NCBI GenBank assembly: GCA_002269645.1
Contig: NIVC01004563.1
Coordinates: 1-41,910 of the forward strand
Direction of reading: 5' to 3'
From: Macrostomum lignano
Taxonomy: Eukaryota
DNA: 41,910 bases
The translations under genes and the position numbers were made by a program. Shown in pieces: positions 1-41,910 of the stretch. A model generated the notes under the pieces. The model ran no database searches, was not told the DNA's origin, and was given only the letters and a program-made list of their open reading frames with translations. Position 1 is the stretch's first letter. Every line of letters starts with the position of its first letter.

Positions 1-743
1 TATAAGCTTCGTCTTTTAGCTTAGCTTACTTTACCGTTTTGGATTCCCCAAGCCCTGCCAACCAGGATAGAGGAGGGGAGAGAGTTTAGGGTAGAGAATT
101 CTCTCTCACTGGGGTCAATCGGCATTGGGCTGGCGCATCGCGCGGTACTCTGCCAATCGCATGGGCTGGGGTGGGTGGGAGGGTGGCAAGTGAACGGGAG
201 GCAGACACAGTGCTGGAACGCCTCGAGCTGACTGAACCATCCCTAAACTAAAGCAGATCTCCGCGTTTGCTACAATTACGCCCCGCTATAACCTCCCCCC
301 CCCCTAGTCCATTGTATAGTAATTTCCGCTCCACCTCTGGCATGGGGTCGTGCTGCGTTAGGCTGGTACTTATTCAATGCCCCCAAGCGTGCGCGTTAGC
401 TGGATGACGTCATGCATTCATGGGAGCCTAACTGACCTTGCAGCTGGGCTAAACCTGCACACGCCTAGCATAGGATCATGCATGGGGAATCCAACAAGAC
501 AGAGGCTTAAGTGCATCGTTAGCTACAACTGACTGTGCGCGAAATCCCTTTTGCCTAAATTGGCTTGGCTGCATGGCACAGCTCGTCGAGTTCTTGAAGA
601 CTTTTTACGTATTTGTTGCGTGGGCGGAGTAGTGGGCTTGTACTAATAAACTGTGTATGTACTAGGCCTAAGAAATGATAATTTGAAAACCAACTGAAAG
701 CCACAATAAAGAAAATAGTAGTAGTAGTAATAAGGACCCAGGG

Positions 744-1178
744 GACGGATGGATAATCCAGTAGAGGACCTACTAGACCTACTAATGGACGCAGGAGACG
801 GCTGAATAATCCAGTAGAGGACCTACTAAAGAACGTTCAAGACAGCTGGATAATCCAGTTGAGGACCTACTAGACCTACTAAAGGACTCTCGAGATGGCT
901 GGATAATCTAGTAGAGGACCTACTGAAGGACGCACCAGACAGCTGGATAATCCAGTAGAGGACCTACTGAAGGACGCACCAGACAGCTGGATAATCCAGT
1001 AGAGGACCTACTGAAGGACGCACCAGACAGCTGCATAATCCAGTAGAGGACCTACTGAAGGACGCACCAGACAGCTGGATAATCCAGTAGAGGACCTACT
1101 GAAGGACGCACCAGACAGCTGGATAATCCAGTAGAGGACCTACTGAAAAACGCACTAGACAGCTGGATAATCCAGTAG
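744..1178. repeat. 44-bp minisatellite (GACAGCTGGATAATCCAGTAGAGGACCTACTGAAGGACGCACCA), about 10 copies
   Basis: Unit recurs at 938, 982, 1026 etc. (44-nt period); outer copies degenerate. Confidence 0.95.
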
Positions 1179-2589
1179 TGAACTCGCTGAAAACCGAGGG
1201 TTAAAACCAGAGAAATGCCAACTTTCATAGACACTTAAGTTCCAACACGAGAGAAGGACGCCAGTCTCTTGTGTGCTAGTGCAGCTAATTCCTACTTGTA
1301 AACACGCAGGTAGCCATCCAATTTCTGCATCAAATCCTGCTGCTTTCCTCTCGGACAGCTCGACCACTTCCCAATCTTCCCCTCAAGAGCTCGCGTGGGG
1401 GATAGACAGTTCGTAACTAACTAACCAACGTTAGTCTCTTAGCAGTGTCCCTCGAAGCGCGTGCTGGCAGGACCTCAACTCCCCCCTAGGCTATCTCCGC
1501 GGATTGAGAGGACTTCGGTTATACCTCAGCGCATAGTTCGCCGCCGCCCGTCAATCACTGGTTCGGTGACGCTTGGCTAAGTACTGGCTGACTTCTCATA
1601 TACTGCAGTACGAGTATCTATCTATATGACCCACAGTGCGCTGATAGATAGGCCGAAATACTCACTCAAGCTTAGGCTAAAATATCGACCGGTTTTAGCC
1701 TTGAGTTCGCATTATCGAGTGGACTCTATACTTCAGTTTTGAAGCAACTGTAGACTGCTATGCACAATAAACGTACTCGAAAAAAATATGTGTGCACATT
1801 GCCAATTTAAATATACTTCTAGGCATTTGTTTATCTGAATTTTAGATCTACTTCAAAAAGCCGGAACTAATTAGGATGCCGCTAATAGATAAATCGATCT
1901 ATTAGTCTTATTTTTTAAATAGGATTTTACAGAATTCAATTAAAAATATCTATCCACGCGTCAATTTTACTACTTGTTAAAATTTACTTAGTAGTCTGAT
2001 AGGGTTTTTAGGCATCGAATTCTACGAAAATTGATCATAATCAGGGTTGCAACTAATCACCTGGTTAAAGAGCTGATGCATTAAAAGCTGCTTTTTGCTA
2101 CAATTGTTTTATCTAAATAGTTGAATTCTCTTTATTTTATCGATTGAAACTTTTTTTTGATGAAGACTTGCAATCCTTTTAACGCAATTGCTATCTTAAT
2201 ACGGATTAACTTGCAAGGTAGCAATTAGGAGGAAAACTGATGAAGGCGGGTGATGAGGGGGGAATTTGAGACGACACCTTCACAGCTGCCACTTGTCGCT
2301 ATATAGCAGTCTTAGTAACTATGCTCAATAAGAGGACTCAAAGGTAAGGACTCTAAGCTCTCCCTATAGCACAAAGGCATGCAATCAATGCTTTATCGAG
2401 AGAATTCATTTGTTAACACGCTTTACCCTTAGCTGTAATGAGACTTTACAATCCCCTATAGAGGTAGGGATGGCGCTTTGTACTTTTAACTTTTGGCTTG
2501 TAACACCTGTTGATAATAAATGGATGCGGAGAAGCCTGATGAAGCTGCTAATATGAGTCAGTTTCCGGTTCCTCAACATTTATTAAATC

Positions 2590-2735
2590 ATTTTCTCCAT
2601 CATATCTCAGCTTTCTCATATCATATCTCAATTCTATCCGATCATATCTCAATTCTATCTCTTTATATCTCAATTCTTCTATCATATCATATCTCACTTT
2701 TATGCAATCAAGTCTCACTATACCGGCATCTCCAG
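2590..2735. repeat. Degenerate short tandem repeat (CATATCTCAATTCT-like)
   Basis: Repeated ATATCTC/ATTCTATC motifs; boundaries approximate. Confidence 0.7.
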
Positions 2736-2795
2736 ATCTCTCGTTGAACTACAAAGTCACCAAGCGCACAAACTTGAGCAGGTCTCTAAGCTCAC

Positions 2796-3515
2796 CCGAG
2801 CCAAACCCGTTGCAACCGGATCGGCCGACTGAGTCGCCACCGAGATGGTCGCCGCTCCGTACTGACCCGCAGTTCGCTGAGTCGATGTCAGCTTTGCACT
2901 GTTCGAAGATGACGCCAAGGAGGCTGGGTGATGCGGCGGCGGTGGCGGCGGCTGCTGCTGCTGAGCTCCGCAAGAGTCGGCGAAAGACATCGGCGAGTCG
3001 TGAACCCACACGGGAGTTTGTCTCTGCGGTGCCGTGTCAGGCAGTTCAAAGGCTCTGTTAGCCGCCTGACGATGCTGCTGCTGTTGCTGCTGTTGCTGCT
3101 GGTGCTGACTTTGATGACGCCGATGAGGCAGCTGGGGTGACGTCACTGCTCGGAAAGCCCTGAGCAGACTCGGACTGGGCGGAGGTCCCGCCTGTTGCTG
3201 CTGCAGTTGCTGTTGCTGCAGCTGCTGCTGCTGCTGCTGGCGGAAATCCGGTGGCGGCAGTTGGTAGGAGTGCTGCCGGCTCGGGGATTTCTTCTGGGGC
3301 GATGTCGGTGCCGACTGCGGGTAATTGAAGGCGATCTGCTGCTGCTGTTGCTGCTGCTGCGGATTCATATTTGGAGGCTTCTTTCCTGCCGCTCCACTAC
3401 GGAACGAGAACTTCGCCAACATGCTGACCGGCTGTTGTTGTTTCTGACTGCCGCTGCTGCAGTAAGTTGGAGCCACTGTGGCCACAGCTGGTGGTGCTGC
3501 CGATGCCGCGTATTT
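2796..3515 (-). CDS. Low-complexity Gln/Pro/Ala-rich coding exon (240 codons, phase 0-0) of an unidentified gene
   Basis: Open GC-rich frame KYAASAAPP...ATGLAR; long pyrimidine tract ending CGCAG| at 3516; donor CGG|GTGAGC at 2795. The track's start at 3527 is a TTG inside the acceptor region. Downstream exons not recognised in the window. Confidence 0.7.
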
Positions 3516-3980
3516 CTGCGACGCCAATGATAAAGTAATTTAAAATAAGTAAAAAAGTTGGAAAGTTTGTAATAATTTTCACTGGCTAAATTAAGTATTC
3601 ACTCTGTAGCTAGCTGGAATACGGCAGTGCCCCCACCTTTCTGTCTTTGCTTCCTTCTTAGAGAGGTTTTTTCTGCTACTTTTTGTAGCTAAATGAGCGG
3701 CTTGTGGGGCAGACAGAGAAAACGGCAAGGTTTGAGATCGAAAAGAATAATAAGAGAATCTGGCCCGCTCTCAAATAGCTGCAGGGCCACGGAGCCTCAG
3801 ACAGGGCATCTGGAGCGGAGCGGTGACCAACTGTTAAGGTTAAACATGCAGTAAGTTTCCCATTCCGATTGACCCGGCTAAGAAACTCACGCATACACAC
3901 TTTGTGCCTAGGAGGTTGGGCTGTCACGAGCTACAGGAATCGAACCTGGACGGACTTGCCTACATGCCTACGTTCAACAG

Positions 3981-4140
3981 CAGCTATTGCCCGGCCCACC
4001 TGAAGCCTCAATTACCCCAGCTAATGCTGGCACCCATTTTACAGCTGAGTGAACTGAAGCAATGCAGAGTTAAGTGTCTTGCTCAAGGACACAAACAGTT
4101 CCGAGTGGGCCGACGAGACTCGAACTCCCGACCTTCGAAA
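3981..4140 (-). mobile_element. CORE-SINE copy, truncated and internally deleted
   Basis: Reverse complement contains TGTGTCCTTGAGCAAGACACTTAACTCTGCATTGCTTCAGTTCACTCAGCTGTAAAATGGGTGCC, shared with copies at ~12.6 and ~32.7 kb and similar to the MIR/CORE domain; B-box remnant near 4120-4130. Confidence 0.8.
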
Positions 4141-4388
4141 ACTGTAAAGCAACATTAAAAAAATTCATTTTAGAATTTTACTAGCAATCTAGTGCCTTTC
4201 TTCGGGGCGGCCGATTATTCATGCAACTCCATTAAAAATGCACATTTTCTTAAGAACCAATTCCATCTTCAGTTTTATAAATCACTTTATTCGAGTAAAA
4301 TTGTCACTGACAAAGTTTTACTGTCAGTCAGGGGGGGGGAATGCTATGAATCTCTTTTTTCTAACACAGCAAAATAAAACCTACACAA

Positions 4389-5945
4389 AGATAGCAGGCA
4401 TTCCCCCCAGATAGCAAGCATCCCCCCCAGATAGCAAGCGTCCCCCAGATAGCAAGCATCCCCCCAGATAGCTAGCATCCCCCAGATAGCAAGCTTCCCC
4501 CCCTCAGATAGCAAGCATCCCCCCAGATAGCAAGCATCCCCCAGATAGCAAGCATCCCCCAGATAGCAAGCATCCCCCAGATAGCAAGCATCCCCCAGAT
4601 AGCAAGCATCCCCCAGATAGCAAGCTTCCCCCAGATAGCAAGCATCCCCCAGATAGCAAGCATCCCCCAGATAGCAAGCATCCCCCAGATAGCAAGCATC
4701 CCCCAGATAGCAAGCATCCCCCAGATAGCAAGCATCCCCCAGATAGCAAGCATCCCCCCAGATAGCAAGCATCCCCCCCAGATAGCAAGCGTCCCCCAGA
4801 TAGCAAGCATCCCCCCAGATAGCTAGCATCCCCCAGATAGCAAGCATCCCCCAGATAGCAAGCTTCCCCCAGATAGCAAGCATCCCCCAGATAGCAAGCA
4901 TCCCCCAGATAGCAAGCATCCCCCAGATAGCAAGCATCCCCCAGATAGCAAGCATCCCCCAGATAGCAAGCTTCCCCCAGATAGCAAGCATCCCCCAGAT
5001 AGCAAGCATCCCCCAGATAGCAAGCATCCCCCAGATAGCAAGCATCCCCCAGATAGCAAGCATCCCCCCAGATAGCAAGCGTCCCCCCCAGATAGCAAGC
5101 ATCCCCCAGATAGCAAGCATCCCCCAGATAGCAAGCTTCCCCCAGATAGCAAGCATCCCCCAAATAGCAAGCATCCCCCAGATAGCAAGCATCCCCCAGA
5201 TAGCAAGCATCCCCCAGATAGCTAGCATCCCCCAGATAGCAAGCGTCCCCCAGATAGCAAGCATCCCCCCAGATAGCAAGCATCCCCCAGATAGCAAGCA
5301 TCCCCCAGATAGCAAGCATCCCCCCCTCAGATAGCAAGCATCCCCCCAGATAGCAAGCATCCCCAAATAGCAAGCATCCCCCAGATAGCAAGCATCCCCC
5401 CAGATAGCAAGCATCCCCCAGATAGCAAGCATCCCCCCCTCAGATAGCAAGCATCCCCCCAGATAGCAAGCATCCCCTGATAGCAAGCATCCCCCCAGAT
5501 AGCAAGCATCCCCCAGATAGCAAGCATCCCCCAGATAGCAAGCATCCCCAAATAGCAAGCATCCCCCCAGATAGCAAGCATCCCCCCAGATAGCAAGCAT
5601 CCCCCAGATAGCAAGCATCCCCCCAAATAGCAAGCATCCCCCAGATAGCAAGCATCCCCCCAGATAGCAAGCATCCCCAAATAGCAAGCATCCCCCCAGA
5701 TAGCAAGCATCCCCCCAGATAGCAAGCATCCCCCAGATAGCAAGCATCCCCCCAGATAGCAAGCATCCCCCCAGATAGCAAGCTTCCCCCAGATAGCAAG
5801 CTTCCCCCAGATAGCAAGCTTCCCCCAGATAGCAAGCATCCCCCAGATAGCAAGCTTCCCCCAGATAGCAAGCATCCCCCCCCAAAACCCAAAAAACCCA
5901 AATAGCAAGCACACCCCAGAAAGCAAGAATCCCTAGATAGCTATC
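4389..5945. repeat. ~18-bp minisatellite AGATAGCAAGCATCCCCC with variable C-run, about 85 copies
   Basis: Directly visible tandem array; source of the spurious MLAIWG/GDACYL ORFs. Confidence 0.97.
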
Positions 5946-6611
5946 AACCCCCCCCCCGGATAGCTAGTTAGAATTTTAAGCACAGGAAAGACAAGCCATT
6001 CTATATTAAAACCAACAGCCCCAGTGGCATTCCAGCTATCTAGTTTTAGAACTCTCAGAGCACAATAGTACAAGAAACTGGATGCTCTCCAGCCAAAAAA
6101 GCTATTATATCAAAGCAAATTTCTGTATAGCTGTGACGGCACCAAAGTGAGCAAGCAGGCTTGAGTGCTCAAATTCTTAAAGGCTTCATCGCATGAAGGT
6201 GAAGAGACTTAGTTGGAGAGCTCCGAGAGAATTAAGAGAGAGAGAATCTGCGCAGAGGTCAAACTGAGAGGCGACCCGCCTAATTTTACAGCAGCTGCTG
6301 CAGCCTTGCCTGAGCGTGGGAGAGGCAGGGCGGACCCCCCTTCGCTCCTGATGCATTTCTTGTGTGTCTGGGACCGCTCTGCCTCAATTTCTGCTTCAAA
6401 AAGCAGGCCGGCAACGACCGGCGTGAGAAATCGCTGCCAATTAGCATTATGATTAGGGCTACGAAAATTGACGTATGGTGCAATGTGAGGGTTATTGGTT
6501 GTGTGTTTTATTTATAATACATGAAAACTGCAATTCTGACGATAGGGGAAGGGCTGCTTCTGTCATTGAGAAGCTGGTTTTGACAGTGCAGCCAAAAAGT
6601 TAATCAAGAGA

Positions 6612-7200
6612 GGCCAAACAGGGAAAGGCGAAAAGGAAGAGGGGAAAGAGGGCAGAAAGAGGGCAAAGCAGAGGGGAAGAAGGAAAATTGGGAAAGAGGG
6701 TATAGAGAAAGAGATTTAAGGTGGAAAGGAGGGTTAAAAGGAACAGTGGAAAGAGAAGAGGGGAAAGCGGAGAAGAGGGGAAAGCGGGAAAGAGGGGAAA
6801 GCGGGAAAGAGGGGAAAGCGGGAAAGAGGGGAAAGCGGGGAGGAGGGGAAAGCGGGGAGGAGGGGAAAGCGGGGAGGAGGGGAAAGCGGGGGAAGAGGGG
6901 AAAGCGGGGAAGAGGGGAAAGCGGGGAAGAGGGGAAAGCGGGGAAGAGGGGAAAGCGGGGAAGAGGTGAAAGCGGGAAGAGGGGAAAGCGGGGAAGAGGG
7001 GAAAGCGGGGAAGAGGGGAAAGCGGGGATGAGGGGAAAGCGGGGATGAGGGGAAAGCGGGGAAGAGGGGAAAGCGGGAAAAAGGAAGGAGGGTGAAGATA
7101 ATAAATAGGGGAAGGGATTAAAGAGGGAAGAGGGCAAAGCGGGGGAAAGAGGGTGACAGGAGAAGTAGGGAAGAGAGGGGAAAGTCGGGAAAAGAAGCAG
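6612..7200. repeat. Polypurine tract with 17-18-bp tandem unit GGGGAAAGCGGGGAAGAG
   Basis: Core array ~6760-7080 with GA-rich degenerate flanks. Confidence 0.92.
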
Positions 7201-7372
7201 AGAAGCCCAGAGGCCAGGAGCAACCATAGACCGGTGAAAACAATCCCAAATCCTAAATCCCAATCCTGCAAAGCTATTCTAGGCCACCTGGCGATACAGA
7301 TCCGCTCTCTGCAGTTCCGTGCAGCCGGGCAGAGAGGAGTAGAGAAGCTGTTTCAGTATGACTCACACTCAC

Positions 7373-7378
7373 CTGCAT
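7373..7378 (-). CDS. Candidate initiation micro-exon (ATG CAG = Met-Gln) for the Q-rich gene
   Basis: Minus strand reads GACGC ATG CAG|GTGAGT, a perfect donor in phase 0, matching the phase-0 acceptor at 3515 (MQ-KYAAS...). Confidence 0.4.
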
Positions 7379-7967
7379 GCGTCAGCTAGATTGAGCCCCG
7401 CATGGGATCTGGGTCTGGGATCGAGGAGTTGACTCAACTGCTAGCTTGAGAAGCCGGTGCTCGCTCGGGCTTAAGCTAGCTAAGCTGGCGACTCAAAGCA
7501 GACTTTAACAAGGTTGCTGCTCTTTTGTTCCAGTCCGACAGAGCATTTCTTGTCTTCTAAAAGGAACCTGGCGGTCTCGGTTAATACAGGGATTGCTCTG
7601 TTAATAGAGGCGGACCTCCGTCCAAACTTAGCTTCAAAATTTGTTTTTTAGTCCCCACCCTGGCAACCTCTTCCCTTCACCAACCCACCCCCCCCTGCTG
7701 CAAAGGCAATGGGGGATCCAAAGTCTAGCCAATAGGAATCACAGAAGTCCCCATGATAATCCACCACTAAGAAGTTCTGCTAAGCGTTTTAATGGGTTGA
7801 CTAGTATAATTGTAATTTTAGTTTCATTTTTTGGACACGAGTGCAAAATAAGTTTGTTTTCGATACATGCCGGCTAATTTCATTGAGAATTATCACTAAG
7901 ATACTTTGCGGCTATGAGAACTTCAAGTTTCTCCCAAAATCTCCTCATTACTTTGTATTCGCTCGCT

Positions 7968-8437
7968 CTCTCTTTCTTTCTCCCTTCCCCCCCTCTCTCT
8001 TTCTCCCTCTCTCCTTCTCCCTCTCTCCCTCTCTCCCTTTCTCCCCCCCTCTCTCTCTCTTTTTAGCCCTGACGAAGAATTTATCTGATTCGAATTATCG
8101 GCAATCCAACTAAATTGACTTTTGTCAGTCCTTTCTACCGTGTCAGGCCTGAGATTGGAGGTGCCCTCCTCTCTCTCTCTCCCTCCCTCTCTCTCCTTCT
8201 TCTTCCTTTCCCTCTCTCCCTCTCGCCTCCCCCTCTCCCTCTCTCCCTCTCGCCTCCCCCTCTCCCTCTCTCCCTCTCGCCTCCCCCTCTCCCTCTCTCC
8301 CTCTCGCCTCCCCCTCTCCCTCTCTCCCTCTCGCCTCCCCCTCTCCCTCTCTCCCTCTCGCCTCCCTCTCTCCCTCTCTCCCTCTCGCCTCCCCCTCTCC
8401 CTCTCTCCCTCTCGCCTCCCCCTCTCCCTCTCTCCCT
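7968..8437. repeat. Polypyrimidine tracts including 27-bp unit CTCTCCCTCTCGCCTCCCCCTCTCCCT (~8 copies)
   Basis: CT-rich blocks at ~7968-8060 and ~8168-8437. Confidence 0.92.
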
Positions 8438-9010
8438 ATCTTATCCTCTGTACAAAAGAGTCGCAGCAGTCCACAAAAGTTGTTGCTGTTTCACGACGAC
8501 TTTCAACTTTCAATCTGCGAACTCCCTCCAAAATTTGTTGAATCAAACCCAGCGGGCACCCAAAGCAGGCTGCCTACGCAGACTTATTGAAAGGCAGGCA
8601 TGATTGAAGGCGCCACCAGGAATGCCGTAAAGACGCAATAACACGAACTTGCAGCACTCCCTGGCCTTTACCAGGATGCAGCCAAGCTTCTGCTTTAGCT
8701 GGCTGGAAGCAAAGTTAAAACCAACAGCTGCTCTGCTCCTCGGGGTCGCGATTTCGCTTCCAACTCCACACGGCCTTCCCCGCACTCGCCTTGGCAGAAT
8801 TTGTCGCTGCAGCAATAAAAATCCCTTGAAGCAAAATCAGGAGATCAGGCAGTCTGTTAACTGCTTGAACTGCCGAGGGGCTGCTGCTGCGGCTTGTTGA
8901 ACAATAAAAATCTGAAGACGAGCCGTGCCGCCTTTGAGCTTGGAAGTTCGAAACAATATTGGGTATCCTGCCATAACTTTATGGAGTGCAGAGCAGACTT
9001 GACAACATGA

Positions 9011-9030
9011 GTCTGTCTGTCTGTCTGTCA

Positions 9031-9068
<38 letters not shown>

Positions 9069-9069
9069 G

Positions 9070-9118
<49 letters not shown>
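9011..9118. repeat. (GTCT)n microsatellite
   Basis: Direct reading. Confidence 0.97.
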
Positions 9119-9119
<1 letters not shown>

Positions 9120-9372
9120 GCTAATCGGTCAGTGCTTTAAAATTTCCCTAAAATACCCATCAAAATTGATTCCAAGAAACGAAGCCAATTTGTCTTTCTG
9201 TCATGCAAGCAGCAATTTGTCTCCCCCCAGAAACTAATTGCTTACGGTGGAAAATCGGCAGAGCTCTCAACGTGACAGATGCCACATGTTTACTGCTATC
9301 AATTCTCCTCGGGTCATGCCATGCAGAGGGCTGATTTGGGTGGGAAATTTCGGATTACTAAGCGTATATTGA

Positions 9373-9508
9373 CTCAGCTACTGTGTCTACCATTGCCTCA
9401 GCTACTGTGTCTACCATTGCCTCAGCTACTGTGTCTACCATTGATTCTGCTGCTCTGTCTACCATTGACTCAGCTGCTGTGTCTACCATTGCCTCAGCTG
9501 CTGTGTCC
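9373..9508. repeat. 24-bp minisatellite CTCAGCTACTGTGTCTACCATTGC, ~5-6 copies
   Basis: Direct reading. Confidence 0.93.
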
Positions 9509-10509
9509 CAAGTTTACCTGAGGTGAACTTAATGGGCAAAACTAATCGGGAAATATTATAAAAACAATTCACTGATGGACAGCTCGCATGCCAGTTTACC
9601 AGCAGGTGCTTTGCGTAGGGATAAATCGAGTTTCAACTTGGTTGCCGCAGAGAAAATAAACGCAATATGGAGAGAGTTTTCTGATTCAACCCGACCACCT
9701 CACGGATCGGGAATCGGCATTGACTCTCAATAAAGCCTGCATCAACAGAGCCACCCCAGTTTACGGCTAACAGAAGTCGCCAACTCTCTGCCACGCTGTC
9801 CCACGCAGTGGAACCCGTAAAATTGTACAAGGGACAGACAGATGCAGCCCCTGAAGCCTCCACTGACATTTCCGTCTGCCTTCTCTTAAAACAAACACGG
9901 CTCTGTGGCGGTCTACCTGCCACAGCCGAGGGGAATAAATAAAATATTTTATGCGAACGAAAAGTCTACGACTCGACCCACGCAATCGAAAGTTCACGCT
10001 CGGTTCACTATTCGGCCTGCTTGGACAGGTAGGCGGCAACTCCCCAGAGATTTCGTAGCGTCAGATGCGGCTTCGGAGCTTGCCTTCTTTTCCCGGCTTT
10101 GCGCCCTTCAATCCCCAAGTAAACCCGAAATCACTTTCGACATTCGGAACTCTCTACCTCTATCTATCCATGGCACACTGACTTATGCGCTCGTAAGAGT
10201 TGCGGAATTTCTAACCAGATATTTGGTCGACACGAAAGTTCACGTTTTGTTGTGGCGCCATCGACTGCTCATCAAACTCCAATCAAAGTCATATGGCTAC
10301 GATTATACTTCTCAATGCTAGCCAGAGAAGCAGCAATGATCCACTTAGGCGATTGTGGCCGTAGCCCATGGTGTTGGTCCAGTGTGGCGCTCTGATGTGA
10401 TCGGCCCAGGATCGATCGATGATGAGTCACATCAATTTGGGGGCAAATTGGAATCTCGGCTTGGCTCTGCTCGTGCAATTAACAGCCTTGAGTGCCAACA
10501 CCCAAGGCA

Positions 10510-10585
10510 CAGTGAAGTGTACATGCCTAACGATAAATAAAGTCAGGGCCACTGTACACTCCTGTGTGAGTGTGTGCCTGTGCGT
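10510..10585 (-). repeat. Dispersed repeat family B, copy 1 (core TCACACAGGGTGTACA..CCCTGACTTT..GGCATGTACACTT)
   Basis: Reverse complement aligns by eye with copies at 15121-15205, 24832-24965 and 28725-28770. Confidence 0.65.
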
Positions 10586-11261
10586 ATGACTGCGTACGTA
10601 TCAGAGCGCTTGAGCGCCTGCTCAGGGGAGTCGGCGGAATGGGCAAGAATGTCACTTGCCGGTTGTGTGACAATGTCGCTTAAAATGCGCCAGGGTGCAC
10701 ACAGCCCTCCTGCCTCGTCGAATAAAAAAGACCCACTTAAGCGCTTGGCAGTTGAAGGCAGCGAAGACTTGATGAAGACGTTGTTTGAAAGGCACGTGTA
10801 AAAAGTTGTTAGAGCTTCGACACTTTTCATCCATAGCACCATCTATGTAGAAGTACAGTGTAGGATTTTTTGGGGTTTCAAAATATTAAGCCTCCTTGCG
10901 CGATGCACTTGCATTCTGCATGTGTAGCGCAGACAATCCCGCGCTACTGCGTGTGTGGCTAGATGACATTTTCCAGGAATGCAGTGGAAACTGCAGGAAA
11001 TTTTTGCTAACTGCGTGCTTGGCTGCAACTTGCTGAACGAAAAGGTTACGGAAAAAAGTCATGTGTTGCAGCATAGTGGGAAGGGATGGGATAGGGTGCT
11101 AATTAAAAATGCGAGCGAAACTTAGCGACCAAGTTTCAGTGGCTGGGCGCTGATCTTGTTAAACTAACAATCTCGATTGTTTTTTACTTTTTCGTCAGCG
11201 AAGGGAATTCATGAGAATTTCCAATCTGCCCTAACAATTGTCAGAGGGGGCGTCGAGTATA

Positions 11262-11995
11262 GAGGGGCGCCAGCTACAGAGGGGGTGCCAGCTACAGAGG
11301 GGGTGCCAGCTACAGAGGGGGTGCCAGCTACAGAGGGGGTGCCAGCTACAGAGGGGGCGCCAGCTACAGAGGGGGAGCTAGAAACAGAGGGGGCGCCAGG
11401 TACAGAGTAAGGCGCTAGCTACAGAGGGGGCGCCAGCTACAGAGGGGGCGCCAGCTACAGAGGGGGCGCCAGCTACAGAGGGGGCGCCAGCTACAGAGGG
11501 GGTGCCAGCTACAGAGGGGGTGCCAGCTACAGAGGGGGTGCCAGCTACAGAGGGGGCGCCAGCTACAGAGGGGGAGCTAGAAACAGAGGGGGCGCCAGGT
11601 ACAGAGTAAGGCGCTAGCTACAGAGGGGGCGCCAGCTACAGAGGGGGCGCCAGCTACAGAGGGGGCGCCAGCTACAGAGGGGGCGCCAGCTACAGAGGGG
11701 GCGCCAGCTACAGAGTAAGGCGCCAGATACAGAGGGGGCGCCAGCTACAGAGGGGGAGCTAGCTACAGAGGGGGCGCCAGCTACAGAGGGGGCGCCAGCT
11801 ACAGAGGGGGCGCCAGGTACAGAGTAAGGCGCTAGCTACAGAGGGGGCGCCAGCTACAGAGGGGGCGCCAGCTACAGAGGGGGCGCCAGCTACAGAGGGG
11901 GCGCCAGCTACAGAGGGGGCGCCAGCTACAGAGGGGGCGCCAGCTACAGAGGGGGCGCCAGCTACAGAGGGGGCGCCAGCTACAGAGGGGGGGCT
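11262..11995. repeat. 18-bp minisatellite GGGGGCGCCAGCTACAGA, ~40 copies with recurring variant blocks
   Basis: Direct reading; variant blocks (GAGCTAGAAACAGAG, GTACAGAGTAAGGCGCT) recur, indicating higher-order duplication. Confidence 0.97.
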
Positions 11996-12589
11996 GAAAA
12001 CTATCAACCAACCACAGACAACTCTGGACACGAAGTATTTCGAGCAGGTGAAACGGCAAGCTTCTTAATGATTTTCTTAGGACGCTTGAAGCATTGGTGC
12101 CTGATGGACCGTAGCAAGAAGCAGGTTTTGATTTAGAATTTAAAAAACGAGTGACAACCAACTTCTGAATATATAAATTTGTAAATTAGTCTATAAATAA
12201 AAGAACAAACGCAATAAATACGAAAAATAGACTACGAGCGTGGCATTTACAATTCAGCAAAATCTTGCGACATTTCAAAAACTGCTTGCAATTTTCCTTC
12301 TGCGTATATCGATGTGTTGACCTCCGATTTTTGTCTCTCTGAGGGATATTTTCGACCTATATCTCTAATCTCATTCTTTCTCTTTGTCTCTCTTTCTCTA
12401 TCTCTCTAGAATCTCATTTCTCCTCGTGTTTTTCAATCGCCTTTGAATATTTTAGTCTAAAGTAAATTCTTCCTCTCTTGATTTTATAATTTGTACAAAA
12501 AAGCTATTCTTGTTACTAAGAGTAGTGTTGAATGAATAATGAATGTTATATACTTTAAAATGAGTGAAAAACATTTTAATAAAGGCTTC

Positions 12590-12895
12590 ACTAAGCGACC
12601 AGGTGAGGCTGAGACCTCTTGTCTTCGATTCTCGACCCAATTTGGAACAGTTTGTGTCCTTGAGCAAGAACTTAACTCTGTATTGCTTCAGTTCACCCAG
12701 CTGTAAAATGGGTGCCAGCATTAGCTGGGGTGTGGCGACCCCCCAGTCCTTGGACTGAACAGCCGTACGCAGCCTTCAGATGCACCGGGCAAAGCTGCGG
12801 CTGAGCTGTCGGTTGCACATTTGCCTTTTAGTGCGGATCTAATCAGACAATTATTATTACTATTATTACTATTATATTATCATTACTATTATTAT
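12590..12895 (+). mobile_element. CORE-SINE copy with degenerate tRNA head and (ATT/ACT)n tail
   Basis: B-box remnant CTTCGATTCT ~12624; CORE TGTGTCCTTGAGCAAG...CAGCTGTAAAATGGG at 12653-12712; 3' body shared with the 32.6-kb copy; short-repeat tail 12850-12895. Confidence 0.85.
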
Positions 12896-14210
12896 CTTCA
12901 GCCTAGTTTAACAGACTTATATTCGCATGCATTCATATCTGACGTACATCAGAAGCTGGAGATGCCAAGGCTTCAAGGGGTCTATGATTTTGAGCTAAAT
13001 ACAAAAATCTAAACATTTCTAGAATTATCACTTGTGTTACACACTTTGCCGCTGTGTAAACAATAACACGGCATGGCATTTAGTGTCAGCTATACCAACA
13101 GCAGTGTACATGAGCTAAAGCTATTTAATAACAAGTTGCTCAGGTGAAATGCTGAACAATACTGCAACCCACTCTGCAAAGTCTTTCCTCTCTGTAAGCT
13201 CTGCTTTGAGGTCAATTTTCAAACTGCAGAAAGAAACGTTTAATGTAGAAACTTGTTGTGACAGGATAAAGCAGTCACAGAAAATTTTTCTTGCAAAAAT
13301 TGCTTATTTAATATTAAGCAAATCTTCAAATACAGACTGAAAAGTGTCCATAGTTCATGCCTGTGTGGGAAGCAATGCCTGTTAAATACGATCTAAAATG
13401 ACCCTGCAGACTAATGAATACTGACAGTTATTATAATAATGGCATCTAAAATTCTAAATATGTACAACACATGTTAAAAGTTAAAAGCATATAGATGCCT
13501 ATCAAAGACGTATAGAGACCATGCTGTCAGAACTGTCAGTCACCGATAGAGGCGCTGTCGAAACTTCTTTGCACTAAATGGCAATTTTCAAGCAACCATC
13601 CATAAGATTATAAAATCAAAATACTTGTTAATCGGTAGCAGACAGGCTCAAGCAACCGCATCGCAATTAGAGACAGAAATCTGCTTCACTTGTGGCCCAA
13701 TTCCAGGTGTTTTTCGGTTGTCAAAATTTCGTCTGGGCTATGTGAATAGAAAGTTTCTATTCTCAATTAAATACTCAAATAGAAATTGCAGCACGACGCG
13801 TGCAAGAGGTCAGCGTGAGGAGGGGAGGGGGTGGAATTGAGAATACCCACCTTAAAATGACGACTGGATTCTGGGTTGAGTTTGCTCATTCTGGTTGCGG
13901 CGAGGGGGGGGGCTTGGACTGTCGAACCAGATGAGCTGAGGAGGGGCGAGGGGGCACGGCTCTCTTTCACATTGCGGCGGGCACAATGCGTACGGCGGAG
14001 CAGTGCACACGGGGGCTCATATTATTAAATTTGGAATCTCTCATAAACCGGTATGGGTCGCATGCGGGCACACAAGCAAACGCATCCATTGGGTCAGAAC
14101 TGGGTCCTCTCGGTGCTTTGCTTCTCCGATTATATATAATTTCGGAAGCCCAACAGGCAGTCGAGATTCGCTGCGCAGAGTCTTCAGCCGCGATCAGCAG
14201 AGCAGGCACC

Positions 14211-14354
14211 ATGTCGGAGCGAGAATCTGCTGCAGCGAAAGCGCCGAACCGATGTCTCCTTGTGTTGAAGACGTTGCTGCGTCATCGGGCAGTGATTGCC
14301 ACCTTTCTGGTGCCGTTGGCTCTCCTGCCGCTCATCTTCTATGTTGGAACCAAG
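14211..14354 (+). CDS. SLC13A: SLC13/Indy-type Na+-coupled di/tricarboxylate (or sulfate) transporter, exon 1 of 9
   Basis: GCACC ATG; MSERES...FLVPLALLPLIFYVGTK; donor AAG|GT at 14355. Nine exons join in frame to 2112 nt (703 aa + stop). Confidence 0.88.
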
Positions 14355-14760
14355 GTTTGCACTAGTTGTGTAATAATTCTTTGCTTTGCCATTTGCTTTG
14401 CTGCGAGATTGTTTACTCGGCTATACTGGCGAATATTGCGTAACCATCTGCTTATGCTCGATGAGTTTGAGACCGGTGTTTGGCTAGCTGCATTTCAGAA
14501 GGTGCTCTCTATTTATTTAATGTCAAATTATGATTCATGGACGCCATCTTAGAAGATGTCAGGGCGCCACCTTTAGGCGTATTTTCATTAAGCGTTACCT
14601 TGGATGATGTGTGAATTTATGGTGGTGTGAACGATCTTTTAGACGTCAGGGGTGCACCTTTTGGATGCCATATAAGACATCAGATAGTTTACTATCTTCG
14701 CATCTGTGGTTCCACTATTTAGAGTAGTAGCTTCAAGCCTTTCCAATTTCTCGATTTCAG

Positions 14761-14910
14761 GAGGCCAAAGCCGCATTTGTAATCATCACGATGTCGTTCT
14801 ATTGGAACTTCGAAGTTGTTCCGCTGGGAATCACGGCCCTGCTGCCCGTGGTGCTGGTGCCAGCGCTTGGCATCATGCCTAGCAGAGACATCTGCCCGGC
14901 CTATTTTAAG
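14761..14910 (+). CDS. SLC13A: SLC13 transporter exon 2
   Basis: TTTCAG| EAKAAFVIITMSFYWNFEVVPLGITALLPVVLVPALGIMPSRDICPAYFK |GT; typical SLC13 N-terminal segment. Confidence 0.93.
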
Positions 14911-15120
14911 GTTTTGAAATGTACTTTTGAAATTTAAAAGAAATAATCGAATTTTTAAAAACCGAATTTTAGAGCCAACGTGCCTGACTCTCGTCCCAAA
15001 GGCTCTTCTTGAATTCGAAACCACTTTTAGCCTTCTTATGTAATTTTGGAATTTGTGCACGGAGACTTCACGCAACTCAAGCCCCCAAGGGTCAACCACA
15101 AAGGCACAGACTGTGTGTAC

Positions 15121-15205
15121 TGCTCACACAGGGTGTACATCGGCCCCGCCTTTCTAATCATCGAGCATGGGTGTGAATCGCACGACAAAAACCCTCTGCT
15201 CCCCA
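15121..15205 (+). repeat. Dispersed repeat family B, copy 2 (SLC13 intron 2)
   Basis: GCTCACACAGGGTGTACATCGGCCCCGCCTTTCTAATCATCGAGCATG resembles the other three copies. Confidence 0.6.
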
Positions 15206-15241
15206 AGTAACTATAATTGTCTTTTTCCTATCCTATTCTAG

Positions 15242-15357
15242 GACTCAAACATGCTGTTCCTCGGCGGCCTAATTCTAGCAGTTTCCATCGAGATCTGGGA
15301 TCTTCATAAGAGAGTTGCGCTCAAAGTTCTGCTGCTGTGCGGCGTGCAGCCCAGATG
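15242..15357 (+). CDS. SLC13A: SLC13 transporter exon 3
   Basis: CTAG| [38 protein letters not shown](W) |GTGAGT; matches the FLGG...LHKRIAL motif. Confidence 0.95.
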
Positions 15358-16480
15358 GTGAGTCACCGGGTCGACAATCAGTCGGAATACAATGTACAGG
15401 ACTGGTCCAGAAAAGTCTGCCGGCTGACAAATCGAGTTTTCTCTGCACTTAGGTGGATGAATTAAGCTGAAACGTGACCTGCTGAAGCCTTGTGTTCTGA
15501 TGGATGGTGTTTATTACTTAAAAATCTTGGTAATTTCCGGGTTTTAGCCGTGTTTATCACAGTTGTATCCATCTGCTATGAAAGCTGTCAGTCACTGCTC
15601 AACATGATGGCCCTTGTTGTCTGTGTAAGTCTGCCTGAGGGCTTATTCAAACTTCTTAAAGCCAGGATGCCATTTCGAATCTCTCAACTGGCGTGTCAAC
15701 CATGGAGCTGAAATGCAGTGTAGTTACGTCAGTTAGTGAAGCGGGTGTTTTTTCTAAGAAAACTTCATGCTTTTTGAAGCAAGCAGCAAGATTATAAAGT
15801 AAAGAATATCATCAGAACACAAGGTTGAAGCAGGTCAACTTTCTGCCCAATCTAAATCGACCAAGCAAGTTCAGAGAAAACTCGGTTTTGTTATCCAGGA
15901 GACCATTCCGGATCACCCTATAAATAAAAACAGTTAGTTAAATTTTAACAGAAGCAGCGCACATCAAATTAGACATCCTTGACAATGTTGACATGCACCA
16001 ATCTTCTAAATATGAGCTCTGCAGGACCTTCTCCAAATTCCAACCGTTTAATTTAGCAAGTTTACGACAAATATTCTCTTTGATAATGTCTATTGACTCG
16101 CATTTCAATTAGTGCTTAACTTAAATCAGGACCTTTGTGTGTCTTAAAAGGGTCCCTGCTTTTTACCTGCTTTGGTTTGTGAAGTTCGGTGTTAGGAATG
16201 AAAAGCTAGAACTGATTGTTCTCGTAAAGAGCCAGAGCAGTGTTTCAAAAAAGCAATCGCTCGAGTCTCATAGTCTGGAGAACTGGTCTGAACCGCTTCT
16301 CTCTCAGGCCGTCTCCCAGACTAGAAAATGCCAGCTTTTATCAATTATATTGTAGTTATAAGCTCAAGTCTTTCACATAAAAACTATTCTTTTAAAAAGT
16401 AGACTCCGACACTTAAAAGCGTCTTTTATACTTATACAAGTGCTTTTAGTTTTCTTTTGTCAGCAGTCAGCAGCGAGACC

Positions 16481-16540
16481 CTAGAGATATCTAGAGATAC
16501 TAGAGATATCTAGAGATAGTTACTAGAGATATCTCAAGAT
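16481..16540. repeat. 10-bp tandem repeat CTAGAGATAT in SLC13 intron 3
   Basis: About six imperfect copies. Confidence 0.8.
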
Positions 16541-16899
16541 TTTTTTAAACAGAAATACGAGCGTAGATAAAGTACCTTAACTTAATAAGTTTATAATAGC
16601 GAGTTTTTAATTTTGAACTGCACATAATCAGTTCCTAATCTCAGAAAGCAGAGATATCAAATCCTTAATGTTTGAGCAGGTGTTTTTTACGTTTGACTTT
16701 CTGATGTAACGCCCAGCGAAGGATTTTGACTTTCAAAGAATCAAAGTACAGTATATACTCGTATATAACAATGGTGCAAGTTTTCGGTCAAATTTAGCGA
16801 CATTAAATATCAGTTACGCCGACTTTCAAAATACTCAGGCTGTTCTCATATTTGTCAAATCTCCAACTCAAATTGATGATGCCCAAAACTCACTGGCAG

Positions 16900-17643
16900 G
16901 CTTCTGTTTGGCTTCCTCATTCCCACTTGGATTCTGTCGATGTGGATCTCCAACACCGCCACGGTGGCCATGATGCTCCCCATAGCGGAGGCCGTGCTGG
17001 TGGAGCTGCGCAAGCACTACCAAGCCGCGCATTCCAGGCACTCTCACCAGCGCCGTCATAGCAACGCTTTAGACGTTGAAACGGCAGCCAAAATGTCAGA
17101 GGGGCGCCGAGATTTCGAGGGGGGTGCCGTGGAGACTGGCGCAGTGAATCCCGCCTTCGAAATGTCGGCCGCTTCGTCGAGCAGCGACCAGACAACGGTC
17201 GCGTCTGGAATCGGCAATCACGATGCTGGCTGTGGCGACAAAGACTTCGCACCAGAGAGCGACGTCGAGGGACAGACAGCTAAAGAGTTGGACGACGACG
17301 AAATCGTTGCCGAAGATCGGCACGTGGATGCGGAGATTGATTCGGCGCACGACGTCGACATGCGCGTGCCCATGAAAGAGTTCATTGCCGACAAGCGCAA
17401 CGCCGAGTTTGCCAACATCTGCCGCATGCTGATGCTCTCCGTGTCCTACGGCGCCGTGTTCGGCGGGGTCGCCACCCTGACCGGCACGGCTCCTAACGTA
17501 ATCTTGAACGGCATCGTGGCCGAATACTTCGGCTCGGAGACGTCGCTAAACTACAGCAGCTGGTTGTTCTATGGTCTGCCGCTGGCCGTTGTAACTCTGC
17601 TCATCGCTTGGGTTTGGCTGCAGATCAGCTTTTTGGGGTTCAG
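16900..17643 (+). CDS. SLC13A: SLC13 transporter exon 4 (first SNT motif, long acidic loop, GGVATLTGTAPN)
   Basis: GGCAG|G CTT: LLFGFLIPTWILSMWISNTATVAMMLPIAEAV...YGAVFGGVATLTGTAPNVIL...WVWLQISFLGF; donor AG|GT at 17644. Confidence 0.95.
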
Positions 17644-17898
17644 GTTCGTGTTTATTCTGCTTTAGCTAGCAATGATTGAGCATTGATTAGTCAGTCATGC
17701 GAGAGTATGCAGGGGTAACCCTGTGTGGCAAAGCCCACACTTGCACATGATTTACAGCAGCCCTGACATGCGCACTTTTAGTCCTGTAAAACAATAAAAC
17801 CACGTCGCTCTGTCTATACTTCACAATCATAAATATCGGTACGTACTTGTTCATGCCCCATGGACTAACTAGCTACAACTCTTCAAACACTCATCCAG

Positions 17899-17991
17899 GA
17901 GCTTTGTGCGACCGAACACCTTGCCAAAAAGTGACGAGGAGCGAATCAAGGCGACACTGCGCAGGGAGTATCAGAAACTCGGGCCTATCTC
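17899..17991 (+). CDS. SLC13A: SLC13 transporter exon 5
   Basis: CATCCAG| (R)SFVRPNTLPKSDEERIKATLRREYQKLGPIS |GTGAGT; phase 2-2 fits neighbours; CTAAC branch site ~30 nt upstream. Confidence 0.85.
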
Positions 17992-18078
17992 GTGAGTAAA
18001 GTATCATCAAGTCGATGCTTAATTCGATCTGGTAGTGAACCCCAATAACCTCATGTCGAACTATAAACCTCGTGACAG

Positions 18079-18502
18079 GTACGCTGAAGTGAACGTCATT
18101 CTGCTCTTTGTGCTTACCATCTGTCTCTGGATCAGCCGGGAGCCCGGAGTTCGCGGCTGGTCGGCCCTTTTCCTCGGCCCGGACCCTAAAAACACGAGCA
18201 ACACCATGTCCTTCACTAGCGACGCTCAGCCAGTCATCCTATCGGCCATACTTCTCTTCTTCCTGCCGTCCAAGAATCCCTTTAGCTGCTGCACCTGCAA
18301 GTGCCCACAGCGCTGTGGCAAATCGTCCAGTCGTAGACGGAGACGCACCTATTCCCGCGAAGTCACGGTTGAGCCGAACCTGATTGTGCAGATTGACGAC
18401 CGACCGGACAGGATGATGACCTGGCGGTTGATGCAGGAACGAGTAGCCTGGAACATTGTGCTCATGCTGGGCGCTGGATTCGCTCTGGCTGACACTTCAA
18501 GG
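18079..18502 (+). CDS. SLC13A: SLC13 transporter exon 6
   Basis: GACAG| YAEVNVILLF...LWISREPG...WNIVLMLGAGFALADTSR |GTTGGT. Confidence 0.92.
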
Positions 18503-18552
18503 GTTGGTTGGTTTCTGCAGCACAAGTGCTGTAGTATTCAGTGACGTTCATC

Positions 18553-18600
18553 CAAGGACCACTAGAAGTTACCGTTAACGGTAACTTCTAGTGGTCCTTG
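18553..18600. mobile_element. Minimal 48-bp perfectly palindromic non-autonomous DNA transposon (hAT-like) with 8-bp TSD
   Basis: CAAGGACCACTAGAAGTTACCGTT|AACGGTAACTTCTAGTGGTCCTTG flanked by CGTTCATC at 18545-18552 and 18601-18608. Confidence 0.85.
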
Positions 18601-18685
18601 CGTTCATCATCAGACATCCTTGCTAATAATAATATAACTCATCACCTGAGTTTCTTTCTTACTGACTTGATATATTCATTCACAG

Positions 18686-18847
18686 GTGTCGGGTTTGTCA
18701 GACTGGATTGGTCAGCAACTGTTGCACCTGAAAGTTGTACCTTTGGAGGCTCTGATCTTCATCTTCTGCCTGTTCTCCGCTCTGCTGACGGAGTGGACTT
18801 CAAACGGCACGGCCGCAACTATATTGCTGCCTATCTTGGCCAGCTTT
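18686..18847 (+). CDS. SLC13A: SLC13 transporter exon 7 (second SN motif)
   Basis: CACAG| VSGLSDWIGQQL...LLTEWTSNGTAATILLPILASF |GTAAGT. Confidence 0.95.
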
Positions 18848-19007
18848 GTAAGTACATTGTGTACATCCGCACATGTACTTATCGGTTGTAGTATGAGTTC
18901 AATAGTGAACAGGTGTCCTAGAATATGGAATATGGCGCCGAAATCCTAACCCTACATGCATGTAAGCTTGTCTGTGTAAATATCTGTATATGCTCGCTTA
19001 ATTGCAG

Positions 19008-19145
19008 AGCCAAAACATCGGCGTGCACCCGTTCTACCTGATGCTTTCGTCCACCGCTTCGTGCTCATTCGCCTTCATTCTGCCGATTTCTACGCCGGCA
19101 AATATTCTGGTGTTCTCCAGGGGCTACCTGAGGGCCGTGGATATG
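19008..19145 (+). CDS. SLC13A: SLC13 transporter exon 8
   Basis: TTGCAG| SQNIGVHPFYLMLSSTASCSFAFILPISTPANILVFSRGYLRAVDM |GTAAGC. Confidence 0.93.
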
Positions 19146-19418
19146 GTAAGCCTAGCTAGCTATTGCCTACAATGACAATATGGCCAAATTACTTAAACAC
19201 CTCGTACTGCAGCAAAGAAAACGTAATCAGTGAAGCAACAAAGGACAACAAGTCCCATCTAGCTAGTCACGGTGTATTAATAAGTTGTTATTACCGAAAC
19301 TGTCTCTGCAGTTGTCGTGCTAAATGACCTACAAATGTACAAGACTTTGATTCAGAGACCAATAGGGGTTGTTAACTGTGTTTCAATTTCAAGAAAATTA
19401 AACAATTCTATATTCTAG

Positions 19419-19559
19419 TTGAGAACCGGCGTCGTCATGTGGCTGCTTAGCAACTCCTTGGTTGCCGTGGCAACGATTAGCTACGCTCCGGCCATCTTCG
19501 GACTCCGTGAACTGCCACCTTGGGCGGTGAGAAATGTCACCGCGTCGGCTACCGCTTAA
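19419..19559 (+). CDS. SLC13A: SLC13 transporter exon 9 (terminal)
   Basis: TTCTAG| LRTGVVMWLL...IFGLRELPPWAVRNVTASATA TAA; typical F..P.WA C-terminus. Confidence 0.93.
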   Translation: MRTGVVMWLLSNSLVAVATISYAPAIFGLRELPPWAVRNVTASATA

Positions 19560-20916
19560 TTAAAAAAAATTGAGTTTGTTGTCACAGCTGTCCCAGCAGC
19601 AGCGAGTCTGCTGCGATCTTTATACTTTAAATGAAACTCATTTAAAAGCTACCGATATACCATCATCCTGCTCGAGTGAGGTATTTCAAGCCTTATAAGC
19701 ATAGGTGATGAACAACACTGTCTCTAAGTCTGAATAACCGAATCTTTGATTTTATCATCTCTGATAATTGCATGCTGATCTCATGGTCTCACTTGACTAA
19801 ACTATTTGCCATTATTAGGCAAAGAAAACACATTTACATGTATATGAAGCCAGTTTTTTATCATTTGAGTTTCGGGCGTAACAGTTCAAACAAAAATCTT
19901 TTTATCGAGGCCTGAGAATTCAACTGACGTTGTTTTTATACTTTTGACAAGTAAAACCTTTTTTTTCAAAAATTAGGGAATGTCTTTTGAAAAGGCGAAT
20001 TATACGCGTGATTACTTTCTCTAAAAATTATATAGTGCCTTGTGCCTTATTAATTTGTGCCTTAAGTTATAGCTAAATGCATTAACTTGTACTAAATTAA
20101 TAGAGCACGTGCACTGTTTAGTCAGTAAATTTATTTACCCTTACATATAGTAGCTGTTACCTGTTAGTTTTTATATACAAGCTTTCAATCCCACCTTTGT
20201 GGTTTTGTTTTACTTATATTTGTAGATATGAACGTAATTACTACCCTCAACTTAAGTAAAATTCGATCAAATACGTCTGTCAATTAATGTGAATTGTTGT
20301 AAATTCTATTTAATTAATTTAATTCTATTTAATTGTTGTAAATTGTTGTAACTACTGATAGTAGCAAATAACCATTTTTTATGAATGGTTATTTGCTACT
20401 AGCAGTAGTATAATAACCAATAGCTGACGGAAGTTCGAACTTTTTATTTAAAACTTTTTGATTACAAAAATAATAAAAGTATAGCAACAATATACACGAG
20501 CAGATATAGATTTGAAGACCATAAAAATTTCCGATTTTAATATTAGGTAGCTAGATGTACTTCAAGTAAACATATAAGTATAACATCAATGTAAAAAGTT
20601 GATTTATTCAGAATCAACTCGAATCTATCGAATCTAAAAACTTCTTTTACTGCATGAGAACAGCATGAAAGAAAAATACATTAACTACATTATTGTAAAT
20701 ATATAGCCGCTATAGTCAGAATACCCGCCTACTGTGATAGATAAAGTACATGTTTCGTTTCATTAGACACAGTTTATAAGAGAAGCATATATAACCACAG
20801 CAAAGTAAAAATAGGAAAGAGAAACTTTTTAAATGAACTACATTTTTAAAGGTTTCTAAAAAAAAAAAACACTAAATTGTAGGTTTTGTGCTCCCTGAAA
20901 ACTCGAGCGATCGGAA

Positions 20917-21315
20917 TCACTGAATCAGCATTTCAAATTCCATCAGTGAATAATAAAATCCAAAGTTATATTGCCATACAATTCCCACAGCTTAATCTGC
21001 CGCGTTTGGATTTGTCGCATGGCAAGCTTGGTACCACCAACAACCCTTGAATAGAGCACTGCAACTGCCGCCAGCATTCGCGTCCAAATCGAACGTGCTG
21101 AACATCATCCCATTGCTCATTGCCATCATGCTGTCTCCCACAGTCGGGTCGCTGGTGCGAAATCCAGATATGTTCAGCCGAAACTTATCAGCCTCTTTGG
21201 CAACGGAGAAGCTGGAGTTAGTCAACTCGGTACACCGTACCGTTCCACAGCCGCATCCGAATGCGAAGAGCTCGACCAGACAGCCATGAGGTGAGAGAGT
21301 GCATGGTGCGCAGGC
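20917..21315 (-). pseudogene. Fibrinogen-related domain (FReD) pseudogene, terminal exon
   Basis: TTGCAG|GC LRTMHSLTSWLSGRALRIRMRLWNGTVYRVD(Y) +1 nt frameshift at 21218/9, SSFSVAKEADKFRL...GDSM...NGMMFSTFD...CSALFKGCWWYQACHATNPNAAD*AVGIVWQYNFGFYYSLMEFEMLIQ*; in-frame TAA at 20994-20992. Confidence 0.88.
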
Positions 21316-22016
21316 CTGCAAAAATCGATTTAGGTCATTTGTCCTGTACATCAACGAACCATCGTACATGTAATTCCGTATTTTAGATTGTTGCATGACG
21401 ATCTTTATAACTTCGAGGGTTCAGAAAACCAGTAGCTACTGTAATATAGCAATAACTATATATTAGTAGCGCAATCCACCAAGAACTAAATTTATTTAGT
21501 CCAGACAAGGATTTCACCGCCCCAGACGTATAAGTCGTAAAAAAATAGCTCTTGAAAGGTGTCAGAGTTAGGCATAACCAACAATAATCGAATAATTTCC
21601 TAATCTCTTTACGTATTGTTTGCGTGTGTTGGCCCCCCAACATTTCGTATGATAGTTGAACAATCGATAATTTAGGCCCGCCCGATCGCCTCGGTTTACA
21701 TGTACTTCTTTAACAACTTTCACGACCGTTAAAAAACTTTCACTGTCCGCCTGTTGCTACGTTTGCTACGATAAACCGTAAATTTAGCTTCAAGTGTTAG
21801 TTCATTCTGAGTTAACTTGTCCCACCAGCAATTGGACAAGTAACGGATAATATACATGTCACATCAGAAATGTGTTTGTTACACTAACACTGCATCAGAT
21901 TAAGCCTACCTGCAATAATGTATAAAATTACTTATTGACTACATCCTGAGACCAACATAATTAACGAACTATATGTTTAAAAACTTTTACATGCATCATG
22001 CAAGCTCGTACACAAC

Positions 22017-22156
22017 CAGCCAGTGGTTTTCATCTGCCCTTCTCCGAATCCGGCCGCGTACATATGTACTCGCTCCAGTTGCGATGGAAATACGTCAAGT
22101 TGTCAACCCGGCGCTGAATTCTGATCCAACAATCGCTAAACGAGCTCACAAACACC
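22017..22156 (-). pseudogene. FReD pseudogene, upstream exon (5' boundary uncertain)
   Basis: CWIRIQRRVDNLTYFHRNWSEY [8-bp insertion] AAGFGEG [1-nt frameshift] DENHWL(G): the IQRR..F.RNW..Y..GFG...HWLG FReD motif; donor appears to lack one G needed for phase 1. Confidence 0.82.
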
Positions 22157-22216
22157 TGACGCGCATTTCAGATTGGCAAAATTTCATTTTCAATCGAGAG
22201 TCACATATTACAATTA

Positions 22217-22403
22217 GCTCGAAAAGTCACATCGTCGAAAACTGATTTAGAAGCCTGTGATTTAGGCTTAATGACAAGCTCGAAAAGTCATAAGCTCGAA
22301 AAGGGTTAGAGTTAGGGCTTGTGCCTCATAAGGTTAGGGTTTAGGCTTATAAGATAGGGTTAGGGTTGGGGCCTTTAGGGTTAGGATTTAGGGTTAGTAG
22401 GGT
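22217..22403 (+). repeat. Repeat remnant with AGCTCGAAAAG motifs and interstitial TTAGGG-like hexamers
   Basis: AGCTCGAAAAG three times (22217-22302); exact TTAGGG at 22312, 22334, 22360, 22375, 22388 plus variants; CAAGCTCGAAAAG recurs near 31357. Confidence 0.65.
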
Positions 22404-24430
22404 ACTATACAGAGCTTGTGCCTTTTCGATTAATTCTTATTCTTTCACTTCTGTATGCATATCATTAAATTTTTTTTACATGTCGCTACTATAGTACCCG
22501 AAGTAGAAGAATCAGGATGAAATGTTTCATTTCTTAGCTGAATATTTTGAAAGTTTCGAGTAGTACCGTAGGAAATCATAACTCACAAGCTATTAAAGTT
22601 GATTTAGTGCCAATGAAAAGATCGAGTTCTAATAGAACAGAGAGAGACAACAAACAGAACTTTGCTGTTTTTCTTTGTTTATTTGTGAATGTTTTTCTTT
22701 GCTGATTTCTTTGTTTTTTTCGCTTTGTTTGCTAAAATTTAAAAGCCATGCTTTCCTCGAATGTATACATTGGCTAGCTAAGCCAAACCAAACAAACAAC
22801 CATATTAAGTTGACTATGCAGAGTTGTCATCAACGGACTGTGCGCACTGATGAACTATAATTAATTTGACTCTAATCTTATTGGGCATACATAATTCTAC
22901 AGCAATATCTATTCACTTTTACAACTTTCACAGCTAATGTGGTAACTGCCATGTGCATGTGCGATGTGCCATGTTTTTATGATGATGTTTGCATCGCTTG
23001 TTTACTACTGCTTATATCAAGCACTTCATAAATTTTTCATAATTATTTGCATTGTTTGTATCAGCGTTTAAGCTTTGGAATTTATTTCTATTAAAGTACT
23101 TTTGTCATTTTAAGCTATAATAATCTATTTGCAATTATTTAAGTGCAAAAGAGTATCTTTACAGTGCCAATGGCTTTAAGGAAGTGGACAGAAATGCAAA
23201 GCCAAATTTCGGGAAGAATGGAACTTTCACGAGCATTTTAAAAAAACCTTATTACATATAATTTTCTTTAACTTTAGCTATAAAGATAGATAGATACCGA
23301 CAGACCATTTTTAGTATTTAGCTATAATTATAGAAAAAGACTTTTCGCTGAATTTGCCTAGATTGTTGCTGGATTTGCTTTTGCCGATATTGTCCATGGT
23401 GAATTTCTGTTGCCAAATTTGTGAGCATCCATAGACATAGACATAGATAAGTGTTTGTGTCTCAAAGACTAGTTTTGGCCAAAAAGCAAACAAATAAATG
23501 TAGGCCTATGCAAGGAAATAAATATTGATAAACAGTTATAAACCTTTTATTAATTAGAAAGGTAAATCTAATTAGGCTTCTTTCTTTTATATTTTTCCTA
23601 AAATAGAATAGTAACTTGAATTACTTGAGATAAGTCATCTTATATAGTATATATACACTTTCTAGCTGTATTATTGATAATAAGTTCATTATTTATCAAT
23701 TATTTAAAATCTATATTTATCTGTTCACTGTTGCTGTTATTATTCTTCTTTTTTATATTCTAAAAAATATCAAATTAATATGGGGCCCTTATTATAATTA
23801 ATGGTAAATGTTTCTAAATAGAATATATTTTTTTAAATCAATATCAATTGCTTATTTAATTTTGTCATACAAAAGGATGTACCCATTTTTGGAGATTTGA
23901 AAATAGATCCTAAAATAATACTAAAGATATAAAGTCATATCTTATTTTCAATTTTTATTCTAGTAAAAAACTATTTACCTAGCTTTATATGAGTAGGCCC
24001 TATATATACATGTATTGAAAATTTAGGTCATTGGTACTGATACAATAAACAACTTAGTAAGCAAGAATCTTTCAAATTTTCATGAGAATATTAAAATTAT
24101 AAAAAATTTATAAAAAATTATAAATTATAAAAAGTTATAAAAAATTAATCAAATTTATTGGTATTGCAATGAGTAACTTACTAGATAGATAACAAAATTA
24201 AAATATGCTTTTTAAGTAAGAATTGTTATTTAGCCTATAACATAAGTTTGAAACTTGCAATAAACTAGAAGCATATAGCCCAAGTAATTGAAGACTCTAA
24301 GTAGCCTACTGCTAGTAGTTCAATGCTATTAGAAATGTAATAAGCATAAATTTGCTAAAATTTTTGTTCATATTTTATTTTTTTATATTACAATAATATT
24401 AAAAATCAAAGTACATTGTATGCACTTTAG

Positions 24431-24791
24431 CCAACAATCCGCTGGCTTTTTCGCACGTCGGCCTGGCTGCCAAGCAAAGACGATTGGCGCCTCTGCCTCA
24501 GCTGCGTGTCGGCCGAGGAGCGTCGGCATGTCGAGCAGTTCCTGCACCGACGCGACAGCAAAGCTGCTCTCGCCAGCCGCCTGCTGGCCCGGCGTTTCGG
24601 CACCTCGGCCACTGGGCTGGACAATTCGCAGCTGACCGCCTGCCTGCAGCGCAGCGACAAGGGGCGCCCGTTTCTGGCTGGCTTTGAGGCCGACTTCAAC
24701 ATCAGCCACCAGGGCGACGTGCTCATTCTGTGCGGTGTCTGCGGGCCAGGGCTCCGTGTTGGCTGCGATGTGATGAAGGCCACCCTGCCCA
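24431..24791 (+). CDS. AASDHPPT: 4'-phosphopantetheinyl transferase (Sfp-type, AASDHPPT), first coding exon; no genomic start codon
   Basis: CACTTTAG| PTIRWLFRTSAWLPSKDDWRLCLSCVSAEERRHVEQFLHRRDSKAALASRLL...GRPFL...FNISHQGD...VGCDVMKATLP; donor CCC A|GTGCGT. The frame is closed upstream by the acceptor TAG (24428-24430). Confidence 0.9.
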
Positions 24792-24831
24792 GTGCGTAAT
24801 TCTTTATTAGAAATCTCAACGATTTTGGGGT

Positions 24832-24965
24832 GGGGGGCAGAGCAACTGACTGAGCGGTAAACGCGTCCTACTCTTAGGCCACCCCTGGAGCCCACAAGCC
24901 AGAGAAAGTGTACATGCCAGACGATTCAAAAGTCAGGGACGCTGTACACCCTGTGTGAACGGCTC
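24832..24965 (-). repeat. Dispersed repeat family B, copy 3 (AASDHPPT intron 1)
   Basis: Reverse complement reads TTCACACAGGGTGTACAGCGTCCCTGACTTTTGAATCGTCTGGCATGTACACTT. Confidence 0.65.
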
Positions 24966-24980
24966 TATGAGTGCGTGACA

Positions 24981-25497
24981 AGCTTCAAAATCCCAAACTT
25001 CACAATCCCCCAAGCTTCACAATCCCCAAGCTTCACAATCCCCAAGCTTCAAAATCTCCAAGCTCCACAATCTCCAATCTTCAAAATCTCCAAGCTTCAA
25101 AATCTCCAAGCTTCACATTCTCCAAGCTTCACAATCCCCAAGCTTCAAAATCTCCAAGCTTCACAATCTCCAAGCTTCACAATCCCCCAAGCTTCACAAT
25201 CTCCAAGCTTCACAATCCGCAAGCTTCACAATCCCCCAAGCTTCACAATCTCCAAGCTTCACAATCTCCAAGCTTCACAATCTCCAAGCTTCACAATCCC
25301 AAACTTCAAAATCCCCAATCTTTAAAATCTCCAAGCTTCACAATCCCCCAAGCTTCACAATCTCCAAGCTTCACAATCCGCAAGCTTCACAATCCCCCAA
25401 GCTTCACAATCTCCAAGCTTCACAATCTCCAAGCTTCACAATCTCCAAGCTTCACAATCCCAAACTTCAAAATCCCCAATCTTTAAAATCTCCAATC
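24981..25497. repeat. ~15-16-bp minisatellite CCAAGCTTCACAATCT in AASDHPPT intron 1
   Basis: Direct reading. Confidence 0.95.
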
Positions 25498-25596
25498 TAC
25501 GCAACTTTAACCCACATTCTGCTCCTCATTCAACTACTCGTAGTAGGCAAGTCAAGCGCATTTTTAATCTAATATTTTCCAATCCGAAATCAACAG

Positions 25597-25721
25597 GAGG
25601 CGAATCGTCTGCCGAGTCGTTCTTCCGCATCATGCGCCGTCAGCTGACTGAGGATGAGTGGCGCTTCGTCAGGTCGCATGGCGGGGACTCTCAGCAGCTG
25701 GCTGCGTTCTACAGGATCTGG
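25597..25721 (+). CDS. AASDHPPT: AASDHPPT exon 2
   Basis: CAACAG|GA: (R)GESSAESFFRIMRRQLTEDEWRFVRSHGGDSQQLAAFYRIW |GTGAGT. Confidence 0.95.
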
Positions 25722-25831
25722 GTGAGTGCGGATGCGCCATGAGAGCTGTGTAGCGAGTTCTTTTGTAGGAGCGAAATCTTCCCTGAAATCATTGGTAACC
25801 TTGTGTCACCTATTTTTATTAATAGTGCCAG

Positions 25832-26215
25832 CCCCTGACACCATAATTAGTGCAATTTCTGACACCCTAATAAGTGCACCTCTGACACCCTAGTTCGTGC
25901 ATCTCCTGACACCCTAATTAGTGCCAACCCCTTACACCCTAATTAGAGCATCTCCTGACACCCTAATTAGAGCACCTCCTGACACCTAATTAGTGCATCT
26001 CCTGACACCTAATTAGTGCACCTCCTGACACCCTAATTAGTGCCAACCACTGACACCCTAATTAGAGCAACTCCTGACACCCTAATTAGAGCAACTCCTG
26101 ACACCCTAATTAGTGCACCTCCTGACACCCTAATTAGAGCATCTCCTGACACCTAATTAGTGCATCTCCTGACACCCTAATTAGTGCATCTCCTGACACT
26201 CTAATTAGTGCACCC
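25832..26215. repeat. ~24-bp minisatellite CCTGACACCCTAATTAGTGCATCT in AASDHPPT intron 2
   Basis: Direct reading, about 16 copies. Confidence 0.95.
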
Positions 26216-26252
26216 CGTGACAATTTCTGCAGTTTCTAATGCTTGTCCGCAG

Positions 26253-26624
26253 TGTCTCAAAGAGTCGGTCGTGAAGGCCACAGGCGATGGGATCGGGTTC
26301 AGCCTGTCCCGCCTGAACTGCCAGCCCGACCCCGACTTCCTGTTCGACGCCGCAGACCTTCCTCTCACGACCTCGCGATCCATCGTGTACATTGACGGTT
26401 CGGCGAGCTCTGATTGGTTGTTCGAGGAGCACCGGCTGCCTCTGGGTCACGTGGCCGCCGTGGCCTGGCAGCGCCGCGGTGGCGGGGCAGGCAGTCACGT
26501 GACTTTAGAAGCATTCACAGAACTGGCGCCTCTGTCCAGCTCAATATGCGATGGTCTGCAGCCAATCACTGTTTCCCACGATTCCGAAATGAGCTATCAA
26601 AACTTTTGCAATAAACCTGCTTAG
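26253..26624 (+). CDS. AASDHPPT: AASDHPPT exon 3 (terminal)
   Basis: CCGCAG| [15 protein letters not shown]...[17 protein letters not shown]...FCNKPA TAG; completes the FYR.W.LKES..KA.G.G PPTase motif. Confidence 0.95.
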
Positions 26625-26815
26625 TGCTACTTATAGTAGGTTTACAGGCTTGAACTGTAGAACCCGCATTTTTATAGACAAAACAAATAAATGTAAATTA
26701 GTTTTAATTGACGTACTGAGCTTTAAATATCAGATTTCTTTAAGTTTGTTGCATCATCATTTTGTTAGAGGACGAAGAGGAAGAAGAAGAGGACTAAACA
26801 CACAGACAGGACGTG

Positions 26816-27267
<452 letters not shown>

Positions 27268-28334
27268 CCAGCTCGTATATTTTGTCCCGCCAATAAAAAG
27301 TGCAATAAAAGCCGGTCTCCAGCAAAATCTGGATCAATTCTGTATTTCTCTACTAAAAGCGAACCGACTGATAATTTTGCTTTCAAGCATTTTGCTATAT
27401 TTAAATTGAGTATCAGTCTATTCATGCAGCAAATTTTTTTAATTTTCTAAATATAACTGAGTAAGAAACTTTCAAAGAACTTGTGCTTTTGTAAAAATCG
27501 GATTTTTTTTGCTAGAATTTGTCCACTGAAAAACCCTATTAATCAGCGCTATTCGATCTGGTTGAGAGAACACGTAAATGCACTAGCAATACGACAAATA
27601 TACGTTCCCCGTTACCGGCATGGGGTCATTTCTAAGAACCCGTTTCTTCGCTACAATTGATTTGTGAACTGTGTGAATTAATATACATGTAAGAGATATT
27701 TAAGTGGTTAACAAAGTTTTTTTAAATGGCTACTTACATGTACATGTACATGTAATACAACAACTTTTGAATGTAAAAAAATTTAAAAAAATAAAATAAT
27801 AATATAATAATATGTATAATCATAATATAAAAAATTAAAAATCAAAAAGAATGCAAAAGAATGCATGTGATAGTATATACCTTGTCTATCCGATTATTGA
27901 ATGCTTGCAAGCACGTTTGCTAAAAAGTTTTTATCTGTTTCCAATTTTTATTTTATTTGTTTGATTATTTGTTTATATATTTAATCATAATTAGCTTATT
28001 GATTCAACCTGAGTACCATGCTGTACACGTAGTAATTACTGTTGCTATTTTGTTTCTTCTTTGCCAACTTTATATTTTATTGGTATTCCAAGAAACGCTA
28101 GTAGGGCAAAATAAGGGATGCGCGCCTGCAACGTTCTGCAGCTTCAGCCTCCCTAGAGACAGCAGTCGCGCTCTTGTTTTCCTATTGCACCAAGCAAGCA
28201 TAAGCGTATAATAAAAGTACTTTTGCACTTGACCGCGATTCAACCAGCGAATATTTAAACTAATACGATTTCATAATTAAAATGTTGCAGGCAGGCAGGC
28301 ATCTCGAAGATGAACATTTTTCTAAAGCCAAACT

Positions 28335-28578
28335 TCACAAAACTTGCTGCGGCAGCTGCTGTTGGTTCTCTTTCCGCTTCTGATTTGACTGGTAGCGCCT
28401 CAGCAGGCAGAGTTCGAGCAGCTCCACCGCCACCGCGCAGGTGAGGCCGAGAAACAGGCTGGACAGACCGCCAATTTGACTCATCAAGGCGCTTAATCCC
28501 AGCGACAGGATCTCCGTCTTTTGCACCGTGTTTCTCGACTGCCGACGGATCGTGACGTAGGCAAAGTTGGTGTCGTCT
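28335..28578 (-). CDS. DEG/ENaC (amiloride-sensitive) channel, exon 3 (TM2)
   Basis: CCTCAG|A DDTNFAYVTIRRQSRNTVQKTEILSLGLSALMSQIGGLSSLFLGLTCAVAVELLEL...QQVL TGA; CTAAC branch site ~29 nt upstream; IGG...LFLG...ELLE TM2 signature. Confidence 0.85.
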
Positions 28579-28724
28579 CTGAGGAATGTCCGAATTGGGA
28601 GCTGGTGTTAGCGAGGCTGCATTGCAGAGGGAGGGGGGTGGGGCACTCCAGCACATCAAAGGCGACCAGCAGTCAGGCCCATTACGCTGATCCCTGAGCA
28701 CTCGCATGGATAAGTACCCAGGCA

Positions 28725-28770
28725 CTCGCTTACACAGGGTGTCTCTAGCAGCCCTGACTTTCTGATCCTT
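28725..28770 (+). repeat. Dispersed repeat family B, copy 4 (ENaC intron 2)
   Basis: TTACACAGGGTGTCTCTAGCAGCCCTGACTTTCTGATC. Confidence 0.5.
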
Positions 28771-28984
28771 CCCGCAGTGTTAAACATGGGGGCATGAAAG
28801 GGGACAAGACGTCTATCTAGACGTTAATTTTACATTGCATCGACGTTTAGCCGACGTATGACGTCATTTTCCGTCGATGTAATGTAAAAGTAAAAGTACA
28901 GCCGAAGTCGCTGGCATCAAATCGATGTACGCTGTACGGGAAAGGATCTGCATGTAAAACAGCCCTCTCAGTACCAGTTGTTAC

Positions 28985-29868
28985 TTGCACCCAACTATAG
29001 CCAAAGCAGCCTCTAACTTAGGCATCACTTGGTCCAGAGTCTGTTGTTTCTCCTCCGCCGATTCGTCAAAGCCATTCGTGCCACCGTCTGCCGACGCCGC
29101 CTTGGTGATGTTCGCAGTCTCGAAGAACGTCTTCATGGTTACGCTGGCCTGCTCCAGTTTTTCTCTCAATCGGCGCTCTTCGTCTGGCGGCAGGCCGCCC
29201 ATCTCCAGCCGCTTGCTGGCCTCGTCAAGATCGCGGAAGCAGCGCGAGTGCTGCATCAGCCAGTGCAGCTGCCATTGAGTTGCCCGCCAGACAGTCTTTG
29301 AGGCCACCGTGTCAAAGTAGTGAAAGTGACAGGGCATCAGGCACACGCTTCTGCTAAGGCGCTCCCGCTCGGAGTCCAAGTTGAGCCGATTCAGGCAGTC
29401 AATGTTGGCCAGCATCTTTCGCATGCCGATGCGGGTGTCTCCGCAGTACGGATGGCTGCCGTTTGGCACCGAGGAGCGCAGGTATTTGACGTAGTGACAG
29501 CCGCAGCGTTCCAACGCCAGCTTGCCAAGCTCCTGCCTCAGGCAGGCCTCGTACGAGTAGGCAAACTCTTCGTCCAGGTCGCGAATTTTTCGCTGACTCG
29601 CCGCCTCGGCAGACATGCAGGCGTCGGCTGGGCTGTCGACCTCGGCCCAGCGCTCCGTCTTGTAGCTGATCTCGACTAATTTACCCGGCTCCACGTGGAT
29701 GCCCTTCAGAGTCGGCTCCGGGTAAGTGTCGTTCTCGTGCACCTCTAGCCGAATGCCGTCGGCCTGTTCGAAGATGTCCTGCACAAAGGCCTCCTCGTAC
29801 TCGTTTGGCACCGCGCTGGAGACGCGGAGCACCAGAGTCAGCCAGTCGATGTCTCGCGGAGCTTGCAC
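28985..29868 (-). CDS. DEG/ENaC channel, exon 2 (palm and Cys-rich thumb)
   Basis: GIRLEVHENDTYP...GIHVEPG...YSYEACLRQ...CGCHY...PYC...C...CLMPCHFHYFDTVASKTVW; phase-0 acceptor AAG|GTG at 29868; phase-2 donor AA|GTAAC at 28985 (alternative GG|GT at 28991). Confidence 0.85.
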
Positions 29869-30326
29869 CTTTGAGTAGGTTGTATGGAGTTGCCTGTGAG
29901 AAACTCGGTTTACCCTCTTTTTTGGTACTTTTAAGGTACTTTCACTGACTTCCTAGTGCAACCTACTCAACGAACTGAAAGATCCACCGAATTCTCTGAT
30001 TGGCAGAGCAAAAAAAGTTTTAAAAGATCTTGACCCTAGTTTTAAAAAGTGCATCCGGTAATTTCACTTATAGCTTTAGTCCAGCTAAGAAATGCCGTCC
30101 ATTGTAAAACAGGCAAACTTTTTGTTTTCTATAATGTATGCAAATGCCTCCACTCCAGGTCATTCGGTGTACAAAAGTCTAGCTAGGCGCCCAGATGTTA
30201 ATTTATTACATGCACACGGGCGGTCTGTAATTCAGTTCCCGCCGTTCGCTCCCTCCAGGTGAATTTACGACCTCATGCCACAGGTGTGTAACAGCCACAT
30301 GTATAGGCGATCTGCAATCAAACTAC

Positions 30327-30908
30327 CTGATAGCAGTTGAAGTAAGACGGCAGGCTGACTCGCTTCAACAGCAGGCTGCAGTCTTTCCAATTGCTGATCT
30401 CGACGAACGGCCCGACACCCGTGACGCAGAAGATGAACAACTGCGGCACAGAGAAGCTGAGATTAACGGCATCGTTGTGCTCTAGCGACTGGTAATAGAC
30501 TTTCTTGGTGTCGCTCGCCAGTACGTTCTCCGCCATCAAGAACTCGCTCGAATTAAACAGCTGAAACGCTGTGCGACGCAGTTCGTGCGAGAAATTCGTT
30601 GGCGAGAGAACCCGTCCGCTGCTCCACAGAGTCGCCGCCGTCTTCGAGAAGGGATAGTGACTGCAGATGGTCACAGCCGGTATCGCAATGGTGGGGTCGT
30701 TCAGGACGATAGTGGTCTGGATGATGGTCTTGTACTGCAGGTAGTCCTTGGCGATGAAGCACACGCAGGCAATGAGGGCGGCCGCCATCAGGCAGAGGTA
30801 GCCAGCCCAGATCGCCCGCAGATGTCGAGTTGGCGCCTTGACCAGCCGACCGGCTCCGCGCAGCGAAGTGCTGCTGCAGAACTGCTGGAAAACTTCGTGG
30901 AAAGTCAT
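30327..30908 (-). CDS. DEG/ENaC channel, exon 1 (N-terminus, TM1)
   Basis: GCC ATG TFHEVFQQFCSSTSLRG...IW...DYLQY...IPAVTICS...YFNCYQ|GTAGTT; FC..TS.xG, TM1 and PAVT.C motifs. Confidence 0.9.
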
Positions 30909-32573
30909 GGCTCAGCTACCCTTTTTTCGCGATGCTCTTTCGCACCTTCAAAGGTTCTTTATTATTATTATAAGGTCCCAGATCTGGTTCCGCAGGGAAG
31001 AAGCATTTCACGACCGCGGCTGCTGCGACGGGGCCTGCATCGTATATAAAACAGTCCGCCTTGCCCACCCCCGCATTGGGCTCGGCAGCTGCATAAGCCG
31101 AGCTTTTGGCGAACGCTGAGTGGCCTGCAGATCCCAAGCTATAGGGAAGAAAAGGCCGGAATAGGGAGGAGAGTACTGCACTGGTGACCAATCTCAATCA
31201 GCTGTTGAACGCGTGGCTCATACTGTAAATCCTCATCCTTGTTCCCTGCTAAAGCAAATTGAAATACAACCGCAGGGGAAGCGAAGTTTGGCCAACTTTT
31301 AATCCCACTAGGAGCGTTTCGCAACCTCGAAACGTAACAAGCTCGAATCAAGTTCACAAGCTCGAAAAGTGTCACTAACCACTTTTGATAGCTCACAACT
31401 CACACGATTTCGAAGACATGGAATTCCAAGCTTGCAGAATTCACTCATAAATTGTGGATTAACTATTTACTGAAATACTGAAAATCAATGTACTTTTTTG
31501 CAGACGGAGTTCAACAGACTCTTGTTGAAAACTTCTGCGTTTAATAAAATTGATTGAATGCTTCTTTTTTAGACTTTGGGTGCAGTTCATCTATTTTATC
31601 TTCAAATTGATACAGCAGACTATCCCCAAGGACTAATATTACCCGAAGAATAATTCAGATTCTGTTTGATTTCGCACTCAGGAATCCCTTGAGGAGAATT
31701 CTACTTCGTCACTACGATCTCAACATGCAATTTTCAGAGGGTTTCGCCAGCTCCGAAAGACGCCTGATATGATGCGTGATTTCTCGAGAAATTCAATTGA
31801 AATATAGCTATTGGCCCAATCGTTACAAATTGATTATAAAACATCCATGGCGACATCCATGAATAACTAAATGCATAACTATATTAATTTCAAATTGGAT
31901 TAATAAAAGTTTATAAAAAAAACAATTTCGCAAACATCTGCAGCTTCCTTGCAATCAAGTGACTGGACTTACTGTCAGATAATGATAAATGATGGGCATT
32001 CAAATATAGGTTACGGGTACCGTCGACTTTTCACGAAGATGCATCCAACGTCTAACTGAACCAGACTGTTGCAACTAAATGCATACATGTAGCTTAGCGC
32101 CATATATCTCTTCACTATCGTAGTGTAGCACAAAGCCTGTCTAAGCAGTGCAGACACTCACTATAACCATTAGCTAGCCGAACTGGGCCCAGCCTCAATA
32201 GTACAAATTAGTGCAAATTCATTTCAGACGTCATCATTCTTCATCTTGGTCCGGTGGAATTTCGTACTGGCATTACAGCAGAAAGCCGGCAGGCCAACAA
32301 AACAAAAAAGTTTCTGGAACAAAAATAATTGAACTTTAAGTCCGGTTTTGTAATAATTGCCGCTCGCATTCTTGCTAACAGAAAACAATTCGTCATTGTG
32401 CCAGAAAATGCAGTAGCCGTAGGGTGATTTACTGAAAGCAGCGACTCTGTTGAAAAGTCCAACATAAAACTTCTACAAATATACATTAAAGGGGTTTGTG
32501 GTAGTGCATGTGTACACATTCAGTTTACGAGTGGTTCCTGAAGGTCTGTAAAGCATAGTTATTAATTAATTAT

Positions 32574-32847
32574 ACATCTGCCCTAATGGGCAGATGTGCA
32601 ACCGACAGCTCAGCCGCAGCTATTGCGCGGCGCATCTGAAGGCTGCGTACGGCTGTTCAGTCCAAGGACTGGGCACCCTCAATTACCCCAGCTAATGCTG
32701 GCACCCATTTTACAGCTGGGTAAGCTGAAGCAATGCAGAGTTAAGTGTCTTGCTCAAGGACACAAACTGTTTCGAGTTGAGCCCAGAATCGAACCCCCGA
32801 CCTTTCAGTCGTGAGTCTGACGTTTTACCCACTGGGCTACAGCCCCC
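32574..32847 (-). mobile_element. Near-complete tRNA-derived CORE-SINE
   Basis: Minus strand: GGGGGCTG, A-box TAGCCCAGTGG (32839-32829), B-box GGTTCGATTCT (32795-32785), CORE domain, 3' stem-loop ACATCTGCCC-ATTA-GGGCAGATGT, AT-rich tail. Confidence 0.9.
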
Positions 32848-32865
32848 TTGTGCATAGAAGTATAC

Positions 32866-34148
32866 CCTGAAGTTCTGTAGGTTCAAAGGAATGTCTCGAT
32901 CAGAAAGGTCTGTAGGTTTAAAGGAATGTCTCGATCAGGTCTGCAAGGTTCAAAGGAATGTCTCGATCAGAAGTTCTGTAGGTTTAAAGGAATGTCTCAA
33001 TCAGAAGTTCTGTAGGTTTAAAGGAATGTCTCAATCAGAAGGTCTGTAGGTTTAAAGGAATGTCTCTATCAGAAGGTCCGTAGGTTTAAAGGATGTCTCA
33101 ATCAGAAGGTCTGTAGGTTTAAAGGAATGTCTCAATCAGAAGGTCTGTAGGTTTAAAGGAATGTCTCAATCAGAAGTTCTGTAGGTTTAAAGGAATGTCT
33201 CGATCAGAAGGTCTGCAAGGTTCAAAGGAATGTCTCAATCAGAAGGTCCGTAGGTTTAAAGGATGTCTCAATCAGAAGTTCTGTAGGTTTAAAGGAATGT
33301 CTCGATCAGAAGGTCTGTAGGTTCAAAGGAATGTCTCGATCAGAAGTTCTGTAGGTTTAAAGGATGTCTCGATCAGAAAGAAGGTCTGTAGGTTCAAAGG
33401 AATGTCTCGATCAGAAAGAATGTCTGTAGGTTCAAAGGAATGTCTCGATCAGAAGGTCTGTATGTTTAAAGGAATGTCTCGATCAGAAAGAAGGTCTGTA
33501 GGTTCAAAGGAATGTCTCGATCAGAAGGTCTGTAGGTTTAAAGGAATGTCTCGATCAGAAAGAAGGTCTGTAGGTTTAAAGGAATGTCTCAATCAGAAGG
33601 TCTGTAGGTTTAAAGGAATGTCTCTATCAGAAGGTCCGTAGGTTTAAAGGATGTCTCAATCAGAAGTTCTGTAGGTTTAAAGGAATGTCTCAATCAGAAG
33701 GTCTGTAGGTTCAAAGGAATGTCTCGATCAGAAGTTCTGTAGGTTTAAAGGATGTCTCGATCAGAAAGAAGGTCTGTAGGTTCAAAGGAATGTCTCGATC
33801 AGAAGGTCTGTATGTTTAAAGGAATGTCTCGATCAGAAAGAAGGTCTGTGGGTTCAAAGGAATGTCTCGATCAGAAGGTCTGTAGGTTTAAAGGAATGTC
33901 TCGATCAGAAAGAAGGTCTGTAGGTTTAAAGGAATGTCTCAATCAGAAGGTCTGTAGGTTTAAAGGATTTCTCAATCAGAAGGTCCGTAGGTTTAAAGGA
34001 TTTCTCAATCAGAAGGTCCGTAGGTTTAAAGGATTTCTCAATCAGAAGGTCCGTAGGTTTAAAGGATTTCTCAATCAGAAGGTCTGTAGGTTTAAAGGAT
34101 TTCTCAATCAGAAGGTCTGTAGGTTCAAAGGAATGTCTCGATCGGAAG
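32866..34148. repeat. 34-bp minisatellite AAAGGAATGTCTCAATCAGAAGGTCTGTAGGTTT (with 38-bp variant), ~37 copies
   Basis: Direct reading. Confidence 0.97.
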
Positions 34149-34852
34149 GTAGCTTTGAGCAGGTTAATATATACGTGGATTGTAGAGGAGCTGTCACCAC
34201 AACCTGGTCACACCTAATTACGAATGATGCCCTGTGTGCGTTCGTGCCAGCGGACCAAAAATTTTGAGGACGGAATTAAGGAGAGTAAAATTAGGAATTT
34301 ATTGCGTTTTAGAAAATTTCTTCAGCTTCTACCAGTAGTCTGTTCCTGTACCTAACGTATATACATATCATGTAGATGTATAGGCCTGGCCAGTGGTCCA
34401 GAACTTTCCGTTTATTAACAGAGAGCCAAGAGATCGCGGTTAACTTGCGGTCTGCAGGAAAGTCGGCCATGCTGTCTGGGGGAAGCAGGCAGGCAGTTCG
34501 ACGAACGCATGCAGACCTGCAGCTTACTTTTATGGCTTGATTTCTAAACGCTCTGCCTGCGCAACTTCTGTTGCTGTCCTTCCGCGATTTCTACACGGGT
34601 CCATTTCTTGCGCCATTAATTCCTTAATTACAGTGCTGCTTTTAGCGAAGCTGATAGAAAAAATACTTGTACTGCATTTTTGCACCTTTAGCTTTTCAAG
34701 CTGGTTGATAATTAAAGCTGGATGGGCAGTTCGCCTACTTGGAAACCGTAGATGGCTCTGGGGTTGGAATGACGGGTATTTTTCTGCTTCTTGGAAACTT
34801 ATGCCTTTGAATGGAAACCGATCTACCAGAGCACCGGGGTGTCGACGAGATG

Positions 34853-35648
34853 AATCTACTGTGGAATCTACTAGATGACTGTGGAATCTACTAGATGACT
34901 GGAATCTACCAGATGAGTTTGGAATCTACCAGATAACTTTCGAATCTACCAGATGATTGTGGAGTCTACCAGATAACTGAGGAATCTACAGATAACTGTG
35001 GAATCTACCAGCTGGTTGTGGAATCTACCAGATAACTGTGGAATCTACCAACTGGCTGTGGAATCTACCAGATAACTGTGGAATCTACCAGATTGCTTTG
35101 AAATCTTTCAGATGGTTGTGGAATCTACCAAATGGCTGTGAAATCTACCAGATGGTTGTGGAATCTACCTGCTGGCTGTGGAATCTACCAGATGACTGTG
35201 GAATCTACCAGATTGCTTTGAAATTTACCAGATGGCTGTGGAATCTACCAGATGGCTGTGAAATCTACCTGCTGGCTGTGAAATCTACCAGATGGCTGTC
35301 GAATCTACCAGATTGCTTTGAAATCTACCAGATGGTTGTGGAATCTACCAGATGACTGTGGAATCTACCAGATGGCTGTGGAATCTACCAGATGGCTGTG
35401 GAATCTACCAGATTGCTTTGAAATCTACCAGATGGCTGTGGAATCTACCAGATTGCTTTGAAATCTACCAGATGGTTGTGGAATCTACCAGATGGCTGTG
35501 GAAGCTACCAGATAAGTGTGGAATCTACCAGCTGGCTGTGGAAGCTACCAGATAAGTGTGGAATCTACCAGATAACTGTGGAATCTACCAGATGACTGTG
35601 GAGTCTACCAGATGACTGTGGAGTCTACCAGATCAATTTGGAATATAC
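34853..35648. repeat. 20-bp minisatellite GAATCTACCAGATGGCTGTG, ~39 copies
   Basis: 20-nt period visible at 35341-35400. Confidence 0.97.
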
Positions 35649-36041
35649 TGTAGCATGATCATTAGGTGTCTACCAGAACCATCCTTCTTTTAACTCATTT
35701 CGTATTCTCATGCACTCAGACTGCATTGATTACTTGGACACTGTAGCTAGAATATCCTAAGAAATATTTCACAGAAGTACACGCGTATGATCATTACATA
35801 CAAAATAGACAAATATGGATAAGCAGACTGCCACTGTCAGCTGTTGATTTAGGAGCATGAAATTTATGATAGAAGCGGGAATCCTGTCTATATTTATATC
35901 GCAGCTGGCTACTGCAGGCTCGTTGCAATACAATCGGAAATTTTGCTGAATATCTCTGCGCAAGTGCAAGTTGGCCTGCAACAGGGCTGGACAGCAGCTC
36001 TGCGACGCTATGCAACTCCAAATTGTGGTGATGGTGGTTCT

Positions 36042-36650
36042 GTCTGTGTACACACAGCTGTCCTGTCTGTGTACACACACCTGTTGTCTGCGTACACACA
36101 GCTGTTCTGTCTGTACATACACCTGTTCCGTCTGTATATACACACCTGTTCTGTCTGTGTACACACACCAGTTCTATCTGTGTACACACAGCAGCTGTTC
36201 CGTCTGTGTACACACACCTGTTCTGTCTGTGTACACACACCTGTTCTGTCTGTGTACACACACCTGTTCTGTCTGTGTACACACACCTGTTCTGTCTGTG
36301 TACACACACCTGTTCCGTCTGTGTACACACACCTGTTCTGTCTGTGTACACACACCTGTTCTGTCTGTGTACACACACCTGTTCTGTCTGTGTACACACA
36401 CCTGTTCTGTCTGTGTACACACACCTGTTCCGTCTGTGTACACACACCTGTTCTATCTGTGTACACACACCTGTTCTGTCTGTGTACACACACCTGTTCT
36501 GTCTGTGTACACACAACTGTTCTGTCTGTGTACACACAACTGTTCTGTCTGTGTACACACACCTTCTGTCTGTGTACACACACCTGTTCTGTCTGTGTAC
36601 ACACACCTGCTCTGTCTATGTACACACAGCGCTCTCTGTCTGTGTACACA
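36042..36650. repeat. 23-bp minisatellite CTGTTCTGTCTGTGTACACACAC, ~26 copies
   Basis: 23-nt period (36241, 36264...); internal palindrome TGTGTACACA. Confidence 0.97.
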
Positions 36651-37074
36651 CGCAAATATTTATTTACACCTGCTGATCAAGTGCTTGGCGTCGTGTAGAT
36701 CTATAGCTAACGCACTGTTACACTGTTTATATTGCTTGCTTCAAACCCAAATTCTGTGGACACTGTCAGGGGCTGCCAAAATACATGTAGAGTATAGAGA
36801 GTATTCTATACAGCAGTGTGTGATTGCTTCGCGCCTGTGCTGCGCCATTGACGCTTCATGAGGCGCTGAAAGGCCTTTCAGATCGATGCGAGTTTTACGA
36901 GCTAAAGCAAAATTTGACAGGTTTTCAGTAATCCCGGATGTTCGGGAGCGAATCCGTCAATCGCATCGCATAAATAATCTTTTGTAATACAAAACTGAAC
37001 TGCCTATATCACAAGAACGAGATGAATGAGCTGCAGCCGTTCTTGCATATCTGAAAATAGCTAGCATGCTGTGC

Positions 37075-38126
37075 AGATAGATAGATAGATAGATGGACAG
37101 ATGGATAGATAGATGGACAGATGGATAGACGGATAGATAAATGGACAGATGGATAGATAGATGGACAGATGGGTAGATGGACAGGTGGATAGATGGATAG
37201 ATAGATGGACAGATGGATAGATAGATAGACAGATGGATAGATAGATGGACAGATGGGTAGATGGACAGGTGGATAGATGGACAGGTGGATAGATGGATAG
37301 ATAGATGGACAGATGGATAGATAGATGGACAGATGGATAGATAGATGGACAGATAGGTAGATGGATAGATGGATAGATAGATGGACAGATGGATAGATAG
37401 ATGGACAGATGGATAGATGGATAGATAGATGGACAGATGGATAGATGGATAGATAGATGGACAGGTGGATAGATCGATAGATAGATGGACAGGTGGATAG
37501 ATGGATAGATAGATGGACAGGTGGATAGATGGACAGATGGATAGATGGACAGGTGGATAGATGGATAGATAGATGGACAGATAGATAGATGGAAAGATGG
37601 ATAGATGGATAGATAGATGGACAGGTGGATAGATGGATAGATAGATGGACAGGTGGATAGATGGACAGATGGATAGATGGACAGGTAGATAGATGGATAG
37701 ATAGATGGACAGATGGATAGATGGATAGATGGATGGATAGATAGATAGATGGAAAGATGGATAGATAGATAGATAGATGGATAGATAGATAGATGGACAG
37801 ATGGATAGATAGAAGGACAGGTGGATTGATGGATAGATAGATGGACAGGTGGATAGATGGATAGATAGATGGACAGGTGGATAGATAGATAGATGGATAG
37901 ATGGATAGATAGATGGGCAGGTGGATAGATGGATAGATAGATGGACAGGTGGATAGATAGATAGATGGATAGATGGATAGATGGATAGATAGATGGACAG
38001 GTGGATAGATAGATAGATGGATAGATGGATAGATAGATGGGCAGGTGGATAGATGGATAGATAGATGGACAGGTGGATAGATAGATAGATGGATAGATGG
38101 ATAGATGGATAGATGGATAGATAGAT
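37075..38126. repeat. Compound (GATA/GATG/GACA/GGTG)n tetranucleotide satellite
   Basis: Direct reading. Confidence 0.97.
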
Positions 38127-38648
38127 CCGCTCGTAGTTGCGACCGACGTGATGGACATTTAGAAAATTTAATTGGAGGAAGGCAGAGCAGCTCAGCAGTC
38201 AAAGGGTCCCTTGGTTCGATTCCCTGCGCGGCCACACATATATTCGGGACTTGTGTGCGCTAAATTTTGCCACGGCAGTGCTCAGATATAAAGAAACAAA
38301 ATATAAGATCACACAGCTTTAGTTACAAGCAGAGATCTTGAAAACTAATCCCAACGACTTGGGTGCAATCGATTGATTGATTGATCGATTACCCAACTCC
38401 CGATTGCGAAGGATGAGAAAATGAAAAAAAATAGGCCATTTATCATTGAGAGAACTCGAGACAAGGACTTGATTTATAAGGATGCCTCATATAATAGTTG
38501 AGGTACTGAATAAGTTCATACTTTTATTACCGTTTAGAGAGCCGATTTAAAGTACAAAATTTATCGATCAATCGCGAGAATAAATAGAAAAAAATCATGA
38601 TATTGCCTATGAAAAATTAAACAAAAAATCGACACAATTTACCAAGAC

Positions 38649-39204
38649 AGGGGCGTCGCCATGGATTTTATGGTGGGGGGGACAAAGCCAAGAATTCTAG
38701 ATGTACAATTGTAAATGTACATTCTTCAGAATCGGTGTTGTCAGCGCTGATTTTGGCGCCGCAGGCACTAATTTTAGCGCTATAGGCACTAATTTTGGCG
38801 CCACATGCACTCATTTTGGCGCCGCAGACACTCATTTTGGCGCCGCAGACACTCATTTTGGCGCCGCAGACACTCATTTCGGCGCCGCAGACACTCATTT
38901 TGGCGCCGCAGGCACTCATTTTAGCGCCAAAGGCACTAATTTTGGCGCCACTGACACTCATTTTGGGGCCGCAGGCACTCATTTTAGCGCCACTGACACT
39001 CATTGTGGCGCCGCAGACACTCATTTTGGCGCCGCAGGCACTCATTGTGGCGCCGCAGACACTCAATTTAACGCAAAATTATTGATTATTGATTTCTGGT
39101 TAGAAGGTTGGGTGGGGGACAAAACATTGGCATGTCCCCCACCCCCCATAGCTTTTACTTGCAGGACATAACCTCCTTGTCCCCCCCCATCTGGCGACGC
39201 CCCT
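38649..39204. mobile_element. Non-autonomous TIR element (MITE-like) enclosing a 21-bp satellite
   Basis: Perfect 13-bp inverted termini AGGGGCGTCGCCA (38649-38661) / TGGCGACGCCCCT (39192-39204), plus subterminal GGGGGGGACAA / TTGTCCCCCCC; no clear TSD. Confidence 0.7.
38742..39070. repeat. 21-bp minisatellite CACTCATTTTGGCGCCGCAGA, ~15 copies
   Basis: Direct reading. Confidence 0.95.
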
Positions 39205-39302
39205 AAACACACTACTACATACTGCTCTCAGTAGCAAGTAGTGGTAAAAAACGGAATAATATAATTGGGATTTTGCAGCAATCAAACTGGGCTCCGATCA
39301 AT

Positions 39303-39308
39303 TTTATT
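39303..39308 (-). terminator. Probable polyadenylation signal AATAAA of the stefin gene
   Basis: AATAAA on the minus strand 60 nt after the stefin stop. Confidence 0.55.
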
Positions 39309-39367
39309 GTTTAGTTTAAATTGAACCCAGCCCCCCAGACCAATTAGCAGGTAATTAAGGTGCTCGC

Positions 39368-39676
39368 TCACTCGGAGCTGAAGAATGCCAGCTCATCGCT
39401 GGCGGACTTCTCGGCCTGAATGCCGTGCAGAGCCGGCGGCTCGTTGGTGTGAGGCAGCGGCTTGAACACGCGGATGTGGACAAACGAATCGCTGCCAATG
39501 TGCACCTTGGCAAAGTAGTTGGTTCCGGCCACCACCTGGGTGGCAACTAGGCGAGGCTCGAATTGTTCGACCGAACGGCCGAGGCGGGACTCAACATGGG
39601 GTCGCATGGCAACTAGGAGTTCGACCTCTTCGGGTGACGGCTGGCGAGCCTCTCCGGTTCCTCCGCACAGTGGCAT
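39368..39676 (-). CDS. CSTB: Type-1 cystatin (stefin, cystatin A/B-like), intronless, 102 aa
   Basis: MPLCGG N-terminal trunk, TQVVAGTNYFAKV first loop, LPH second loop, no signal peptide; an in-frame ATG at 39697 could add 7 aa. Symbol denotes the family, orthology not tested. Confidence 0.93.
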   Translation of the reverse strand: MPLCGGTGEARQPSPEEVELLVAMRPHVESRLGRSVEQFEPRLVATQVVAGTNYFAKVHIGSDSFVHIRVFKPLPHTNEPPALHGIQAEKSASDELAFFSSE

Positions 39677-39717
39677 TTTCGGGTGCTGCTGGTGCATCGG
39701 GTTGCTGAGGTAACTGG

Positions 39718-40285
39718 GGGCGATTATCCCAAGACAACTATGACGATTATCTAAGAAATCTAGGGGATATTATTTTTGAAAACTGAAAACTTGCTTCAAA
39801 AACGGAGGCGATGTTTCTAAGAAAACGGGGAGATTATGCCACAAAAACGGAGGTGATTTTTTCAAGAAAACTGGGGCGATTATTCTTAGAAAACCTGGGC
39901 GACTATTCCAAAACTATAGTGATTATTGATTATTCTAAGAAAACTGGGTCGATTATTCCAAGAAAACTGGGTCGATTATTCTAAGAAAACTGGGTCGATT
40001 ATTCCAAGAAAACTGGGTCGATTATTCTAAGAAAACTGGGTCGATTTTTCTAAGAAAACTGGGTCGATTATTGTAAGAAAACTGGGTCGATTATTCCAAG
40101 AAAACTGGGTCGATTATTCTAAGAAAACTGGGTCGATTATTCTAAGAAAACTGGGTCGATTATTCTAAGAAAACTGGGTCGATTATTCCAAGATGAGGGG
40201 GTTTTTGCAGGGAATCTGGGGTTAATATTCTAAGAAATTAGGGCGATTATTTCAAGAAATCTAGGGCGCCTATTCTAAGAAAACG
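39718..40285. repeat. 23-bp minisatellite AAGAAAACTGGGTCGATTATTCT
   Basis: Homogeneous core ~39940-40190, degenerate flanks. Confidence 0.93.
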
Positions 40286-40774
40286 GTATGATCATTAAAG
40301 AATCTTAATTGTAACCTGTTTAATAAGTAAAAAATAAATAAGCAGAAAGTGTAATAACGCACAGAAGAAAAATGCTGCAAAGAATTTCACCAAAGGCGCA
40401 TTAAAAAACGCAGGTTTAATTTTTAACATAACACTACTAAGTAAGTAATGGGAATATCAGGAATTTACGGTACATGAACTTGAATGCAACAGGGTGGCAT
40501 GATGTGCAACCTCATACGAAGCACATTGTACACAACTAGGTCACATATAGCACAGAGGTATTAATTTACTTTGATCTAACGAATGAAAAATGGATACCAG
40601 AACAGGTATTAGCATGAGCAGCTTTGATGCCCCCAGATTGGCGGGCATGGCCAATAATCTGTGGGACTCAGATTAACTGATTATCCCATCGATTAGGCAA
40701 TCCGTCTGATTAATCAATTCGTCAACACAGCTTGATCAGCTGCTCAGTCATCCAAATGATTAACAAAAATCTAC

Positions 40775-41445
40775 CAATCAACCAGCCAATCAATCAACCA
40801 ATCAATCAACTTATCGATCAACCAGCCAACAAATCGATCAACTTATCAACAAGCCAATCAATCAGCTAACCAGCCAATCAATCAACCAGCCAATCAATCA
40901 ACCAGCCAATCAATCAACCAATCAATCAACTTATCGATCAACCAGCCAACAAATCGATCAACTTATCAACAAGCCAATCAATCAGCTAACCAGCCAATCA
41001 ATCAACCAGCCAATCAATCAACCAGCCAATCAACCAATCAATCAAACAAATCAATCAACCAGCCAATTAATAAACAACCCAATCAATCAATCAACCGATT
41101 AACCACCCAATCAATCAATCAATCAACCGATTAACCACCCAATCAATCAATCAATCAACGATTAACCACCCAATCAATCAATCAATCAACGATTAACCAC
41201 CCAATCAATCAATCAATCAACCGATTAACCACCCAATCAATCAATCAATCAACCGATTAACCACCCAATCAATCAATCAATCAGCCACCCAACCACCCAA
41301 TCAATCAATCAATCAACCGATTAACCACCCAATCAATCAATCAATCAACCGATTAACCACCCAATCAATCAATCAATCAATCAACCGATTAACCACCCAA
41401 TCAATCAATCAACCAGCCAATAAACCAACAAACCAACCCATCAAG
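40775..41445. repeat. Compound (CAAT)n/CAACCA satellite with higher-order duplication
   Basis: Direct reading; ~120-nt block duplicated (40801/40921). Confidence 0.95.
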
Positions 41446-41516
41446 CCATGTGCGCTCGTACCAAACAGGTCAGAATTCCAACAAATTCATTCAGCCGCAA
41501 CTAAACAAAATTTCAA

Positions 41517-41543
41517 TCAAGCCTTGCTGTTCCGCTTTGACTT

Positions 41544-41582
<39 letters not shown>

Positions 41583-41910
41583 CTTGCCAGGCGCTCTGGC
41601 AGCATTGAAGTAAGCCGGCAGCTGAGGCTTGGGAAAAGTGGCATGGCAAGTTGTGCAGAGCGGAGTGTAGCTGCAGTACACGGACAGGCAGATGGAGCAG
41701 ACGTGAGCGATTGACACCAGCTTTCTATGGCAGAAACAGGCCGGCCGAGAGTCGCTCGGCCCCAACGATGGTGGCAAAGTTAAGGAGGCCTGCTGACGGC
41801 CGGCTCGACGGCCGGCTCGGCTAAGAACAGGCTGAGCAGGCACTGCAGCAGAGCGCTGGGCCGGGGCAGGCGAAGATAGAAACCGCCAGACAGCTCAGCG
41901 GCCTGGCGAA
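41517..41910 (-). CDS. GTF2H3: TFIIH subunit p34 (GTF2H3/Tfb4), 3' end, partial, with apparent frameshift near 41795-41810
   Basis: Frame A: RQAAELSGGFYLRLPRPSALLQCLLSLFLAEPAV; frame B: RQQASLTLPP...DSRPACFCHRKLVSIAHVCSICLSVYCSYTPLCTTCHATF, matching the p34 GG.YL...LLQ.L and ACFCH...CS.CLS..C....C..C zinc-finger region; TGA at 41519-41517. Confidence 0.9.

What the first reader, a model, noticed from the sequence alone, without database searches (positions are those of the whole stretch)
24420..24445. Housekeeping PPTase with no start codon of its own: the spliced-leader AUG would supply it in frame
The conserved AASDHPPT N-terminus (IRWLF...W.PS) begins 6 nt after a 3' acceptor TTTAG (24426-24430) preceded by ~1.5 kb of AT-rich, outron-like DNA. 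The acceptor TAG is itself an in-frame stop, no in-frame ATG precedes the conserved block, and the nearest ATG (24420) is out of frame. Flatworm spliced leaders end in a conserved AUG that can act as initiator Met for recipient mRNAs (established in schistosomes). SL-AUG + CCA ACA ATC CGC TGG gives MPTIRW..., a complete 286-aa enzyme. The gene would then be obligately dependent on trans-splicing for translation (inference).
Basis: partly seen in the sequence, partly recalled or inferred. Interest (0 to 1): 0.75.

Follow-up and report, generated by a model that had tools for sequence, protein, structure and literature searches.

The report
Flatworm PPTase gene lacking its own ATG
In the flatworm Macrostomum lignano, the gene for the housekeeping enzyme AASDHPPT has no start codon of its own and most likely borrows the AUG at the end of the trans-spliced leader, a mechanism already proven in schistosomes, so this is a new example of a known trick and not a new mechanism.

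Summary
The window is the whole Macrostomum lignano contig NIVC01004563.1. A three-exon AASDHPPT gene (24431-24791, 25597-25721, 26253-26624) starts straight after TTTAG. TAG 24428-24430 is an in-frame stop, ATG 24420 is out of frame, and the first in-frame Met is codon 114.

The published M. lignano spliced leader ends in ...TTATTGCATG. Joined at 24431 it gives MPTIRWLF..., 286 aa.

Both proposed refuters were tested.
- **Assembly indel:** a truly diverged second copy (L002) is identical across the junction. A third copy (L001) carries a homopolymer deletion, probably an assembly error, that still does not put the ATG in frame.
- **Upstream cis exon:** none is modelled. All three GenBank CDSs are 5'-partial and begin 0-18 nt after the acceptor. 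The UniRef-listed models start at the internal Met.

Other support:
- Orthologue N-termini most often have the same length as MPTIRWLF (MGSVRWAF type).
- The exons are about ten times more conserved than the flanking DNA.
- A trematode-like orthologue's mRNA carries a spliced leader.

No read spanning the leader-exon junction could be examined, so trans-splicing at 24431 remains inferred (confidence about 0.75). Leader-AUG initiation is established in Schistosoma, so this is a new member of a known kind. It matters mainly for annotation.

The parts
22400..24430 (+). AT-rich upstream DNA, the presumed outron. Its 5' limit and the promoter are unknown.
   Evidence: GC is 0.15-0.34. It holds no annotated gene. 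Window and L002 differ by 3.45% here, plus indels.
24420..24422 (+). Nearest upstream ATG. It is out of frame and opens an overlapping 71-codon ORF, 24420-24635.
   Evidence: It sits 11 nt before codon 1. It would be removed with the outron if trans-splicing occurs at 24430/24431.
24426..24430 (+). 3' splice acceptor TTTAG, the proposed leader trans-splice site. TAG 24428-24430 doubles as an in-frame stop.
   Evidence: The GC jump falls at 24431. The CDS of copy L001 starts at 973, with the AG at 969-970. It partly matches the published trans-splice acceptor motif [T/C]TNCAG, with TAG in place of CAG.
24431..24791 (+). Exon 1, with no ATG of its own. It encodes PTIRWLF...DVMKATLP, the AASDHPPT_N domain. 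It ends in phase 1 at donor GTGCGT.
24792..25596 (+). Intron 1, holding a 16-nt minisatellite at 24979-25495.
25597..25721 (+). Exon 2, the start of the ACPS domain.
   Evidence: The acceptor is CAG and the donor GTGAGT.
25722..26252 (+). Intron 2, holding a 24-nt minisatellite at 25834-26222.
26253..26624 (+). Exon 3, carrying the [10 protein letters not shown] catalytic motif and ending in stop TAG 26622-26624.
   Evidence: The GenBank CDS also ends at 26624.

Best explanation
This is a live copy of the Macrostomum lignano AASDHPPT gene, which encodes a Sfp-type 4'-phosphopantetheinyl transferase. Its first coding exon begins exactly at a 3' splice acceptor (24430/24431) and contains no initiator codon.

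The proposed mechanism is as follows. The pre-mRNA's AT-rich 5' part (the outron) is removed by spliced-leader trans-splicing. The 35-nt leader, which ends in ...UUAUUGCAUG, is joined to CCAACAAUCCGC. The leader's terminal AUG then sits in frame and serves as the initiator, giving MPTIRWLF... (286 aa).

Without the leader no full-length enzyme can be made. The in-frame TAG blocks any upstream start. The first AUG inside the exon (24527) is out of frame. The first in-frame Met (codon 114) would drop the whole N-terminal domain.

**Shown here:** the sequence anatomy, the frame, the identical junction in a second diverged copy, the gene's integrity and constraint, the species' leader sequence (from the literature), and the absence of a modelled upstream exon.

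**Inferred:** that trans-splicing occurs at 24431 and that ribosomes start on the leader AUG.
For: 1. **Species and leader.** The gene is M. lignano BOX15_Mlig031350g1. The leader ends in ATG (PMC8629364). A Macrostomum genome paper calls that ATG a translation start codon (PMC10468722).
2. **Frame.** ATG joined to CCA at 24431 reads through 285 codons to the stop.
3. **Independent copy.** L002 is diverged, yet identical across 24351-24504.
4. **Constraint.** Exons differ at 3 of 858 sites, against 34 of 986 upstream and 35 of 1334 in introns. The exons carry no indels.
5. **Gene models.** All three GenBank models are 5'-partial, with CDSs starting 0, 15 and 18 nt after the AG. The pipeline behind them called ORFs with TransDecoder on RNA-seq-guided transcripts after trimming the leader (PMC5730564). 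On my reading, a 5'-partial ORF means the transcript model stops at the exon's start. One model starts within 2 nt of the AG.
6. **Protein completeness.** The alignment to human AASDHPPT (PDB 2CG5 and 2BYD) starts at residue 2. Among 33 full-length orthologues, the F of the RWxF motif lies at position 6-19, most often 8 (9 of 33, for example MGSVRWAF). MPTIRWLF also puts it at 8. Only a Met is missing.
7. **Orthologue.** A trematode-like orthologue's mRNA contig (L007) begins with 22 nt that match the 3' end of the opisthorchiid leader at 21 of 22 positions, so this gene receives a leader elsewhere in flatworms.
8. **Mechanism.** The leader AUG is in frame in 28% of Schistosoma mansoni trans-spliced transcripts, and more than 40 cDNAs need it to start in the right frame (Cheng et al. 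2006, as summarised in PMC9851317).
Against: - No read or cDNA showing the leader-exon junction could be inspected. The protein collection holds no transcript-derived M. lignano version of this protein.
- Two of the three GenBank models start 15-18 nt inside exon 1 and not at the AG. For those copies the pipeline evidently did not place the 5' end at a trans-splice site.
- The acceptor is TAG with a weak pyrimidine tract, not the favoured YTNCAG.
- Only about 30-39% of M. lignano genes are trans-spliced.
- Other flatworm orthologues carry their own ATG: MIRWVF in Cichlidogyrus and MIRKAF in Paragonimus. Leader dependence is therefore not ancestral for this gene.
- Copy L001 as assembled would be out of frame with the leader AUG.
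Confidence: 0.75

Rival explanations
1. The acceptor at 24430 is used in cis. An unannotated upstream exon ends in ATG, or in ATG plus a few codons, and supplies the start.
For: Sequence alone cannot exclude it. There are 73 ATG...phase-0 GT candidates in 19560-24430, including ATG|GT sites such as ATGGTAAAT near 23800. Introns directly after a start codon occur in other genes (general knowledge).
Against: The candidate count is at chance: 62 +/- 14.5 in shuffles. Those with the species' GTRAG donor number 1, against 1.65 expected. No upstream GC-rich block lies within 2 kb. None of the three RNA-seq-guided GenBank models has an upstream exon, and neither do the UniRef-listed models. Orthologue N-termini show that no residue other than Met is missing.
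Confidence: 0.1
2. An assembly error hides a genomic start. One missing base between 24420 and 24431, for example GCC for GCCC, would give MHFSPTIRW....
For: The assembly does contain homopolymer indels. L001 differs from the window by roughly ten single-base deletions in 3.2 kb, one of them at 24439.
Against: Three separately assembled contigs all read ATGCACTTTAGCCAACAAT across 24420-24438. L002 is a genuinely different copy and agrees exactly. L001's deletion lies downstream and yields the third frame, not the ATG's. MHFSPTIRW would also be a less typical N-terminus.
Confidence: 0.04
3. The mRNA 5' end at about 24431 is a transcription start or an uncharacterised end, and translation starts at a near-cognate codon (ACG codon 9 or CUG codon 13) or at Met 114. 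Alternatively, the copy is not translated into a full enzyme at all.
For: There is no direct proof of the leader. Near-cognate codons exist early in exon 1. The UniRef-listed models use Met 114.
Against: Such starts would delete the conserved IRWLF...W.PS block or the whole AASDHPPT_N domain. Sfp-type enzymes need that domain (general knowledge of the family). The first AUG in such an mRNA (24527) is out of frame. The tenfold lower divergence across the whole of exon 1, with no frame-breaking changes in two copies, argues for a translated full-length product.
Confidence: 0.1

Closest known systems
Schistosoma mansoni mRNAs that take their initiator Met from the spliced leader's 3'-terminal AUG (Cheng, Cohen, Ndegwa and Davis, J Biol Chem 2006)
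   Same: It is a flatworm leader ending in ...UUGCAUG. The acceptor is placed so that the AUG is in frame with a conserved ORF that has no upstream AUG of its own. The protein is complete only after trans-splicing.
   Different: This is a different, free-living and early-branching flatworm (Macrostomorpha) and a different gene. Here neither the junction nor translation from the AUG has been demonstrated. In S. mansoni it was tested experimentally (as summarised in PMC9851317).
Human AASDHPPT (PDB 2BYD, 2C43, 2CG5), a Sfp-type phosphopantetheinyl transferase
   Same: It has the same two-domain architecture (AASDHPPT_N plus ACPS). The E-value is 4.5e-46 over residues 2-242. The motifs FNISHQGD, VGxDxMK and WxLKESxxKA are kept.
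   Different: The human gene encodes its own AUGs. The M. lignano C-terminal tail is unrelated.
Flatworm orthologues with their own start codon: Cichlidogyrus casuarinus KAL3315101.1, Paragonimus heterotremus PPTase, and a trematode-like transcript in SRR13259298
   Same: They are the same enzyme. The start lies directly before the I-R-[WK] block (MIRWVF, MIRKAF, MKVIRKAF). The trematode-like transcript carries a spliced leader.
   Different: Their ATG is genome-encoded. In the trematode-like transcript the leader is joined about 250 nt upstream, where its AUG opens only a 6-codon upstream ORF.
slORFs, open reading frames created by leader addition in nematodes, Oikopleura and trypanosomes (slORFfinder, PMC9851317)
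   Same: The start codon is contributed by the trans-spliced leader.
   Different: Those mostly use near-cognate NUG codons and often create alternative ORFs. Here a canonical AUG would start the gene's only functional ORF.

Membership tests
Flatworm mRNAs initiated on the spliced-leader AUG | The organism has a spliced leader whose last three bases are AUG | tested here: met
   The window is M. lignano. The published leader is CGGTCTCTTACTGCGAAGACTCAATTTATTGCATG (PMC8629364).
Flatworm mRNAs initiated on the spliced-leader AUG | The leader AUG is in frame with the main conserved ORF, with no stop in between | tested here: met
   ATG joined at 24431 reads 286 codons to TAG 26622-26624.
Flatworm mRNAs initiated on the spliced-leader AUG | No genome-encoded in-frame AUG can give the complete protein | tested here: met
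   TAG 24428-24430 is in frame directly upstream. ATG 24420 is out of frame. The first in-frame Met is codon 114. The same holds in copy L002.
Flatworm mRNAs initiated on the spliced-leader AUG | The leader is actually joined at that acceptor in mature mRNA | not testable with these tools
   No M. lignano reads or transcripts were reachable. The support is indirect only: 5'-partial models start 0-18 nt after the AG in three copies, and a trematode-like orthologue carries a leader.
Flatworm mRNAs initiated on the spliced-leader AUG | Translation starts on the leader AUG | not testable with these tools
   This needs N-terminal proteomics, ribosome profiling or a reporter.
AASDHPPT / Sfp-type (type II) 4'-phosphopantetheinyl transferase | Two-domain architecture, AASDHPPT_N plus ACPS, above the Pfam cut-offs | tested here: met
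   PF22624 scores 75.8 bits (cut-off 27) and PF01648 scores 62.4 bits (cut-off 25).
AASDHPPT / Sfp-type (type II) 4'-phosphopantetheinyl transferase | Conserved motifs that I take, from general knowledge of the family, to be the active-site ones | tested here: met
   FNISHQGD, VGCDVMK and [10 protein letters not shown] align to the human FNISHQGD, VGIDIMK and WALKESFIKA in 2CG5 and 2BYD.
AASDHPPT / Sfp-type (type II) 4'-phosphopantetheinyl transferase | Transfers phosphopantetheine from CoA to carrier proteins | not testable with these tools
   This needs an enzymatic assay.

The most novel reading that the evidence does not exclude
M. lignano may have a sizeable class of conserved, essential genes that have lost their own start codon and can be translated only after leader addition. 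Trans-splicing would then act as an obligatory gate on their expression. These genes would sit in GenBank as unexplained 'partial' proteins. This PPTase would be the first identified case, with the loss having occurred after the split from neodermatan flatworms, whose orthologues keep an ATG.
Probability: 0.4. Interest if true: 0.5.

Novelty: new member of a known kind. Interest (0 to 1): 0.35.

Why it matters
**Annotation.** The M. lignano pipeline trimmed the leader before calling ORFs. As a result this enzyme appears in GenBank three times as a 'partial' protein and in UniRef as a 171-aa stump that lacks a whole domain. Adding the leader's ATG back at trans-splice sites would repair this model, and probably many others.

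**Biology.** It would show that leader-AUG initiation, proven in schistosomes, also serves a single-purpose essential enzyme in an early-branching free-living flatworm. By general knowledge of the enzyme, AASDHPPT activates fatty-acid synthase and the mitochondrial acyl carrier protein. The dependence would have arisen within the lineage, because a monogenean and two trematode or trematode-like orthologues have their own ATG.

**Testability.** M. lignano is the one flatworm with stable transgenesis, so the gene offers a direct in vivo test of leader-AUG initiation.

Tried and rejected
- **Transcript evidence.** I looked for it in the protein collection and its cluster members. Only GenBank and UniRef M. 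lignano entries exist, with no RNA-derived ones.
- **Per-gene trans-splicing flags.** I searched the supplements of three M. lignano papers for Mlig031350, Mlig013812, Mlig020684 and AASDHPPT. There were no occurrences, or no files were held.
- **Leader RNA gene in the window.** There is no exact match to TTATTGCATGGT, and the 2-mismatch hits are at chance level.
- **Operon reading.** The upstream same-strand SLC13 gene ends at 19559, 4.9 kb away. That is far beyond the published 1-kb repeat-adjusted operon threshold. A Fibrinogen_C fragment lies between the two genes on the other strand. Operon membership is therefore unsupported, but it was not excluded.
- **Closest non-Macrostomum hits.** P0002 and P0003, the closest hits of the first search (37-40% identity), are distant orthologues with ordinary ATG starts. 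They say nothing about the leader.
- **Pseudogene reading.** I rejected it because the exons are intact and strongly conserved in two diverged copies.

Full report
**What is in the sequence.** The window reads tgt ATG CAC TTT AG|C CAA CAA TCC GCT GG around 24417-24445. ATG is at 24420-24422 and TTTAG at 24426-24430. The coding frame is CCA ACA ATC CGC TGG from 24431. TAG 24428-24430 is in that frame and directly precedes CCA. The ATG lies 11 nt upstream, so it is out of frame, and it opens a 71-codon overlapping ORF. Three hundred nucleotides upstream in the gene's frame are full of stops. GC content is 0.15-0.34 from about 22400 to 24430 and rises to 0.56-0.69 in the next windows, so an exon boundary at 24431 is clear.

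I built the gene model by hand and checked it by translation. Exon 1 is 24431-24791 (donor GTGCGT, phase 1). Exon 2 is 25597-25721 (acceptor CAG, donor GTGAGT). Exon 3 is 26253-26624 (acceptor CAG, stop TAG). That makes 858 nt, or 285 codons without a Met. Pfam finds AASDHPPT_N (residues 11-102) and ACPS, both well above their cut-offs. Human AASDHPPT structures align from residue 2 to 242 at E = 4.5e-46, with FNISHQGD, VGxDxMK and WxLKESxxKA conserved.

**Where it comes from.** The protein is 100% identical to GenBank PAA47131.1, 'hypothetical protein BOX15_Mlig031350g1, partial [Macrostomum lignano]'. The window is the whole contig NIVC01004563.1 of assembly GCA_002269645.1. [quoted passage not shown] Its published 35-nt spliced leader is CGGTCTCTTACTGCGAAGACTCAATTTATTGCATG, about 30-39% of its genes are trans-spliced, and the enriched trans-splice acceptor motif is [T/C]TNCAG (PMC8629364; PMC5730564). 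Joining ...GCATG to CCAACA gives ATG CCA ACA ATC CGC TGG, which reads MPTIRW, in frame.

**Refuter 1, assembly indel.** The protein's 90% cluster holds two more GenBank entries from other contigs, and both are also 'partial'. I fetched both loci and aligned all three.

L002 (NIVC01004766.1) is a truly different copy. Against the window it has 34 substitutions in 986 aligned upstream sites (3.45%), 35 in 1334 intron sites, and many indels. It has only 3 substitutions in 858 exon sites and no exon indel. It is identical to the window from 24351 to 24504, which includes ATGCACTTTAGCCAACAATCCGCTGG.

L001 (NIVC01003527.1) lies at a contig end. It is the window's sequence with roughly ten single-base deletions, nearly all of them in homopolymer runs, over 3.2 kb. 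One of them is a C at 24439. This looks like uncorrected long-read error. It puts ATG 24420 into the third frame, not the gene's frame.

Three contigs agree on the bases between the ATG and the acceptor. An indel that hides a genomic start is therefore unlikely.

**Refuter 2, an upstream cis exon.** The GenBank models come from a pipeline that trimmed the leader, assembled transcripts on the genome, cut them at trans-splice and poly(A) signals, and called ORFs with TransDecoder (PMC5730564). As I understand TransDecoder, a 5'-partial ORF means the ORF reaches the 5' end of the transcript model.

The three CDSs begin at L001 973 (AG at 969-970), window 24446 and L002 6001. Those are 0-2, 13-15 and 16-18 nt after the acceptor once the codon offset is allowed for. 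So no model in any copy extends upstream of the acceptor or carries an upstream exon, and one model starts at the acceptor itself. The UniRef-listed models start at the internal Met 114 (171 aa), or are a chimaera starting there, so they found no upstream start either.

I also scanned 19560-24430 for ATG...GT mini-exons that would splice in phase. There are 73, against 62 +/- 14.5 in shuffled sequence. One has the species' GTRAG donor, against 1.65 expected. This does not exclude a tiny exon, but nothing points to one.

**Is anything other than Met missing?** An exhaustive HMMER search gave 59 relatives at E <= 1e-30. In the 33 full-length sequences I read, the F of the RWxF motif lies at position 6-19. 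Position 8 is the most frequent, in 9 of 33 (MGSVRWAF, MNGLRWAF, MASVRWAF, MSRIRWVF, MGELRWVF and others). The shortest are MIRWVF and MIRWAF. MPTIRWLF puts F at 8. The Pfam domain and the human alignment are complete at the N-terminus. The protein therefore lacks one residue, the initiator.

**Other flatworms.**
- The monogenean Cichlidogyrus casuarinus has an intronless orthologue with its own ATG...gttttgttATGATTCGATGG, reading MIRWVF.
- Paragonimus heterotremus has ...gacaaATGATCCGG, reading MIRKAF.
- A Logan RNA contig (SRR13259298, organism not stated) encodes MKVIRKAF from its own ATG at 273. The protein is a 275-aa relative of the Paragonimus one. The contig begins CTGCCGTGTATAGTAGTGCATG, which matches the 3' end of the Opisthorchis felineus leader (…CTGCCGTGTRWATTAGTGCATG) at 21 of 22 positions. 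It also closely resembles the Fasciola leader (PMC12582326, supplementary file 17).

So this gene's mRNA receives a leader in a trematode-like species, but far upstream of its own start. The M. lignano arrangement, with the acceptor moved to the codon after the start and no ATG of its own, looks derived.

**Mechanism and its status.** The outron is removed, the leader is joined at 24431, and its AUG starts translation.

The alternatives give no working enzyme. An unspliced RNA has the in-frame TAG and many upstream AUGs. An mRNA that starts at 24431 without a leader has its first AUG at 24527, out of frame. Met 114 removes the N-terminal domain. The tenfold lower divergence of the exons in two copies shows the full ORF is under selection.

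The mechanism has an experimental precedent. [quoted passage not shown] 2006, as summarised in PMC9851317). All reported flatworm leaders end in ATG (PMC12582326).

Two things are not shown here: the junction itself and the use of the AUG. Weak points are the TAG acceptor (not CAG) with a poor pyrimidine tract, and the two gene models whose 5' ends are ragged and do not sit at the AG. I put the explanation at about 0.75.

**Novelty and interest.** The mechanism is known, and the Macrostomum literature already treats the leader's ATG as a start codon. In the papers I searched I found no account of genes in this species that depend on it, and this gene is filed as 'partial' or truncated in the GenBank and UniRef entries I saw. 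It is a new member of a known kind. It is useful for repairing annotation, and it is a clean candidate for an in vivo test in the one flatworm with stable transgenesis. It would not surprise a specialist.

Noticed in passing
L001 1-3240, compared with window 23457-26700: The contig-end copy NIVC01003527.1 is the same sequence as the window, apart from roughly ten single-base homopolymer deletions. One of them falls in the PPTase coding sequence (window 24439). This looks like unpolished long-read error at a contig end, and it produced a wrong GenBank protein N-terminus (NNRWLF...).
   Followed up: partly
window 20992-21396, minus strand: An ORF fragment matches Pfam Fibrinogen_C (E = 6e-14, profile positions 110-185 of 221). 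It lies in the unannotated 4.9-kb gap between the SLC13 gene and the PPTase gene. It may be an unannotated gene or a pseudogene fragment on the opposite strand.
   Followed up: partly
window 24979-25495 and 25834-26222: Both PPTase introns are largely filled by minisatellites: a 16-nt unit CAAGCTTCACAATCTC with about 32 copies, and a 24-nt unit CCTGACACCCTAATTAGTGCATCT with about 16 copies. Copy number differs between the window and L002, with indel blocks of 192, 81 and 16 nt.
   Followed up: partly
window 26828-27266: A (TGTC)n microsatellite of about 110 copies lies just after the PPTase 3' end. A 119-aa GenBank gene model with no Pfam hit (27091-27450) overlaps its 3' part and is probably spurious.
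   Followed up: no
protein P0011 (667 aa): This M. lignano-derived model starts at the PPTase internal Met (MKATLPRG...). After residue 134 or so it runs into unrelated low-complexity sequence. It looks like a chimaeric or read-through prediction, possibly through the reverse strand of the neighbouring ASC channel gene.
   Followed up: no
L007 1-300 (Logan SRR13259298): A trematode-like PPTase transcript carries a partial spliced leader. It then has a 250-nt 5' UTR with several upstream AUGs. The leader's own AUG opens a 6-codon upstream ORF (ATG TTG CTA GAT TTC AAA TGA).
   Followed up: partly
window 16940-19559 (+) and 28335-30908 (-): The neighbours are an SLC13-type Na+/sulfate-carboxylate symporter (754 aa, same strand, upstream) and an amiloride-sensitive channel (ASC, 558 aa, opposite strand). 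The channel gene has an ordinary genome-encoded ATG (MTFHEVF...). The same order, symporter then PPTase then channel, is seen in L002. L001 shows PPTase then channel, and its contig begins less than 1 kb upstream of the PPTase.
   Followed up: partly
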